A stretch of DNA of 64,000 nt, taken from positions 217,187-281,186 of IMG/VR virus record IMGVR_UViG_3300028886_000035; one strand, 5' to 3'. The notes beneath the pieces were generated by a model. The model saw only the letters and a program-made list of their open reading frames with translations. It ran no database searches and had not been told where the DNA came from. The stretch comes from a virus (Duplodnaviria > Caudoviricetes). The position numbers and the translations under genes were made by a program. Position 1 is the stretch's first letter, and every line of letters begins with the position of its first letter. This document shows positions 1 through 64,000 of this stretch, piece by piece.

Positions 1-38
1 CATTTACAACAGTTGATGGGCTTTTCTTACAGGGAATA
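1..38 (-). mobile_element. Probable 5' part of a group I intron inserted after the glycyl-radical Gly codon (runs off the window)
   Basis: The frame degrades after RITG(Y) to SL*. Exon GGGU can pair with downstream GCCC, placing U.G at the splice site (P1). Confidence 0.55.
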
Positions 39-275
39 ACCCGTGATACGTCTAATTCTCTCAATTTTTGGTTTATCCTGCACATATTTAATATCAATAT
101 CTGCATTCTTTTCATCTACTTTAGTAATAGTTACTTTTTCAATTACACCATCTTTTTCTTCTTTTTTTTCTTCTGCATAATTCAAAAAGTTTTCTGCGAA
201 CTTTTTATCAATAACTGCTTCATCTTCAAATCCATTAAATACAATTGTCTTGTTATCAATCTCAAATTCTTTCAT
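27..275 (-). CDS. Stand-alone NrdD glycyl-radical domain protein (probably exon 1, 275-39)
   Basis: Ends KIERIRRITGY, the class III RNR radical motif; own SD AAAGGTGA. Confidence 0.8.
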   Translation of the reverse strand: MKEFEIDNKTIVFNGFEDEAVIDKKFAENFLNYAEEKKEEKDGVIEKVTITKVDEKNADIDIKYVQDKPKIERIRRITGYSL

Positions 276-290
276 ATCATATCACCTTTT

Positions 291-671
291 TTATGAATTT
301 AAAGTTTTCTTTAAAGTATTGCTAATTTTTTCTTTAATTTCAGGAGAGGGGTCATTTGCTTTTTTCACATTAAGCAAATCATAATCTTTTTCATACATTT
401 CCGTATATAATTTCTCTAATTTATCTGCTTCATCTTGTGTACTGCAATCTACAATTGGAAGTATATCTAAATCATCAAAATCATATTTACTAATTTGTCT
501 ATCAGGATATGTATAGTCCCCTGAATGATGTTGAATTAGTCTACGATGTAATGTATTCGTAGTTTGTCCAATATAAATTACATTATTTGTATTCTTATCT
601 ACAATTTTATAGATACAGAATTTTTTCTTATATTCTTTTTCCATATATAATTTTCCTTTTTTACGTCTCAT
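291..671 (-). CDS. GIY-YIG homing endonuclease
   Basis: CIYKI...IYIGQT..LHRRL.QH...E motif. Confidence 0.8.
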   Translation of the reverse strand: MRRKKGKLYMEKEYKKKFCIYKIVDKNTNNVIYIGQTTNTLHRRLIQHHSGDYTYPDRQISKYDFDDLDILPIVDCSTQDEADKLEKLYTEMYEKDYDLLNVKKANDPSPEIKEKISNTLKKTLNS

Positions 672-834
672 ATTTCTCGTCTCTGTTTTTAAAATTTATT
701 TATCCATATTTTTAATTACATATAATGAAAACATTATATTAACTAATCCAAAGATAAATGCAATCAAACAATATATAAATGTAACATTCATAATTACATC
801 ACCTATTAATTAAATAGACTTCCGTAATTTTAAT

Positions 835-3800
835 TTACTTATCTGTACAACCACAACCAATATCGCGAATATTTACGTGAATATCTGTATCTTCACGAAT
901 TTCTTTATATCCGCAAATTGGGCAAGTGTCTCCATCAATAACTAATGTATTACCACATGAAGGACATCTGTCTACGGGGTGGTTGACTGCAAAGTAATTC
1001 ATATTCTTATCGTGCATATATCTAATAACAGTTTCAAAAGCATCAAGATTTTTTAATGGGTCTCCATCCATTTCCAAATAGCTAATTACACCCGCATTAC
1101 ACAACTCATGATATGGAGCTTCAATCTCAATTTTCTTTGCAGCTGAAATAGGATAGTAAACTGGAATATGCATACTGTTCGTAAAATATTCTCTATCCGT
1201 TACACCTTTAATAACTCCATATTTCTTTCTTGTATCGCGAAGGAACGCACCAGCAGTTGATTCTGCCGGTGTCGCAAATAAACTAAAGTTTAAATGCGTT
1301 TCTTTCGCGTACTTATCTGTCATTTCACGCATATGTTTAATAATTTCATATCCTAACTTACGCGCTTCTTCTGTTTCTCCATGATGTGAACCAATCAATG
1401 CTACAAGTGCTTCTGCCAATCCACAGAAACCAATTGAAATAGATGCTTGTTTTAATACAGGAGCAATTTCATCTGTCCATTTCAATTGTTCACTTGTATA
1501 CCAAAGATGTTGTCCCATCAAGAATGGGAAATTATATACATGACGATGACCAATGCGTTCAAATCTCCAAAGAAGATTTTCTTTGCAAAGTTTCATGTAT
1601 TTATCCAAAAGTTTATAGAACTTTTTAATATCATGGTTTGCATCCAATGCCAACATAGGAAGATTAATGGTATCGAATGCAAAATTACCTCTTGATGAAG
1701 TAATTGGTTCGCCATTCAAATTCATTTGAGTTTTGGTTCTACAGCCCCAGCGTAGCATTTTCTATATCACTATAGGTTCAGACTATATCACATACCTATA
1801 ATTATAGGCATCTTTTCTTTTCCACTAACTCAAAAAGTGTACTCTACTTCCGTAGATAGTCGTTTAGCTTTTATTATTAATAAATGTGTTTAATTGTTTT
1901 TCTATATGTAGAAACATAAAATTTTTTATTTTTGTAAATAAAATATCCACGTTTTATGATTCCATCTACAGATAAATATGATTTATCATAATAATCTGCA
2001 AATTGTTTTCTTTCATCAAACTCTCTGATAACATTATTTCTATCTTTATCAGAATATATAATTATTGGACACCATGTTGTTTTATAATGATTTTTATGTA
2101 CTTTTCTAAGACCATTCTTAAATGCATGTTTATCATTTTCAGAACGAGTACACCATTCTAAATTGTCATATCTACAATTTAATTTATTTCCATCAATATG
2201 ATTAACAACAAGTGTACTATAATTTATTGGTGGATTACAAAAATAATATGCAACTAATCTATGTATAAAAAATCTTTTATGTGGATTAGATAAACAAACA
2301 CGTCTATATCCACAATTATTTTTGTCTCCGATTAATAATCTTCCATCTTTATTTTTAACTTGTCCAAAATTACTAATTAAATATCTTCCATTATAACCTT
2401 TAATTTCTTTCCATAGTTCTTGCATATTTCACCATTTATAAATAAATTTAGCACTAGATTACCTTAAAAATTTAAGGTTTCCTTGTTTAGAAAAGTTCTT
2501 CGATATACATTTCTGTATAAAGCCACAGGTTTGTTTATGGTTGCAATCTCAGTTCTATAATCATTTGGATTATAATATTGCATATTGTAAGGTGCGTCTT
2601 GATTTTCAAAATTCGCTTAAATAAATTATATTTCTATAATTCGCAGACTATCTCTTTACATCATATTGATGTATATTGCGCTTCCGCATAATTTTATGCG
2701 TACTAGGATTTCTCCTATAGTCGTTACACTTTATTTATTATTTATAATAAATTTTAGCACGGTATTGCCACTATCTATTAAAAATAGATTTAGGTTCTCT
2801 TACGAAGTTGCTTAAAACTTCTACCGTTTTCACAATATGTTTCTTACATTACTGTAAGCCCCAATGTTGTTTAGGGAACAGACGCTTTGCACTTACACGC
2901 ATAGCTAATTTAAATAAATCGTAATTCGGGTCACCAGGGTCATAACTAATACCCTTTTTAAGTCTAAATATAGTTATCATTTATACCGTTACTTTCGTAA
3001 TATTTTAACCATTTCTTAAAGAAATGCGGATTAGACTATCTCTTTACATCATTATGATGTATATTGCACTTCCATATTTTAATAATATGTACTCCGTTCT
3101 CACGGATAGTCGTTACATTTTAATTATTAATGCTAAAGAAATTCCAACCATGATAAGGTTTAAACAGCTTTTTATCCAATCGCAATTTAACACTACCTGG
3201 ACTGAAATTATATATTTTACAAAAATGTACAATTCCATGAATTATCATTAAATCATTATCTGGTGAAATAGCAATAAAATGTTTTGAATATTGTTCTGTG
3301 TTTCTATATTTAATATTTATTTCATTAGATATAAACATACAAGTATCTAAAGAATAAACTTTTTGTGATGGTAATAATCCTTTTTGCTTTATGTCTTTAT
3401 CCAAACATAAAATTCCATCATTGAATTCTTTTTCATTATATCCATCAATTTTGGATAAATCTTCTAAAAAATATTCAAAACAATGCCATCTATTACAAAC
3501 AGTAACACCTAATCCACCATATGAAGAAAAGTCTTTTTTGTTATGAGAATTATAACATCTACTTAACATATTTCTCCATAATGTGCAAGCGCGTTTATTC
3601 ATTTTTGATGTTGCATTTCCCATATATCCAATCCCATATAATGTTGGATAGAATAAATCTTTAATACAACCTTGATTCAATGCTTGCTTCAAAACAGTTC
3701 GTTTGCTATGTGTTCTTAGAAATTCAATTTCATAATAATGATTACCATTTTTTATATAATCATAATTAATTTTATATTCTAATCCTGTATTCGTTTTAAA

Positions 3801-6590
3801 TATTTTATTCATTTTCTCACCTCCATTATATTTTATTTTAGCATTAATAAGTCTTAACACGGTATTACCACTATCCATTTAGGATTTAGGTTCTCTTACG
3901 AAGTCGATTAAAACTTCTACCGTTTTCACAATATGTTTCTTACTGATTAAAGTAAGCCCCATTTATCTAGGGAAGATGCTCGTCTCGCCATGTCCTAATC
4001 CTGCTTCTTGTGCAAGCAGTAAATGCTTCATAGCTAAACGTCCTTCTTCAGACGTATCTAACCCAAAATTTAAGGAACTAAATGGCACTTGAGAGCCAGC
4101 TCTCGAATTATGAACAAAAATACAATTAGATGTTAAGAAAGTCTCATTGTCTGCAACAGACATATCATAAACATATTCTTCTTCACTATTACTTTCCGTT
4201 ACTTTTTCAATAAATAATGGATATATATGTGAAGCAGGAATGAATTTATTATCATCAATTGCTTTTGTGTCAATAATTTCTTTTTTTACACGATTAAATT
4301 TTGGTTTCCTACCATCAATATTACGACTTAATAAATTCTTCAAAAAATCAAAATCATAATAAATATATTCTGCTCGTACATTATTTTGATTTAAATCTTT
4401 CAAATTCAAACGATTTGCAGTATTAGAATTAAAACTAATATCATATCCATTATATGTTCCATAAGACGTTTTCCTGTTATATGTATTGTGAATATGAGAC
4501 ATTTCATTCATTGACAAAATCATTAATTGAATTTGAGAACGTAACGTTTCTGAAACAGTTGTAGCCCCAATATATGTTGGTTTTATACTACCATCACATT
4601 TAAAATACCCTTCCAAAAATGCAGATTGAACTTCTTTTGTTCCAAACATAATTTGCATTGGAATTTTTTTCTCATGTGCATTTCTACCGAAATAATATTT
4701 AAATGCGTCCGACCAAACTTTACCAACATTAAATCTTATATCCTTTGGTTTACCATTAGGCATAGAATATTTATTATATGTTACTTTTTCATTATAGCAT
4801 TCTTTCATTAATGATAACAATTCTTGTTCTTTAGTTTCATCACAAGTGGTAAAGCATAATTGACTATCACCAACAATAGAACCTTCTGCAACATAATACC
4901 CTGCCAATTTACCAAAAGAAGGATTTACTACAATATGATTTTCTGTATAATTTTGTTTTGTACGTGAATGGAATTTATCTAAACTAATATCATTTTTCAC
5001 ATTAAAAACAAAATTTCTTGGCATTAATACATTTGGTACACTTTCAGGATAATCTTCAGCAATTTTACCTGCGTTATTAAGATACATTACTTTATGATTG
5101 TCTGTTGTCGTAACTGATGCTCCTGATGTTGTATGAATTGTAATCAATCTACGATGATTATTTTTTCTTTCAATATCAGTAATATCTTTTAATTCTGCTA
5201 CACCTGTATTTTGATTTAATGAAATAGCCTGATAACGACCTTTTTCATAAATCTCATGTAGTTTACCAATTTGCATTACTTTTAATTCTTCTTCTTGTTT
5301 ATCATAAACAAAAATTGTTGAAGAATATGGTAAACAATGCATCGAATTTAGATTGAAAATAACGCTTTCCATAGCTTGATGTGTTTCTTCTTCTACACGC
5401 TTACAAGCCAGCTTATAAGCATTTTTAAATAGCTTATTTAATTCTTTATCATCTGTTAGTTTATCAATGTTTTTATCATTTTTATACGTTGGATATTCGT
5501 TCTGTTTTTGTTTCAAAATCTCGTCTACAGTATCTTCTGATACATCAGAAACCATAGCAAGGTTTTTAGCACATTCCTCAAATTCTTTCTTAAAAGAACG
5601 TCTTACACCTTCTGCCATAGCTCTATCAAAGTCCTGAATTGATTGTCCACCAAACATGTTATTCTGCGAAGATTGCAACACGATGCAAGCTAAACTTGCA
5701 GCAGAACGAATACTTTGCGGTTCTCTAATATATGAGCTACCAATTTTAAAACCGTCTTTAAATGTCTTTTGTAAATCCACCTGGAGGCAGTTGAATGTTA
5801 GCTCTGAAAAATCCTTGTCCTCTCACAGTAGACAGTTGTCTATTGCAGATTGACTATATCATCTAAGATAGGCACTTCCACATATTTTTAACATATATGT
5901 ACTCCATAAATGGATAGTCGATTAACTTAATTTACAAAAAATGTAAATGTTAGCACAGGATTCTACTTATATAAAGTCATTCCCTGTTAGCACAATTTCT
6001 AAATGTCATTTCCTACATTTCCTATACGTAAATTGTACACCTGATATTTTATCAGTTCACCTATTTTTTTATCCACAATAAGATTCATGGATATGAATAT
6101 ATCCTGCTCTATGAGCATCAATATATCTCTTCGGAATAATGTAATTATCATTAAAGAAATTACTTACTGTTGTCCCATAAATTAACATTGAACCCATTGG
6201 TTCATCTGATTGAATATTAGCATTACTACGTTTGTAATCTGATTCTTCACCAGATTGAAATGTAATATCCATCATTTTTTTCATAAGTTCTTCATGTGTA
6301 TCACGAATTTTTGCGTGTTCCGAACGATAAATAATATACGATTTAGCAGTATGTTCCCAATTTGACTTCATGAGAACATTTTCCACTTCGTCTTGAATAC
6401 TTTCTACTGAAGGTGCTTTTACATCTTCAAATTTTTCTTCAATCTGACTTACCATCCCCCAAATAATCGAATTATTCATTCTCTTATCTTTGGAATCATT
6501 GTTAGCTTTCTTAATCGCATTAAATATCTTATGCGAATCGTAGTCAACAACTTTTCCATTACGTTTTCTTACTTTTTGCAAGTGATTCAC
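835..6590 (-). CDS. nrdD: Anaerobic ribonucleoside-triphosphate reductase. Exons 6590-6087, 5819-3969, 2977-2873, 2613-2537, 1747-835; about 739 aa after intron and intein removal
   Basis: ATP cone. Joined exons restore IHIH|DKDF..NC, NSMH|SRAGSQVPFSS, IFP|ITIF, RLFP|NF and ATM|GCRT. ATPAES, YFTNS and two CxxC motifs present. Confidence 0.95.
1748..2536 (-). mobile_element. Group I intron 4 of nrdD (carries HNH ORF)
   Basis: Splits ATG as AT|G; ends in G; ACGACTA/ATAGTC P7-type motifs. Confidence 0.9.
1877..2425 (-). CDS. Intron-encoded NUMOD4-HNH endonuclease
   Basis: WKEIKGY..YLISNFG, HRLVA, VNHIDGNKLN...NLEW...N. Confidence 0.9.
   Translation of the reverse strand: MQELWKEIKGYNGRYLISNFGQVKNKDGRLLIGDKNNCGYRRVCLSNPHKRFFIHRLVAYYFCNPPINYSTLVVNHIDGNKLNCRYDNLEWCTRSENDKHAFKNGLRKVHKNHYKTTWCPIIIYSDKDRNNVIREFDERKQFADYYDKSYLSVDGIIKRGYFIYKNKKFYVSTYRKTIKHIY
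2614..2872 (-). mobile_element. Group I intron 3 of nrdD (ORF-less, paralog of intron 2)
   Basis: Inserted after TTCCCT; ends in G before AAT TTT; core nearly identical to intron 2. Confidence 0.9.
2978..3968 (-). mobile_element. Group I intron 2 of nrdD (carries endonuclease ORF)
   Basis: Inserted after TTCCCT; ends in G before ATA ACT; CCCU/GGGG P1 and GACTA/TAGTC P7. Confidence 0.9.
3120..3812 (-). CDS. Intron-encoded HNH-like (His-Me finger) homing endonuclease
   Basis: WRNMLSRCY..YGG.GVTVC.RW..F..F..D, LDKD, VYS.DTC; SD GGAGGTG before MNKIF. Confidence 0.75.
   Translation of the reverse strand: MNKIFKTNTGLEYKINYDYIKNGNHYYEIEFLRTHSKRTVLKQALNQGCIKDLFYPTLYGIGYMGNATSKMNKRACTLWRNMLSRCYNSHNKKDFSSYGGLGVTVCNRWHCFEYFLEDLSKIDGYNEKEFNDGILCLDKDIKQKGLLPSQKVYSLDTCMFISNEINIKYRNTEQYSKHFIAISPDNDLMIIHGIVHFCKIYNFSPGSVKLRLDKKLFKPYHGWNFFSINN
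4107..5336 (-). mobile_element. Intein (410 aa) with LAGLIDADG endonuclease in NrdD
   Basis: Starts CLPYS, block B TTDNH, LAGYYVAEG and FLEGYFKCDG, ends VHN followed by S. Confidence 0.95.
5820..6086 (-). mobile_element. Group I intron 1 of nrdD (ORF-less)
   Basis: Interrupts CAT|GAC (IHIH|D); terminal G; AATCCTGTGCTAA and GACTA/TAGTC motifs. Confidence 0.9.
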
Positions 6591-6625
6591 TCCTTTTGAC
6601 TTGATAGAAATATTATATCATCATT

Positions 6626-6641
6626 ACACAATTTATTGTAG
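6626..6641. promoter_or_regulatory. Possible NrdR box overlapping the nrdD promoter
   Basis: ACACAATTTATTGTAG is an imperfect match to the NrdR palindrome; it lies next to a minus-strand TATAAT at 6612-6617. Confidence 0.3.
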
Positions 6642-6930
6642 TGATTTTACATTAAAAATTCAACTTTATTTTGCGAAATGTTTCATTTTCAATAAAAAAA
6701 TAAGCTAAAATTTCATAAAAATTTCAACTTTTATATTCTTAGAAACACATGAATAATGTTTGTTTGTGATTCAATCACTAAATTTTTTATATATATTAAA
6801 CGATTATGTTTAACTTATTTATTAATTAGAGATAAAAATGAATAAGGGGTATATTAGTAGATTTTTATAATCGTACAAATGAGCCACAAGACTTAGTTCG
6901 CGTTGCAAAAAAAACATCTAATAAAAAATT

Positions 6931-6964
6931 AAAAAGAAGTAGAGAATATTCTCTACTTCTTTTT
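6931..6964. terminator. Intrinsic terminator
   Basis: AGAAGTAGAGAA/TTCTCTACTTCT palindrome with A/T tails. Confidence 0.75.
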
Positions 6965-7478
6965 ATTGAATTATATCTAATTGAATTTGTTTATGTGAAT
7001 GAATATACCTAATCGTTTTATTTAATGTTTCAATTCTATTATTAAATTTTTCATCGTATACATCAAGCTCTTTTTTAATTTGTGATTTTTGTTCTTCTGT
7101 CATATCGTCCGTATAAACGTCTTTACTTTTTTCAATAAATTCATTATACTTACCTTTTGTAACTAAAGCCAAATCAGATAATTCTTTTTCTGCTTCTTGT
7201 GAATCAATATTTCCATCATTTAAATTTGAGATAGTATAATTGTACATATCCTTATAAACTTTATTCATAAAATTGTCACAATCTTTAATAAGAATATGTG
7301 TTTTATCTAATGATTGTGCATCTTTATCCAATTGTTCTTTTTGTTCTTGTAATTCTTGTCTTGTTTGAATAATTTCCTCTTGTTGTTTATTTACCTTTTG
7401 ATTAATTCCAAAAAACACAATACACAAAATCACGAATACACAAACCGCAACAAAATTAATAAATCTTTTTTTGTTCAT
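6963..7478 (-). CDS. Membrane-anchored coiled-coil protein
   Basis: N-terminal TM helix followed by Q/E/K heptads. Confidence 0.6.
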   Translation of the reverse strand: MNKKRFINFVAVCVFVILCIVFFGINQKVNKQQEEIIQTRQELQEQKEQLDKDAQSLDKTHILIKDCDNFMNKVYKDMYNYTISNLNDGNIDSQEAEKELSDLALVTKGKYNEFIEKSKDVYTDDMTEEQKSQIKKELDVYDEKFNNRIETLNKTIRYIHSHKQIQLDIIQ

Positions 7479-7582
7479 ATAAACTACCTCATTTCTTTAA
7501 TTATATTATACCATATTTTACGTTCTAAATCAACCACAATTATTTATTATATTGGTAGATATAAAAAAAGGAGTAGATATAA

Positions 7583-9361
7583 TTGAAACGATTAATTGCG
7601 AATAATGACTTGATTATTAATATAATTAAAAAATATTTTCCTGATTTTGTTAAGAATGATTATTCAGAAAGTGATATGTATAAAAATATTAATAAAATCA
7701 TATCTGATAATCATATACAAAATATTTCATCATTCATAAATACAATGAAAAATTATTTTGAACAATGTTTAAAAAATGGATATTGTGATAGTGATATATA
7801 CAATTTTATAGAAGAATTAGCAGAAGATAACAACATCAATTATAATTTATTCATACAAAAAGTAAAAGAATGCGGTAATGATTATTCCACATTTACAGAA
7901 GATTGTTGTTTTTCTTTTACCAATTATTTACTTGATAATAATATATTATTTAATGATGTTGGAGAAAGTGAATCATATGATATAGCTTATTGTATAGTAT
8001 CAGAATTTTTTAAAAATTCTTCAAAATATCAAACTATATTTAAACCATTATTTAATGAATGTGAAAATCGTATAAAAAATAAAAACAAATTTTCAGATGC
8101 CTATGAAGAATTATCACAAGTAAAAGATAACATAGGCGATACAATAAAAACTATACAATCTTATGATAATTCTTCTTCAAGATTTGTTATTCTTAATAAT
8201 AATTATTTACAAGATAATTGTGATGACCACATGGAATTATTTGAAAAAATCGCTAACAATTTAGGTTATGATAATTTTCAAGAATTTTGTGAACAAAATC
8301 CAAATGCACAATTTATAACAGGTAAAATAGAAAATGGGATTGCTATTATTGAAACATCTAGCGGAAAAATTAATGCTAATGCGAATATAAATAATGTTAT
8401 AAATATACTAAAGAAAAACGGAGCAAAAAAAGTATATACAAATACAAATAAAGGTAGGGATAATGAATTTATGCGAGTAGCGAAAAGATTAATCAAATTA
8501 GCTAATGAAGATAATCTATATCTAAAAATGAAAAACTTTATTAACTCATGTATGAAATCAAATAAAGGCACAGAATATATACAAGAGTTGATTAAATCCA
8601 TGTATAATGCTAACGAAGAAATTACATTATCAAACGCCAAACAATTCATACAAGAATATGAACCGATGATTGCAGAAGATATATGCGAAAATGAAATATC
8701 ACAATATATAGAAAAAAATAATTTACAGGATGTAGAAGATGATGTATACAACACATTCAATACTCATGCTTTAGATAATATTACAGAACAAGAATTTAAT
8801 AAAGTATATGATAGCATTAAATCAAATGGGCAAGAATGTTACAAAGAATTATCGAATAAAAAAGATAATATTGGTGATAAAGTAACCACATCCAATAGTT
8901 ATGATAATGCATTAACACGTTTTGTTTATTTAAATGGACATTTAAAAGTAAAACAAAGTAGCGACCACGGAGAATTATTTGATGATATAGCCAAGGAATG
9001 TGGATATTCAAGTTCATGGGAATATTCACAAGACCCTAAAAATGAAAATGCTACGTTTTGTTCAGGTAAAATAGAAAATAATATAGCAGTAATTGAAGTA
9101 ACAGAAAATACTAAAAATCTAAATGAAATAATTTCTGCATTAAAAAAATACGGTGTAAAAAAAGTATATACAAATGATAATAAAATGGGTCACGAAACAA
9201 ATTTTGAAAGAGTGGCAAAATTTCAAAAAATTACGAAAAGATTAATTTTATCTTCAGAAAAATATTTATATAATCAAGAAGATGTAGAAGAATTGGTTAA
9301 TTTTTATAAAGAACAGATTTCGAAGCAGAAAAAAAGCATGAAATGTTATACGATATTGTAG
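7583..9361 (+). CDS. Repeat-module protein (two modules), MKRLIA N-terminus; possible head-packaged protein
   Basis: Internal repeat YxELS..KD.IGD..YDN...RFV...DH.ELF...KKVYTN...RVAK. Confidence 0.7.
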   Translation: MKRLIANNDLIINIIKKYFPDFVKNDYSESDMYKNINKIISDNHIQNISSFINTMKNYFEQCLKNGYCDSDIYNFIEELAEDNNINYNLFIQKVKECGNDYSTFTEDCCFSFTNYLLDNNILFNDVGESESYDIAYCIVSEFFKNSSKYQTIFKPLFNECENRIKNKNKFSDAYEELSQVKDNIGDTIKTIQSYDNSSSRFVILNNNYLQDNCDDHMELFEKIANNLGYDNFQEFCEQNPNAQFITGKIENGIAIIETSSGKINANANINNVINILKKNGAKKVYTNTNKGRDNEFMRVAKRLIKLANEDNLYLKMKNFINSCMKSNKGTEYIQELIKSMYNANEEITLSNAKQFIQEYEPMIAEDICENEISQYIEKNNLQDVEDDVYNTFNTHALDNITEQEFNKVYDSIKSNGQECYKELSNKKDNIGDKVTTSNSYDNALTRFVYLNGHLKVKQSSDHGELFDDIAKECGYSSSWEYSQDPKNENATFCSGKIENNIAVIEVTENTKNLNEIISALKKYGVKKVYTNDNKMGHETNFERVAKFQKITKRLILSSEKYLYNQEDVEELVNFYKEQISKQKKSMKCYTIL

Positions 9362-10068
9362 ATGAATACTATAATTTATCAAACATTAAAAATAAAATAC
9401 CAACAAAACAACAATTACAATCTTTTATAAAAAATAATTATATTCCTACAGATTCGCTTTCAGATTTTTTGTATAATATTTGTGATAGATTTATATATAA
9501 AAATGAAAATCTATGTTCAGATTTAGATTATTATAAAGAATTTGAAGATGAAAATGAATTTGATAAAATAGAAACTGAAATGATAATTGAAACAAAAAAT
9601 GTATTATTAAAACATATCATTGATGCATTTACGAATGAAGAAATAAAATCTTGTTGTAACGAACATATTGGAGATAGTTATCAACAATTATATAAACGTA
9701 ATGATAAGGTTGGGGATACTATAACACTAAACGATGGATACGATAATATAGATAATCGTTTTGTATATTTAGATGGAGAATATTTAGAAGGAGAAACATC
9801 AGACCATATAGAATTATTTGAAAAATTATCAAAAAAAATGGGATATGATAACTTTCAAGAATTCTGTGAACAAAATCCTGATGCTAAATTTATTACAGGG
9901 AAAACAAAAAACGAAATTGCTATTGTAGAAACATCTAGTGGGAAAGTTAATGCAAATGCAAATATTAATGATGTTATATCTGTTTTAAAGAAAAATGGCA
10001 TAAAAAAAATATATACAAATGATAATATTGGAAACGATAATGAATTTATACGAGTAGCAAAAAACTAA
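9343..10068 (+). CDS. Third copy of the same module; probably a frameshifted continuation of 7583-9361
   Basis: GYDNFQEFCEQNP.A.FITGK...ETSSGK.NANANIN nearly identical to module 1. Confidence 0.7.
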   Translation: MLYDIVDEYYNLSNIKNKIPTKQQLQSFIKNNYIPTDSLSDFLYNICDRFIYKNENLCSDLDYYKEFEDENEFDKIETEMIIETKNVLLKHIIDAFTNEEIKSCCNEHIGDSYQQLYKRNDKVGDTITLNDGYDNIDNRFVYLDGEYLEGETSDHIELFEKLSKKMGYDNFQEFCEQNPDAKFITGKTKNEIAIVETSSGKVNANANINDVISVLKKNGIKKIYTNDNIGNDNEFIRVAKN

Positions 10069-10076
10069 TTAAACAT

Positions 10077-10103
10077 AAAAAGAGTGGATATACCCACTCT
10101 TTT
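10077..10103. terminator. Bidirectional terminator
   Basis: AAAAGAGTGG/CCACTCTTTT hairpin between convergent genes. Confidence 0.75.
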
Positions 10104-10302
10104 AATTATCAAAATAATTATTATAGTAATGCGGTTTTTGCACTCTGCCAATTACCAATATTCCTTTATCAAAAGGTTTTAATTCCACATCTAAATTAAC
10201 ATCTTGCATATGTTCAATTTCTTTTCTCATTTCATCTAACTTATCCGCAGATTCAAAATATAAAATTTGATAAATTTTTTGCATTAAGTATAACACTCCC
10301 AA
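10102..10302 (-). CDS. Hypothetical protein
   Basis: ORF; true start may be MQKIY. Confidence 0.5.
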   Translation of the reverse strand: MGVLYLMQKIYQILYFESADKLDEMRKEIEHMQDVNLDVELKPFDKGILVIGRVQKPHYYNNYFDN

Positions 10303-10409
10303 TTTCTTCTTTAACCAAATTATTTACTATCCATTCTTTTACTTGTTTTTCTACATGTATCAATAAACGTATTATTTGTTTTTATTTACTCCTTTTATAT
10401 ATGCACAAT

Positions 10410-10667
10410 TTACAAGTGCATTTTTGGGAATACATAATCAACTGCTTGTTTTAATGTTTCCATATCATATGACCCACGTTTAATCTGTGTATGGAAAATT
10501 TTTTTACCTTCATCAAAGATTTGAAACGTTAATTCTCTTGTCAAACGAACTGCATATTCTTTTTTGTTAGTATTTACATAAGCAATAATTGAAACTGTTT
10601 GTTTATCTTTTGGTAATTTTAATTCATACATTTTAATATCCTCACAGGCAGAAGTCTCCCACCTCAT
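10410..10667 (-). CDS. Hypothetical protein (5' end overlapped by IS hairpin)
   Basis: ORF; likely start MYELK at 10631. Confidence 0.5.
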   Translation of the reverse strand: MRWETSACEDIKMYELKLPKDKQTVSIIAYVNTNKKEYAVRLTRELTFQIFDEGKKIFHTQIKRGSYDMETLKQAVDYVFPKMHL

Positions 10668-10686
10668 AGGTGGGGGGGTAGTTGAC
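10631..10686 (+). mobile_element. Solo IS200/IS605-type end hairpin
   Basis: TTTTAATAT-CCTCACAGGCAGAAGTCTCCCACCT..AGGTGGG..TAGTTGAC; homologous to 11054-11122. Confidence 0.65.
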
Positions 10687-10691
10687 CCAAA

Positions 10692-11036
10692 TTATTTTGC
10701 ATTATTGATTGCAGTAACAATATTTGTGATTAGATTAACAATATGTTCTTCACCGCCTACAATATTATCAGGGGTGACAACGGATGCCGCAAGCATCATG
10801 TATACTGTCCTTGCGTTCGGAACTAACGTTACCACAAGACTACATATAATTATAGCTATAATGCAAGTCTTTACATACTTCTTCGTGATTCTTCTATTCT
10901 CTTCTTCATCTGGACCACCTGCTACTAACACCACTAAACCAGCTATAGAAATTACTAAGACAAAAAGTGATAGAACATGAATCATACTAGCAACATGAAT
11001 TAAATAAAACCATATCGGCGAGATAACTGGTTCCAT
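10692..11036 (-). CDS. Membrane protein
   Basis: MEPVISP start, two TM helices, SD AAGGAG. Confidence 0.7.
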   Translation of the reverse strand: MEPVISPIWFYLIHVASMIHVLSLFVLVISIAGLVVLVAGGPDEEENRRITKKYVKTCIIAIIICSLVVTLVPNARTVYMMLAASVVTPDNIVGGEEHIVNLITNIVTAINNAK

Positions 11037-11053
11037 TTATCTCTCTCCTTTTC

Positions 11054-11122
11054 TTTTAATATTCTTACGGGCAGAAGTCTCCCCCCCTCAAACGCCAAAG
11101 GCGTTAGGTGGGGGTAGTTGAC
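11054..11122 (+). mobile_element. Solo IS200/IS605-type end hairpin
   Basis: TTTTAATAT-TCTTACGGGCAGAAGTCTCCCC..AACGCC AAA GGCGTT..GGGGGTAGTTGAC. Confidence 0.65.
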
Positions 11123-11128
11123 ATCACC

Positions 11129-11464
11129 TTATCTATAAAACAATTCTTTTTCTACTAAACTATCTATCATTTTTGATACTTGATTATATGCAATATCATC
11201 ACAAAAATGTGGTTGACAAAAGTTTTCATCTAATATAGATATTTCTTTTATCCCCATTGTTTTTTTATCAATATCAATTGAAAAAGAAACGTCATAATTA
11301 TCAGGATAATTAATTTTTCTATAAAAATGTAAAACAGGTTCATAATAATTTGTAAATCCATTATGAATAAAATCATCACATGTTTTATTTGGATTTATTT
11401 TAATTGTTTCACACAACGCAACAAAATCTTTTGAACGTGCATTATCAAGAACATATATATCCAT
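11129..11464 (-). CDS. Hypothetical protein
   Basis: ORF with SD GGAGG and an upstream promoter. Confidence 0.6.
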   Translation of the reverse strand: MDIYVLDNARSKDFVALCETIKINPNKTCDDFIHNGFTNYYEPVLHFYRKINYPDNYDVSFSIDIDKKTMGIKEISILDENFCQPHFCDDIAYNQVSKMIDSLVEKELFYR

Positions 11465-11644
11465 GATATATTTCCCTCCATATATCTTTCTATATATATA
11501 ATTTTATCATTGATAATGTGATTTGTCAATTAAAAAACAGTAAAGAAATTAATCTTTACTGCATTTTAATTATTAGCCTTTTACTTCAGATGTAGTTGTT
11601 TCTTCTGTTTTTGGAGCAGGTGTTTCACCTTTCTTTTCTTCTTC

Positions 11645-11932
11645 TTAAGAAAGACCGACTTCTTTTTCTAAAGCAGTTTTAAAATCTGCCATAGCTTTAT
11701 CTAAATCTGCTTGTTCAACTTTTTTAGCTACACCACGGTCAAAACAAACGTCCATAAGAGCACGATATGCCTTGTATACTTCTACATTATCTACATTTTT
11801 CTTTTCAACGTAATAATGCGATTCATAAATACGTACAGGTTTAATTGTACCTACATTCGGATATTCATATTTTCCTGTAGCAAATACAGGTGTAATTGTA
11901 TTTACATACGTGTGCTTTTTTTCATCTGCCAT
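11645..11932 (-). CDS. Hypothetical protein (in-frame 23-aa tail after the TAA)
   Basis: SD AGAGGT; codon style of highly expressed genes. Confidence 0.65.
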   Translation of the reverse strand: MADEKKHTYVNTITPVFATGKYEYPNVGTIKPVRIYESHYYVEKKNVDNVEVYKAYRALMDVCFDRGVAKKVEQADLDKAMADFKTALEKEVGLS

Positions 11933-11977
11933 TATTATCTACCTCTAATTTTTTAATATAATATTATTAAAACGGAA

Positions 11978-12487
11978 GTGAATGAATTGAAAAAATACCA
12001 TTTCTATAAAATAATTGATAGTACAACAAATCAACCAATTTATATTGGATGTACCTCTCAACAATTAAATAGGCGATTTTGGCAACATAATCACGATATT
12101 AAATCCGCAGTATATAACAACTATGTTTTAAAAGGGAATAAAAATTTATCAATTAAAGAAATATCATTAACTATAAACAAACAATTTAACTATTCTATTT
12201 GCCTAAAATATGAAGAATTGCTAACATATATTTATGGATATTCGTATAAATTATGTAATCACAATGCAGGTAATTTATTTTATCAAGACTTAAATGACAG
12301 TATTTTATATCAAAAAGTCCATGATTTTTTATTTCATTTAATTGAAAAAGAAATTAGTATTTGCGATATATCAGATTATAATGAAATTATTTCTTATATA
12401 CAAAAAATCTGTTCCACTAATGAAACAGATTTAAACATATTAGATGATATATGTTGTGAACAAATATGTGAATTAGAAGATTATTAA
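11978..12487 (+). CDS. GIY-YIG domain protein
   Basis: HFYKI...IYIGCT..L.RRF.QH...YE...N. Confidence 0.7.
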   Translation: MNELKKYHFYKIIDSTTNQPIYIGCTSQQLNRRFWQHNHDIKSAVYNNYVLKGNKNLSIKEISLTINKQFNYSICLKYEELLTYIYGYSYKLCNHNAGNLFYQDLNDSILYQKVHDFLFHLIEKEISICDISDYNEIISYIQKICSTNETDLNILDDICCEQICELEDY

Positions 12488-12506
12488 TTCATATATTCAT
12501 CATTTT

Positions 12507-12947
12507 TCAACCAAATTTTTCTTTTTTAGCAAGTTCGATTCTTTCATTTAATTTATTGAAAAACTCTTTATCCACGATTCGGATATTATCTTCTTTATTA
12601 TTGATAATTACATTTTCTTCGCCAAGTAATGCAATACTCCCAATACGATAAACTTTATCGTTCTTGGGTTTATAAATAATATTTCCTTTAGAAACGTATT
12701 CATCCTTTATACTATAAACGTAAATTCTTTTCCATTCAGGATTATCTACTATGGTAAGTGAATATTCATCTCCACCATATTTAAACCAATCAGTGCAATA
12801 TGGATTGAAAAAGAAACAACCAAAATCTGGTAAGAGGAGAATTATATTATCGAAATTTTTCTTATAGTAGGTAAATACTTTATTGAGAGTATTAATAGCA
12901 TACTCTTTATCCTTTATTTCTTCAAATTGAAAATTCAATTCCGACAT
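12507..12947 (-). CDS. Hypothetical protein, paralog of 12963-13307
   Basis: Shared EE.KDK.Y..N.L.KVF.YY, TDWF..G..YSLT.V, GSIAL. Confidence 0.65.
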   Translation of the reverse strand: MSELNFQFEEIKDKEYAINTLNKVFTYYKKNFDNIILLLPDFGCFFFNPYCTDWFKYGGDEYSLTIVDNPEWKRIYVYSIKDEYVSKGNIIYKPKNDKVYRIGSIALLGEENVIINNKEDNIRIVDKEFFNKLNERIELAKKEKFG

Positions 12948-12962
12948 AATATGCTCCCCTTA

Positions 12963-13307
12963 TTAAAAATCGATATCTGTAATTTTAATAGTATATTTAT
13001 GGTCAGCATTTGCCTTTTCTTTACAGACTAATGCAATACTCCCGAGGCAATAGCTTTCTTCATTCTCGAGTTTGTTAACATAAACAGTTTTCAACTTACT
13101 ATCATGAACATAAACCACAGTAAGTGAATATACTGCTCCATCAAATCTAAACCAATCTGTAGAAAGAGTATCTATAACTAAAGATTCGTACTTCTGAGAG
13201 TTAAGAATTGCATCATCAATATTCTCCATATAATATAAAAATACTTTAATGAGAATATTATCCTTATAGTTTTTATCTTTCATTTCTTCAATATATATTT
13301 CTGGCAT
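12963..13307 (-). CDS. Hypothetical protein, paralog of 12507-12947
   Basis: Same shared motifs as 12507-12947. Confidence 0.65.
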   Translation of the reverse strand: MPEIYIEEMKDKNYKDNILIKVFLYYMENIDDAILNSQKYESLVIDTLSTDWFRFDGAVYSLTVVYVHDSKLKTVYVNKLENEESYCLGSIALVCKEKANADHKYTIKITDIDF

Positions 13308-13550
13308 ATTTACTCCCCCAAATCAATAGCAAAATTATGAAAATTTTGTACTTCCATATCATATACATCTTGTTCTTCTCAAATCATTGTCCAAATCACA
13401 AATGATATAAATAATATATATAAATACCACCAAAAATTCATGAATTTTTACGCTTATAAAAAAATCCTTTCTTTTTAGTATATCCTGATATACTAAAAAT
13501 TGCAATAGACGCTCCTATTGCACCTATTAAAATTCCTGAAACAAAATAAA

Positions 13551-13799
13551 TCATATTGTTTCTCCGTTTATACGTTTATACAAATGATGTATATCTATAG
13601 ATAGATTTCGTTTTTCTATTTCCAAACGGTTGATTCTATCTTCCAATTTTAAAATTTTCATCTGTTGATTCGATATTAAATTTTGCATATCCATCAATAT
13701 TTTTCTTAACATTTTTTTGTTATTTACATTAAATGACTGATAATCTTCCCAATCTTTCAACTGCATAAAACCATTATCCATAAAATTATTTATCTCCAT
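13551..13799 (-). CDS. Coiled-coil hypothetical protein
   Basis: Heptad pattern. Confidence 0.5.
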   Translation of the reverse strand: MEINNFMDNGFMQLKDWEDYQSFNVNNKKMLRKILMDMQNLISNQQMKILKLEDRINRLEIEKRNLSIDIHHLYKRINGETI

Positions 13800-13879
13800 T
13801 CTTATACTAAATTTTCATATATAGTATAGAAAAAATGCTAAGTGAAATTATATTCACTTAGCATTTTTAATAAATAATT

Positions 13880-14593
13880 TTAATGAACAATATGTCCATT
13901 TACATCAAATTTATAATCATTAACTTCTTGTTGTGCTTGTTCATATCCTTCAGAATCCATATCCATAAGTTCTTGGTCTGAACTTTCAACATAGTGAAGA
14001 ACAATTTCATCCAATACACTAGCTAACCCTTCAGAAAGTTGTTCAACAAGTTCTCTTAGATTGAATGTATGTATTTTTTCATCTTGATATTCTGTAACAT
14101 CAGATACTTTAATATTGGTTTTATAGTCTTGTACTAATCCACTAATCTTAAATTTAACTCCATCTTTTTCAAAACAATCTAATGCATTACTTTCATCTAA
14201 ATGTTTTGATTGTTCTTTTGTTTCAAAAGAATTATGAGTACGCTCATTATCAAAAGAAATAAATTCTGTTAAATCAATTCCTGCTTCATTAACTGCTTTC
14301 ATAAATAATGGATTTGTACTATCCAATACAAAATCCTTAATATCAACAGAAAAATCAAATGGATTATCTTCACCCATATGTACTTCAAAATTCTCGTCAG
14401 GAATACCTGCTTTTTTCAAATCAACAGTAATAGCATTTAAATCTATAGTAACCAAATCTTCTGCATTCATTTCGTTTAGAATTTCCGCTACTTCATTGAC
14501 TGCTTGCTCTTTTGAAGTTTTACTAAGTTCATCATATGTATATTCAGATTGACCTTCTGCAATCAAATAACGCCTTTTATTCATATTATACAA
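13880..14593 (-). CDS. Acidic hypothetical protein with KRRYLIA N-terminus
   Basis: 237-aa ORF. Confidence 0.65.
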   Translation of the reverse strand: MYNMNKRRYLIAEGQSEYTYDELSKTSKEQAVNEVAEILNEMNAEDLVTIDLNAITVDLKKAGIPDENFEVHMGEDNPFDFSVDIKDFVLDSTNPLFMKAVNEAGIDLTEFISFDNERTHNSFETKEQSKHLDESNALDCFEKDGVKFKISGLVQDYKTNIKVSDVTEYQDEKIHTFNLRELVEQLSEGLASVLDEIVLHYVESSDQELMDMDSEGYEQAQQEVNDYKFDVNGHIVH

Positions 14594-14657
14594 CCTGCCT
14601 TTTTTACAATGTGTTATCTAATTAAAGAATAGAAGCATACATAAAAAATATTAGATG

Positions 14658-15017
14658 TTACTTATTCATCTTTCTTTTTCTATTTAGTTCATCATTACGT
14701 TGTTTTGCTGCTTTACCGAATTTATAATGAGAATCAAAATTTACAATAAGAGTATAATCTTTTAAATTAGAAAACTTTTCCACAAATTTATTATCAGGAA
14801 CAAATTCCCATTTCTCAATCTGATTATCTTTCATTGTTTCGTTTTGAAGAATCCATTTAGACATTTTATTTGTCCATTGACTCTGCAACCAAATATACCC
14901 TTCTCTTTCTTTATTGCCATAAAAAAGACTCGGTTTCAATTTACTCGTATAGCCAATGAACTGTTTATTTTCTTTATTCCACTCAAAATTTTTCGTATTA
15001 ATAACTCTGCTTTTCAT
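14658..15017 (-). CDS. Hypothetical protein
   Basis: SD GGAGAGGT. Confidence 0.6.
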   Translation of the reverse strand: MKSRVINTKNFEWNKENKQFIGYTSKLKPSLFYGNKEREGYIWLQSQWTNKMSKWILQNETMKDNQIEKWEFVPDNKFVEKFSNLKDYTLIVNFDSHYKFGKAAKQRNDELNRKRKMNK

Positions 15018-15223
15018 TGATTACCTCTCCTTACATACAATAACCATCCAACTATTTACAGTTTATCATATATAAATTAATTTGTCAATGATTTTTGTTT
15101 ATCCTAATAACCATATCCCCATTAGAAATAATACTATCTGTAATATAGTCTAATCTCATTTGACCAACATATTGATATGGAATTTTTAATATTTCAAAGT
15201 TTTCAAATACAATGTGCATTTCT

Positions 15224-15397
15224 TTAATTTTCATCATTAACACCTTGTAAAGATAATAGGAAAACTCCAAATGTAATAAACATATATGCCAATACATATA
15301 TTACCATTTGCATAAACCCGCAGAAATACCATCCAAAGCCAACAATTAACCAAAAAATAATTAGCCACATTAATACTAAAATTACCAACCAATTCAT
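15224..15397 (-). CDS. Small membrane protein
   Basis: Starts MNWLV; two TM segments. Confidence 0.5.
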   Translation of the reverse strand: MNWLVILVLMWLIIFWLIVGFGWYFCGFMQMVIYVLAYMFITFGVFLLSLQGVNDEN

Positions 15398-15429
15398 ATT
15401 ACAAACCTTCTTTCCAATATATATAGAAA

Positions 15430-15938
15430 AATGGATAACAATTACCAAAACTTTTATGAAAGGAGAAATAAAAGTTATATACTTATACAAGTACTTTGAT
15501 AATTCGTTATCCACAAAAGAACCTTTTGTATGTTTTATTTTATTTGTATCCCGCATACTGCGTCAAGCACCTTGAAAAGTTCTTTTACACATTGGAACAA
15601 GAACTGTTTAAAAGAATGTTTTTATATCCTATAATAATCCAAAACGTATTCTGACATTATCGTTTAACAGTAAAAACGCCAATCCTTACTGTTTCATCAA
15701 CGTATTTATATATCGCTATCTATAAATACCGTCCTTTGGCAAGAACTAAAAAGATAGGGAAACTCTTTTTATTGATGAATAGTCTTTTGTGTTTAGACTA
15801 TCTATAAATTATCAAAATATAAAAACTTTAATTCTTTAGGGATTTCTTATTCTCGTTTATTCCCTTCATACTAATATTCACCGTTTGCATAAATTCCCTA
15901 AGTGAATACAGGCACTTATCTGGGTTTCTCACCCACTT
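15430..15938 (-). ncRNA. Candidate large structured ncRNA (~510 nt) downstream of tnpB
   Basis: Own TTGACA-N18-TATAAT promoter; many hairpins; no credible ORF. Confidence 0.6.
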
Positions 15939-15988
15939 CTCTATTATAACATAGATTAAACGGTTTTGTCAATCATTTTCTTGTATTT

Positions 15989-17077
15989 TTAATCAATAAC
16001 TCTTACTCTACGTGTATGCAATTTTAAATTTTGCTTGCAATTTTTCCATTGAATAATTTTCTTTTTCTTATTATCAATGTTATCTACATATTTTCGGAAA
16101 AAATTATAAGCAGCATTAATATCTGCATTTACATAATTATTATCTTTTGTTCGATATAATCCACGATGTACGCGCCTACCAAAGTGTTTATCTCTTTGCT
16201 TTACACTTTCATCATCATAAAAAGAGCATTGTGAACTATAATCTTCTGCAATACAAGAATACTCCCATTTATTTACTTTGCAAATATGCTTAATGTTTTT
16301 TACAAACAAAGACATACCAAATGCAGTAATATTGTCTCTTTTATAATCCATTCCCATAAATGTATGATATGACAATGATTTTTTTGTTGGAATTTTACCC
16401 ATCAAAATAAAATCTATACCGTTATCAATACAGTATTGTTTTACAATATTTGATGCTTTTTCACAATATGTTCTCAAATAATGATAATGATTGTGCTTTA
16501 TTTTATCAATCTTTTTGGATTCAGAATTAATTCCTTGTAAAAAATTAATTTTCTTTAAACAATAATAATCATATGCTTTTAATTTTTTACCATCGACTAA
16601 AAACGAATCTCCGAAACTTGTCACACAAGCTCCCAAATTATCTACCCCAACATCTATAGCAATCATATGATGTTTTCCTGATTTGCCAATCTCCAAGTCT
16701 AAATAATATTCCTTATTTTTGTACATAATCCATGCAGACAAAATATTTATTTTGTTAGTATCAATATCAAATGGAATAATTAAATTATTTAATTCAATCT
16801 GATTATTCGTAAACCTATTTGGATTGATATAGATATTACGATACCTGTATTTAACCTCTTTATCTGCCTTTGTAGCTCGTTTAATCGTTCTTATGGCACA
16901 TTCTTTATGCAATCGTTCAGGAACAAAATCTAAGTACCTTACAGACGTTTGAAAAGGCTCTTTATGACTTTGTTTCCATAGATATGCTTCATGATATAAT
17001 TGCGAATTATCTAAAAGCATATTCTTAATTTGTTGTTTTTGATAATTATCCAAATTTAATTTAAAAAGTTTATGCAA
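15989..17077 (-). CDS. tnpB: TnpB-family RNA-guided nuclease (rearranged RuvC-II clade, no Zn finger)
   Basis: IAIDVGVDNL, AEDYSSQCSF.D, GRR..RGLY, NADINAAYN. Confidence 0.85.
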   Translation of the reverse strand: MHKLFKLNLDNYQKQQIKNMLLDNSQLYHEAYLWKQSHKEPFQTSVRYLDFVPERLHKECAIRTIKRATKADKEVKYRYRNIYINPNRFTNNQIELNNLIIPFDIDTNKINILSAWIMYKNKEYYLDLEIGKSGKHHMIAIDVGVDNLGACVTSFGDSFLVDGKKLKAYDYYCLKKINFLQGINSESKKIDKIKHNHYHYLRTYCEKASNIVKQYCIDNGIDFILMGKIPTKKSLSYHTFMGMDYKRDNITAFGMSLFVKNIKHICKVNKWEYSCIAEDYSSQCSFYDDESVKQRDKHFGRRVHRGLYRTKDNNYVNADINAAYNFFRKYVDNIDNKKKKIIQWKNCKQNLKLHTRRVRVID

Positions 17078-17130
17078 AATATTTCACCACCTTACTTTTT
17101 AGTTTATCATATATATGCAATGCTGTAAAC

Positions 17131-17237
17131 AAAAAAAGTGGTTAAAGAAGTTCATCTTTAACCATAAATAAAATTATAAGTCAAATAAAAAGGAAGTTTG
17201 AAAAGAAATACTTTTAGAGAGAAGTTTTTCTTTTCAT
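17131..17237 (-). ncRNA. Candidate ~105-nt sRNA
   Basis: Promoter at 17271-17243, internal hairpin, terminator TGGTTAAAG/CTTTAACCA followed by a U-tract. Confidence 0.5.
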
Positions 17238-17274
17238 CTTCTATTATATCAAGCCCACATCTATTTGTCAAGAC

Positions 17275-17775
17275 CTAGAAACCATATTTTTCACACAAAG
17301 GTTCTAAATCATATCTTGCACTTTTTCCTTTAGAAAAATTAACTGCTTTTATTATTGGCATATTTTGTTTCAATATTTGATATACACCTAATCTTTTTAT
17401 ACGCTTACCTAAAATAGCATGAGCGTTATTCTGTTCTGCAAGCATTGTTACATAAAGAATACAAAATAATTTAGCTACAACTAAAAAATCTTTCTTATTG
17501 TACGTTTCTGCTATATTACGAATAGCTAACCAATGCTGACTATTGATATTTATGCCAACCATATTATAAACTAAAATAAAATCATTATATACTTTATCTA
17601 TTCCATATTTATCTGATAATTGTTTCAAGCAAGTAAAATAATCTATATCCTTTATTGCATAGTTATTTAGTTTAAACATAAACCCATCGAATTTTCCTCT
17701 GCATTGATAAATAAATGAACCGTCAGGAAATCTCAATATCGGTTTTTGTGATTGACCTATCTGAATTTCTTCCAA
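17275..17775 (-). CDS. Conserved hypothetical protein (DUF7004-like)
   Basis: F.DGS...G.FD, VY.DF..VY, M.AE.N...LGKRIKRLG..Q.L, C..YGF. Confidence 0.6.
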   Translation of the reverse strand: MEEIQIGQSQKPILRFPDGSFIYQCRGKFDGFMFKLNNYAIKDIDYFTCLKQLSDKYGIDKVYNDFILVYNMVGININSQHWLAIRNIAETYNKKDFLVVAKLFCILYVTMLAEQNNAHAILGKRIKRLGVYQILKQNMPIIKAVNFSKGKSARYDLEPLCEKYGF

Positions 17776-17826
17776 TATACTTCAACTCCTTTATTTTTAT
17801 TATAAGATGCTATTGGTTAAAATGTC

Positions 17827-17871
17827 AAATGATAATTACATAAATGATAATTACATAAATGATAATTACAT
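17827..17871. repeat. Perfect tandem repeat, 3 x AAATGATAATTACAT
   Basis: Read directly from the sequence. Confidence 0.9.
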
Positions 17872-17879
17872 ATAACAAA

Positions 17880-18133
17880 AGAGACAAGGAACTACATCAA
17901 ACCTTGTCTCTTTCATTATGTAGTTTTTGTAAATAAAACCAATACAATAAAATCTTTCGTATCTAGCATAAAGATTTATCATTTCTCGTTTATAGAATTT
18001 GTCATGCATTATAAAAACATATCTGAAAACCACTTGTTACGTATCGACACATTTTTAATATAACGTGTTCTGTTAAACAAGAAATACATGGACCGATAAA
18101 TCTTCTACAAAAAATTCTATCTTCTTGATTTCT
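17880..18133 (-). ncRNA. Candidate ~250-nt ncRNA
   Basis: Promoter at 18168-18140, terminator at 17877-17913, long-range stems. Confidence 0.45.
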
Positions 18134-18184
18134 ATATATATTATACAACAATTCTTTGTATTTGTCAAATAATTATTTTATAAA

Positions 18185-18217
18185 ATAACCTCAGTCATCG
18201 CCAAACTGAGGTTATTT
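18185..18217 (-). terminator. Terminator of the tRNA operon
   Basis: ATAACCTCAGT/ACTGAGGTTAT hairpin. Confidence 0.7.
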
Positions 18218-18251
18218 ATATTATTATCTTAATAAAATATTTTACCTTTTT

Positions 18252-18335
18252 AAACAATGGCAAGATTCGGACTTGCGTTAGCTCTCGCTAAACCACCTTG
18301 CGCGAGGTGTACCTTGCCACTCGTCTCACATTGAA
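18252..18335 (-). ncRNA. Class II tRNA-like RNA or pseudo-tRNA (6-nt loop CGCGCA, no CCA)
   Basis: T arm GCAAG-TCCGAAT-CTTGC, long variable arm, stem CACCT/AGGTG, acceptor CAATG/CATTG. Confidence 0.6.
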
Positions 18336-18367
18336 GAATAAAATATTAAACCAAAATAATAACTTTT

Positions 18368-18410
18368 ACAAGACACATTATACCCATAATTCTTTGCTGA
18401 TAGTGTCTTA
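18368..18410 (-). ncRNA. CAGCAA-stem RNA, copy 1
   Basis: AAGACAC-TAT-CAGCAA...GTGTCTTGT. Confidence 0.75.
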
Positions 18411-18435
18411 TATATTTAATTATTTAAATTTTAAA

Positions 18436-18510
18436 TGGAGCTAACGGTAGGACTTGAACCTACAACCGATTCATTACAAATGAATTGCGCTACCTTTGCG
18501 CCACGTCAGC
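18436..18510 (-). tRNA. tRNA-Thr(TGT)
   Basis: Cloverleaf, loop TTTGTAA, CCA. Confidence 0.9.
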
Positions 18511-18511
18511 A

Positions 18512-18586
18512 TGGCGGGGGTACTTAGAATTGAACTAAGATATGTCGGGTCAAAGCCGACCGCTCTCGCCATTGAGCTATACCCCT
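18512..18586 (-). tRNA. tRNA-Gln(TTG)
   Basis: Loop CTTTGAC, CCA. Confidence 0.9.
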
Positions 18587-18594
18587 AATTTAAT

Positions 18595-18671
18595 TGGAGG
18601 TGGTACACAGATTTGAACTGTGGAATAACGGTTTTGCAGACCGTCGCCTTAATCCACTTGGCTATACCACC
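18595..18671 (-). tRNA. tRNA-Cys(GCA)
   Basis: Loop CTGCAAA, U73, CCA. Confidence 0.9.
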
Positions 18672-18723
18672 ATTTCCTTTAACAATTATATTGTACCACT
18701 TAATACAATGTTTGTCAAGGATT

Positions 18724-18801
18724 TTATTAGTTTTTGTTTCCCTAATTTTATGTTAGGTACTTATGTCAATCACCACGAAAAGGTACTAATAATAGATTGA
18801 C
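18724..18801 (-). ncRNA. HDV-like theta ribozyme at the tRNA-Gly 3' end
   Basis: P1 GTCAATC/GATTGAC, P2 TTATTAGT/ACTAATAA, P3 ACC/GGT, L3 TTTTCGT, P4, J4/2 CAAAA. Confidence 0.85.
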
Positions 18802-18874
18802 GGAGCGGTATGTGAGAATCGAACTCACAATTTCAACTTGGAAGGATGATGTTTTACCATTAAACCAATACCGC
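18802..18874 (-). tRNA. tRNA-Gly(TCC); ends CC|G at the ribozyme cut site
   Basis: Loop CTTCCAA. Confidence 0.9.
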
Positions 18875-18878
18875 ATTA

Positions 18879-18952
18879 TGGGTGCAGGAAGTAGACTCGA
18901 ACTACTAACGAAAGTTTATGAGACTTCCATGTTACCTTTACAATATCCTGCA
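18879..18952 (-). tRNA. tRNA-Met/Ile2(CAT)
   Basis: Loop CTCATAA, CCA; lacks the three G-C anticodon-stem pairs of initiators. Confidence 0.85.
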
Positions 18953-18954
18953 TA

Positions 18955-19030
18955 TGGCTCACCAGGTAGGAGTCGAACCTACGACCCAATGATTAATAGT
19001 CATTTGTCCCCCCGACTGGACTGCTGGTGA
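18955..19030 (-). tRNA. tRNA-Asn with unusual ATT anticodon
   Basis: Stem AATGA/TCATT, loop CTATTAA, G73, CCA. Confidence 0.8.
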
Positions 19031-19031
19031 A

Positions 19032-19118
19032 TGGTGGGCAGAGTTGGATTTGAACCAACGTAGACATAAAGCCACCAGATTTACAGTCTGGCTCCTTTAG
19101 CCACTCGGACACCTGCCC
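19032..19118 (-). tRNA. tRNA-Tyr(GTA)
   Basis: Loop CTGTAAA, long variable arm, CCA. Confidence 0.9.
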
Positions 19119-19129
19119 ATATTTTAGTT

Positions 19130-19202
19130 TTATCAATTTTAGTTTCCCTTATATCAGGTACTTATGTTATCCACCCCGTAAAGGTATTGATAATAGGATA
19201 AC
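19130..19202 (-). ncRNA. HDV-like theta ribozyme at the tRNA-Glu 3' end
   Basis: P1 GTTATCC/GGATAAC starts right after CCA; P2 TTATCAAT/ATTGATAA; L3 TTTACGG; J4/2 CTAAA. Confidence 0.85.
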
Positions 19203-19278
19203 TGGTGACTCCTGCCGGGCTCGAACCGACGATGACAGGATGAAAACCTGTTGTCTTAACCAACTTGACTAAGGAGCC
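19203..19278 (-). tRNA. tRNA-Glu(TTC)
   Basis: Loop TTTTCAT, CCA. Confidence 0.9.
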
Positions 19279-19347
19279 AGATAAATGATTTTTAATCATT
19301 TATAAATTTTTCATCATTATAAGATTTTCACCTTATTTTGATGATAA

Positions 19348-19424
19348 TGGTCCGCCCCCTGGGACTTGAACCCAGAACCTATCGTGTATAAGACGCTTGC
19401 TTCAACCAATTGAGCTTCGGGCGG
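19348..19424 (-). tRNA. tRNA-Ile(TAT)
   Basis: Loop CTTATAC, A73, CCA; some stem mismatches. Confidence 0.8.
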
Positions 19425-19454
19425 ATTTATAATAAATTTTATATTATCAACATA

Positions 19455-19994
19455 TTATACATATTTAAATGTATATCCATAATAAGATTTTCGTACACCT
19501 TTTAAAATTCTATATACACTTTGTTCTGCACTATGATAACAAACCCCTAAATTCTTACATAAAAAATCTCTTATCATAGTAGCTATACAATCATAATGTG
19601 CTACAAGGTTTCCTGTTTTATAATTATATACATCAATCTTTTTTGCAATAGGATTTTTACTGCCAATAAAATTTCTTAATGTACTAACACTATGTTGCAT
19701 ATTTTCTTTCGCAGTAACCCATTCCAAATTACAAGCTCTATTATCAGTTTTTATTCCATTGATATGATTTACTTGTAATCCTTCTTTATATCCTTTACAA
19801 AACATATAAGCAACAAGTCTATGTATAAAAACAATTTTTGTCTTTTTATTTACATAAAAATTGACATATAAATATCCCTTACCACTAGTAAATACCTTTA
19901 ATAGTTTATCATTTAAATCTGTGATAATTCCATTATCGTATATTTTATAATTTGGATATTTTTCATTAATCTTATACATAATTCCATTACCCAT
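19455..19994 (-). CDS. Free-standing HNH endonuclease in the tRNA cluster
   Basis: FIHRLVAY.F, VNHINGIKTDNRACNLEWVT..EN. Confidence 0.9.
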   Translation of the reverse strand: MGNGIMYKINEKYPNYKIYDNGIITDLNDKLLKVFTSGKGYLYVNFYVNKKTKIVFIHRLVAYMFCKGYKEGLQVNHINGIKTDNRACNLEWVTAKENMQHSVSTLRNFIGSKNPIAKKIDVYNYKTGNLVAHYDCIATMIRDFLCKNLGVCYHSAEQSVYRILKGVRKSYYGYTFKYV

Positions 19995-20005
19995 TTTAAT
20001 TGTCT

Positions 20006-20079
20006 TATATCAGTTTTAGTTTCTCTTTTTCAGATACTTATGATAACTACCACGTAAAGGTACTGATATATAAGTTATC
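20006..20079 (-). ncRNA. HDV-like theta ribozyme at the tRNA-His 3' end
   Basis: P1 GATAACT/AGTTATC, P2 TATATCAGT/ACTGATATA, L3 TTTACGT, J4/2 CTAAA. Confidence 0.85.
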
Positions 20080-20080
20080 T

Positions 20081-20157
20081 TGGGGTGGTTGACAGGATTT
20101 GAACCTGCAATAACTAGAGCCACAATCTAGCGCGTTAACCATTTCGCCACAACCAAC
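20081..20157 (-). tRNA. tRNA-His(GTG)
   Basis: Loop TTGTGGC, G-1/C73, CCA. Confidence 0.9.
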
Positions 20158-20161
20158 ATAA

Positions 20162-20248
20162 TGGTGCGAATGGAGGGGGTCGAACCCTCACGGTATTACT
20201 ACCCTGGGATTTTAAGTCCCATACGTCTGCCAATTCCGTCACACTCGC
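20162..20248 (-). tRNA. tRNA-Leu(TAA)
   Basis: Loop CTTAAAA, variable arm, A73, CCA. Confidence 0.9.
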
Positions 20249-20300
20249 ACTATACAAAGCTAAGTATATTTAAAATGAATGATGCTCTTGAAAACAAAGA

Positions 20301-20540
20301 TTATATAACACAAACATCTTTTATCCAAAGATTCATTAGTTCTTTTACAAAACTTTTGTCGTTATTAGAATCCATGGTTTCTGAGTCAGCAAACCAACCA
20401 TCTTTATTTTTATATATTGTATACTCTCCAAATCCAATATCGCTGGACCATTTAAAAATAATTCCAGAATGCCTGTCATTATTAAATGGAATAACCTCTT
20501 CGATTGATAAATGGATTGAGTCTACTGGATAATTTCTCAT
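20301..20540 (-). CDS. Hypothetical protein between the duplicated tRNA-Leu genes
   Basis: MRNYPV start with a G-rich SD. Confidence 0.6.
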   Translation of the reverse strand: MRNYPVDSIHLSIEEVIPFNNDRHSGIIFKWSSDIGFGEYTIYKNKDGWFADSETMDSNNDKSFVKELMNLWIKDVCVI

Positions 20541-20567
20541 TAAATCCCCCCAAGAAAAATAATAATT

Positions 20568-20654
20568 TGGCGCGAATGGAGAGAATTGAACCCTCACGGT
20601 ATTGCCACCCTAGGATTTTAAGTTCCATGCGTCTGCCGATTCCGCCACACTCGC
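20568..20654 (-). tRNA. tRNA-Leu(TAA), diverged duplicate
   Basis: Homologous to 20162-20248; G73; mismatched anticodon stem. Confidence 0.7.
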
Positions 20655-20853
20655 ATTATTTGATTTTCTCTTTTGTAAGATTTATCTCAACCTTACTTCT
20701 TTATTATATCAAATCAATCGCTATCTGTCAAGTGCTTTCTTGATTTATTTTTTTTAAGAAGTAAAATATCTTTATCAACCTTACTCATTTATTGTATCAT
20801 GTATCCAATCATTTGTCAAGCACAAAATTTTTTAAATACATAAAAAATCTAAA

Positions 20854-20931
20854 TGGTGACACAGGTGAGACTCGAACTCACGACCGTAGACTTAGAAGGT
20901 CTATGCACTAATCCAACTGTGCTACTGCGCC
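20854..20931 (-). tRNA. tRNA-Arg(TCT)
   Basis: Loop CTTCTAA, CCA. Confidence 0.9.
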
Positions 20932-20988
20932 ATATTTCTTTCTTACACCTATTATATAAAATAAACATATGTTTAATATAACAGGTAT

Positions 20989-21290
20989 TTGACACTCCCC
21001 ATGCCTAAAGGCAGGGAATTCCTAATTCATTGACCGCAGCATCATGTGATTTAATCACATGATATATAGTTATGATAGTTATACTATATATTTTTATGTC
21101 TTACGCAATCTCCATAGGCTTAGTTTTATACTGATTCCGTAAGCCCTACGGTACAGTTTTTATATTGTTTAAGCTACTGTTTGTTATTTTGTTTATATTA
21201 TAATACAAAAGTTGGTGCTTGTCAATACTTAATTTAGTTCTCGCGCCTTATATCCCCAGCCCTAAAGGGCGGGGTTTTACGGCGCTTTCG
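20989..21290 (-). mobile_element. Non-autonomous IS200/IS605 mini-element retaining a promoter and a TnpB reRNA-like scaffold
   Basis: LE AAACCCCGCCCTTTAGGGCTGGGG after TTTAT; ACCGTAGGGCTTACGG..GCCTATGGAG; RE CCTGCCTTTAGGCATGGGGAGTGTCAA. Confidence 0.75.
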
Positions 21291-21299
21291 ATAAAATTT

Positions 21300-21464
21300 T
21301 TACATATGGTAATACACCAAAATCGCCATAGCACAAGCAATTGCACAAACACAAAGGATTACATCAACTGCTCGTTTTGCAAATTGTACCTCTTTTAAAG
21401 AAACAAAAACCTGTTCATTATAATCTTTATGAACTTTTGGCTTAATATCAGTTTCTTTAATCAT
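21300..21464 (-). CDS. Small membrane protein (54 aa, not in the ORF track)
   Basis: MIKETDIK...VILCVCAIACAMAILVYYHM*, SD AGAAGGT. Confidence 0.55.
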   Translation of the reverse strand: MIKETDIKPKVHKDYNEQVFVSLKEVQFAKRAVDVILCVCAIACAMAILVYYHM

Positions 21465-21581
21465 TCTTTTATACCTTCTTTCTATGGATTCATTTCCTCA
21501 AAACAAAAAGCACGATAATTTAATCACCATATTATCGTACTTTTGTTAAAGGAGAACTGCCAAGAAATCAGAAATTCAAAC

Positions 21582-21639
21582 ACAAGACACATTATGATTT
21601 CCTATCAATAATCAATAAATGATTGCTGAAAGTGTCTTT
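21582..21639 (-). ncRNA. CAGCAA-stem RNA, copy 2 (own promoter ~21703-21677, terminator ~21503-21546)
   Basis: AAGACAC-TTT-CAGCAA...GTGTCTTGT. Confidence 0.75.
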
Positions 21640-21721
21640 ACTTGTATGAAATACTTCCTGCATTTCATACTTATATATTATCACATTTAATCTCATTTGT
21701 CAATATCAGATAACATATTTC

Positions 21722-21870
21722 CTCCTTTCGCTAAAGTTACAAATGCTTGTCGTATTCGACCACACTAGGTTAACTGTTCCTACCTATCAGAGCTGTTTAC
21801 AGAACCTACTTAGAGCCTAGAACTAGGGTATCATTCTAGGGTAAGATAACATAAACAACGTAGTACTAAC
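21722..21870 (-). ncRNA. Orphan IscB omega-RNA (HEARO-like) scaffold
   Basis: CTACGTT..GTTAT...CCTAGTT..GCTCT...TAAACAG.TCTGAT.GGTAGGAACAGT...TAAC.TT.GCGAA signature; no iscB ORF follows. Confidence 0.6.
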
Positions 21871-21960
21871 ATCATATACCATAAACTTTCTTTATCTTCA
21901 TCAAAATTATTATAGTAATTTTTTGCTGAAACTCTATATTTTTTATCAAAAGGAGGTGGA

Positions 21961-22008
21961 AGGTGTGGCTCCTCTCATGACTGAAGTCACGAGTCTCCGC
22001 CGCACCTG
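21961..22008 (-). mobile_element. IS200/IS605-type end hairpin relic
   Basis: GGTGCGGC..CTCGTGACTTCAGTCATGAG..GCCACACC. Confidence 0.55.
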
Positions 22009-22009
22009 T

Positions 22010-22468
22010 CTATGAATGCCTTATATCCATTTCCTCGTATGCTTTCCAGTTGAATACGATAAGTTTATTCAGGAACTCTTCAATCTTATCAATTAGCCTT
22101 TCTATGTTGCTATTAAGGCAAAAAGAAAGTGGCGAGATTTTTGCGCGGAATTCTGGTGTCGCATGTTCATCATTATCATAAAAACAATCGAGCCTACATT
22201 TTTTCGCCATGGCGAGTACATTATTTCTTTCTTCTGGAATTAAACAGATAGAATTATGGATACAGAAATCATCGTCTTGTAAGATAAGCGTATCCATATC
22301 ATCTTCAAGGAGAAGAACTATCGACATACCATCGCCGTCAAGCCAATATCTATATGGAAATACGATGATAAAACCATCATTAATTGATTCAATCTGATAG
22401 TTCGTATACATTTTAAGACATTGTTTGATAGGCTCAAGTTTTTTAGCTTTCGCTTCTGCCAGATACAT
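22010..22468 (-). CDS. Hypothetical protein
   Basis: SD GAGGTG. Confidence 0.6.
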   Translation of the reverse strand: MYLAEAKAKKLEPIKQCLKMYTNYQIESINDGFIIVFPYRYWLDGDGMSIVLLLEDDMDTLILQDDDFCIHNSICLIPEERNNVLAMAKKCRLDCFYDNDEHATPEFRAKISPLSFCLNSNIERLIDKIEEFLNKLIVFNWKAYEEMDIRHS

Positions 22469-22515
22469 ATTCTCACCTCTTTTACTAGCAGTCCTTTTTA
22501 GTCTCCCAGTATGAG

Positions 22516-22782
22516 TTAATCTTTTTTCTCTACTTTTTGATATGCTTCAGCGATTGATACGATTCCTCTTTTTCGAAGAATTTTCTCTTCTTCATCTGCA
22601 AGATACTGAGAATACCAACCGAACTTATCATATGAATCAATTTTTTTGCAAAAAGTCTTTCCGCATCTTCTACATTTCGAGACTTTATATATGCTGATTG
22701 TAGCATACATATATCCAACATCAATACTATATGCAATGATTAATTTATCTAGTAATTCATGGTCAAAGAAAAAGCAGTACAT
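22516..22782 (-). CDS. Hypothetical protein with CxxC
   Basis: H...CRRCG. Confidence 0.5.
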   Translation of the reverse strand: MYCFFFDHELLDKLIIAYSIDVGYMYATISIYKVSKCRRCGKTFCKKIDSYDKFGWYSQYLADEEEKILRKRGIVSIAEAYQKVEKKD

Positions 22783-22964
22783 TTTATTGATAGTATCTTT
22801 AATTTTTGTGAGTATCAGAAGTGCTCCCCTTTTCTACGTTTTCTAAATCTTCTTTTACGTCCCGGCAATAGAAGATTCACACGAGTAATGATGTGCTCCA
22901 TAAGTTCTTTGTATTTTTCTCATCTGTGAAATAGAAATACGAAAAACAAACTGCATAGCAATAA

Positions 22965-23936
22965 TTAGCCATTGCTTTCATCTTCTTTCAAAAATAAATC
23001 CTCCGTGTATCTCAACTCTGGTCTTTTTTCTTTATATTCTTTTTCTAGCTGAATATGATATTCTTCATTATTATATTCAAGGCGTATCGGGTCAAACAAG
23101 AAGTATGGATACGTTGATGCAACTTCCTTACCATCCTTATACAAGCAAACTTCGATGAAACCATCACCTTCCAACGTCATAGATGGTTTTACCCTAACGG
23201 TGAGATAATTGTCAAATTCTCCCCACACAGCCTTATATCCTCCATCCATAAACCCTGTTGGATTTCTCCAATCTTTAAGGGTTTCTTCGTCTACTGTTAT
23301 CGTCAAATCGTGAATGATTTTGCTTGGCTTATTCTCCTGTTCGTGTTTCTCTGGCATTTTGTCATTATTGGATACTTTTTCTTGTCGGCGAATATGTGCT
23401 TCTCCTGACAGCCTAGGCTTATCGCTTCTAATCAGAGTTAATTCATACTCATCACAAGTATTGGGGTCAGTAACCCTCCATGTCTCTTGAAAATGCTCAT
23501 AGTATTCTGTCTTGATGAATTCGTCATTTTTACCGAATAAACTAAATGTGAAATCATCTTCTAACTCAAATGTCGGTGTAAAACCGATAACGACCTCATA
23601 CCCGTTATCAAATGTCGCGCAAATACTTTTTACGCTTCCAGGATGTAAATATGCTGTCGGAGAATGATGAAGCAACGTTCTGCAATCCTCTTCTGTTACA
23701 TAGATGGTTTTTTTATATTTTTTAGCTATTCTCTTTTTTCTCTGTACTTCTAGCTTCTCTGAGACATAAATCAAGTGATTAATATTTATTTCAGTTTTCT
23801 CAAAGTCGCATTCATTGTGAGAGTAATATGGGCAAACCCTACACCCATTAATTGAATAATCAGTTGAATGACATTCTTTGACAACTACACTATCTAATTC
23901 ATCGTAGATTTTCTTTAACTTTTCAACTGTATTCAT
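22965..23936 (-). CDS. Hypothetical protein (Cys-rich N-terminus)
   Basis: SD GAAAGGAG before MNTVE. Confidence 0.65.
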   Translation of the reverse strand: MNTVEKLKKIYDELDSVVVKECHSTDYSINGCRVCPYYSHNECDFEKTEININHLIYVSEKLEVQRKKRIAKKYKKTIYVTEEDCRTLLHHSPTAYLHPGSVKSICATFDNGYEVVIGFTPTFELEDDFTFSLFGKNDEFIKTEYYEHFQETWRVTDPNTCDEYELTLIRSDKPRLSGEAHIRRQEKVSNNDKMPEKHEQENKPSKIIHDLTITVDEETLKDWRNPTGFMDGGYKAVWGEFDNYLTVRVKPSMTLEGDGFIEVCLYKDGKEVASTYPYFLFDPIRLEYNNEEYHIQLEKEYKEKRPELRYTEDLFLKEDESNG

Positions 23937-24084
23937 TCTTCTTCTCCTTTCAAGAATAAGCATACTGTTCTCAAAACGAGTGCCAACTGTAACATCTACA
24001 TCGATGGTGATGTCTTTGCTGCCACAATATGGGCAGCAGTTTTTTTTGTCGTTTTCATAATAAATCCTCTATATAGCACGCCTT

Positions 24085-24303
24085 TCAAGCGTCTTTTTGC
24101 TTTGTAAATTCTTTCTTCTTCCATGCGTTGCTTCCCCAATGTGCTCCGTGTTTATGCACGATAGAGAATATATGCTCCAAGGGATACTTGTAAAGCCAAT
24201 CTCCTTCTCTAATAACGAGTAGACCACCTTTTGTATAGATATTGTCTACGTTTTTGAATACTTTTTCAGCAGTTGCATCCATAAAAATTACACGTACTTC
24301 CAT
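24085..24303 (-). CDS. Hypothetical protein
   Basis: ORF with SD. Confidence 0.6.
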   Translation of the reverse strand: MEVRVIFMDATAEKVFKNVDNIYTKGGLLVIREGDWLYKYPLEHIFSIVHKHGAHWGSNAWKKKEFTKQKDA

Positions 24304-24437
24304 TATTACACCCCGTTCTTATTTCTAATAATACTAATTGCAATATTTATATAATTCATAATTTTATATCTCAAATGTCTAGTCAAGTCAACTCTATTAT
24401 AAATAAGTGTTTTTTGTCTTTTATAGTCTCCACCTTA

Positions 24438-24917
24438 TTAAAACCACATATCAATATCACTATATGTAATTCCTTTTTTATTTGATAATCTGTTCTTAAT
24501 AATTTCATCAAGTACAAGTGTCTCATAATTATTATGTGTTGCGATACTAACCTCTGCTCCAAGATACCGCAATGCATTATTACCTACTTCTGTAATAATA
24601 CAAGCAGAATTAGGTGCAATAATTTTAGATAACTTTTCTAAAAATAGCTTATAGTTTGGAGTTGGATAAAATAACTTGCTATCATAATGCTCAATGTCCT
24701 CTACATACCCTAATATTTGTGTATAACCACCAAAAGCATGTTTCATATTTTTACCAGTGTATACTTCGTCACTTTCAGCCTTATCTGCAATTTTATGCCA
24801 AAACTCTATTCTCTCGTCATTATCTCCAACAACAATATGTTGCTTAAATTTTTCATATTCAAACTCATCGACTACATAAAAATAAGAAGAACGAGTTACA
24901 CAGTTATATTTAGCCAT
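24438..24917 (-). CDS. Conserved phage hypothetical protein
   Basis: MAKY...RS.YF.V.D...E.G...LRYL; SD AAGGAG. Confidence 0.6.
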   Translation of the reverse strand: MAKYNCVTRSSYFYVVDEFEYEKFKQHIVVGDNDERIEFWHKIADKAESDEVYTGKNMKHAFGGYTQILGYVEDIEHYDSKLFYPTPNYKLFLEKLSKIIAPNSACIITEVGNNALRYLGAEVSIATHNNYETLVLDEIIKNRLSNKKGITYSDIDMWF

Positions 24918-24943
24918 AAAATTAACTCCTTTTGTACTTTTAT

Positions 24944-25204
24944 TTAACCAACAATCGTCGCTTCCCCTGTAAGTAGCCCAATAAGAACACTGTCCCACAA
25001 ATCATAATACATAGCATGGACTCTAATTCCGCTTTTTTCAAAGTATGCCTTATAGCGTCTACCTCCACATTCAACAGTAAACTCTTCATTTAGTTTTTTA
25101 TTGAATATCTCCGCGACTTGTTCCATCTTATTCGTTTGACCACATTTAATATATGTATTCTCCTCCAACGGACAATGCCATGCCCAAGTTTCTGCTCTAT
25201 ACAT
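24944..25204 (-). CDS. Hypothetical protein
   Basis: SD AAGGAG. Confidence 0.55.
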   Translation of the reverse strand: MYRAETWAWHCPLEENTYIKCGQTNKMEQVAEIFNKKLNEEFTVECGGRRYKAYFEKSGIRVHAMYYDLWDSVLIGLLTGEATIVG

Positions 25205-25225
25205 TTTTCTATCTCCTTTTGTTTA

Positions 25226-25564
25226 TCATACAATAGGCTCATAATCTAATGGGAAGTTCTCACCCTTACCCAAATAAGTATAAGTTCTTTCACCAGTATA
25301 ATATTTATTTAAGGAATCTCTTACTTTTTTACTATGCTCTAACATTTGTTTATTTTTCTCAATCTTACGCTTACGTGATTCTGTCATGGATTTAGGTTCA
25401 TGTTTAGGAATTTTGTGTTTTTCTAACTCACTATTAATAAGCTCTTTCATTCTATTATCTGTAGAATTTTGACAACCGATATAAACACCATTTATAAACA
25501 TCTTAACTCCATAAGAACTATTGACCAGCTTACAGTCAAACTCAGCCTTATATTGAACTTCCAT
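25226..25564 (-). CDS. Hypothetical protein
   Basis: SD AAGGAG. Confidence 0.6.
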   Translation of the reverse strand: MEVQYKAEFDCKLVNSSYGVKMFINGVYIGCQNSTDNRMKELINSELEKHKIPKHEPKSMTESRKRKIEKNKQMLEHSKKVRDSLNKYYTGERTYTYLGKGENFPLDYEPIV

Positions 25565-25733
25565 TTTTATCTATCTCCTTTTCTTTTTATACTTGAGTTA
25601 CATCAAAAATATTAAAATGTAATAGAATATCTATCTTTACTACTTTGCAATTATATTGCCATTAGCATTTTATTTCACCTATTTTGATTTAATTGTATCA
25701 CTATTTGTGAAAATAGTCAAGAGTTAATATTGG

Positions 25734-25800
25734 TCATCCCCAACTTTCGCTACTCGGATAGCCTAACGGCTACCTCGTAGCTTAGAAGTGGGGGTATTCT
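25734..25800 (-). mobile_element. IS200/IS605-type end hairpin relic
   Basis: AGAATACCCCCACTTCT..GCTAC..TAGCC GTTA GGCTA..GTAGC..AAGTTGGGGATG. Confidence 0.55.
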
Positions 25801-25849
25801 CTTCCAATAAAAAAAGACTTCATAAATATGAAGTCTTACCAATTTCAAA

Positions 25850-25925
25850 TGGTGAACCTGGTGGGATTTGAACCCACGACACCCTGATTAAAAGTCAGGT
25901 GCTCTACCAACTGAGCTACAGATTC
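25850..25925 (-). tRNA. tRNA-Lys(TTT)
   Basis: Loop CTTTTAA, CCA. Confidence 0.95.
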
Positions 25926-25929
25926 ATTT

Positions 25930-26013
25930 ACTAGACACATAGATTAATATGTTACCATATTAAAATTTAAAAATCATCATTTTTTAAATTCAAAGATTGC
26001 TGGCTGTGTCTAA
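25930..26013 (-). ncRNA. CAGCAA-stem RNA, copy 3
   Basis: TAGACAC-AGC-CAGCAA...GTGTCTAGT. Confidence 0.75.
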
Positions 26014-26040
26014 ATATATATAATTATGAAATTATATTCT

Positions 26041-26127
26041 TGGTAGCGGATTTCGGACTTGAACCGAAAAGATATTTCTATCGGCAGATTTTGAGTCTGC
26101 TACGTTTGCCAATTTCGCCAATCCGCC
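26041..26127 (-). tRNA. tRNA-Leu(CAA)
   Basis: Loop CTCAAAA, variable arm, CCA. Confidence 0.9.
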
Positions 26128-26132
26128 ATTTA

Positions 26133-26312
26133 ACAAGACGCATAAATCACTTGTGATGTGCAATAAGTGTTATAGGTTATATATTGTATTGAAAGGAGAG
26201 ATACAATATAATTATTACGTTAAAGTCAAATCTTTGAAATGAGTAAGCAGACTTTTCGTAAAAACATTTAATATGTTTTAGTATTATGTAAATGATTGCT
26301 GATTGCGCCTTT
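26133..26312 (-). ncRNA. CAGCAA-stem RNA, copy 4
   Basis: AAGGCGC-AAT-CAGCAA...GCGTCTTGT; several internal hairpins. Confidence 0.75.
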
Positions 26313-26341
26313 ACATTTATATAATATCTTTCAACAAAGAC

Positions 26342-26370
26342 ATTATAACAAATATATATTCAATTGTCAA
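26342..26370 (-). promoter_or_regulatory. sigmaA promoter for the copy 4 / Leu / copy 3 / Lys operon
   Basis: Perfect TTGACA-N17-TATAAT. Confidence 0.75.
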
Positions 26371-26460
26371 GAAAAAAATTTGAATGTGATACAAGATTTT
26401 TTTGATTTATCCTTATCACAGTATTTATCTTATCATACATACGAACATTTGTCAAGCAAT

Positions 26461-28245
26461 TTATTTGTTTTTAATAAATCTTTTTGACATCTTTGTATGT
26501 TTTGATGAACGGCAAAAATAACCATTCGGAATTGTATACTCATTAGAATTTAACCATTCATTTTTCATTTGATTATATTCTTCATGAGATATAAATGTAT
26601 TGTAATAAATAGCATTTAAAATCATACCATTTTCTGCATAATCCACTTTACTTGATTTTAAATACACATTTTCATATGAATTATAAATATATTTAATACA
26701 TGTATCCATGTGAAAATGTTTCATAATCTTATCTTTCATATAAGATACTTTTGCTCTTTCAACAATATGTTCAAAAAGCATTGGATGTTTTTCATTTAAA
26801 ATCTTCTTTTGTTTCTCTGCAAAATCCCTGCACATATTTTTTACCTTTAAAATACGCATAGCTAATACACGATTCAAATCATTTTTTGATGTATGTGCAA
26901 TAAATGAAAGTTTATTATCATCAAAATTCCACAAAACTTGTTGCTCGTATTGGATTTTGTCTTTTGTATATGTATTCAACAAAGAAAGATTTTGATTATG
27001 CGTCGGAATATTAATTGTTTTACTAATATTTAATTTCTGTGCATATTTTCTCGCAGCCTGACCTACACTAATAAATTTATCATTTTTTAAATCTTCTTTT
27101 CTAGGAAGAATACCAGACTCGTCAATACTCACATTATCTGTAATATCATTTTCTTGTACAGGTTGACCTTCAAATTCTTTTACAATATCATCATATTCAT
27201 TTTCATTTAAACCATTTTCACGAATGCCAATCTGATTTAAAAGTTTATGTTCATGTCTGCCTGTAGTATTCGTTGTCTTAGAACGAATTCTTTGACCATT
27301 AAAAATTTTTCCTAAAACACTTACAATATTTTTCTTGAACAAAAAATCAAATAATACTCCTGCCGACTTTGCCTGTTCATCAGTAGACATACCTGTTTTT
27401 TGAAAATCAATTAAAAAGCCTTTAATTGTATAAGAAGAAATTAAAGCAATCTGCTTTGCAAAATCAAAATCTAGTTTATCTGCATGAGTTTCTTCTGTAA
27501 AACTATAAAATTCGTTTTTCTTTAAACCTGAAGCATACATAAAAAGGTCATCCATTTCCTGACCTGTAATATGTGTATTAATATCTGTAATTACATTAAT
27601 GTGCATATGTGGTTTAAAACCACGATTCGGCTTATAAGATAATTCTAATGACGAAATAAATCCTAAATCATCATTAATGATTTTCGCCAATGTCATACAA
27701 GGTTTTCTTTTTCCTTTTCCAATAATTGCACCATTCTTTTTAGTATAATTTAAATTAGAATATGCTCTAGTAATTTTTTTCATATATTTATCTAAACGTT
27801 TTAAAGAATCAACTGCTTCTTCCATAGTATCAACATAATCTAAAGAAAATGTTGACATATAAACGTTAAACTGTGAAGAAGGATTGTTAAACAAATATTC
27901 ATCAACGGCTTTTAACGTATTGCGATACAAAATATTTGTTTTTTTATCCATGCAACCCCAACAAAAATTTCTTCTGCAACGGAATCCATAAGTATGATAA
28001 TATGTACCCATTTTTTTATCTACAACAGTAGTCATGTCTTTTTGACAATTATTTAATGCAGTCAAATAAGAATCAGTTAATTTAGTTGAATAGCCCTTAT
28101 TTTTAGCAATATCCAACAAATAAGCATTATATAAAGAATGTTTTTTCATTTCGGCATGACGCGCAATCACCATATAATCATCTGTATAATCTGTATCGCA
28201 AATTGCACTCTGCTGATATTGTCTTACACCATTACCCATACCCAT
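26461..28245 (-). CDS. HUH endonuclease, rolling-circle Rep-like
   Basis: CxxxxCxxC, STFS, G..SSLELS, PHMHI (HUH motif), SYTIK (YxxK). Confidence 0.7.
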   Translation of the reverse strand: MGMGNGVRQYQQSAICDTDYTDDYMVIARHAEMKKHSLYNAYLLDIAKNKGYSTKLTDSYLTALNNCQKDMTTVVDKKMGTYYHTYGFRCRRNFCWGCMDKKTNILYRNTLKAVDEYLFNNPSSQFNVYMSTFSLDYVDTMEEAVDSLKRLDKYMKKITRAYSNLNYTKKNGAIIGKGKRKPCMTLAKIINDDLGFISSLELSYKPNRGFKPHMHINVITDINTHITGQEMDDLFMYASGLKKNEFYSFTEETHADKLDFDFAKQIALISSYTIKGFLIDFQKTGMSTDEQAKSAGVLFDFLFKKNIVSVLGKIFNGQRIRSKTTNTTGRHEHKLLNQIGIRENGLNENEYDDIVKEFEGQPVQENDITDNVSIDESGILPRKEDLKNDKFISVGQAARKYAQKLNISKTINIPTHNQNLSLLNTYTKDKIQYEQQVLWNFDDNKLSFIAHTSKNDLNRVLAMRILKVKNMCRDFAEKQKKILNEKHPMLFEHIVERAKVSYMKDKIMKHFHMDTCIKYIYNSYENVYLKSSKVDYAENGMILNAIYYNTFISHEEYNQMKNEWLNSNEYTIPNGYFCRSSKHTKMSKRFIKNK

Positions 28246-28448
28246 GAAAACATCCTTTCTATTTTACCAAACATATTACTATCATTGACTTATAATCATT
28301 ATCGTGTTATAATGTTTCTAGATAAATATTCTACTGTTTGTAGGTCATTTACTTTTGAAATACATCAAATTTTCATGATTATTATACCCCATAAAATCTA
28401 ATTGTCAAGAGGGTTTTTCATTTCAAATTATTTTTATTATATATTTTT

Positions 28449-28763
28449 TTGTTAAAATCATCAATTTCGGAGAAATCATTAATGAAAACAAAATTAATTT
28501 TTAAAGATAAAAAATTAGTAAAAATTAAAGCTACATTTGGTACAGGAATTCCATATGTCACATTATCCATGAACAATGAACATTTTTATGGATATGGAGC
28601 AGTATTCGATGAAGGGAAGCCACATATTCTTCCACATGAACCCATTCTTGATTTGTGTGATAATATCAGAATGTTTCATAAAAATTTAAATAAATATATT
28701 GATATTATTCAACAAACATATGATTACTTCAAAATACAACTTGCCATATATAATGGACTATAA
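28449..28763 (+). CDS. Hypothetical protein
   Basis: First gene of a plus-strand operon. Confidence 0.55.
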   Translation: MLKSSISEKSLMKTKLIFKDKKLVKIKATFGTGIPYVTLSMNNEHFYGYGAVFDEGKPHILPHEPILDLCDNIRMFHKNLNKYIDIIQQTYDYFKIQLAIYNGL

Positions 28764-28777
28764 ATGAGGAATTTATC

Positions 28778-29077
28778 ATGTATAGATTTATATTACATAT
28801 AGGCAAATATAACCTTTCAATGAATGCCGATGGAAACCTTTTTATTAAAAACTATAAATTATCATTATCTTTTATAGCTAATTTATATAATAACCCATTT
28901 ACTAGAGAAACGATTATACGTAATATAAGGGATTTTACGCATTTAAATATTTTCTCTAATTATTACGATAATGGCATATTAGAAGCAGATTATCAATATA
29001 CTTATCAAAAACTGCTACCATGTATTAAAAAATCAAATAAAATATATGTTTTTTTTATCTATAATTTCGGATTATGA
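28778..29077 (+). CDS. Hypothetical protein
   Basis: SD GAGGA. Confidence 0.55.
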   Translation: MYRFILHIGKYNLSMNADGNLFIKNYKLSLSFIANLYNNPFTRETIIRNIRDFTHLNIFSNYYDNGILEADYQYTYQKLLPCIKKSNKIYVFFIYNFGL

Positions 29078-29092
29078 AAGGAAAAATATAAA

Positions 29093-30538
29093 ATGAATAT
29101 TTGCATTCAAAATCTTATTGACAACAAACCGAAAGCCATTCTATTAAGTGGATTACCTGGTTCAGGTAAATCTACAACTGCTATATTTTTTCGTCAAAAT
29201 GGATATTTTATCATCTGTAAAGACGATATTCGCCACAGATTAGCTTGCCGTAGATATTATTACAAACCTGAAACATTCTTTGAGCAGAGTCAACTACATC
29301 AATTTTCAAAACTTGTTCATACAGTAAACGAAAATATTTGTTTTGCTTATCAACAATACCTTAAAGGAAAAGATAAATTCGATATTATCGACAAAACTAA
29401 AACTAGATTTTATCGTGGTTATCATAATATGAATAATCAAGATATTATTTTTGATACTATTAAATCCTATATCATCGAATTTACAGAACATAATTTAAAT
29501 CAAGGTATTGTTTTTGACGCTACTTATCTTACTACAAAATCACGCTGTTCAATTATTCAAAATATAAAACTACCGATTTATTGTATCTTCTACTCTATTC
29601 CGTCTGATATTGCCTATAAGCGTGTTCTAAACCGTTCTAAAACCATTATATCCTATTATCACGAAAAGTCAGTCTACGGTCGTTTTGTCCCTATGCAATC
29701 TATTAAACGTATGGAATCTACAATTACTATTCCGAATCAAAATGAAGGATTTAATGATGTATTCATTATTCCTTATAAAACCATCGAAAATAAATCAACA
29801 CAAATCATGGATTTCATTACTAATTTCAAATGCAATCAGGAATATCATGATTTGGCTATGGATTCGTTTCCGTCCTTCAGTCAAACAAATAATCTGTCAC
29901 AACATAATGAAAATCATTATTATACCGTTGATTGGCATATGATGTACGCTACTGAATATGTAAAAAAATATTCTAAAGACAAAGCTCTTATTTTAGCTAC
30001 TTTGTTACATGATGTAGGTAAATTCGATACTAAAGCCTTTTATATTAAATTGACTAAACCAATTGATAATTATAAAGAAGGTAAAAAATTCAAAGTCAAA
30101 TATATTTTAAACAGGCAGACATATGTTTGTCAAAATACTTTTAATTTTGATATTGTGTACATTGATAAAAACTATGCAACTTTTGATATGAATGCGCATT
30201 ACTATGCACATCAATATACTTCTGCTATTAAAGCATATAATGATTTAATCTCTTTAAACGTAAATCATGATTTTGCTTACAAAGTTTATCTATATATATA
30301 TTTTCATATGTATATTCCGTTCCATCATACTATTACTTATAAAGAGTTATATACATTGAAAAATTATTTAACCAAAGACGAATGTAAAAACCTTCTCTTA
30401 CTCCGTCAAGCAGACCAATATTCACAACACATTCAACGTAATATAAAACAGTTCCATGATAATTTTCAGTTAAATGAAATGTATAATAAAGATGAGATGC
30501 TAATTAATGATATTTACAAAACAAATTATTTTAAATAA
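29093..30538 (+). CDS. P-loop polynucleotide kinase fused to an HD phosphohydrolase (RNA end healing)
   Basis: GLPGSGKST, KDDIR, FDAT; H...H...LLHDVGK...H...H...AD. Confidence 0.8.
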   Translation: MNICIQNLIDNKPKAILLSGLPGSGKSTTAIFFRQNGYFIICKDDIRHRLACRRYYYKPETFFEQSQLHQFSKLVHTVNENICFAYQQYLKGKDKFDIIDKTKTRFYRGYHNMNNQDIIFDTIKSYIIEFTEHNLNQGIVFDATYLTTKSRCSIIQNIKLPIYCIFYSIPSDIAYKRVLNRSKTIISYYHEKSVYGRFVPMQSIKRMESTITIPNQNEGFNDVFIIPYKTIENKSTQIMDFITNFKCNQEYHDLAMDSFPSFSQTNNLSQHNENHYYTVDWHMMYATEYVKKYSKDKALILATLLHDVGKFDTKAFYIKLTKPIDNYKEGKKFKVKYILNRQTYVCQNTFNFDIVYIDKNYATFDMNAHYYAHQYTSAIKAYNDLISLNVNHDFAYKVYLYIYFHMYIPFHHTITYKELYTLKNYLTKDECKNLLLLRQADQYSQHIQRNIKQFHDNFQLNEMYNKDEMLINDIYKTNYFK

Positions 30539-30836
30539 GGGATATGATATTATGAATACTTCTAAAATCTCTGTATATAGTTCCTTCAATCTCAATAAAC
30601 CATTACTCGTTATTAACGATTGCCCAAATATCATCTTTTGGTTACAATCTTTCTTGCATATACCTCCCAAAGAAGTATTTCATAAATTTCCTTGTACAGA
30701 ACAACTATTAAAACAATTTCAGATTGATAAACCATTTAAATTGGGTAAAAATAAAAATGTCATCAGTTCTTCTAAAAAATTTATCAATCTGATTAAATCC
30801 CATCCTTCTGATTTTACTTTGATTATTAATGAATAA
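30507..30836 (+). CDS. Hypothetical protein
   Basis: ORF ending before the terminator. Confidence 0.5.
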   Translation: MIFTKQIILNKGYDIMNTSKISVYSSFNLNKPLLVINDCPNIIFWLQSFLHIPPKEVFHKFPCTEQLLKQFQIDKPFKLGKNKNVISSSKKFINLIKSHPSDFTLIINE

Positions 30837-30839
30837 ACT

Positions 30840-30872
30840 AAAAGGACGTACAATTAAGTACGTCCTTTTTTT
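30840..30872. terminator. Bidirectional terminator
   Basis: AAAAGGACGTAC/GTACGTCCTTTT. Confidence 0.8.
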
Positions 30873-31308
30873 ATTGCTTATTCATAGCTTTACTTTTTGT
30901 TTTCAGATAATCTACTACTACTTCTTTTACATTTTCTTTTAAATATTTCATCTGTTCTTTATAAACTTTTACATTATAACTGTATCCATTGGATAATTTG
31001 TATGCAGGTGACATACTAATAATAATCTGATTGTTGTCAAAATTGTATATTAGCCCATCTAAGCCCTTCGCAACAACATTATGACCTACTTTATCTGCTT
31101 TGTATCCAAATAGCTCTACGTCGCTCACATTAAGTTCTACCGGCTTTAAATTAAACGCACATACTTCTTTCCCTGCTATATTACCACTTCGTTCATCATC
31201 TAATACTACTTCATATCCTGCTAATACATACCATTTATTGAAAAACCATTTGGATTTAATCATCCATAAATACAATTTATATACAAGATTGTTTACAATA
31301 TTTGTCAT
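30871..31308 (-). CDS. Hypothetical protein
   Basis: ORF with SD AAAGGA. Confidence 0.55.
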   Translation of the reverse strand: MTNIVNNLVYKLYLWMIKSKWFFNKWYVLAGYEVVLDDERSGNIAGKEVCAFNLKPVELNVSDVELFGYKADKVGHNVVAKGLDGLIYNFDNNQIIISMSPAYKLSNGYSYNVKVYKEQMKYLKENVKEVVVDYLKTKSKAMNKQ

Positions 31309-31313
31309 TCCAA

Positions 31314-31859
31314 TTAATCCTTTCCTATATATGCCAAGTCTAAATTATATACAAATTTATCCTTCTTTGTAAATATTCTATAGGACACACCTCTATGAAT
31401 ACTTTTAATATATCTCGTTTTTGCTAGTGCAATCCAATTTCCATCTTTAAGTATGGCTTCTTTCATCATAATATCTATTTCTGTCTTTGGCACACCTACT
31501 GCCATACTGCTAATGATAAACAATTGATACGCATATCTTTCATAATTGCCATTTTTAGGAAATTCTACATGAATTACATTTACATTTCCACTTCTATCTA
31601 CTTCAAAATATCCATAAACATTTTCTCCATAATAAAATTTATACCCTTCTCCATACATAACTTTCCACATTAAATCATTTTGATTAATATTCCTCATGGG
31701 AGACATATATAATCCATTATCTAATCTGTCATTATACATACTTACTTTATTATATATTTCATATGCACTTTGATTATTGAACGAATCGGCAAATACTATG
31801 TTCATCAATACTGTACTCATTATCATAGTCATAATTATAATTTTGATATATCGTTTCAT
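31314..31859 (-). CDS. Secreted protein (signal peptide)
   Basis: MKR-hydrophobic-VFA; resembles 31914-32498. Confidence 0.65.
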   Translation of the reverse strand: MKRYIKIIIMTMIMSTVLMNIVFADSFNNQSAYEIYNKVSMYNDRLDNGLYMSPMRNINQNDLMWKVMYGEGYKFYYGENVYGYFEVDRSGNVNVIHVEFPKNGNYERYAYQLFIISSMAVGVPKTEIDIMMKEAILKDGNWIALAKTRYIKSIHRGVSYRIFTKKDKFVYNLDLAYIGKD

Positions 31860-31913
31860 TTTTATGCTCCTTTCTATAAAAAAGGAAGATATATAAATAT
31901 CTTCCTAAATTAT

Positions 31914-32498
31914 TTATTTCGCATTCCCATCATCGGAAGCTATTACCATATACTGAAACGTATTTTTTCCTGAAAACATAATAGTATGAATGTATCTATT
32001 TGCTCCATATGACCACGTTGGCTTTGAAATAGCCATATTCATATTTACCTGATTTAAATGATTCAATTGATTCGTTACATCATTATACGTTAAATTTAAT
32101 GCACTCAATGTATACAAATACATTCTACTAGCAAGATTTCGTTTGCTTTCATAACTACTATCTGTTACAATCTGTACAATAGATACATATCCCGCTCCAT
32201 TGACCCAAAACATTTCTACTACTCCATTCGTCTGAAATAGCCAAATGTCATATAATCCATTATCCGACTTCCCACTTTGCACTAGATTACCAATATTCCT
32301 ATTTTCTCCTTTTGCTACCATCGTATTAATTACTTTTTGATAGACATTATACGCACCTTCATCTGATACCTGTACCTGACTCGCAAAACAATTGCCAAAA
32401 CTGAATGCCATAATCATTGTCATAATCAACAGTACTTTCTTCATTTTATTTACCTCCTCCATAACGCATATTCCTTTTTTATACTTATATTGTATCAT
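31914..32498 (-). CDS. Secreted protein (signal peptide; real start probably MKKVLL)
   Basis: SD GGAGGT; AY.VY.KV, N..G.V..V.I pattern shared with its neighbour. Confidence 0.65.
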   Translation of the reverse strand: MIQYKYKKGICVMEEVNKMKKVLLIMTMIMAFSFGNCFASQVQVSDEGAYNVYQKVINTMVAKGENRNIGNLVQSGKSDNGLYDIWLFQTNGVVEMFWVNGAGYVSIVQIVTDSSYESKRNLASRMYLYTLSALNLTYNDVTNQLNHLNQVNMNMAISKPTWSYGANRYIHTIMFSGKNTFQYMVIASDDGNAK

Positions 32499-32666
32499 CT
32501 TTTATCTTATTTGTCAATAGTTTGGTTTTAATTTTTATATATAAAAAGCAACGATTTATAGTCGTTGCTCAATCCAATTTAAAATAATCGTTCTATATAT
32601 CTATTACAGTATAGTTCATTATACTCTGATAACGCTTTCCCTTTTAATTTTTCTATTTTTTCTATA

Positions 32667-32912
32667 TTATCTTGTACCTTTAATTATACTAATTATAAAT
32701 AAAATTAATGCTATCCCATTAACCATAGTATATCCTAATAAAATTAGTTTGGATATACTAGATAAAATAATGCTCGTTAAACAGAAAATATAGTATAATT
32801 CTATACGACTTCCTTTGATATCCGTTTTCCTTATTTTAAAATATTTCCATGTATCATTGATTAAATACAAACATAATATAACAAGTAAAATCATAAATAA
32901 ATAAATTGTCAT
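32667..32912 (-). CDS. Small membrane protein
   Basis: Three hydrophobic segments. Confidence 0.55.
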   Translation of the reverse strand: MTIYLFMILLVILCLYLINDTWKYFKIRKTDIKGSRIELYYIFCLTSIILSSISKLILLGYTMVNGIALILFIISIIKGTR

Positions 32913-33198
32913 TTTATGTCCACTCCATATAATTCTTTTTATCTTATATTATAATGCATTCATGTATTTTGTCAATAGGTTTAATTATATATCTTAAAAA
33001 GATATAGATGTATAAATAGAACCATTATATTAAATGTATATGTATAAAGCTAGATATATGTATAAATAAATAGAGAACTAGATAGATATATAGATAGATA
33101 TAAGGTTATAGATGAACATGTATAATAATATTGATTCCATAATGGACATTTTATCACATATAAAAAAGAGACACTTCCTTGTGTCTCTTTTAACTATA

Positions 33199-34749
33199 TT
33201 AAAGGACTTGTTTAACCACGTCATAGCGTGAGTTATCAAGAACCTTTTTTAGTGCTTTCCAAGGGTCAAGTTCTCCACTAATAACCATATCAAGGATATT
33301 TTTAGAGAAGCCACTCACAAGAACAACACCGTTTTCGTTCTGCTGGAGAGGAATACCACTTGTACGAGAATTAACATTCCAAAATACAAGGCGTGGGAGT
33401 TTATATCCTGCATCAGTAAACTTTTTAGAAATCGTCTCCATAAGCACTTCATCGTCCATAGATTTTTTTCCACTCCAATAGTCATAACGACCATGAGCGT
33501 AGTCAAATTCCATGTCACTAATGATAAGAATATTTGCAGGAAGTTCTTCCTGAGTCAAATGATTCTTGATTGCTGCCTTTAGAACGAGGTCAAACGTCTT
33601 TTCCAAATCTGTATTGGAACAGTCATCAAACTGTGACGTTTCCACGAGTCTATCATGGAGAGTGTTCCCATGAAGTGTTACCAATTCAGGAGAAGAACTA
33701 AACGTGATAAACTTATTCTTAAATGCCTTAGTATTGTTTTCTGCACAATACAGACAAATGGAATTAGCAACGTCAAGAGCGGTTGCGCTTGTTTTTTCGA
33801 GCTGAACCGTCATAGAGCCACTACCATCACGAACGACCAAGGTATCTGCTACCATTGGAATTTTATCCTGTGCTTTCCACAATTCTTCCAAAGTGGCATC
33901 TTCCTTTTTAACATTTTTATAACCCCAAAGCGAATTGTTCATATAGTTATGAACAATATCATAAAGGAACATAGCATTGGCATTAATTTTCTCCTTGCCA
34001 TTAGAGAGGTCATCCAAGTATTTCTGGCGACGTTCTTCATCATGGCGCATGAAAGCATCACGATAAATAATATTCGCCTTAGAAGGAACGGCACTATAAT
34101 CAATCTTATCGTAAGATTTACGAGAAAGGTTGACTTCGACAACATTCAAGTACTTGCGAAGTTTTGCAAGGAGTTTACGATACTGACGAGGCTTCAGTTG
34201 CAATTCCTTGCAAAGCATATTGGCAATCGCACGAGTCTCTTTCGATGACGTATTAATAGATGGCATCCACTTTGCAAGTAAAGAGATAGATTTTCCCTCT
34301 TTCATAAGAGCAATATCTTCTCTAAGCTGGTTGTAGATATTTTCCACAATAATTGCTTGAATTGCACTATTCACTTTTGGGTAAATTGCAATCATATCAT
34401 CAAAACGACCATATTCCTCAATAGGAATATCTTTGACAATTTTCATAGCAAGTTCCAAATCGTGTTTTGCAATTTCAACAATCAAACCACGAAAAATTTC
34501 ACGTTCTCCGAGTCCGCCACGAATATCACGGCTAAAGAGAAGCCAACGCAACGCATATTCAGGACTCTCATCATATGCGTCCATAAAAAACCCATAGTTA
34601 ACGCTATTATTGCCCCTAATGGCATTTGCACGCATCTGCGGAACTTTGAAGTTCAGGTCAACGATAGACTTACCGCTAGAAGCGAACATCGTAGCACCGT
34701 TTTCCGTTTCAACCGTCTGCGTATTTTTCATAGCATTGAAAATATCCAT
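33199..34749 (-). CDS. DUF2828 family TROVE/Ro60-like helical + vWA protein
   Basis: TENGA, RDIRGGLGER, EYGRFDD, LLAKWMPS, MIDAS DGSGSM...T...SDMEFD, FWNV, VSGFS. Confidence 0.85.
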   Translation of the reverse strand: MDIFNAMKNTQTVETENGATMFASSGKSIVDLNFKVPQMRANAIRGNNSVNYGFFMDAYDESPEYALRWLLFSRDIRGGLGEREIFRGLIVEIAKHDLELAMKIVKDIPIEEYGRFDDMIAIYPKVNSAIQAIIVENIYNQLREDIALMKEGKSISLLAKWMPSINTSSKETRAIANMLCKELQLKPRQYRKLLAKLRKYLNVVEVNLSRKSYDKIDYSAVPSKANIIYRDAFMRHDEERRQKYLDDLSNGKEKINANAMFLYDIVHNYMNNSLWGYKNVKKEDATLEELWKAQDKIPMVADTLVVRDGSGSMTVQLEKTSATALDVANSICLYCAENNTKAFKNKFITFSSSPELVTLHGNTLHDRLVETSQFDDCSNTDLEKTFDLVLKAAIKNHLTQEELPANILIISDMEFDYAHGRYDYWSGKKSMDDEVLMETISKKFTDAGYKLPRLVFWNVNSRTSGIPLQQNENGVVLVSGFSKNILDMVISGELDPWKALKKVLDNSRYDVVKQVL

Positions 34750-34904
34750 TATTGCATCTTTCCTTTCAATTTGTGTTTCGTTTAACTGTTGTTTTTAGTA
34801 TATCACATAGTTTTTTATATGTCAACAGTTTTTTGAAAAATATTTAATAAAACATATAAAAGTATTTGTTTTTAATAATATATAAATTTAATATAAAAAT
34901 GTCA

Positions 34905-34942
34905 AGGAAAAAGACGTAACTATTTCGCTACGTCTTTTTCCC
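34905..34942 (-). terminator. Terminator after CAGCAA copies 6 and 5
   Basis: GGAAAAAGACGTA/TACGTCTTTTTCC. Confidence 0.7.
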
Positions 34943-35013
34943 GAAAGGAGTATTTTTTGTTTGCCATCCGTCTATCATGAGATATTGATAAATGCTATCA
35001 CAGAAAGGAGGAA

Positions 35014-35080
35014 ACAAGATTCTTAAAAAACTGTAGATTACATAGAAACATTTTTTCAAATAATTGCTGATAGAATCTTT
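35014..35080 (-). ncRNA. CAGCAA-stem RNA, copy 5
   Basis: AAGATTC-TAT-CAGCAA...GAATCTTGT (compensatory stem). Confidence 0.75.
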
Positions 35081-35088
35081 ACATATAT

Positions 35089-35262
35089 ACTAGACACGCA
35101 CATTTATCTTAGGAGGTTTAACCCTGTTATATAAAAGGAGGATATATAAAGGGAGGAGAAAATCATAACGTTTGCCGAACCGCACCGTAATGTGTAAAAT
35201 CGTCATCATTGACTCTGTTATCATTATTGTTCTGTATAAAAAATATTGCTGATTGTGTCTAA
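35089..35262 (-). ncRNA. CAGCAA-stem RNA, copy 6
   Basis: TAGACAC-AAT-CAGCAA...GTGTCTAGT; three anti-SD tracts inside. Confidence 0.75.
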
Positions 35263-35307
35263 AAAATTTATCAATATCTATAAAAATAATATACACAGTA
35301 TTATAAT

Positions 35308-35793
35308 TTATAACCACATTTTTAAAAAATTTAATAAGCCATAAACGCCAATTCCTGTATACATATAATATGTAATAAACGTGTAATTTTTTCTTTTAAT
35401 ATATGATATATATCTTGTCATATATACAATTGGATTTTGTTCAAAATCATAATTGCTAACTTTATCAACGAAATGTTTAATTCTTTTTACTTCAAAGAAA
35501 GTAAAAAATAAAATAATTACAAAACAAGGCAATAACCAAATAGCATTTGTAATTGAATATGTTACATAACACATAAACAAACTAAATGCTATTTCTGCCA
35601 AATCGACAATCATAACTGATTGGAATAAGGTAGTATGAATACCTTTTTCTCGTTTTAATAACGTATCGAATAGGTTAATGGTATCTTGTAATTTTTCTTT
35701 ACTCTTACGTTCACTTTTTGTACTGAAATTAGCATATGCGTGATGTAAATTTAATGCAACAAAAGCAATATAAGCTAAAAATATCCAAGCCAT
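35308..35793 (-). CDS. Membrane protein
   Basis: About four TM segments. Confidence 0.6.
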   Translation of the reverse strand: MAWIFLAYIAFVALNLHHAYANFSTKSERKSKEKLQDTINLFDTLLKREKGIHTTLFQSVMIVDLAEIAFSLFMCYVTYSITNAIWLLPCFVIILFFTFFEVKRIKHFVDKVSNYDFEQNPIVYMTRYISYIKRKNYTFITYYMYTGIGVYGLLNFLKMWL

Positions 35794-36371
35794 TACAATT
35801 TAACACCTTCCCAATAACCAAATTGTTGATATATACTATCTTTGTGTTTTGTGTCTTTTAAATGTTGTAAAAATTCATCTGCACTATGAAATTCTTTGTG
35901 ACAAGTATCACACTCATATTTAAAAACAGGTGGGTTTTCAAATTTTAAAAACTTATAGCACTTCTTTATTATATCTTCTTTTTCATATACTGTAATTAAA
36001 AAACCATTAAATGTACATTCAATTAATTCTTTACTAAATTGTTGTAAGTTTTCAATATCTACTTTATCTACAGGATAAAACATATGAAAGTCAAATTCAC
36101 TTAAAACAAGTTGTTGTGTATCAGATACAATATCAGTAATAACATGAATATCATAAATATTTTGTTTTACATTATATTCACAATAAAAATTATCACATTT
36201 TACACGGCAACCAAACATAGAAACTTTTTCATTTACTAACGCTTGAAGTGTTTCTAAAAAAAACATAAACACATCTTCATTATTATTATTTTTTTTATAA
36301 ATATCAAATGCTTTATATAAACGTATATTGTTATTTTGTATCCATTTTTCATCAATTAAATAATTGTTCAT
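35793..36371 (-). CDS. Protein with a C-terminal C2H2 zinc finger
   Basis: YECDTCHKEFHSADEFLQHLKDTKH. Confidence 0.65.
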   Translation of the reverse strand: MNNYLIDEKWIQNNNIRLYKAFDIYKKNNNNEDVFMFFLETLQALVNEKVSMFGCRVKCDNFYCEYNVKQNIYDIHVITDIVSDTQQLVLSEFDFHMFYPVDKVDIENLQQFSKELIECTFNGFLITVYEKEDIIKKCYKFLKFENPPVFKYECDTCHKEFHSADEFLQHLKDTKHKDSIYQQFGYWEGVKL

Positions 36372-36383
36372 AATAATCTCCTA

Positions 36384-36495
36384 TTGACATCCCACCACCT
36401 AAAGAGGTGTGGGATTCCTATTTCTTTGACCGTAGCGTATGCGGTGAAACCGCATGAGGTATGGCGTAGCCATACCTTTTTACGTCTTACACAAC
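36384..36495 (-). mobile_element. IS605 right end with the 3' part of a TnpB reRNA (homolog of 20989-21110)
   Basis: Shared GTAAGAC.TAAAAA, two covarying hairpins, GCT.CGGTCAA.GAA..TAGGAAT.CC..CTTTAGG..GGGA.TGTCAA. Confidence 0.7.
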
Positions 36496-36592
36496 ATTAT
36501 AACACAAAATGGGAGGAATTTCACCTCCCATTCACATTAAAATTTTATTAGTTAAAATTAGTTGCCATTTTTTATCTCCATTGAATAATATG

Positions 36593-36973
36593 TCAGTACC
36601 AGCTTTCATAGAATATAGCGTTGCCTTTTTTGAACTCCTCTCTAGCCTCTTCGCAAAAATCCATAATTGAACTATATTCATAATCTCCAAATGGTCTATC
36701 TCCCCAAAAGAATCCTGGCTTATCATACTCTTTAATTTTACCGCTTTTTGTATCTTCTTCTAGCCTATCAATATCTTCTGGAAGAACTTGAACAATCTTC
36801 ATATTAAATTCATCTTTCCCACCAAGAGACTTGTATAGATTTTCCATCCAGTTATGGAGAAATCTATTCTTTCCACAACCAAAAATTTCATCATGTTTAT
36901 AGTCTTGATTGTATTCAAAACGATTAATAACTGCTTTATTTTTTACAATAAATGCATATTGGTCAAGCCCCAT
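36593..36973 (-). CDS. MGLD-type conserved phage protein
   Basis: MGLDQY...K...LHNWM...FN...GFFWG...Y.SW; related to 46585-46974. Confidence 0.65.
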   Translation of the reverse strand: MGLDQYAFIVKNKAVINRFEYNQDYKHDEIFGCGKNRFLHNWMENLYKSLGGKDEFNMKIVQVLPEDIDRLEEDTKSGKIKEYDKPGFFWGDRPFGDYEYSSIMDFCEEAREEFKKGNAIFYESWY

Positions 36974-37241
36974 GATATTCTCTCCTTTCTAAAAGCATAT
37001 ACAAATGTGTACAAAAGTGTATTTTATGCACATTTTAACCGATAAAATATGGCATGAATCGTCCTACCATATACTTTTTACATATTATATTTTTTTAATT
37101 CTTGATTTGCTTGATAATACTGTTTGAACAATTTTTTAAGTATTGGGACATTTTCTTCCTTTAATTCAATTTCAAGAATTTTTTTATTTACTTCGTCTCT
37201 TTGTTTTTGTGCTAAGCGAATGGCGAATTCATTTGGATTAT

Positions 37242-37763
37242 TCATTTTTCATTCATCACATTCAACATAGCATTGATATAATCACTCATTTCATTCATAT
37301 CTTTTTCATTAAATGCTTCTCTGAAAAGATTATGGAATTTCTGATGATTATGTTTTGGATATTCCCACGAACTCAAACGAGGACGAACTTTATCCGAACT
37401 CGTATTCGTTTTATCTGTATTAACTGTGTTATTAGAAATAGAAGGTTTAATTGCTTTCTCAAATGCTGAACGGTTCTTTTTTACATCTTCAAGCATTTCA
37501 TTAAGAAATCCCTTGTAAGAATCATCTTCGTTTTCTTTTACTGCTACGAAATTAACAAGTTTGCTAAATACATTTGCAGAAAGAACTACTTTATCATTTG
37601 GAATAGATGGAACAAAATCCTTTTGCTTCTGCTCGTATTCCTTTTCTTTTTTCATTTCATATTTGCTAATATAATCCATAATCGTATTGAACTCAATGCT
37701 TTTCAACTGGTCAACATGCTTATTGATAATCTCCATAATGTCATTATAATTCTGATTTTCCAT
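37242..37763 (-). CDS. Hypothetical protein
   Basis: SD GGAGGA. Confidence 0.6.
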   Translation of the reverse strand: MENQNYNDIMEIINKHVDQLKSIEFNTIMDYISKYEMKKEKEYEQKQKDFVPSIPNDKVVLSANVFSKLVNFVAVKENEDDSYKGFLNEMLEDVKKNRSAFEKAIKPSISNNTVNTDKTNTSSDKVRPRLSSWEYPKHNHQKFHNLFREAFNEKDMNEMSDYINAMLNVMNEK

Positions 37764-37806
37764 AGTTAATATCCTCCATAGATGTTTTCTTTATACATAT
37801 AGTATA

Positions 37807-38358
37807 TCATTCTTTATCTGTTTTGTCAACATCATTTTGAATGTTTTCTTTAGTTTCTTTTTCTATATTCTTTTTCACGTTTGCAACAATATCATCTACA
37901 AACGTTTTTGCACGTTGAAGTTCCATACAAGATTCTTGAATAAACTTTACAATCTCATTGTAATACATAGATACAATCAATTTTGTTGGTTTTTCAACAT
38001 GACTTGCGAACCAAGTTTCATCTACTTCAATTACACTAATATGATTTTTATTTTCCTGTGAAAAATTCACAAGTGCAACCCAATTTGTATTCTCTTTACT
38101 TGAATATTCTGTTTCATAAAACACGTCTTTATTCACGAAATCAAATACAATATATACATTATATGTATCAGAATGTAATACACGTAATTTAATTTTTGTA
38201 TCTACACCACTCATAAAATCAAGTTGTTTCATCAACTCATTTTTAATAACCAATGCAGAAATATTTAAATCATCAGAATCATAATAATTTGAATGTATAA
38301 CATAACGATAAAAATCATTTTGTTTAACGTCCAATTTAATTGTATAAACATTACTCAT
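37807..38358 (-). CDS. Hypothetical protein
   Basis: Translationally coupled to the NusG-like gene. Confidence 0.6.
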   Translation of the reverse strand: MSNVYTIKLDVKQNDFYRYVIHSNYYDSDDLNISALVIKNELMKQLDFMSGVDTKIKLRVLHSDTYNVYIVFDFVNKDVFYETEYSSKENTNWVALVNFSQENKNHISVIEVDETWFASHVEKPTKLIVSMYYNEIVKFIQESCMELQRAKTFVDDIVANVKKNIEKETKENIQNDVDKTDKE

Positions 38359-38857
38359 TGACTAAATCTCCCTCAATTGTAGTATCAAACATATGATATT
38401 TTGCTTGTTTCTCATTTAGTTTTTTTAGTTCTTCTTCTGAAAATCCTTCAGGAGCATATTCCTCTTTAATTTTATCAATATCGTATTGTGTAAGACATTG
38501 TGGAATTCCACCTACAGTTGGGATAACTGCAACACCTGTTGTACCTCTAAGTAAATTCCAAATACGCTCTGTCAGAATACATTTAATAAATACATAGTTT
38601 GAAAAAGCACCTTTTACTTTATGAATTTTATCCTTTTTAGTACCATCAACAAGCGTAACTTGTTTTTTTGTATACTTAATTGGAATATAATAATCACTAA
38701 TATATTTTTCCAACTCCGTACCTTCAACGGCTTCTTTTACATTTTGAATATACTTAGCTTCATAGTTAAATTGTGTAACAACAGTATACCATCTATATTT
38801 ATTCGGCACATTACTTAGGTCAACTTTCCCTAAAACGATACGTTTAAACATGAACAA
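38351..38857 (-). CDS. NusG N-terminal (NGN) domain protein without KOW
   Basis: RWYTV.T..NYE, IP, F.NYVFI......W..LR.T.GV, P..LT..DI. Confidence 0.8.
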   Translation of the reverse strand: MFMFKRIVLGKVDLSNVPNKYRWYTVVTQFNYEAKYIQNVKEAVEGTELEKYISDYYIPIKYTKKQVTLVDGTKKDKIHKVKGAFSNYVFIKCILTERIWNLLRGTTGVAVIPTVGGIPQCLTQYDIDKIKEEYAPEGFSEEELKKLNEKQAKYHMFDTTIEGDLVNE

Positions 38858-38992
38858 TACTCCTTTTCTGTTTTCCTATATTATATCAAACAGAAAAAAA
38901 ACAGTCAAATTTAGCTTGTGGAAATCAATTTAACTGCTTTTTATTCAATTACATTTTTACCGCCGTAAAAGAAATATATTATAAATTAAATT

Positions 38993-39358
38993 TTATCCTT
39001 CTGAAAGTTTCTGATTTAATTTGCTAACTGCTTCCCTGCTCACACCATATTTCTTTGCAATAGCGTCAAATGTATTATGTTGTTTTCTATACTCCTGAAT
39101 CATATCATAAGCCAATTTATTGCGCAACGTCTTATGACCATTATTTTTAACATTTACTTCTTTGATACCACCAGCTGCTTGAATGGCATTACTGATATTT
39201 CCAAAGTAATGGCTCAATAGACCATACTCTTTTCGATATACACTACGAAACTGTCCAATGTCAATATGATTGTCCTTGTCCATACAAGTTTTGAGTAGAC
39301 GAATCAATTCATTTCGTTTCTGTTCATGTTTATTAGCTACAACGTTCATCATACTCAC
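38993..39358 (-). CDS. HTH DNA-binding protein
   Basis: TFDAIAKKYGVSREAVS. Confidence 0.65.
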   Translation of the reverse strand: MSMMNVVANKHEQKRNELIRLLKTCMDKDNHIDIGQFRSVYRKEYGLLSHYFGNISNAIQAAGGIKEVNVKNNGHKTLRNKLAYDMIQEYRKQHNTFDAIAKKYGVSREAVSKLNQKLSEG

Positions 39359-39364
39359 CTACAA

Positions 39365-39667
39365 TCAATCCATCATCGTTTTCTCCAAAATGATACCATA
39401 TTTCATATAGTCATTCACTTTACTAGGAGAATCCTCCATAATCATCTTACGAACGGTATTCATATTCTTTTCATCAATTACAATGTTATGATTTTCATAT
39501 TCCGTTTTAATGCGTTTCCATAGTTTCCTACGACTATCACGAGTATCACGATATACATTCTGCTCATAAAGCGGATTCATAGAAGTGTGTGTACGATTTT
39601 CATCACAGTTAAAAAATTCATAGGCACAACGGATTTTCTTCATTTTAGACATGGTATTTTCCTCCAA
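39365..39667 (-). CDS. Hypothetical protein
   Basis: ORF with SD. Confidence 0.55.
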   Translation of the reverse strand: MEENTMSKMKKIRCAYEFFNCDENRTHTSMNPLYEQNVYRDTRDSRRKLWKRIKTEYENHNIVIDEKNMNTVRKMIMEDSPSKVNDYMKYGIILEKTMMD

Positions 39668-39720
39668 TACATAGGGAGATATTTTTATCCCCCACTATTC
39701 ATTGTTATTTGAAATGAAGA

Positions 39721-41109
39721 TTATTCATCTTCAAATTCATCTGCGTCAAGAGTAGCACTCTTACCAAAAGGCGGTTTGTTGTTAGGAGTTGTGTAAATCC
39801 AAAGTACAGGCAACCCATTCGTTTTTTCAATTGGTGGATAATCACAATACCCATCAGTAAGAATAATCACACCATTGATGTTGTCAAATTTATCCTGATT
39901 ATTTTCAATAAAATCAAAGATACAATCATAGGACGTACCGCCACCACCATAAGGAACTAGGTCGGAAATATCACCTTCATGTTCATCAAAATCGTAAATG
40001 TGTTTATCTACATCACTATCAAAGAACAAAAGTTTACCATGAAGATGTGCTTTGAATTGGTTAATTGCACCCTGAATTTCAGAATAGCACATATTCATTT
40101 CTTTTATACCCATTGAACCTGACGTATCAACAAAGAACAAAATATCATTGACAACCTCAATAGTATCATTGAAGTCAAACATGAAGAAGTCGCTTTCATA
40201 ACGCTTATCAGGAGGCATCATGGAATAGTCGTTAAATTCTTCCTGAATGAAATCTTGCAACAATACACGCCAATTCTTCTGCGGATGCTTAATCTCATTA
40301 ATTACACGTTCCATACCGAGAACGCCAACACCCTGTTTCTTAGCAATTTCTGCTGCAGAAAGAAGATTACCTTCCCACTTAATTTTTTGCTGAGTCTTAT
40401 TATTCGTAGAAGATTTATCTTCTTTCTCCCATGATTTATGGTTCTGCGGAGCGTTATACTGTTTTCCATCATAGGTAATGGAACTATTATTAGAACCATT
40501 TTCATTCTGATTTTGCGTCTGCCCACTTCCGTTATTGGAGTTGTTCTTATTTCCGTTTTTGCCTTTACTACTTGAAGAAGAACCACTACTACCATTAGAC
40601 TGTTTGTTTTTACCTTGCCCCTGCCTACCACTCTGTTTAGACTTTTTTGCCTTTTTCTTCAGAATGTTATAAATTTCTTCTGCGGATTTGTTTTCAAAAT
40701 CTTCATTAAAAAGGCAACCTTCTGGCATTTTTACTTCAACAGTTAGCGCACCACCAAACATACGAGAATTTTGCTGATAGTAAGCATTTGCAGCAGTTTT
40801 GATAATAGAATTAACTGCAAAATCTGTAGCAAAATTCCAAAGCGTCATATCACGGCTATCTCTACGCCAAAGGTGTCCCAATGCACAATGCATAACCTCA
40901 TGGATGAGAACGAAAACGACCTCACCAATTTCTATACTATCAACAAACGATGGATTATACATGATTTTATTACCATCAGTACACATCGTTGGCTGATTTT
41001 TGTTTTCAACAATCTTCATTTTAAGCATGAGAATGGAGAAAAACGGATAATCAGTAATGATAATATTTTTGGCTTTTGTCATTTTCTGCTCAGATGTAAG
41101 TTTCTTCAT
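39721..41109 (-). CDS. DUF2201-type metallopeptidase-like + vWA protein
   Basis: TM.TDG, HEVMH, WN.A.D..VN, VDTSGSM, GGGGT, ILTDGY. Confidence 0.85.
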   Translation of the reverse strand: MKKLTSEQKMTKAKNIIITDYPFFSILMLKMKIVENKNQPTMCTDGNKIMYNPSFVDSIEIGEVVFVLIHEVMHCALGHLWRRDSRDMTLWNFATDFAVNSIIKTAANAYYQQNSRMFGGALTVEVKMPEGCLFNEDFENKSAEEIYNILKKKAKKSKQSGRQGQGKNKQSNGSSGSSSSSKGKNGNKNNSNNGSGQTQNQNENGSNNSSITYDGKQYNAPQNHKSWEKEDKSSTNNKTQQKIKWEGNLLSAAEIAKKQGVGVLGMERVINEIKHPQKNWRVLLQDFIQEEFNDYSMMPPDKRYESDFFMFDFNDTIEVVNDILFFVDTSGSMGIKEMNMCYSEIQGAINQFKAHLHGKLLFFDSDVDKHIYDFDEHEGDISDLVPYGGGGTSYDCIFDFIENNQDKFDNINGVIILTDGYCDYPPIEKTNGLPVLWIYTTPNNKPPFGKSATLDADEFEDE

Positions 41110-41248
41110 TTCTTGTACCTCCCCTTATCTCTTTACTTATATTATACACGGTACAGGTTAATTTGTCAACATTTTTTTTGAATAAAATTTATTTTTTTAA
41201 TAAAAATAGGTACACAGAATATTCTGTGTACCTATCAACCAGACAATA

Positions 41249-42415
41249 TTATGGCATAATATCATCTGCAATCTCCGAAATAAGATTCGAGAAGTCAGGA
41301 TTGGAAACGAGAATATCAATTGCGTCCTGCGAAACAGAATGGCAAAGGTCTTTGCACGTAACCGTAATGTACTCGCTCTGCGGAATGAGCGAAATGAACT
41401 TACAAACATTAGAAAGCGTTTCATTCAGCTTCTTCATTTCCTGCTCTTTGGATACATCTGCCTTTTTGCAAAGCGTGACACAATGCGATGCAATCATGGT
41501 AGAAAGTGCATACATAGCGTCAGGATTACCATTAGACAGTTTACGAGGGAATGCTTTCAGTTTACCATTAGCAATATCTTCCCATGCAGGAAGTTTGTCA
41601 TACACATTGACATACGTAGAAAACTCCTGCGCTGTACCATAGCCAATTGTACCTGCGATACATCCGAACATATCCTGCATTTCACCGCATTTCAGGTACG
41701 TATTAACCATTTCCCACGAACGAGGGGTAGGAAATGCCACATCATCAGAAGATGGGTCAAAATTGCAAAGATAATCAGGATTGTTTTTGATAAAAGCAAT
41801 AATACGCATATCAATGCCATTATGATAAGCCCAATACTCCCAATTTTCAGGGTCAGCAATCATTTCAAAATGCGTAAGACGGTTGCCAAGAGGTTTAGGC
41901 ATTTTATAGGCGACTGCTTTGTCAGTCGTGCGGTTTCCTGCTGCAATCACAATGCAATTCTTAGGAAGTTTGTGTTCACCAACACGCTTATCAAGACAAA
42001 TCTGATAAGCTGCAGCCTGTACAGAAGGTGGAGCAGCAGAAATTTCATCAAGAAACAGAACGTTGACAATATCCTCTGAAGCATCCATTTTGAAGATTTC
42101 AGGAGTAAGCCAACGAGCGACCATATCACCATTGTCATCTTCCGTCTTTGCAGGAATACCACGTAGGTCAATCGGGTTCATCAGAAGGAGCGATGCAACA
42201 ACAACATTTGCCTTTTTATTGAGCTTCTTAGCAAGAAGGTCTGCTGCTTCCTTAACAGACTGCGACTTACCAACACCAGGCATACCCCAAAGCATAATTG
42301 CAGGAATATGAGCAAACATATCCTTGTTGGAATACAGATTGACGAAAATGTTGATAAAATCCTTCGGATTAATCTGCATATAATTGTTAGTATGAATTTC
42401 TTTTGCTTTAGCCAT
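41249..42415 (-). CDS. MoxR-like AAA+ ATPase
   Basis: GMPGVGKS, DLRGIP, LFLDE, AAGNR, NR, TPRSWE. Confidence 0.9.
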   Translation of the reverse strand: MAKAKEIHTNNYMQINPKDFINIFVNLYSNKDMFAHIPAIMLWGMPGVGKSQSVKEAADLLAKKLNKKANVVVASLLLMNPIDLRGIPAKTEDDNGDMVARWLTPEIFKMDASEDIVNVLFLDEISAAPPSVQAAAYQICLDKRVGEHKLPKNCIVIAAGNRTTDKAVAYKMPKPLGNRLTHFEMIADPENWEYWAYHNGIDMRIIAFIKNNPDYLCNFDPSSDDVAFPTPRSWEMVNTYLKCGEMQDMFGCIAGTIGYGTAQEFSTYVNVYDKLPAWEDIANGKLKAFPRKLSNGNPDAMYALSTMIASHCVTLCKKADVSKEQEMKKLNETLSNVCKFISLIPQSEYITVTCKDLCHSVSQDAIDILVSNPDFSNLISEIADDIMP

Positions 42416-42502
42416 TTCAATATACCTCTTTCTTGTTTATCTCTCTTGAATTACCTTACACCATTATAGTATCACAATATCAATCTTGTGTCAACACTTT
42501 TT

Positions 42503-42685
42503 TTAAATTTCTTTGATACGCGTTTCTGCTTTTGCAAGACGGAGCAAAGTATCAAGTCGTTTCATAGCATAAGTAAGTTTAAAAATCGCAACTTCCTCAA
42601 AATCCTTAGTTGCAAAATTGAACTCATTCTCTGCCGAGCGCACATCTTTAATAGCCTGATTGATTTCCTCATTCGTCGTAATCAT
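42503..42685 (-). CDS. YaaL/DUF2508-like small protein
   Basis: A.N.F.FA.....AI..L......LLR.AK pattern. Confidence 0.45.
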   Translation of the reverse strand: MITTNEEINQAIKDVRSAENEFNFATKDFEEVAIFKLTYAMKRLDTLLRLAKAETRIKEI

Positions 42686-42830
42686 TTTCTTTTACCTCCA
42701 AAAAATTTTATATCGTTTATTTATTACCTTTTTTCTTTGTACTTATATATTAACAAAAACTCTTCAATTTGTCAACACCTTTTTGAAAAAATTTATAAAA
42801 AAGAGACTAGAACTATCTAGTCTCTATATT

Positions 42831-44150
42831 TTAATGAAGAATTTCACATTCATCAATGTGCTTTAATATATACGAATTACAATCTGTATTTACATCTAAA
42901 GACCATTCTTCAGGTATTTTTACAATTCTCATACCATAATCGTTAATAATATTAATAGGAATTTGATAATCTTCTTTATAATGGAGCTTCTGTGTGAAAG
43001 AAGAATAATCTACATGATGATGTATTCTGCTAAACTTATGAACCATATTAGCATATTGTGGATACACATCTACCAACATCTTAGATTTATTGTATGTTCC
43101 TTCCTTTTCATAGAACATATCATTATTACCACCCTTAATTCTCTGTGTGGTTAATTTATCTGCCAAAAACGCATTTAGTTGAATAGTACACCATCCGTTT
43201 GATAGAGCATCTAATGAAATAATTGTATCTTCATTGTATCTACCTCTCCAACGGAAAGGAATATCGTTACGAATAAAAATACAAGAATACATACGAGTAT
43301 TTGTAATGTAAGCAGGGAGTCTATCAATTTCTTTTGCAAATTTAGAATAATTCAAACTAGCCATAGCTACATTATCGAAACGAGTGAAAAAATCTTCTGC
43401 TATTTGAAAAATCAATCCTGTACGTACTTTATATTTGCAATTATGATTTAAATAGTGAAAACAATCAATATTGTCATCCATAACCCAATGATACTTATAT
43501 CCATTTTTCATTGAATGTTCCCAACAAAAATTTCGAGTCCCGCCAGGTCCTTTTCCGATTGTATTACCTCTATCATCTAATGTATCATAATCATCTTTAT
43601 ATTTCATATCTAATGTAAGAATATGAGAATATGGTTTGTCTTTAAATACATTTTGATATTTTTGCACTTCATTCGGTTCTACTACAATATAATGGTCAAC
43701 TTCCATTTGATTTAGCCATTTAGCAGTTAAACACTTTGATAAATCCGCTCTGCCTTTACTGACAATATAAATTGGATATACAGGATGACCATTACCAACT
43801 ACACGAAAATATGTTTTTGTATGTTGTTGTAATTTAGGAAACCAAACTGATTTTGTTCTGTCTGTAATATTTTGTTGAAATATTTTTGATAATTCTTCAC
43901 TTGTTTTATTAGTAGAAAAATCTATTTTTGCATACGCTTCGCTTTTTGGTTGAACAAATTCAGGCATATCAATCCAATATTTTTTCCAATCTTCATTTGG
44001 TTTAACTGTAGTATGTACTTCTCTTTTTCTCTTTAATTCATCTGTATCTAAATTATACTCTTTAACCGTTTTATCTATGAAACAATCGTTATCATAATAA
44101 AATTTATCAATTGCTTCTTGATTATCAAATCGACAAATAATCTTTCTCAT
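42831..44150 (-). CDS. TET/JBP-associated (GREB1-like) glycosyltransferase, probable DNA base modification
   Basis: YPIYIVSKGR, IVVEP, RNFCW, WVMDDNI, NTR.YSC, WRGRYNEDT, GGN. Confidence 0.75.
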   Translation of the reverse strand: MRKIICRFDNQEAIDKFYYDNDCFIDKTVKEYNLDTDELKRKREVHTTVKPNEDWKKYWIDMPEFVQPKSEAYAKIDFSTNKTSEELSKIFQQNITDRTKSVWFPKLQQHTKTYFRVVGNGHPVYPIYIVSKGRADLSKCLTAKWLNQMEVDHYIVVEPNEVQKYQNVFKDKPYSHILTLDMKYKDDYDTLDDRGNTIGKGPGGTRNFCWEHSMKNGYKYHWVMDDNIDCFHYLNHNCKYKVRTGLIFQIAEDFFTRFDNVAMASLNYSKFAKEIDRLPAYITNTRMYSCIFIRNDIPFRWRGRYNEDTIISLDALSNGWCTIQLNAFLADKLTTQRIKGGNNDMFYEKEGTYNKSKMLVDVYPQYANMVHKFSRIHHHVDYSSFTQKLHYKEDYQIPINIINDYGMRIVKIPEEWSLDVNTDCNSYILKHIDECEILH

Positions 44151-44306
44151 TTGTAACTCTCCATTTACTATAAATAAAATTATACTTCAATTCTTATCAA
44201 CTTATATTATATCAAATCATAATCAGTATAGCAAGTAATACCTTGACAAATTTTATATTTATGATATAATTATATATGTAAAAATTTGAAAAGGAGATAC
44301 AAAACC

Positions 44307-44696
44307 ATGATTACTTATGACATCAACGAAGAAACTAAAACTATCAAATGTACTCTTGAAGGAGAAGAAATTAAGAATTGTATGATTAATCATCTAAACA
44401 AAATTCTTCATAATTATCCAAATAATATGATTAAGGTTGATACAACTAAACTTGAGCTTTCTTCTTCTTATACAGGGATTGCAAAATATGCAAGTGATGA
44501 AACAATTGAATTTAACATTGATACAGGTAAAACCATTGCACGTAAAAAAGCATTTGCAAAAATGAATAAGGCAATTGCAAAACGTTTTAATCTTATTATG
44601 AAAAACGCGCAATACCTTTATGAAAACGCACTCTGCAATTCATTTGACTATGATAATGTAGTAAAAGATATTCATCGTAAACTCAACAAGTATTAA
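44307..44696 (+). CDS. Conserved phage hypothetical protein
   Basis: G.AK....D..F..D.GK.IA..KA; SD AAAGGAG. Confidence 0.6.
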   Translation: MITYDINEETKTIKCTLEGEEIKNCMINHLNKILHNYPNNMIKVDTTKLELSSSYTGIAKYASDETIEFNIDTGKTIARKKAFAKMNKAIAKRFNLIMKNAQYLYENALCNSFDYDNVVKDIHRKLNKY

Positions 44697-44743
44697 TTAT
44701 ATATTTAAATAACAAAAAAGAGGGGATTAAAACTCCTCTCTTT

Positions 44744-45409
44744 TTATTTTGCCAAATATGTATTGACATCAGCGGAATTATAAAAGAAATTTCCTGCTTT
44801 CCAACGTAAAAGGTCAGAATAACTATCAAATTTCTTTTTACAAATCTTACTTTTGTCCTTATCCAATTTTAACGATTCATTTAAAGCATATTCAATATAA
44901 TAATATTCTTGATTGAATTTTGGCTTGTAATTTGTCCTAACACAAAGGTTATCATTTAAAATATCAAATACAGTAGCGTATGGAGGAATTACGCTCCAAA
45001 TATCTTCACAGTTATTAACTAAATTTGCAAGATAAATGTTACCATTTAATGTCGCAATATAGGTTTTATCGTTATTTCCTACAATATAAAATTCTTCGTC
45101 AATATGCAAATTATATTTCTTTAAAATTTTTGTATCATAGAACTTTTCAAATGGCAAAATTTCTGTATTTTCATAAAGTGAATTTTTATCTTTCAAATTC
45201 ACAATTACTTTTCCATCAACTGTGTCTAAAGATAAATACACAACGTTATCTTTAGAATACAAAATTGAAAAATCTTTTTTTGTAATATTGTTTTTTGAAA
45301 AAGAAAAATTCTTTAATTCTTTAAAAAAATCCCAAAATTGATAAAAATTGATGATTTCAACTACTGCATTTTCATTAACCATTTTATCAATCAAGTCTTT
45401 TTTAATCAT
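44744..45409 (-). CDS. Hypothetical protein
   Basis: Coupled ORF. Confidence 0.55.
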   Translation of the reverse strand: MIKKDLIDKMVNENAVVEIINFYQFWDFFKELKNFSFSKNNITKKDFSILYSKDNVVYLSLDTVDGKVIVNLKDKNSLYENTEILPFEKFYDTKILKKYNLHIDEEFYIVGNNDKTYIATLNGNIYLANLVNNCEDIWSVIPPYATVFDILNDNLCVRTNYKPKFNQEYYYIEYALNESLKLDKDKSKICKKKFDSYSDLLRWKAGNFFYNSADVNTYLAK

Positions 45410-45695
45410 TTGCTTTTAACTCCTTCAGTTTTTCAATAGAAGCGCAAATAACAGAAATACTTACAGGATTAGGCAAACTCTTGCCACGTAAGAACTCACT
45501 TACGGCATCAGGAGAAACACCTGCATACCAGCCAATTTCATTATAACTAAGTTTAGCCTTGCTACGTTCTCTATTAGCTTTTTCTGCAATTTTTCTGATA
45601 TTATTGTTATAAATATCCAAATGTTTTTTATATTTACTTTTCTGTTCTTCTACTAAATCTTTTAATTCAATTCCATTAATTTTCATTATCTTCAC
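45402..45695 (-). CDS. XRE-family HTH protein
   Basis: LSY.EIG..AGVS...VS..LRGK..P. Confidence 0.7.
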   Translation of the reverse strand: MKIMKINGIELKDLVEEQKSKYKKHLDIYNNNIRKIAEKANRERSKAKLSYNEIGWYAGVSPDAVSEFLRGKSLPNPVSISVICASIEKLKELKAND

Positions 45696-45702
45696 CTTCT
45701 TA

Positions 45703-46389
45703 TTATATTAATTGAATAATTTTATTGTACAAACAAGTATGCTTCTTATCAATATTGATAATGTCTTTGTGCCAATGCCCAAAATACCAATGTTTATAAG
45801 TAAGAATTTTATCTAATTCATCCAAAATAGAATTTGTAGGGTCATTCATATCTGAATATTCAATTAAATATGGAATCATGTTTGTTGTACAAGTGTGTGT
45901 TAATACACAATCTACATTTTTTACTTTATTAGCATTATCAACCATTTCATTTACTTCTTGATAAGATGGAACTTCTTCTTTCCACCAATCAAAACCTTCT
46001 GTACGATATACTTTATCGTATGATTGTGCTCCACCCATTGTAAAAAATGTTTTATTTTGTATATTAAATACTTGTCCACGCATTAAATGAAAAATGGAAT
46101 CAGATATACGATGAATTTTACCACCATTCCACGTTTCCACAGGATAAGAATTTAATCTATCAAAATTACAATGATTCCCATCAATAAACAAAATGGTATA
46201 TGGCAATTCGTTTAATTCTTTTAATTGATATTTTTCTTTTGCATTATCAGGATTTGGATAAAATATAAATCCAAAATCACCTAATATTATCATATAGTCA
46301 TTTTTAGTCAAATTTTTATGTATTTTTGCGAAGTCAAACAATTTTTGACTATCTATATGACCATGAGTATCACCTGTAAGAAATACCAT
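45703..46389 (-). CDS. Calcineurin-like metallophosphoesterase
   Basis: GDTHG, GDFG, DGNH, THT, FGHWH. Confidence 0.9.
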   Translation of the reverse strand: MVFLTGDTHGHIDSQKLFDFAKIHKNLTKNDYMIILGDFGFIFYPNPDNAKEKYQLKELNELPYTILFIDGNHCNFDRLNSYPVETWNGGKIHRISDSIFHLMRGQVFNIQNKTFFTMGGAQSYDKVYRTEGFDWWKEEVPSYQEVNEMVDNANKVKNVDCVLTHTCTTNMIPYLIEYSDMNDPTNSILDELDKILTYKHWYFGHWHKDIINIDKKHTCLYNKIIQLI

Positions 46390-46584
46390 TTATATCCCCC
46401 CTTTTTTTGTTTATATAAAGTATATCATAATTTTAATAATTTGTCAATAGTTTTAAAAATTTTGTTGACAAAATTAAATCATTATGATAACATTTTATAA
46501 GAGGTGATATGTTATGACTGATAATTAATGGGAAGAACAAATCGATATTTACAATCAATTAATAAAAAAGAGGTGAATAACAAT

Positions 46585-46974
46585 ATGGGAATGACACAGA
46601 ATTTCTATGCTGTTGAAAAGGAAGATGTTATTGACGATTTCGATTTCAGAGATAATCACGGTGACAAGTATGGTTGGAGTGAATTCGCGAACTTCTCAAA
46701 AGACTATGAAATCTATAATTGGATGCATAATCTTTGGGAAAAGAAAGTTGCAGCTTCTCCTTCTCATGGAAGCACTACTTTGGAAGAGGAATATCTCTTG
46801 CTCAATGAAGATAATATCTTGCAGTTGGAAAAGGATTTTCAAGACAAGAAAATCCGATTCAATCGCGTTGACGAAGATGTTAATTCTTGGCTGGAAGAAC
46901 GATTTCGAGAATTCTTAGATATGGCAAAGAGATATATCAAATCCAATTTTGTGATTTACTATGAAGCGCGTTAA
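46585..46974 (+). CDS. MGLD-type paralog
   Basis: MGMTQ.F...K...I.NWM..L; SD GAGGTG. Confidence 0.6.
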   Translation: MGMTQNFYAVEKEDVIDDFDFRDNHGDKYGWSEFANFSKDYEIYNWMHNLWEKKVAASPSHGSTTLEEEYLLLNEDNILQLEKDFQDKKIRFNRVDEDVNSWLEERFREFLDMAKRYIKSNFVIYYEAR

Positions 46975-47187
46975 AAATATTATATAAGAATGAAAGGAGA
47001 AAAAACAATGAAAGAAATTATCTGTATTATCGGTGGTTCGCTTTGCTTTATTATCGTCTCCGTAGTTTGTTTCCTTATTCCGGTCAGTGTGGGAGTTTTC
47101 TTGTTCTTGAAGCTCTTGGAACTTGCAGGATTTATTATTTGGGGATGAAAACAGAATTTTGTTTGATTGAAAAAGGAGTTAATCGTC

Positions 47188-47565
47188 ATGGCAAAAATTC
47201 CTGATTTAAGACATTTGGAGCATCTTGCTTGGAACGAGGCGGAAAAGATTCTAAGAGAGCAGAAGCGAAAAATATGGGCGACTCATACGTCCGTTGACCT
47301 CTTCCTTCAAGTGTGGCCAGATACCTCTTGTGGGCTAAGTACAAATCCCTCTTATTTCGCGGGGCAGATGCTAACCGATGAATATACTTCTGTTTTTGAA
47401 TTGCGATGGGTGTATTCAGATGTTCCCGAAGAAGCATGGCTTTATTGTGTGTTTTTTGGGAATGAGTTGGCATATTGTGTGAGAAATCCGAACGCGAAGT
47501 TTTTTGATGACCTGAAGAACCGAAACATGGTGGCTGTTGTTGGCAAAGACAAATACTCCGAGTGA
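47188..47565 (+). CDS. Conserved phage hypothetical protein
   Basis: F.Q.W..T..G...GQ..T..YT.V...VFF...AY...F..DL. Confidence 0.6.
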   Translation: MAKIPDLRHLEHLAWNEAEKILREQKRKIWATHTSVDLFLQVWPDTSCGLSTNPSYFAGQMLTDEYTSVFELRWVYSDVPEEAWLYCVFFGNELAYCVRNPNAKFFDDLKNRNMVAVVGKDKYSE

Positions 47566-47775
47566 GTATACGGAAGTGATTTTATTGCAAATAAATTCCT
47601 ATTTATGTATTCATCCAATAATACCAATTCAGCCAATAAAAAGAGAATTAAAAGATAAACAATATAAAAATAACGACAATGAAGAACAAAACGATAAAGC
47701 GTTTGAAGTTATTCTACATAAACAAGAACAAAAAGAAAATGAGAAAGATAAATAAATCTTTCTCGTTTTTATATA

Positions 47776-48630
47776 TCAAAATTTCAACTTACTTAATAAA
47801 TTGTAAAATGCAAAATAATTTTTGGTGTCTCTTTCTGTACAATAAATAGCGAATTCAATCACTTTAAAACAATTTTTAAATTCGGGTAAAATATCATAGT
47901 ATGCTTTTGCTACAATGGATGGATTATTTTGAAAAGCTCCACAACCAAAAGCTCCCAAAACTAAAATATCTACATTATATGAAGCCACTACAGTTAAAAT
48001 ATGTTTCCCACGTTTTTTATGTAGTTCTAATAATTCATTGTCTGTTAGTTTAATAGCTTTCCCTGTTGTTTTATTCATATAATTACTAGGATTAGCTCTA
48101 AGATTTGGTGCAGGACAACTAATAACATCTAATTTAAGCCAATCTTCCTTATCATACCTTTGCGGAATAGTACTATCTGATTTTATAGCAACAATATCAG
48201 GTGTATAAATACAAGCATCTGTATATTTTACATTATGACGATTTCTATGAAAATTATAAAAATCTTTATAATTGTTTCTCGTATTTAAAACAGGATAAAG
48301 AGTAGTTGTTCTACAAAGACATTCTTCTTGTGCTCTACTACCTTTTGTAACTCCACCACCTGCATTAGTAGCAGAAGCAAAATTTAAAATACAAATTTTT
48401 GATTTTGGAAATTCTTCATCCAATCTATATGCTGCTTCAAGTGTTTTATGTTTTGTAATTCTAATTTCTGCATTTTTTTCATTAGTGGCTTTATAATCAG
48501 GATAATTATCTTCTTTAAAAACAACTGTATTACGAATACTATTAGCTACTGCTTGTTTTAAATTTTTATCTGTTTCATACCATTGTTTTGTATCTTCAAA
48601 AACATCAATCAAATCATCTTTAGTCACCAT
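47776..48630 (-). CDS. TIGR02452/DUF2263 bacterial-type PARG macrodomain
   Basis: LNFASA...GGG...G..AQEE.LCR...L, LVLGAFGCGAF.N. Confidence 0.9.
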   Translation of the reverse strand: MVTKDDLIDVFEDTKQWYETDKNLKQAVANSIRNTVVFKEDNYPDYKATNEKNAEIRITKHKTLEAAYRLDEEFPKSKICILNFASATNAGGGVTKGSRAQEECLCRTTTLYPVLNTRNNYKDFYNFHRNRHNVKYTDACIYTPDIVAIKSDSTIPQRYDKEDWLKLDVISCPAPNLRANPSNYMNKTTGKAIKLTDNELLELHKKRGKHILTVVASYNVDILVLGAFGCGAFQNNPSIVAKAYYDILPEFKNCFKVIEFAIYCTERDTKNYFAFYNLLSKLKF

Positions 48631-48729
48631 GACGTATACCCCTTCCTACATAAAACATTTTGCAACAAACAAAAAATACGCATTTTCTTTAATGCGTATT
48701 ATATATCAAATGTATTAATTTGTCAATAA

Positions 48730-48912
48730 TTACGTTTCTATTTCCATTTTTCGTACTTCTACAGAATATTCAGGTTTTTCTTTGTCAAAACCCATAGCCT
48801 TTTCTTGAATACAAGTTTCTACTTTCTTATTTAAATCTTCTTCTGAATCTGCGCGAAAAATAAAACTGGTTTTTTTTGTTTGAGTAATTGTAACTTTATA
48901 TTCTTCCGTCAT
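48730..48912 (-). CDS. Small hypothetical protein
   Basis: Y.V.I.......A.SEE pattern. Confidence 0.5.
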   Translation of the reverse strand: MTEEYKVTITQTKKTSFIFRADSEEDLNKKVETCIQEKAMGFDKEKPEYSVEVRKMEIET

Positions 48913-48915
48913 AAA

Positions 48916-49134
48916 TCAGTCACCATTTTTTCTAAATAACAATACATTGTTATTTTCTTTAAAACCTAAAATTTTACCTCTATCGTTTTTATCTTTAATA
49001 TAAGCATATGTTTTATCTTGATATTGAATATATATTTTATTCATATTTTCTTTAAGTACAGTTCCTTTTGACAAGATATTTAGGCTTGGACTATGAAAAA
49101 TTATATAAATTACTTTATTATTCATTTTCATCAC
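48916..49134 (-). CDS. Small hypothetical protein
   Basis: ORF. Confidence 0.45.
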   Translation of the reverse strand: MMKMNNKVIYIIFHSPSLNILSKGTVLKENMNKIYIQYQDKTYAYIKDKNDRGKILGFKENNNVLLFRKNGD

Positions 49135-49226
49135 CTGTTATAATAATATATCTTCCCCCTGTATTTAATATATATACATTTATCAACATTTGTACATATA
49201 CAATATACTACATTATACATTTTATA

Positions 49227-50678
49227 TCAAATAATTTTATTTACTTTAAATTCTTTTTCATATCCTTCAGTCAACGCAATATTATATTTTGTATAATCTT
49301 CCCAGTTTGTTCCATCAAAATGCAACATGATTTGTGCTGGTCGATTATATAAACGTTTTGTATCTGCGTATTCATCTGTTCCACATAAACTTCCATTTAC
49401 AATAATTTTAGTTCCTGTTTCTTCACCTTCAAACACGCTATGAGTATGCCCCATAAGTACCATATCAACTTTTCCGCCAAAAGAACCTAAAATTGATTGA
49501 AAATTTGTTGCAACCTTCTTTTGTTTATCATAATGACCATGACACAATCCAATTATCATTTTGTTTGGTAATTCACAAATACATTTATCCCATTCATTCT
49601 TATCATCAAGTAATAGTTGTTCCGTAGTTTTGCTCATAATTTCATCACCATGAGCATTAAAGCATACTATTTTTTCTTCTCCACACATTTTGTTATAATT
49701 TATAGCTTGTGTACGAATAGCATTATAATACGTAAGATAGTAAGAATCTGATTTTGTTGCTTCTTTTAAATCTGCAATCGTTCTATCATGATTACCACAT
49801 ACTGCAAGTACTCTTATTTTTTTACAATATGGAGCTAAATTAGTTAACAATGAAAAAATGGCTTCAGCCACTATTTGTGATTGATTTGCCCCACCTGCAA
49901 CATCACAATTTCCAAAAGTCCTACTAGTTGTATGAATATCACCGTTAATCATATCGCCTAATAAAGCCACAATTAAATATTTAGGCTTATCAATTTTTAA
50001 TTTTTCAATTGTTTTAACAGTTAATTCTGCCATTCTTTGTTTAAAAATTTCTTTATCATATTTATTTCTAGTAACGTCAGACTTCATGCCATAATGAAAG
50101 TCGCTTAATAATAATATATTCATTGACATATCATCTTTATCATAAAGATACTTATCTTTTTGATAATCTATATATTGAGACAAATCGCAATGTTCTGCAA
50201 CGGTATCAATAAAATCTTCTTTAGCATATTCAATTTTAGATATTGCACTAGATTCTTTGTCCAATAGTTTTTTTGCTAAACTAACTTTCTTTTGTTCTAT
50301 TAAAGAACGCATCTTTTTTTGCTCAGCTTTTTCACTTTCTTTTCTCAATTTCCCAAGAAGAATATCCATAGATTTATTTGTGTCTATATCGTTTATATCC
50401 ATATTTGTAGTAGAATTGTTGTTTGTATTTTTATCATTCGATTGTTCTTCTACTGCTCGTCTCATATGCTTTCTCAATGTGCTTTCTGTCATATTATATT
50501 GACCCATATTTAAAGCATGAAAAATTTGTGACCATGTATATTTATAAATCCTATGATTTAATGTAGCGTCACGTTTTTCTTTTGATAATTGTACTGCATA
50601 ATCATAGTTACTCATATTATTTGGTTTATTATTTTTTATTTCATCTAAAATTTTTTGTTCTTTATTATTAAAACTCAT
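49227..50678 (-). CDS. Metallophosphoesterase/nuclease with N-terminal HTH-like and coiled region
   Basis: SDFHYG, LGD..NG.IH, GNHDR, HGH, GHTH, NGSL.G.D.YA. Confidence 0.8.
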   Translation of the reverse strand: MSFNNKEQKILDEIKNNKPNNMSNYDYAVQLSKEKRDATLNHRIYKYTWSQIFHALNMGQYNMTESTLRKHMRRAVEEQSNDKNTNNNSTTNMDINDIDTNKSMDILLGKLRKESEKAEQKKMRSLIEQKKVSLAKKLLDKESSAISKIEYAKEDFIDTVAEHCDLSQYIDYQKDKYLYDKDDMSMNILLLSDFHYGMKSDVTRNKYDKEIFKQRMAELTVKTIEKLKIDKPKYLIVALLGDMINGDIHTTSRTFGNCDVAGGANQSQIVAEAIFSLLTNLAPYCKKIRVLAVCGNHDRTIADLKEATKSDSYYLTYYNAIRTQAINYNKMCGEEKIVCFNAHGDEIMSKTTEQLLLDDKNEWDKCICELPNKMIIGLCHGHYDKQKKVATNFQSILGSFGGKVDMVLMGHTHSVFEGEETGTKIIVNGSLCGTDEYADTKRLYNRPAQIMLHFDGTNWEDYTKYNIALTEGYEKEFKVNKII

Positions 50679-50868
50679 TCGTTCGCAATCCTTCCTGTAA
50701 AATCTTTATAATTTACTCACTTAATAAAGATATATTGGCATTTCGCATTTTTATATACAGAATCGCCAAATTTATTATAAAAGTTTGATTTGACTTTTGT
50801 AAAGGATAATGATATAATCTGTATTAGAATAAAATTACCATGAGAATATATAGAAGGAGTTTGTACAT

Positions 50869-51990
50869 ATGTTTATAAAACATCCCATACCAAAAAAATA
50901 TATCAAAACTTTATTTGAACAAGCAAGAACACAAGTTATTCAATATCAAAAAGAATTTGATGTAAAATGTTCTATCAATATCATTTTTCAAGGCTTTAAC
51001 GATGATATTGTTCATCCTGTAAAACTTTGGTTTAATAAAAGTACAAATTGTTTCTATTTGGAATTTTCCAACAATTTCTTAATTAATTCAGAAGAAAAAG
51101 TACAAAAACTATTTGTAAGATATTTCATTTGTACAAACGAAAATGGTAGTTTTAAAACATATGACGATACTCTAATTGAATTTCATAAAATTAAATCATG
51201 CTATTATGACGCAACTATGATTAACAACTATTTAATTGGAGAACAAAAAGTTAAAGATAATATTTATTGTAATAAATGTCATAAAAGTTTTTATATATCA
51301 GAAGATAATGATATTTATAGCAATATAAAAGATTATCGTTGTGATTGTGGTGGAGAACTTTCATATACAAACAATATAGAAGAAATTCGTTCTAAATATA
51401 TTAATCCATCCAATCAATCATTCTCATATAACAAAGAATTTTTCAAATCTATCGTATATACAGAAGAAGATTATAAATCGTTTCATGCTTTTATAAAAGA
51501 TAAAAAAAGAATTTCTCGTATGAATCTTTTGCCTGAAATTATACGTGCGATAGATAATCAAGAATATACTTTGCTTAATATGTATAACCTAGCGTTTCCA
51601 AAAGCCTATTGTATTACACATCATTATATTAAAGCAAAATATAGACAAATTATTGAGCAATATTGTCCACCAACTATGCAGTATGAAAAAAAGACAAAGA
51701 AAAATAGTCTTTTTCAAGATGATATAAAAATCAAAAAAAGTTTAAACCGTTCAGACTATTCATGTAGTGATGATATGTTCAATAAATTATTGTGTTATAA
51801 TAATAGTAGACATTGTGTTAAAACATTAAAAGAAATTTTGATACCTGCTATTAATAATAATGAGACAAAAATCATTGATACATTATATAATATTGACAAA
51901 CAAGTCATTGAAAAAACAAAAAAGTATTTAAGGAAATATGAAAAACAATATTTAGTTGATTGGGAGAAAGAACATGAATATACTGTTTAA
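50869..51990 (+). CDS. Zn-ribbon protein, possibly a degenerate SprT
   Basis: YCNKC...YRCDCGGEL; no HExxH. Confidence 0.5.
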   Translation: MFIKHPIPKKYIKTLFEQARTQVIQYQKEFDVKCSINIIFQGFNDDIVHPVKLWFNKSTNCFYLEFSNNFLINSEEKVQKLFVRYFICTNENGSFKTYDDTLIEFHKIKSCYYDATMINNYLIGEQKVKDNIYCNKCHKSFYISEDNDIYSNIKDYRCDCGGELSYTNNIEEIRSKYINPSNQSFSYNKEFFKSIVYTEEDYKSFHAFIKDKKRISRMNLLPEIIRAIDNQEYTLLNMYNLAFPKAYCITHHYIKAKYRQIIEQYCPPTMQYEKKTKKNSLFQDDIKIKKSLNRSDYSCSDDMFNKLLCYNNSRHCVKTLKEILIPAINNNETKIIDTLYNIDKQVIEKTKKYLRKYEKQYLVDWEKEHEYTV

Positions 51991-52552
51991 AATGAACGAA
52001 AATACGATTAGAGCAATTGATATAGCTCAACAAGACCTTACATTCGATATTGCCATGAATCTTCTGGAAATGAAGAATAATAAAGATAATCGTATAATTT
52101 CTACAGTAGCAGTTACGCTATGTTTAAATCCTTCTGGTAATATTGAAAAACAAGATGAATATGTTATATACGGTTGCATCATCCCAACAAACAATGCAAA
52201 TGATTACTCACTCATTGTTGATTTTTTAAATTATATTGCAAAACAAACTACAAAATCTGTATTTGAAGGTATTTATCAACAAAAATATTTATTTAATTTA
52301 GACGGAGTAACAAATAATCTTATGCAAAGTTCAGTTACACCGTTAGACGCACCAATTTTAGATAAATGGCATGATGCATATATTCATGTGCAAAATATTA
52401 TTAAAGAATATGGCTATTATAGCGTAAACGATTTTTGTAATAATTCTAGTATTGATGATGAAATTGAAACATTTGATGATATTTATAAAATTTTTAATAA
52501 CGAACAAAGCAAAAAAGAAGAAAATAAAAGTAATAACGAAACAAATAAATAA
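51975..52552 (+). CDS. Hypothetical protein
   Basis: Coupled ORF. Confidence 0.55.
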
Positions 52553-52638
52553 AAGATAATTTTTATTGTTTTAGTATCTATTTAATTATTGGACAGTTTC
52601 ATATACTGTCCATATCTTTTTATATCGGAGGTATAAAA

Positions 52639-53148
52639 ATGAGTATTAAAGGTTTTAAAAACCAATATCAATTTTTAAGTAATTTCTATAATCAACCATT
52701 CAATTATAATGGAATTGCTTATAATAGTGTTGTTAGTGCTTTTTTTGCCAATATGACTACAAATGAATTTCAAAGAAATATGATAGCAAAATCGTTACCT
52801 TCAGATGCTATTAAATTATATAAAAGAACATCAAGCAAAAAGCGTTTATCTGATAAAGAAAAGAAAGATTTAATGTATAATATTTGCAAAGAAAAATTTT
52901 CTATTCCTTCATTAAAGGATAAACTTCTTGCAACAAATAATGAAGAACTCATTAATGAAACTACATGGGAGAATCCTTTTTGGGGAATTACTAATGACAA
53001 AGGAGAAAACCAATTAGGCAAAATTCTTATGAAAATCAGGAAAGAACTCGATAAAGAACAAAAAGAAAAAGAAGCTTCTGGTAACCAAGAACAAGTACAA
53101 GATATTGTTAAAGAAACAAAACAAGAGTTATCTGATAATCAGGAGTAA
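52639..53148 (+). CDS. NADAR/YbiA-family protein (active-site residues diverged)
   Basis: FLSNFY, KF....L...LLAT....L, W...WG...G.N.LGKILM.IR. Confidence 0.85.
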   Translation: MSIKGFKNQYQFLSNFYNQPFNYNGIAYNSVVSAFFANMTTNEFQRNMIAKSLPSDAIKLYKRTSSKKRLSDKEKKDLMYNICKEKFSIPSLKDKLLATNNEELINETTWENPFWGITNDKGENQLGKILMKIRKELDKEQKEKEASGNQEQVQDIVKETKQELSDNQE

Positions 53149-53154
53149 ATAAAT

Positions 53155-53871
53155 ATGTTAAATGAACAAGATTTATCAAAATTATATCAATTATATTCTA
53201 ATATGAATGATAAACAACAACTAGATTTTTATAAACAATTTGGATTAGTATATATACCACAACTAGACCCTATGAATAAGATAGAAGAAAAACATGAAGA
53301 TTTTTCTGCTTACAAATTTGATTATACTCGTATTTTTAGTAATCAAAATACAAAAGATTTTATTGATAAATATATATATAAAATTCAAAAAAAATTGGAA
53401 CGAGACAATTTGATTGTAGCAATTAAATTAAATGAATTAGAAAAATATAGATATTGTTCAGAAATAAATATTTATAAAATTTTAGACAGTATAGATTTTG
53501 ATAGATTTCTTATTTTAACACAAAAAGATGAAACACAACATGCAATAAAACATTTTGAACAAAAAGTAAAAAACGGTTATAGTGCTTCTGATTTATATAA
53601 TATGGATAGAACGATAGCTATTACTTTATTACCAAAATTAGTAGAAAAATATAGAGATATTACAAAAAACTATCCATGCGAAATAAATGATATAGATGAA
53701 TGGAAAAGCATTATAACAAAAATAGTCTGGTTCTTAAAGGAAATTATTTATTCTGAAGATAGAGATAAAATATCCTTAATGAATGAAATTGAGTTGAAAC
53801 AATTTAATAATTATTATGATGAAGCAAAACAATTATTCGCAAAATATTTTGATTGTTTGTGGCTTACTTAA
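53155..53871 (+). CDS. Hypothetical phage protein
   Basis: GYS..D..N.D...YP....EW..I...F.K.F..LW. Confidence 0.6.
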   Translation: MLNEQDLSKLYQLYSNMNDKQQLDFYKQFGLVYIPQLDPMNKIEEKHEDFSAYKFDYTRIFSNQNTKDFIDKYIYKIQKKLERDNLIVAIKLNELEKYRYCSEINIYKILDSIDFDRFLILTQKDETQHAIKHFEQKVKNGYSASDLYNMDRTIAITLLPKLVEKYRDITKNYPCEINDIDEWKSIITKIVWFLKEIIYSEDRDKISLMNEIELKQFNNYYDEAKQLFAKYFDCLWLT

Positions 53872-53894
53872 TTTCACATCTTACGAGGTGAATT

Positions 53895-54260
53895 ATGAAT
53901 ATACAATATAGCATAGTACAAGAAGAACAAATTGGTAAGGAATCTTCTTATCAAAAAATTGAAAACATTGTATCTATGAATTTAAATAAATATATGGATT
54001 CTATTATTCAATTTTGTAAAGATAACAATCTTACTACTTTACATAGCGACCAATTAGAATATAGTAATCTAACAAAATACAGTTTAACTAAAGATGAAGT
54101 ATTAGCAGTATGTGATATATTGTGTCAACAAATACGCAATCACAAAACATATAACAGTACAAAATATGGATTTTATGGTACAATTAAATATAAATCATTC
54201 TCCATTACAGTACGTCTTATATTGTATGGAGAAATAAAATTTGTTTTATCTATAAACTAA
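53895..54260 (+). CDS. Hypothetical protein
   Basis: SD GAGGTG. Confidence 0.55.
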   Translation: MNIQYSIVQEEQIGKESSYQKIENIVSMNLNKYMDSIIQFCKDNNLTTLHSDQLEYSNLTKYSLTKDEVLAVCDILCQQIRNHKTYNSTKYGFYGTIKYKSFSITVRLILYGEIKFVLSIN

Positions 54261-54313
54261 AAAGAGTGGTTACTTTAATTGTAACCACTCTTTTATTTAT
54301 TTTAGCTTATCTT

Positions 54314-55261
54314 TTAAGCAGACATTACCATATCATAGGCTTTGTCAAGGAACTTGTTCCCAACCATTGCACTACGCATCATATTGTCCTGATAATTCTG
54401 CGTAAGGCGAATTGGACGAGCGTGATATGCATAATCACTTGCTGCATTTACAAGCCACCAACCTGTACCACGGAAATTCTGAAGGTCATCTGCACGGAGC
54501 ATTTTGCGGAAATTATCACGCATAATTTCCATATGCTTAACCTGAACTTCTGTAACATCATCATCCTGAATGGGGAAAAGTTCATTCATCATTCTCTGAA
54601 CTTCCTCTTTTGTAAAACGCTTCTTAGCAAGGTGCTCTGCATTTGCAACAAATGCTTTGTTGTATTTATCAGCACGAGAAAGCGTCTGCTTTGCCTCTTC
54701 AAGGTGTGATGCAATATCACCCTTATGCATGAACGAGAACGTCCTCTGTGCGCCATTAAGGGCGAAATTAAGGGTATTCTGACATACTACTCGAACATTC
54801 GTCATAGTAACACGTACTGCCGAACTACCATCATGCGAATTGGCAAACAAGAGATATGGTTCAACGGTATCACCGAGAACATTCATATCGGGCATTTTTG
54901 CAAGCAACCACACAATACGACCGTGTGCAAGGCTACCTGCCGTATCGTAACGAACATCCCCACCAATCAGTTCATCTGTAAATGCAAATGCTTCACGGTT
55001 CTGAACAGGCTTATAACGATTCGTCACCGTACCAAGGATATAACGGTCACTATCACGATAATTGATGATATTACCTGTATCAATCATTTCACCGTCTACC
55101 TGAATGAAAGCAGGAGACTGTTTAACCTCCCAATCCAATCCTGCAAGTTTCAACGCTTCTGCGCTATTAGGAGCTTCAAGAACACGAACACCCATCTTGT
55201 GCCACGGAGCGTGTCTACCATCTGCATCCACAAAAAACAGATTCTCAATATTTGCACTCAT
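54314..55261 (-). CDS. DUF932/DUF945 (TIGR03299) phage/plasmid protein
   Basis: PWH..G, AGLDW.V, Y.PVQN.EAF, NSHDGS, RVVC.NTL, GT.W..VNA. Confidence 0.85.
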   Translation of the reverse strand: MSANIENLFFVDADGRHAPWHKMGVRVLEAPNSAEALKLAGLDWEVKQSPAFIQVDGEMIDTGNIINYRDSDRYILGTVTNRYKPVQNREAFAFTDELIGGDVRYDTAGSLAHGRIVWLLAKMPDMNVLGDTVEPYLLFANSHDGSSAVRVTMTNVRVVCQNTLNFALNGAQRTFSFMHKGDIASHLEEAKQTLSRADKYNKAFVANAEHLAKKRFTKEEVQRMMNELFPIQDDDVTEVQVKHMEIMRDNFRKMLRADDLQNFRGTGWWLVNAASDYAYHARPIRLTQNYQDNMMRSAMVGNKFLDKAYDMVMSA

Positions 55262-55681
55262 TTTGAATTTCCCCTTTCAAAAAAGACAAATTAATTATTC
55301 ATCATGATTCCATGATAAGCATCAACAACACTCTGCAAATCAGGTGCTTTCTCTTTTTCTCCATCTGTCATACGAGCAACCCTGTCTGCATCACACCACA
55401 TTTCAATCTCTGCTTCTTTGATGTCTTTCATTGTAATACCTCCTGTTGTTTTATCTCTCTCTTGCTTACATGTTTATATTACCATATTTAAAACGATTTG
55501 TCAACACTTTTTTGAAATTGCCAATCATTTTTCTTTTTTCTCCTTTCGATATTTATATTATATCAAAGAAAAATCAGTCTGTCAACAGTTTCAATAAAAA
55601 TTTTCAAATAATATATGATTATTTTATACAATACATCAGATATATTTTTTATAGATAATATAATTGGAGGTAGTATAATAT

Positions 55682-56035
55682 ATGAAACGCTTAATTGCAA
55701 TTATAGATGATAAATATCAAAGCGACCTATTACAAGTTAATTCAAGTGATATAGCCAATTCTGCCATACAACAAATATATAGCCAAAAAGATATACTTGA
55801 AAATTTACTTTTTGGCGATGGTAGCAAATTACTAAATTTTATACAAACAAATTATATTCAATCTATTGTTGATAAATATACTCAAAATAAACCAAATTAT
55901 GATGCAAGTCAATTAAATTCAGAGTCGCTTACATTAGCTTATGGTGCTTATAACAATATAGTAAATCAGATATTGAATACAAATTTACAAAACATTTTAC
56001 AATTATTCAATATCAAAATTGAATATAAAAATTAA
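55682..56035 (+). CDS. Hypothetical protein, MKRLIA N-terminus
   Basis: SD GGAGGT. Confidence 0.6.
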   Translation: MKRLIAIIDDKYQSDLLQVNSSDIANSAIQQIYSQKDILENLLFGDGSKLLNFIQTNYIQSIVDKYTQNKPNYDASQLNSESLTLAYGAYNNIVNQILNTNLQNILQLFNIKIEYKN

Positions 56036-56096
56036 AAACAAAAAGATATACCATACAAGGTATATCACTTTTTGTTTATGCAGTTTAGAAACAATA

Positions 56097-56381
56097 TTAT
56101 CTTAAAAGGTATTGTACACCTGCTAATACAATACTAGCAATAACCCCTGCTAATCCACAAGCAAATTTGATAATCAATGTCTTTAACTGTGCCATTTGGT
56201 TATTAATTTGTTTAATATCTTTTTGAGCTTCTAATTCCTTTAATTCTAATTTTGCTATTTCTTCTTGAACTTTTGGACGTTCTTCCAATATTATATTGAT
56301 ATTAGTTTCTATAGCTGTAATACGTTGTAATACTTCATAGTTAAAAGTATTATTAGAATTATTTGTAAATTCATTTCTCAT
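56097..56381 (-). CDS. Coiled-coil protein with C-terminal TM (XhlA/holin-like)
   Basis: QRI..IET, C-terminal TM helix. Confidence 0.5.
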   Translation of the reverse strand: MRNEFTNNSNNTFNYEVLQRITAIETNINIILEERPKVQEEIAKLELKELEAQKDIKQINNQMAQLKTLIIKFACGLAGVIASIVLAGVQYLLR

Positions 56382-56489
56382 CTCCTAACACCTTCGTTTT
56401 TAACGGTTCAATGTAATTTTTAGGTAAAAAAAGTGTTTGCTCTACACATTTTATCAATACATAAAACAAACACTCATAAACATTATATA

Positions 56490-56801
56490 TTAAAGATTCT
56501 TAATTTCACTTTCAAGTTTTGATTTTACTTCATCATAGAACTTTTGCATCCATTTATCAACTGTATTTGTTCCAATAACTTTTGCAAGTTTTGTAGCTTC
56601 AACTTGTTTCGTCAATGTTTGGAATGCAAATTCCATTTTCTTGAATCCATCCCAATCCTGTTTTTCGGCATAAAGGAATAATTCAAGTGCTTGTTTCTTA
56701 ACTTCTTGTTCTAATAATTTAGTATCATTTTTGCTTATAAAATACATTCTAGTACCATATAACACGGCGGCTAAAACTGCAAGAATAATTGCAATATCCA
56801 T
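56490..56801 (-). CDS. Holin-like protein
   Basis: N-terminal TM; L...AE......G..K. Confidence 0.5.
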   Translation of the reverse strand: MDIAIILAVLAAVLYGTRMYFISKNDTKLLEQEVKKQALELFLYAEKQDWDGFKKMEFAFQTLTKQVEATKLAKVIGTNTVDKWMQKFYDEVKSKLESEIKNL

Positions 56802-56963
56802 TGATTAAACACCTCGTTTATGATTTTACAGATAAATTTCTTAATTCCATATATGAAATAGGTCGTATGTCCAAATATATTGTAGCTTTGTTACACATGA
56901 TTCTTATTATATTAAAAAATACACGCAAGAAAAAAGTCACACCATGTAAGGTGTGACTTTCAA

Positions 56964-57950
56964 TTAGAAGATATTGCCATTCAAATCCTCACCTGTATCT
57001 TCAAGACCAAGTGCCTGATTAATTTTGCTAATATCCACATCATTGTCTTTCGGGAGTTTCGTATTTTCCTTTTTAGAAGGTTTATTTACACCAAGCTCAA
57101 TATCATGAATATGCTGGTTCATACCAGGGATTTGCGAATTCTGATAAAGTTTATCACGAATAGTACGATAAAGCGTATCAATACCATCCCATGATTTAAA
57201 CTTCTTATGAACCATTTTACTATAACCGTACATATCCGTTTCAATCTGTGGAATGGAAATGTATTTATCTGCATACGATTTAGACCATTTCTGGTAAACA
57301 CGCTGATTACCATTTTCATCAAGGTCATCTGTTGCATAAATCACACAGTAGTAATAACCATGAAATTTATCAAACATAATGCTATGAACGGTAACTGCGC
57401 CTTTATAATTTTCAATCACTTTAGTTTCTTCTTTAAGTACTTTGACATTATTTTCAATGCAAGCATGACCACCAAACTGAATATAGCTCTCACCATCTTC
57501 AGAAAGAACCAAGTCATTATTCACCTCATTATGAGACAAATCCAAACGAGTTTCTTCAAGAATTGCGTTTTCTCTTGCTTCATTAACATCATAACCATAC
57601 GTATTAATGCTAATCTTTTTCTGTAGTTCCTTCTGCTCTTTTTCAAGCATATCTCTTTTTGCAATATCTTCACGCTTATCATCATCATTATAATTTGCCA
57701 TTTTAACATTATGAATGAAATACTGGCACGTTTTACGATAATCATCACCAAAGCCAACAAGCGCGGTAAGAATGTTGAAAGGGAATGGAGCATCGTTTTT
57801 GCACTCGTTATAGAGTTTTTCAAGCTCATACCTATCTTCGTCTCTACCAAGTGAAAACAGTTTATTATACATATAAATCCAATACAAACCACAATGGTCA
57901 TCGTACTCATCGAAATCAAGAAGGAACTCATAATTTTTATTCGCAAACAT
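56964..57950 (-). CDS. Hypothetical protein (early-type promoter)
   Basis: 328-aa ORF; TTGACA at about 58027-58032. Confidence 0.65.
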   Translation of the reverse strand: MFANKNYEFLLDFDEYDDHCGLYWIYMYNKLFSLGRDEDRYELEKLYNECKNDAPFPFNILTALVGFGDDYRKTCQYFIHNVKMANYNDDDKREDIAKRDMLEKEQKELQKKISINTYGYDVNEARENAILEETRLDLSHNEVNNDLVLSEDGESYIQFGGHACIENNVKVLKEETKVIENYKGAVTVHSIMFDKFHGYYYCVIYATDDLDENGNQRVYQKWSKSYADKYISIPQIETDMYGYSKMVHKKFKSWDGIDTLYRTIRDKLYQNSQIPGMNQHIHDIELGVNKPSKKENTKLPKDNDVDISKINQALGLEDTGEDLNGNIF

Positions 57951-58080
57951 TTTAATCTCTCCATTTCTATTTGAACCGTTTCTTTATCTCTCTTTCTATA
58001 TATAGTATACCAAATAATTACTTACTTGTCAACAGTTTCAATAAAAAATTTTAAAAAAATAGGAAGAAAATTTCTTCCTA

Positions 58081-58572
58081 TTATTCACATTCCAATATAA
58101 TTTGTTTTTCTTGAAGTGATTTTTGTACATTAATTACACGTTGATTTTTTGAACCACGAAATTGTAAACTAATATCTCGTTGTTCTAAAATAAATCTACC
58201 ATCAACTAGTACATCAATGTTTTTCAACAATTCTGTTCTATCATCATTGAATTGTATTAATTGTTCAAATGTATATCCTGTATATGCCCAAACATTTTTA
58301 CCTAAAGAATGTATTTTTTGTACTAATGGCAATAAGTCTTTTGCTTGTGTAAAAGGTTCTCCGCCACTTAAAGTAATACCACTACATAAAGCATTGTCCA
58401 AAATATCATCAATAATTTTTTGTTCATCTATTAAAATATTTTGTTTAAACTCCCATGTACTAGGATTTTGACAGCCATCACAATGATGTGGGCAACCCTG
58501 AACAAAAATTACATATCGAATACCTTTACCGTCTACAATAGATTCTTTGATAATTCCTGACAAATTAAGCAT
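58081..58572 (-). CDS. nrdG: Anaerobic RNR activating radical-SAM enzyme
   Basis: SIVDG.G.R..IFVQGCPHHCDGCQNP.TW, SGGEPF, DG.F, RGS.NQ. Confidence 0.95.
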   Translation of the reverse strand: MLNLSGIIKESIVDGKGIRYVIFVQGCPHHCDGCQNPSTWEFKQNILIDEQKIIDDILDNALCSGITLSGGEPFTQAKDLLPLVQKIHSLGKNVWAYTGYTFEQLIQFNDDRTELLKNIDVLVDGRFILEQRDISLQFRGSKNQRVINVQKSLQEKQIILECE

Positions 58573-58585
58573 TAATATTTCTCCC

Positions 58586-59260
58586 TTAATGACATTGTGT
58601 TTGACAAGACATTCTCATTGTTTTGCTTTGACACTTTTGACATGTTTGACATACAGTACTTAATGTACGTTGTTCATTGGGCAAAGAAGCTCCTGTATCT
58701 GGCTTGTTTGCTTGACAAGATTGTGTTTGACAAGAAAATTGTTGACAACTTTGACAACTAAAATTTGTTGTTCCTAATTGACAAGATTGACAAGATTGAC
58801 ATCCTTCACAACTTTTTGTAGTTGTATCTACTGATTGACATTTTAAAGTTTGACAAGCATAAGAACACTCGCTATATTTACCAATTTGATAACAATTTGA
58901 ACGGTTATCAACACCACCAATCATTAATGGTTCTTGATAACCTGTACTATTTGTACATTCTGCTTGACAAGATTCACACATATGTGGAAGTGTCTCACAA
59001 TTGCAATTTTTACTAAAACGATTTTCTAAATAATTTATTGCTTGTTGCAAGTCATATAAAGAAACGTATTTGGGCGTTTGTTCGCTATCATTATAATACA
59101 CATCACGTTCAATTACAAGTTGATAATCTGATGCTGCATTATTTTGATTCTGCCCATACAAATTTACACTATTGGCAATAGCATAATATCTATCTACTAA
59201 CGGTTTTAAAGCAGAGTTTTTATTTGCATTGGAAGCACAATTTTTTGCAATATAATCCAA
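58586..59260 (-). CDS. Cys/Gln-rich CQxCQ-repeat protein
   Basis: More than 20 Cys in CQSCQ-type runs. Confidence 0.7.
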   Translation of the reverse strand: MDYIAKNCASNANKNSALKPLVDRYYAIANSVNLYGQNQNNAASDYQLVIERDVYYNDSEQTPKYVSLYDLQQAINYLENRFSKNCNCETLPHMCESCQAECTNSTGYQEPLMIGGVDNRSNCYQIGKYSECSYACQTLKCQSVDTTTKSCEGCQSCQSCQLGTTNFSCQSCQQFSCQTQSCQANKPDTGASLPNEQRTLSTVCQTCQKCQSKTMRMSCQTQCH

Positions 59261-59275
59261 TTATGCCACCATCCT

Positions 59276-59998
59276 TTACATAAATACATTAAGTGAACTA
59301 TTCCACTTTTTATTTGCATCTTCTGACCATACAGAAGTCGTTGGAACCCAGGCAGATTTTAAACCATCATAGTAACAAATTGTATGCGTATCTTCTTTTA
59401 TCCAAAGCAATTTTGTATTAGCAGGTGGAGTATTAGAAATATAACAAAATGGAATCTCTATATTTTTAGAACCATCAAAATTAATTCCATTAATCAAAAC
59501 AGACTTAGTTAATTTATCTGCCACTTCTGAATGGTGAACTAAATGATTGTAAATTTCACCTGTTTGTGTTGTTGGACCAGACCCTAATAATTGACCGTGT
59601 ACATCATCTACATATTCAACTGTAGACAATTCTTTTTTACCATTTTCCACATATACTTTATCTTTTACCCAAATAGAATTTTCTGTAGAACCACGATTTG
59701 CTTCTACCCAATCTTCCATTTTATCATAATTTTGTGCAACAATAAATTCTTTTGCTAATAATCCTTGTGGAACTTTTTTTATACCTGAACTTGTTGTTTG
59801 TTTATCAACGACTCTCATATATGTAGAAAAAGTAGATGGCATAAAATCTTCTGTTGGATGACCATCAAATAATTTACTATCTGAAACCTGACCTACCACC
59901 ATATCTCCTGAAGTTTTTGGATATAGAATAGCCCATTGTTTATTCATATTATTAAAGTCATGTAAAACGATTTTTTGTATTTTATAAGCACCTGACAT
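59276..59998 (-). CDS. Tail-fibre-like protein
   Basis: YPKTS, ADKL....INGI.FDGS.NI, S.TPP.NT..LWI. Confidence 0.55.
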   Translation of the reverse strand: MSGAYKIQKIVLHDFNNMNKQWAILYPKTSGDMVVGQVSDSKLFDGHPTEDFMPSTFSTYMRVVDKQTTSSGIKKVPQGLLAKEFIVAQNYDKMEDWVEANRGSTENSIWVKDKVYVENGKKELSTVEYVDDVHGQLLGSGPTTQTGEIYNHLVHHSEVADKLTKSVLINGINFDGSKNIEIPFCYISNTPPANTKLLWIKEDTHTICYYDGLKSAWVPTTSVWSEDANKKWNSSLNVFM

Positions 59999-60059
59999 TA
60001 TCTCACCGCCCTAAAAAATAAAGAGGATTTAATTATCCTCTTTTACTTATGAAATATAT

Positions 60060-60419
60060 TTATTCTTCTTCATCATCAGTAAGTGGAACATCTAATGAAT
60101 TACCGTGCATAACTAACTGTAGATTATCTGAATTTTTCAGTAATTCTAATTCCTGTAATAAATCCTGATAAAATGCAACCATATTTGAAGCATCATCATT
60201 TGTTGGTAATTCTACTACACGTTGAATTTCTTGATATAAATTTGGATATTCATTATACATTTCATTCAAATTTTTAAATAATGTTTTATACATATCAAGT
60301 AAATCCGTTGCATTTTTTCTAATTTCAAGAACTTTTGCACTAGCATTAAGTAACTGTTGTTTATCTTCTTCTGTAATTTCTCCAACCTGTTCTTCATCTT
60401 CTGCAATTAAGCGTTTCAT
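60060..60419 (-). CDS. Acidic protein, MKRLIA N-terminus
   Basis: ORF. Confidence 0.6.
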   Translation of the reverse strand: MKRLIAEDEEQVGEITEEDKQQLLNASAKVLEIRKNATDLLDMYKTLFKNLNEMYNEYPNLYQEIQRVVELPTNDDASNMVAFYQDLLQELELLKNSDNLQLVMHGNSLDVPLTDDEEE

Positions 60420-61694
60420 TTAACCACCTAGATTCTGTTTCATAAATTCCGCTACTTCATTATCTGTTATCGGATAATGAACTGTATTCAATAATTTTGG
60501 TATCAATTTTTCTTTGTTTTCATCTGTAATATCCCACGTTAACTGATTAACAAAATATGGTCTACAACACAAATTAAACATTAAACGTTTTGTATATTTA
60601 TCCTTTTTTTCTTTTGTATCAAAAACATCTGTCATTTTATAAATATGATTTGACTTAATAATTAATTCTTTTAAATAATGAATACCAAATTGTTGTTCAT
60701 ATTCACCAATTGAATTATAAATATCTTTTCTCATGCCTATATCATTATCTGATTTCTTACAAAGATTTTTATTATCCATTAACCAAAGAATTGTATGGAT
60801 TTCTTTTTCAGAAAAACAATGAAATTTATTTAATTCTTCATATGCTTGTTTTTTATCTTCAAATAAAACTGCCCATAATTCCAATTCTACTTCATTAGAA
60901 ATTCTAAATCTTTTTAAAACATCAAATTTTGTATCATCACATTCATGGAATGGAGACATAATTTTTATTTTTTTATCTTCATCCAAACATTTTGCATTAA
61001 AAATTCCTTCTTTATGCATAAGTTTTAATGTTTGCATAACATATCTACCTGTCATGATTTTACGTAATTCTTTGCCAACTAATTCACTTGGCATATTACG
61101 TAAATATCGCATAGTAGAATGGATACTTTTTAATGTATTTTTTTCAATTGAAAATCCTGTTTGTGACATTAAAGTAAATGCTTGTAAAGTACGAATTGGA
61201 AATTCAAAAAAGACATCTTTAGGGTTATCTATTGTCCTAATAATTCCTTTTTCCATATCATTATAAGCAGATATATCTTCATAATGATATTCATCATTTA
61301 TATCTTGCGCAACGCAATTAATCGTAAATATTTTACGTTGATAATCTTCTTTGAGTGTATTTACGTGTTCTATTTGTGGAATAGTTAAAAATGTTTCTTT
61401 ATTACCATTTTTTAAATAATATGTTTGTTTATGAAAAGATTCTATTCCAATAACTTCATTACCAAATTCCATTGAAAAAATCATTTTATTATTTTCATTT
61501 TCTATTGCACGAGGGAAGATTCTTTTAATTTCTTCAGGTAACGCATTAGTAATAATTGTTGTATTCAAAGTTTTTAAATGTTTATTCTGTACTACTACAT
61601 TATATAATTCATTACGGCATTTTTCCCCATTATAATATGCTTCAAAACCTGCTCTATTAAAAATTCCTAAGATAGCTTTGACTGAATCTTGCAT
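60420..61694 (-). CDS. CCA-adding enzyme / poly(A) polymerase homolog, catalytically degenerate
   Basis: GFEAY..G...R, TNA.PEEI, ED..R..FTIN..A, IRTI..P...F.E.P.R; DxD replaced by NTT, RRD by RKI. Confidence 0.8.
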   Translation of the reverse strand: MQDSVKAILGIFNRAGFEAYYNGEKCRNELYNVVVQNKHLKTLNTTIITNALPEEIKRIFPRAIENENNKMIFSMEFGNEVIGIESFHKQTYYLKNGNKETFLTIPQIEHVNTLKEDYQRKIFTINCVAQDINDEYHYEDISAYNDMEKGIIRTIDNPKDVFFEFPIRTLQAFTLMSQTGFSIEKNTLKSIHSTMRYLRNMPSELVGKELRKIMTGRYVMQTLKLMHKEGIFNAKCLDEDKKIKIMSPFHECDDTKFDVLKRFRISNEVELELWAVLFEDKKQAYEELNKFHCFSEKEIHTILWLMDNKNLCKKSDNDIGMRKDIYNSIGEYEQQFGIHYLKELIIKSNHIYKMTDVFDTKEKKDKYTKRLMFNLCCRPYFVNQLTWDITDENKEKLIPKLLNTVHYPITDNEVAEFMKQNLGG

Positions 61695-61719
61695 ATGAAA
61701 TATATCTCCTTTTAAACAT

Positions 61720-62184
61720 TTATGCTTCATATTTATTTGAGTAATAGGCTTTCCATTTATTATATAATTCCATTATATATCCAACAAACACAGTAAATGG
61801 TGCGGATTCTGCTTTTGAACCATTTTCATTATAACTCAAAGTAACGTAATTGATTTTACCATTTGAAAAAAAATCAACATAAAATGCTTGATAATAACGG
61901 TTTGGGTCTGCTTGTAAGCGTAAATAATCAGGGCAAATCAATTTTATATCCATTGTTACAGGTGGGTTGTTATTTTCATAATATTTATTCATATAATCAA
62001 TTAATTTAGAAAATTGTACATAACTCATATTTACATTTGATGTATCTACTGTATCTAAATTTAAAGTATTTCCAATAGAATTACTCATACGAAAAATAGT
62101 ACAATTCCATAACCACAAATCTTCTACATAATTTATAAAATTAACTAATTGTTGATAGTTTATAAAATCTATTTTATAAGCCAT
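61720..62184 (-). CDS. Hypothetical protein
   Basis: SD AAGGAG. Confidence 0.6.
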   Translation of the reverse strand: MAYKIDFINYQQLVNFINYVEDLWLWNCTIFRMSNSIGNTLNLDTVDTSNVNMSYVQFSKLIDYMNKYYENNNPPVTMDIKLICPDYLRLQADPNRYYQAFYVDFFSNGKINYVTLSYNENGSKAESAPFTVFVGYIMELYNKWKAYYSNKYEA

Positions 62185-62197
62185 TTATGAATCTCCT

Positions 62198-62914
62198 TTA
62201 TACATTTTTACTTGCGTCATTAAATGTATTTATATTGCGCTCATTTTCTCCATCTTTAGGGGATAATTGACCTGCAAAAATCATATTTTCTCTCTGTCTA
62301 AATGCTTGATATTGTTTTTTGAATTCATCTACAAAAGCAATTTCTAATTGATAATTCATTTCAAATTGTTGGTCTAAGGCTCTAATTGTACTTAAAACAA
62401 TTTTTGCAAAAGTATCTATTTGTGTTTGATAAAATTTAGCATCAATATTTCCTTCTTCTTTTATTGCACCACTAACTTTATCTAATTCATCTACTAATCC
62501 TTTTATTTGTCCCATATAACCAATAGTATATTGATGTTTTTTAGCATCAGAAAGGACTTCTGTTTCTTCTAATCTAGCCAAAGCTACTTCAATTAAATGT
62601 GCAATTGTATTAGCTTTATCTATATTGATTTTTCTTCCTTCTGCATAATCTTTACGAGACTTTTTAATTTTGGATTGTACATTAGCTTCTTGTACTAACA
62701 AATCATCTTTGGCATCAAAATGTTTTTGTAAATGTCTACGAATAGAAGAAGGTTTAATATTTTCTTGTTGAACAATTTTAACATCTTTGGGGTCTTGCAT
62801 ACTCTGAAGATATTCATATATCTTTTCAGGAGAAAATTTCTTGACCGCTAACGATTCAATTATCTCTCTGTGTTTGCTCATACAAACTTTACATTGTTTG
62901 ATTGTTACACTCAT
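62198..62914 (-). CDS. Zn-finger/HTH protein, possibly terminase small subunit-like
   Basis: CKVC...HR..IE...SSIRRH..KH followed by a helical C-terminus. Confidence 0.5.
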   Translation of the reverse strand: MSVTIKQCKVCMSKHREIIESLAVKKFSPEKIYEYLQSMQDPKDVKIVQQENIKPSSIRRHLQKHFDAKDDLLVQEANVQSKIKKSRKDYAEGRKINIDKANTIAHLIEVALARLEETEVLSDAKKHQYTIGYMGQIKGLVDELDKVSGAIKEEGNIDAKFYQTQIDTFAKIVLSTIRALDQQFEMNYQLEIAFVDEFKKQYQAFRQRENMIFAGQLSPKDGENERNINTFNDASKNV

Positions 62915-62939
62915 AGATTTTCTATCCTTCTTTTATAAA

Positions 62940-63554
62940 TTAAAATGGTATTGTTACTTTTGCACCCAATTGAACGTCTTTATCTTTATCAATTTTAATA
63001 GCAGGTCCTACATACATATGTTTTCCAAACACCTTTACTTGTTGCTGATAATCAACCGTTATGTTTTTATCCGAATAGTATGCTATACCCAATTGATGCT
63101 GGCTATATGCTTCTATATTATATTGGTTCAAATTAACTACATCTGTTTTATTTATATCTTTTACTTCTTTTGTTTCTCCCTTTGCAGGAGCAATCACATA
63201 AGCATCTGCCTTTTGTTCATTTGCATACGCTTTAGCTTTCGTTAAATATTCTGTTCCATTTGTTTCAATAGTAGTATCAGGTTTTCTATCTCTTTCAATA
63301 ATCTTTGTAACAGTATTAGTTACTTCTCTTGATTGATATGTATCTAAATTTGCACCACTATTTTTATTTACTTCTTGACGTAATTTTTCAGGATTTTGTA
63401 CTTCTTCCTGTGTCATAATTGTTTCTTTTGGTTCTGTTTTCTGATTAATGTAACTATTTAATTTTAATGTAGCTAATATAGTAACTATAATTATTAAAAC
63501 AACAACAGCTATCGTTTTTATTTGTTCTTTTGTTGGTAATTGCATTTCTATCAC
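62940..63554 (-). CDS. Membrane-anchored protein with a beta-rich C-terminus
   Basis: TM at the N-terminus; ends GAKVTIPF. Confidence 0.55.
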   Translation of the reverse strand: MIEMQLPTKEQIKTIAVVVLIIIVTILATLKLNSYINQKTEPKETIMTQEEVQNPEKLRQEVNKNSGANLDTYQSREVTNTVTKIIERDRKPDTTIETNGTEYLTKAKAYANEQKADAYVIAPAKGETKEVKDINKTDVVNLNQYNIEAYSQHQLGIAYYSDKNITVDYQQQVKVFGKHMYVGPAIKIDKDKDVQLGAKVTIPF

Positions 63555-63636
63555 CTCTCAATATAAAAATACAATATTTTATCCAATAATATATTATACA
63601 AAAAACCGCACTATTTATAAGTGCGGATTATATTTT

Positions 63637-63984
63637 TTAACGTTTTAATGTATAATTCAAAACATATTTAGTTGTCATATATTTCCCTGTATCTAGCATT
63701 TTCTTTTCAGATTTATCTGCCGTTGCATATAAATCACGATTGATTTTCATAGCTCTCATTTCCATCTGTTCAGCTACATCGTAATTATATATTTCTCCTT
63801 TTTTTAATTTGGCAGGACGAGGGAAATATTGCGAATGACACATTTTATATGCCCATTCAAATTCGTTAATTGGTTCTGTATCAATAACCGAATCAACTAA
63901 TTGCACATGATAAATATCTGACCATTCTTCATCTGTACGTTTTGTTAAATCCACATCTGCAACAATATCTTCATCCACCATCAA
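63637..63984 (-). CDS. Hypothetical protein
   Basis: SD GAAAGGAG. Confidence 0.55.
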   Translation of the reverse strand: MMVDEDIVADVDLTKRTDEEWSDIYHVQLVDSVIDTEPINEFEWAYKMCHSQYFPRPAKLKKGEIYNYDVAEQMEMRAMKINRDLYATADKSEKKMLDTGKYMTTKYVLNYTLKR

Positions 63985-64000
63985 TTACCTACTCCTTTCT

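Follow-up and report, generated by a model that had tools for sequence, protein, structure and literature searches.

ROOL and GOLLD are large, many-junction RNAs of bacteria and phages, of unknown function, that are often found near tRNA genes and in prophages (PMC5737381; cryo-EM preprint 10.1101/2024.12.08.627333); ROOL, which averages 581 nt, was originally discovered in data from cow rumen (Weinberg et al. 2017, PMC5737381). The phage-borne RNA described here resembles both in its length (~515 nt), its multi-junction architecture and its position near a tRNA array, a resemblance of kind and not of membership. It appears to represent a new family of large phage RNA, found so far in two related phage lineages, which matches neither of the two Rfam models.

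Typical TnpB guide scaffolds are ~100-250 nt long. The RNA usually overlaps the end of the tnpB ORF and extends to the right end of the element, and its free 3' guide differs from copy to copy and corresponds to the DNA that flanks this end. Like the omega RNAs or reRNAs of TnpB (IS200/IS605-IS607; ISDra2; ISFba1, PDB 8iaz), the large RNA lies directly 3' of a tnpB-like gene and on the same strand, and the TnpB concerned is immobilised and conserved, as in exapted TnpB systems (Altae-Tran et al. 2023, PMC10691335). Unlike these guide RNAs, however, it exceeds their usual length 3-5 times, is transcribed from a promoter of its own that lies past the stop codon, without any ORF overlap, and has neither the AAGAAUC-hairpin-GAG-UGUCAA end nor a variable guide. 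Canonical scaffolds are present elsewhere in the phage.

Results

Genomic setting and the neighbouring TnpB

The window, i.e., the whole stretch of 64,000 nt analysed here, is the final 64 kb of a 281-kb IMG/VR phage record (98% complete) and has a G+C content of ~28%. A tRNA array occupies positions 18439-20931, 2.5 kb away from the large RNA, and a scan of the whole window against Rfam at gathering scores returned tRNAs only. The features of the locus are collected in Table 1. The loci compared with it were L003 and L004, which are near-identical to the window, and L005, L014 and L104, which share its gene order and encode a TnpB that is 55% identical. Proteins encoded around the RNA belong to no informative family and the 57-aa peptide has no family match; a syntenic homologue of 59 aa follows the RNA in L005, L014 and L104, and RNA and peptide gene adjoin in 5/5 loci.

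The tnpB product matches Pfam OrfB_IS605 with E 8.6e-9, and its predicted fold (pLDDT 80) matches, at full length, ISFba1 TnpB (8iaz, E 9e-13), Cas12f, Fanzor2 and ISDra2 TnpB. The residues D142, E278 and D319 are invariant; the Glu occupies the alternative 'EDYSSQ' position and the zinc-finger Cys residues are missing, two features described for several TnpB branches, some of them virus-specific (PMC10691335). The neighbouring protein is, on these grounds, a genuine TnpB. Its gene is present in a single copy in the phage and occupies the same locus in two lineages, with dS ~1.6 and dN/dS ~0.2 relative to L014, from which it follows that this TnpB is immobilised and functional; 'domesticated TnpB', the term used in the original prediction, is a reasonable description.

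A profile search of 1.8 billion representatives delimited a tiny TnpB clade, consisting of the window cluster, a 35%-identical cluster ('C3') and a 225-aa mini form, beyond which matches drop to E 1e-37. This clade comprises four lineages, of which C3 (loci fetched: L006, L007 and L016-L023) and the mini form (L015) occur in other neighbourhoods; apart from tnpB, no gene of the window lineage's surroundings recurs around the gene in C3 or L015, nor do these two have any other in common. The mini TnpB (L015:136-813) starts at RuvC-I with its own SD, keeps the D/E/D residues and is missing WED/REC; a perfect promoter lies 85 nt past its stop codon, with 60 nt of transcript before the contig breaks off. 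The C3-lineage tnpB of L006 is preceded, at a distance of ~800 nt, by the gene for a possibly IscB-like protein of 501 aa (L006:252-1757), for which Pfam gives RRXRR and weak HNH matches.

Table 1. Coordinates of the large RNA, its structural parts and the associated genes and scaffolds (window numbering unless another source is given).
Feature	Position	Strand	Remarks
DUF7004 gene	17775-17275	-	followed by a 197-nt spacer, then tnpB
tnpB-like gene, 362 aa	15989..17077	-	Pfam OrfB_IS605; neighbour of the large RNA
Gene-free stretch, 591 nt	15988-15398	-	between tnpB and the 57-aa peptide gene
Sigma-70 promoter of the large RNA	15943..15972	-	TTGACA, 18 nt, TATAAT; TG-extended -10; 12/12 consensus
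Large structured non-coding RNA, ~515 nt	15425..15937	-	putative ends, from promoter and U-run
Domain I	15868..15935	-	hairpins P1 (15935-15921) and P2 (15915-15868)
Domain II	15589..15865	-	multi-branched core, closed by long-range P3, P4 and P5
P3	15852-15844/15603-15595	-	
P4	15837-15831/15617-15611	-	
P5	15826-15805/15641-15618	-	
Hairpin with invariant loop UGUCAGA	15642..15665	-	loop 15656-15650; within Domain II
Domain III	15515..15586	-	stem AAAAGAACUUU/AAGGUUCUUUU around two small hairpins (CAAG/CUUG, CGCA/UGCG)
Domain IV	15426..15514	-	terminal stem (15514-15495/15449-15431), inner hairpins, invariant CU-rich loop, U-run (15430-15426)
57-aa hydrophobic peptide gene	15224..15397	-	first gene after the RNA; SD ~20 nt past the U-run
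Stand-alone TnpB guide-RNA-type scaffold	20989..21225	-	promoter and scaffold, ending ...GGGGAGUGUCAA
Second stand-alone scaffold	36384..36500	-	ending ...GGUGGUGGGAUGUCAA; weak R1 match, 12.6 bits, E 2
Third scaffold, outside the window	genome C1:203215-203361 = L105	-	R1 match; UGUCAA end

Promoter, coding potential and extent of the RNA

Both promoter hexamers (TTGACA at 15972-15967, TATAAT at 15948-15943) are found exactly where they had been predicted, with a 12/12 match. The promoter had also been placed 17 nt past the tnpB stop; it does lie just past the stop codon (15991-15989), with 16 nt between the stop and the -35 box. The homologous RNA of L005 and L014 has the same promoter. Perfect consensus promoters (TTGACA-N16-18-TATAAT) occur 13 times in the window, 12 of them on the minus strand, compared with 0.25 expected by chance, an excess that identifies them as genuine promoters of the phage, used by the host polymerase. 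Other such sites include 17799-17828, 18140-18168, 20703-20731 and 26342-26370, and several of them precede RNA genes, not proteins. An interpretation of TTGACAA as a relic of a UGUCAA element end was rejected, TTGACAAA being the consensus -35 box of this phage, as found in the 13 perfect promoters.

The region had been described as ORF-poor, and no conserved ORF is indeed present in 15398-15988: a 110-aa frame starting at 15556 and a 34-aa GTG frame are both broken in the L005 lineage. Host RNA polymerase would start ~7 nt past the -10 box, near 15937, and the transcript would end, at least partly, at the long terminal stem and U-run, ~15425, with read-through probably supplying the 57-aa gene and the genes behind it.

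Fold and domain anatomy

A strongly structured region of ~510 nt had been anticipated, and its extent here is ~515 nt. The 543 nt behind the promoter fold with an MFE of -132.2 kcal/mol vs. -100.2 +/- 6.0 for 100 shuffles (z -5.37), and the L005 homologue folds at z -4.98. The complementary (+) strand reaches only z -2.67, and this asymmetry, with which the many G.U pairs of the RNA are consistent, therefore assigns the RNA to the tnpB (minus) strand. The predicted fold contains at least 15 helices and multi-stem junctions, organized in four domains.

In Domain I, P1 reads UGGGU/ACCCA in the window vs. UGAGUUG/CAACUUA in L005, and P2 reads UAUUCAC/GUGAAUA vs. UAUCUAU/AUAGAUA, with three double changes as read by eye and four, by automated count, in a longer 11-pair version of P2, the loop of which holds ~100 extra nt in L005, L014 and L104. 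In the Domain II core, P3 and P4 lie within the two longest invariant blocks (15853-15828 and 15617-15593), where the lineages are identical bar one R position; P5 shows 4-5 compensatory pairs, and the inner hairpins at 15801-15779, 15778-15694 (a three-way junction) and 15693-15666 also covary, as does the stem beneath the UGUCAGA loop (AAACG/CGUUU in the window vs. AACCA/UGGUU in L005). Compensatory changes in Domain III comprise C-G to U-A and CGCA/UGCG to CGCU/AGCG. The Domain IV stem is GGAUAACGAAUUA/UAAUUGUUAUCC in the window vs. AUGAGUAAUCAUUA/UAAUGGUUGCUCAU in L005, with two G.U pairs that form on the minus strand only, and its CU-rich invariant loop reads UUUCUCCUUUC. This stem and the U-run together make a possible atypical terminator, which a simple terminator scan did not call because the loop is too long.

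As a separate observation, L003 carries an 8-nt tandem duplication (GCAGTATG) at ~4275-4290 (window ~15560), in the region of the CGCA/UGCG hairpin of Domain III, as a tolerated natural variant.

Among the pairings of the original prediction, GGGT/ACCC, TATTCAC/GTGAATA and TAGTCT/AGACTA are present both in the MFE structure and in the homologue's own fold. CATCAA/TTGATG and the helices that it was proposed to enclose (GTATTTATA/TATAAATAC, AACAGTAA/TTACTGTT, AAAAGAAC/GTTCTTTT and TGGATAAC/GTTATCCA) all appear in the MFE structure, and the homologue's fold matches all of them except TGGATAAC/GTTATCCA. The proposed TTAGGGA/TCCCTAA pairing is not supported: relatives have TTAGAGA, an uncompensated G-to-A change, and an invariant hairpin nearby, AGGGA/UCCCU, is a local competitor for these bases. 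The pseudoknot suggested between TATTCAC/GTGAATA and this stem is likewise unsupported, the stem lacking compensation in relatives. The loop singled out as 'anti-SD', CU-rich TTTCTCCTTTC at 15468-15458, proved invariant in both lineages and, as claimed, no IS right-end hairpin is found in the window.

Conservation across lineages

The same RNA is present in the L005/L014/L104 lineage. Between the lineages it differs at 26-28% of aligned positions, compared with 52-69% of the synonymous sites of the DUF7004 gene, tnpB, the peptide gene and a 119-aa gene (dS 0.9-1.8). MFE folds computed independently for the window and L005 have 120-132 of 173 pairs in common (within 2-3 alignment columns), as against 0-17 with shuffled L005 sequences and a mean of 11-13 (maximum 45) for window RNAs in which equally many substitutions had been placed at random. 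The matched pairs include 67 unchanged, 15 with one-sided and 33 with double changes. Imposing the window MFE structure on a raw five-sequence MAFFT alignment leaves 79% of cells paired, vs. 46-52% with slid partners, and gives 14 pairs with double changes, vs. 1-5. Homologues of the RNA do covary, with compensatory changes in 7 of the 9 matched helix groups of the window RNA, and the SNPs that separate the window from L003 and L004 fall in loops or give G.U pairs. The fold is real and has been kept by selection across two phage lineages, each compensatory change being a single event between only two diverged lineages.

Searches beyond these loci returned no homologue of the RNA in GenBank phages (by DNA), no match in IMG/VR for two conserved RNA blocks and no further homologues in IMG/VR by protein, clade alignment or four DNA patterns. 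The large RNA is single copy in the phage and has been seen solely beside this TnpB, all of its carriers being syntenic relatives. A 12-mer-seeded search for self-targets of the RNA in the phage genome found none above chance, the longest exact match being 17 nt and AT-rich.

Comparison with known RNA families

A search of the locus (15100-17400) and of the homologous loci against the 4227 families of Rfam at E<=10 assigned the large RNA to no family. At this threshold it matched neither the ROOL nor the GOLLD model, nor any riboswitch, leader, intron or ribozyme family; Intron_gpI was equally silent, and the RNA is intergenic and not within a host gene. The original prediction had offered two possibilities, that a domesticated TnpB has a partner RNA of unusual size or that the RNA is a large phage ncRNA in its own right, of the size class of ROOL and GOLLD. 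The latter fits the evidence best, but the RNA is a member of neither family.

Guide-RNA scaffolds of TnpB relatives and of this phage

The guide-RNA end of the TnpB family was defined from 80 fetched bacterial TnpB relatives. TGTCAA lies 9-52 nt after the stop codon in ~30 of the 80 (~2 expected by chance) and is preceded by CTTAAGAATC and a hairpin, then GAG; beyond TGTCAA all similarity is lost, so that the right end must lie here and the guide begin. The resulting guide-RNA end, ...AAGAAUC-hairpin-GAG-UGUCAA, is seen in 29 relatives, and the covariance model built on it (R1) is weak, with only 14 pairs, and reaches few relatives at E<1. With filters off, R1 did not match 15421-15937, the L005 RNA or the C3 loci at E<=10.

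R1 does match three short, promoter-driven stand-alone scaffolds in this phage, two in the window (the second of them weakly) and one outside. The first (20989-21195; 23.8 bits, E 0.027) has a perfectly matched terminal hairpin and UGUCAA and stands behind a TTGACA-17-TATAAT promoter (21225-21197); the second aligns with the first and with the L104 insert described below. These solo UGUCAA scaffolds may be trans guides or mobile scaffold-only elements, and the first is a candidate rival partner for the phage's TnpB. The solo scaffolds have no similarity to the 3' coding region of the window's tnpB and no significant similarity to the window RNA.

At L104, the TnpB of which is 99% identical to that of L005, a 210-nt insert (L104:2041-2250) sits between the -35 and -10 boxes of the large RNA's promoter, separating TTGACAAAA from GTTTGTGTTATATAAT. 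It has a left hairpin, its own TTGACT-17-TATAAT promoter and the end GGAATCCCACGAC-TGAA-GTCGTTGGAGGATGTCAA, reading GGAAUCCCACGAC...GUCGUUGGAGGAUGUCAA, with a canonical UGUCAA end. A scaffold is thus located between tnpB and the large RNA, and the start of the RNA is therefore the scaffold's flank, i.e., the position of a guide. In the uninterrupted allele of L005 and L014, TTAC stands immediately before the would-be target, and we infer only that this would suit a TTAC-type adjacent motif.

The C3 lineage

Right after the stop codon, the C3 tnpB has a canonical-looking hairpin (GCAAATC-CCTCC-TTTT-GGAG-TGATAG), and the ~270-nt folded region that follows is therefore a flank. Homology between this region and the window RNA had been suspected, since both have a hairpin with a UGUCAGA loop and some motifs are collinear, but was rejected after nhmmer and Smith-Waterman comparisons against shuffles gave it no support (p 0.07-0.98), a shared 7-mer being expected by chance; a look-alike CCGU/ACGG hairpin in GC-rich C3 relatives likewise has no statistical support for homology. 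The sharp end of C3 homology after ...UCCCYUUUG was considered as a scaffold/guide boundary, an interpretation weakened by the upstream context that all C3 loci share and by L006, in which the next bases already form a hairpin. A pattern of the C3 RNA end had no match in GTDB genomes.

Two natural variants of this lineage were also observed. Five samples (L018-L022, compared with L016 and L023) have a clean ~320-nt deletion by which the folded region, its terminator and one half of the terminal hairpin are lost and the ORF is spared, and L006 has a 290-nt GC-rich insert (L006:3760-4052) in the loop of the UGUCAGA hairpin and a different 3' flank.

Discussion

The reading that we favour, and to which we would give about an even chance, is that the ~515-nt RNA is the phage's own structured RNA gene and not a guide (omega/re) RNA, with tnpB as a neighbour and with partial read-through into the genes behind. 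The adjacency of tnpB would arise since TnpB-type cassettes and solo guide scaffolds settle in phage promoters. With low confidence, we suggest that the RNA may act as a stable trans-acting RNA or as an RNA-protein particle, in which the invariant P3/P4 junction, the UGUCAGA loop and the CU-rich loop would make contacts, perhaps with Shine-Dalgarno sequences or with the translation machinery; the CU-rich loop repeats 8 nt of the 3' end of 16S rRNA of the Firmicutes type. The invariant single-stranded motifs are the best leads to the function of the RNA. This phage is already rich in RNA genes, and large, elaborately folded RNAs (ROOL, GOLLD, OLE) are rare, so that an RNA kept under selection behind a consensus promoter provides a further entry point to them. 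It also illustrates that a conserved folded RNA behind tnpB is not automatically its guide: guide-type scaffolds are found elsewhere in this phage and, in L104, between the gene and the RNA.

Several observations nevertheless weigh against this reading. In position and strand the RNA is exactly what would be expected of a TnpB guide RNA, and the window TnpB, which lacks a canonical guide-RNA end, must depend on some RNA, since purifying selection maintains it. The silence of R1 is a weak argument, given the fast divergence of guide RNAs and the few relatives that R1 reaches at E<1; the RNA is known only from syntenic relatives; and its 3' end is not a textbook terminator, which leaves room for a purely cis-acting leader.

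A first alternative is that the RNA is a giant, derived partner RNA of an immobilised TnpB, which would have lost the usual gene-overlapping guide end and become separately promoted, with a fixed or internal guide. We regard this as unlikely. It is favoured by a promoter that begins 16 nt past the tnpB stop, by the persistence of TnpB and RNA together over dS ~1.6 with a TnpB dN/dS of ~0.2, and by a window tnpB 3' end that has neither a canonical terminal hairpin nor UGUCAA. Non-coding DNA follows the gene in other lineages as well (~270 nt, folded, in C3; a promoter 85 nt past the stop in L015), and the RNA motifs UAAGAAAUCCC and UGUCAGA resemble, in the same order, the relatives' UAAGAAUCCC...UGUCAA. 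Nevertheless, the partner role failed four tests (scaffold, guide tail, clade linkage and L104), even though the domestication of TnpB assumed with it is reasonable. The RNA has neither covariance-model nor sequence similarity to the family guide RNA or to the phage's own scaffolds. It has no free variable 3' segment, being conserved and paired up to the U-run, and the bases after UGUCAGA and after UUCUUUUG sit in covarying helices. The linkage to the TnpB clade that was looked for did not emerge, no RNA homologue being detected downstream of the C3 or L015 TnpBs, the latter of which is readable for 60 nt only. The C3 terminal hairpin makes the folded region there a flank, which natural C3 variants lose while keeping the ORF; at L104 a canonical scaffold stands between tnpB and the RNA; and the 12-mer-seeded matches that the RNA has elsewhere in the phage stay within chance level. 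A partner RNA retains some weight in our assessment because guide RNAs diverge quickly and the 14-pair R1 is weak. A particular form of it, which we consider doubtful, would make the RNA a subunit of a compact, zinc-finger-less TnpB in an RNA-rich particle used by jumbo phages, as an oversized scaffold with its own promoter and a fixed or internal guide; if a partner RNA at all, it would be the largest TnpB-associated RNA known to us.

A further alternative, which we judge to be rather improbable, is that the RNA serves in cis as a long 5' leader and controls read-through or translation of the operon behind it (the gene for the 57-aa membrane peptide and those that follow) via alternative pairings, the terminal stem and the U-run. 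No other good promoter was found between the RNA and the 57-aa gene, the SD of which lies close behind the U-run, and the RNA stands beside the peptide gene at every one of the five loci. Three UUCUU and three AAGAA segments permit alternative helices, both possible partners of AAAAGAAC covary with its C/U change, and the RNA ends in what may be an atypical terminator, all of which would suit such a leader. On the other hand, ~15 conserved helices in four domains go far beyond the need of known leaders of this kind, and the RNA matches no riboswitch or leader family. As read from the sequences, the CU-rich loop is a poor match for the SD behind it in both lineages. From the -10 box of the large RNA it is 546 nt to the first genuine start codon, whereas protein-gene promoters of the same consensus class have leaders of 23-67 nt.

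It is very improbable that the region is a mobile element or intron in decay (IS end, IStron or group I intron) that no longer has a function: the phage does have TnpB-type scaffolds and the RNA region is AT-rich like its surroundings, but the RNA evolves ~2x slower than synonymous sites and with compensatory changes, has a perfect promoter, matches no intron or ribozyme family at E<=10 and is single copy.

A short unit upstream of tnpB

A further perfect promoter (TTGACA-17-TATAAT at 17271-17243, minus strand) lies between the DUF7004 gene and tnpB. A possible role of the ~100-nt sRNA behind it (17236-17135) as a crRNA-like partner of the large RNA was rejected, the duplex energy being no better than that of shuffles. 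The ~100 nt after the promoter carry a hairpin on their 5' side and, at 17164-17139, a clean intrinsic terminator, and L014 and L104 have the same architecture in the DUF7004-tnpB spacer with a different sequence. This unit (17135-17271, minus strand) could be a small RNA gene or an attenuator ahead of tnpB.

Follow-up and report, generated by a model that had tools for sequence, protein, structure and literature searches.

Clustered anti-Shine-Dalgarno tracts in minus-strand Y-like RNAs of a large gut phage

Five short CU-rich tracts that carry the complement of the Shine-Dalgarno (SD) core are clustered within 216 nt on the minus strand of a phage genome, in RNAs that resemble bacterial Y RNAs and precede the gene of a protein with a predicted Ro60 fold. 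The tracts are probably functional, since related phages keep the CCUCCU stretches, and sequence comparison points to pairing with mRNA start regions as their most likely role. The window, i.e., the whole stretch of DNA analysed here, takes up the final 64 kb of the IMG/VR record of a rumen phage, which is 281 kb long with 28% G+C; a search of sequencing runs located the phage in bovine and pig gut samples. The tract interval lies within a 558-nt minus-strand spacer, between a 161-aa gene (35308-35793) and the gene of a 516-aa DUF2828/DUF7788 protein. A blastn search of this spacer at distant settings against the GenBank phage collection gave no match.

Related loci, 84 in number, were gathered via the DUF2828 protein; loci are denoted below by L numbers. 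Among the relatives used for comparison, L092 represents the same phage in another strain, whereas L093, L110 and L114 share 83% identity in the DUF2828 protein, L108 shares 81% and L109 shares 64%.

Clustering of the tracts

The preliminary description had placed eight anti-SD motifs on the minus strand and had drawn hairpins in copy 6, copy 4 and a large non-coding RNA (ncRNA). All eight motifs were recovered at the positions it gave, and the three hairpin contexts were reproduced (Table 1; the copies are the Y-like elements treated in the next section).

Table 1. Positions of the tracts, RNA elements, regulatory signals and gene in the window.
Feature	Position	Strand	Description
T1	35148..35158	minus	CUCCUCCCUUU; in copy 6; not conserved
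T2 hairpin	35128..35148	minus	UAUAUA arms, 9-nt loop UCCUCCUUU (35134-35142); in copy 6
T3	35111..35117	minus	ACCUCCU, single-stranded (predicted); between T2 hairpin and 3' closing strand of copy 6
T4	35002..35011	minus	CCUCCUUUCU; 4 nt 3' of copy 5; lineage-specific; predicted paired
T5	34943..34950	minus	CUCCUUUC; directly 5' of terminator stem
Copy-4 hairpin	26181..26210	minus	10-bp stem, 11-nt loop CUCUCCUUUCA
Copy-2 tail tract	21548..21554	minus	CUCCUUU; linker from copy 2 (21584-21638) to terminator-like hairpin
Large-ncRNA hairpin	15449..15476	minus	9-bp stem, 10-nt loop UUCUCCUUUC (15458-15467)
Y-like RNA copy 6	35091..35261	minus	171 nt; closed by 7 bp, with N3, CAGCAA and a long insert with three CU tracts
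Y-like RNA copy 5	35016..35079	minus	64 nt; stem AAGAUUC/GAAUCUU
Y-like RNA copy 4	26135..26311	minus	177 nt; 7 nt before tRNA-Leu(CAA)
Long-range helix	5' arm 35266..35279, 3' arm 34980..34993	minus	14-bp perfect; encloses copies 6 and 5
Intrinsic terminator of ncRNA unit	34905..34942	minus	conserved in L093
Two sigma-70-type promoters of DUF2828 gene	34797..34905	minus	11/12 each; downstream of ncRNA terminator
DUF2828+DUF7788 protein gene	33199..34749	minus	516 aa; Pfam; RBS UUGAAAGGAAAG
Copy-4 promoter	26370-26342	minus	12/12
Copy-2 unit promoter	21703-21675	minus	
Large-ncRNA promoter	15972-15943	minus	12/12

An anti-SD locus was defined as CCTCC or CTCCTT, and 5000 dinucleotide-preserving shuffles served as the null. 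The window phage contains five such loci in 375 nt as compared with a mean of 0.17 in the shuffled sequences, none of which reached five. The corresponding regions of L093 (three loci, 0.06 expected) and L109 (four loci, 0.11 expected) were likewise not equalled in any of 5000 shuffles, and chance or base composition as the full explanation is ruled out by the shuffles in these three lineages. SD-like words are absent from the same strand of the clustered regions of the window phage, L093 and L109. Genome-wide, GGAGG or AAGGAG in antisense orientation to the local genes was matched 29 times across 53.6 kb of non-coding sequence, at roughly 24 distinct sites by hand count, and five of these distinct sites fall within the tract interval. 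Across the entire 281-kb genome, the minus strand has six occurrences of the exact 8-mer of T5; reading of the contexts by eye assigned two of these occurrences to complements of plus-strand gene ribosome-binding sites (RBSs) and the other four to ncRNA loci.

A scan for hairpins with CU loops was rejected as a test of strand asymmetry, being confounded by the opposite-strand complements of true SDs. At 21947-21977 (minus), past the stop codon of gene 22010-22468, CCACCUCCUUUUG forms the 3' arm of a hairpin whose other arm is GAGAGGAG; this is an ordinary terminator-like stem and not a displayed anti-SD.

Y-like RNA elements and the DUF2828 protein

The six copies in the window, identified with an element finder, share a 7-bp stem, N3, the motif CAGCAA, a variable insert of 40-177 nt, and the 3' strand of the stem followed by G. 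Copies 4 and 3 are positioned 6-7 nt ahead of tRNA genes on the minus strand, and copies 5 and 6, co-oriented with the DUF2828 gene, precede its start by 267-512 nt. In the 84 related loci, 250 CAGCAA-stem elements are found on the strand of the DUF2828 gene and none on the other, with rich covariation in their 7-bp terminal stems. The motif, which is CAGCGA in some elements, is similar but not identical to the GNCGAA / GGUCCGA of Y RNAs. One relative (L011:5807-5929) matches the Rfam family YrlA (RF02553) with 43 bits and E=5e-7, below the gathering score of 69; this element holds a permuted tRNA-like module, and its motif aligns to the 5' motif of the YrlA consensus. None of the window copies matched YrlA at E<=1. 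Rfam searches at the gathering level and at E<=1 likewise gave no match for the Y-like copies and tract regions of the window, and elsewhere yielded only tRNAs and a HEARO-like match.

The AlphaFold model of the DUF2828 protein has a pLDDT of 84, and the best 13 matches in a fold search of this model against the PDB are all Ro60/TROVE structures, including the Ro60 of a Thermus phage and Xenopus Ro60-RNA complexes. The link to Ro60 comes from the fold search only: a sequence-profile search against the PDB found no match, and Pfam found no TROVE match in the protein. As modelled, the DUF2828 protein of the window has a Ro60 fold. In view of the strand-biased CAGCAA architecture, the YrlA match of a relative and the Ro60-fold model, the window RNAs are Y-RNA analogues and putative partners of the Ro60-like DUF2828 protein.

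The assignment of the tracts to minus-strand non-coding RNAs, as made in the preliminary description, is supported by promoters, a terminator, the strand bias of the CAGCAA elements and the G.U pairs of the Y-like stems, which become mismatches if read from the plus strand. Minus-strand consensus sigma-70 promoters (10/12-12/12, all with an extended -10 TG) directly precede copy 2, copy 4 and the large RNA. The terminator of the ncRNA unit is bidirectional because of its symmetry, and the main DUF2828 mRNA is without tracts, since its promoters sit downstream of this terminator. The terminator-like hairpin of copy 2 was read by eye, its 11-nt loop being above the limit of the scanner. The 14-bp helix around copies 6 and 5 recurs in L093 with an identical 272-nt spacing and one compensatory change; judged by sequence, it looks like a candidate precursor stalk for RNase III-type processing. 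Contigs from RNA libraries bridge 33178-36261, to be read as contigs without strand, ends or reliable level and with possible DNA carry-over.

Several neighbouring elements were recorded in addition. The sequence at 21715-21895 (minus) matches Rfam HEARO (the IscB omega-RNA) with 57 bits and E=1e-9, below the gathering score; at its end stand a perfect SD and a frame of seven codons (MLSDIDK) overlapping with the promoter of copy 2. Judged by sequence, the element looks to be an omega-RNA orphaned by the loss of its IscB gene. The large ncRNA (15425-15972, minus) has a promoter that follows immediately on the stop codon of a TnpB-like gene (OrfB_IS605, 15989-17077), and it extends for about 520 nt without a convincing ORF, to be closed by a long nested terminator-like hairpin. 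It has no Rfam match, and an orthologue of the RNA or its loop was sought in the 83% relative and not found. The 110-aa ORF at 15224-15556 is probably over-extended, with a likely real start at ATG 15396. In L093/L110 (8675-9787), an IS605-family TnpB gene and its RNA end have been inserted between the Y-like RNAs and DUF2828, replacing the 5' UTR. The DUF2828 homologue of L011 (2965-5191) is spread in several frames over 2.2 kb as compared with 1.55 kb, which suggests an insertion, an intron or frameshifts. A 481-aa protein (29093-30538, plus; conserved, with 499 aa, in the L093 lineage) possesses an N-terminal kinase domain of the AAA_33/zeta-toxin type and, near a Ro-like locus, may be a polynucleotide-kinase-like RNA-repair enzyme. 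Finally, a fragment of NrdD (anaerobic ribonucleotide reductase) at 3963-5780 (minus) is split by an intein with a LAGLIDADG domain.

Accessibility, conservation and complementarity

The tracts had been described as displayed, and for T2, T3 and the copy-4 loop the predictions agree. Unpaired probabilities were computed with the closing stem enforced, and whole-RNA means were 0.4-0.5. Against this background, T2 has a probability of about 1.0 in all four orthologues (1.00 in the window), T3 reaches 0.8-0.9 in three of the four (0.88 in the window; 0.41 in L109), and the copy-4 loop gives 1.0 and 0.73. T4, on the other hand, is predicted to pair with a downstream GGAUGG instead of being displayed. 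No purine-rich GGAGG or AAGGAG partner occurs on the same strand in the window RNAs, and the tracts are therefore not simply strands of internal helices.

Three of the five tracts are still present in the orthologous loci whose DUF2828 protein is 83% or 64% identical. The retention of the loops in homologs, on which the original proposal depended, thus holds for T2, T3, T5 and the copy-4 loop, but not for T1 and T4. The order of copy 6, copy 5, tail and terminator is maintained in L093 and L109; orthologues of copy 6 are present in L092, L093 and L109, and those of copy 5 at 8245-8305 in L093 and 9809-9873 in L109. At the nucleotide level, the ncRNA regions of the window phage and L093 are only 60% identical, yet the cores of T2, T3 and T5 are kept. 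The loop core of T2, UCCUCCU, is invariant across lineages, and its stem is wholly replaced in each: UAUAUA/UAUAUA in the window, UUCCAUUG/CAAUGGGA with a U.G pair in L093, and AUAUAUC/GAUAUAU in L109. The T3 core CCUCCU is kept within AAACCUCCUUUC in L093 and GCCUCCUUUCUA in L109, and is extended in relatives to CCUCCUUUC(UA). T5 (ACUCCUU) falls within the longest invariant block (16 nt) of the window-L093 alignment and is located next to the terminator in all four relatives, being kept in L108 and appearing as ACUCCUUCC in L109. The copy-4 loop is also contained in a 16-nt block that is invariant between the window phage and L093. T1 is lost in the near-identical strain L092 through a 3-nt deletion and a C>U change, and is absent in L093. 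T4 is absent at the orthologous place in L093; in L109 a similar tract follows copy 5 at a distance of about 20 nt. Behind the likely orthologue of copy 2 (the element most like it) in L114/L115, the 83% relative, the tail tract of copy 2 is lacking. Two pattern scans of IMG/VR for further orthologues returned five unrelated coding-region matches in one case and none in the other.

Among the more distant relatives, only three of 153 unique Y-like elements carry such tracts (list read by eye), which counts against a role of the tracts as seeds. These elements are mostly short, and many contain mimics of anticodon stem-loops or T-arms and no CU tract. A few long ones possess a CU-rich hairpin loop, namely L011 (UCUCCUUCCUU, 7 bp), L079 (UUGCCUUCCU, 12 bp) and L054 (CACCUCCUUCC). 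A family-wide test on the regions of 54 non-redundant relatives gave 11 anti-SD words as compared with 3.1 expected; this excess is real but was not taken as support for displayed seeds, because it consists largely of CCUCC/GAGG stem extensions. In L033, L037, L058, L071, L073 and L080 (positions ~3880-3970), CCUCC directly 5' of the last element pairs with GAGG/GAAGG directly 3' of it, which lengthens the basal helix shortly before the RBS of DUF2828. These words have a structural role and were therefore not counted in favour of seeds.

In L012-L091, about 40-300 nt upstream of DUF2828, many short CAGCAA elements have 7-nt loops identical to tRNA anticodon loops, e.g., CUUUUAA (tRNA-Lys UUU) and CUGUUAA (Asn), and other elements have a GGTTCAAATCC T-arm. 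Such tRNA-mimicking elements could be decoys or substrates for anticodon nucleases or RNA repair.

The phage uses strong SDs, with 121 GGAGG or AAGGAG words 3-12 nt before the start codon of a frame of at least 40 codons. The invariant cores CUCCU/CCUCCU are the exact complement of the canonical SD core AGGAG(G), and the complementarity of the tracts to the RBSs of the phage itself is confirmed. In the case of the copy-4 block, perfect complementarity of at least 10 nt was found to nine of 386 phage 5' regions, that of DUF2828 included; by duplex energy the DUF2828 RBS ranks second of the 386, and in the L093 lineage it is the best of 31 by contiguous match. This match between the DUF2828 RBS and the copy-4 block, seen in sequence after the fact, is a post-hoc lead and not a result.

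Possible mode of action and comparison with known systems

Our tentative reading is that the tracts are conserved unpaired CU-rich modules which act as antisense seeds against RBSs. Pairing in trans is the simplest reading because the cores exactly complement AGGAG(G) at four independent positions, where they are exposed and lack an internal partner. The CU cores, presented by a hairpin loop, by an unpaired linker and by the stretch directly ahead of a terminator, would base-pair in trans with the RBSs of mRNAs, and such pairing may block 30S binding or alter the fate of the mRNA. The DUF2828 mRNA would be a candidate target via the copy-4 loop, with a feedback between RNA and protein as the outcome. 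The pairing itself, its consequence and any role of DUF2828 in it are inferred. It counts against antisense seeds that the phage genes use the same SD, so that phage mRNAs would be hit by a generic anti-SD RNA too, and that no mechanism to confer selectivity is apparent; T1 and T4 are moreover not conserved, and T4 is predicted to be paired. An extended scheme, in which the DUF2828 protein forms an RNP with the anti-SD-seeded Y-like RNAs and the seeds guide this RNP and a recruited host exonuclease (e.g., PNPase) to RBSs for translational shut-off or decay, appears improbable to us. Host shut-off, marking for decay and carriage by the DUF2828 protein, as proposed in the preliminary description, find no support here.

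The main rival to antisense pairing holds that the CU loops are protein-docking modules of the Y-like RNAs, their SD complementarity being incidental, and that they tether the Ro60-like RNP to a pyrimidine reader, for instance ribosomal protein S1 or host PNPase, which would bind through its KH/S1 domains in a complex of the RYPER type. It is consistent with the predicted Ro60 fold of DUF2828, with the pyrimidine-rich loops already known in the YrlB and Yrn2 Y RNAs, and with the drift of distant loops to CCUUCC (L011, L079), for which a pyrimidine reader accounts no less well than strict pairing with the SD does; moreover, Ro60 and the Yrl RNAs of the Thermus phage phiLo assemble with host PNPase into a ternary complex (PMC12135203). 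However, in the closer clade four independent positions show exactly CCUCCU/CUCCUU as their core and no drift between C and U, some tracts lie beside terminators, away from the Y-like stems, and docking names no partner protein; we hold it to be rather unlikely. Much less credible is the proposal that the tracts mimic the 3' tail of 16S rRNA, as a decoy or pseudo-substrate for an anti-SD reader (the KH domain of Era, hibernation factors, 3'-maturation nucleases or a Ro-like ring). The Firmicute tail ends …CACCUCCUUUCUA, and the tracts share up to 10-11 nt with it, the matches running 3' of CCUCC into UUUCU(A) for 10 nt in window T4, 10 nt in T3 of L093 and 11 nt in T3 of L109. This 3' extension does not discriminate, since it corresponds equally to the A-rich 5' flank of the phage's own RBSs and thus fits RBS pairing just as well. 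In the 5' direction there is no match into GAUCA, with the exception of CA in the distant relative L054; the tracts are internal to small RNAs, rather than 3'-terminal, and lie outside helix 45, and the Firmicute tail used in the comparison may not be that of the host. The threading of single-stranded RNA 3' ends through the Ro60 cavity (PMC4201824, PMC12135203) would suit such a mimic.

A structural role, in which the tracts are helix strands of the RNA or its precursor or sequester a downstream RBS in cis, is similarly hard to credit for the tracts of the window. The CCUCC/GAGG-type pairing around the last element of the six loci listed above and the predicted pairing of window T4 speak for it; against it stand the lack of a GGAGG/AAGGAG partner in the window RNAs, the prediction of T2, T3 and the copy-4 loop as unpaired in every orthologue, and the position of the main DUF2828 mRNA, which starts beyond the ncRNA terminator. 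We find it very improbable that the motifs are instead genuine plus-strand SD sites of tiny ORFs. The preliminary description had seen no credible ORF behind them on the plus strand, and this stands as far as genes are concerned, but T5 is followed at 6 nt by TTG and a 7-codon frame (34957-34980, plus). Indeed, a start codon is found 6-7 nt behind the SD-like word of T5 in all lineages, opening frames of 7 codons (TTG) in the window and L108, 13 (ATG) in L093 and 16 (ATG) in L109. The peptides vary in length and sequence, however, with two differences, both non-synonymous, separating the window from L108; the mini-ORF comes straight after the bidirectional terminator, a scan found no promoter-like site between the two, and the strong promoters are all on the minus strand. 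T1-T4, the copy-4 loop and the copy-2 tail all lack a canonical start at SD spacing, and the U.G pair of the L093 T2 stem would be a C.A mismatch on the plus strand. Plus-strand ORFs account, at most, for the terminator-proximal tract T5. Small minus-strand ORFs over the tracts (44 aa, ATG 35223; 43 aa, TTG 35059) were also rejected, as they lack an SD and are not conserved; in L093, the counterpart of the minus-strand small frame stops directly after CCUCCU.

The extended scheme of a seed-guided RNP, if true, would define an RBS-directed, RNA-guided Ro particle and give pyrimidine-rich Y-RNA loops a defined function. The exact SD complement is kept at several independent positions of the Y-like RNAs while the helices presenting it are rebuilt, and this makes of the vague pyrimidine-rich loop a testable hypothesis, namely pairing with RBSs, by which a Ro-like RNP might be led to mRNAs. 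It also suggests that large phages could tune or shut off translation by RNA instead of protein. The locus offers a compact experimental system, consisting of a 170-nt RNA, two candidate seeds and one putative partner protein.

In Firmicute small RNAs such as RsaE, RoxS and RNAIII, unpaired C-rich motifs in hairpin loops or linkers pair with SD regions. As in these sRNAs, the window RNAs have several C-rich motifs in loops and linkers, with one seed near a terminator hairpin, and the motifs are conserved and predicted to be unpaired while the surrounding helices vary. Unlike the window RNAs, the sRNAs contain UCCC/CCCC rather than CCUCCU, are chromosomal, and are not known to be tied to a Ro-like protein. 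Homology in sequence or structure between the two is lacking, with no Rfam match, and the resemblance is one of proposed working mode and not of membership.

Phage Ro60/Y-RNA particles and pyrimidine-rich Y-RNA loops are already known, the latter without a known link to SD pairing (PMC4201824); the papers searched propose none for YrlB or Yrn2, and in this literature conserved multi-copy anti-SD cores in Y-type RNAs were not found. The Thermus phage phiLo encodes Ro60 with Yrl1 and Yrl2 directly upstream, and the RNP can recruit host PNPase (PMC12135203). Like the phage of the window, phiLo encodes a protein of the Ro60 fold and, just ahead of it, two Y-like RNAs; unlike it, phiLo has a canonical TROVE protein and a CGAA motif, and no anti-SD tracts are mentioned in the passages covered. 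Bacterial Y RNAs (PMC4201824) agree with the window RNAs in that the genes neighbour that of a Ro60-fold protein on the same strand, with several per locus, in that the 5' and 3' ends form a stem with a short conserved motif of differing sequence (GNCGAA there, CAGCAA here), and in their modular inserts, tRNA-like ones among them (here in the element of a relative), some with pyrimidine-rich loops. The window copies differ in belonging to no Rfam family, in having a DUF2828/DUF7788 protein as putative partner, and in carrying exact, conserved CCUCCU cores, several per locus and some of them beside terminators outside the Y stem.
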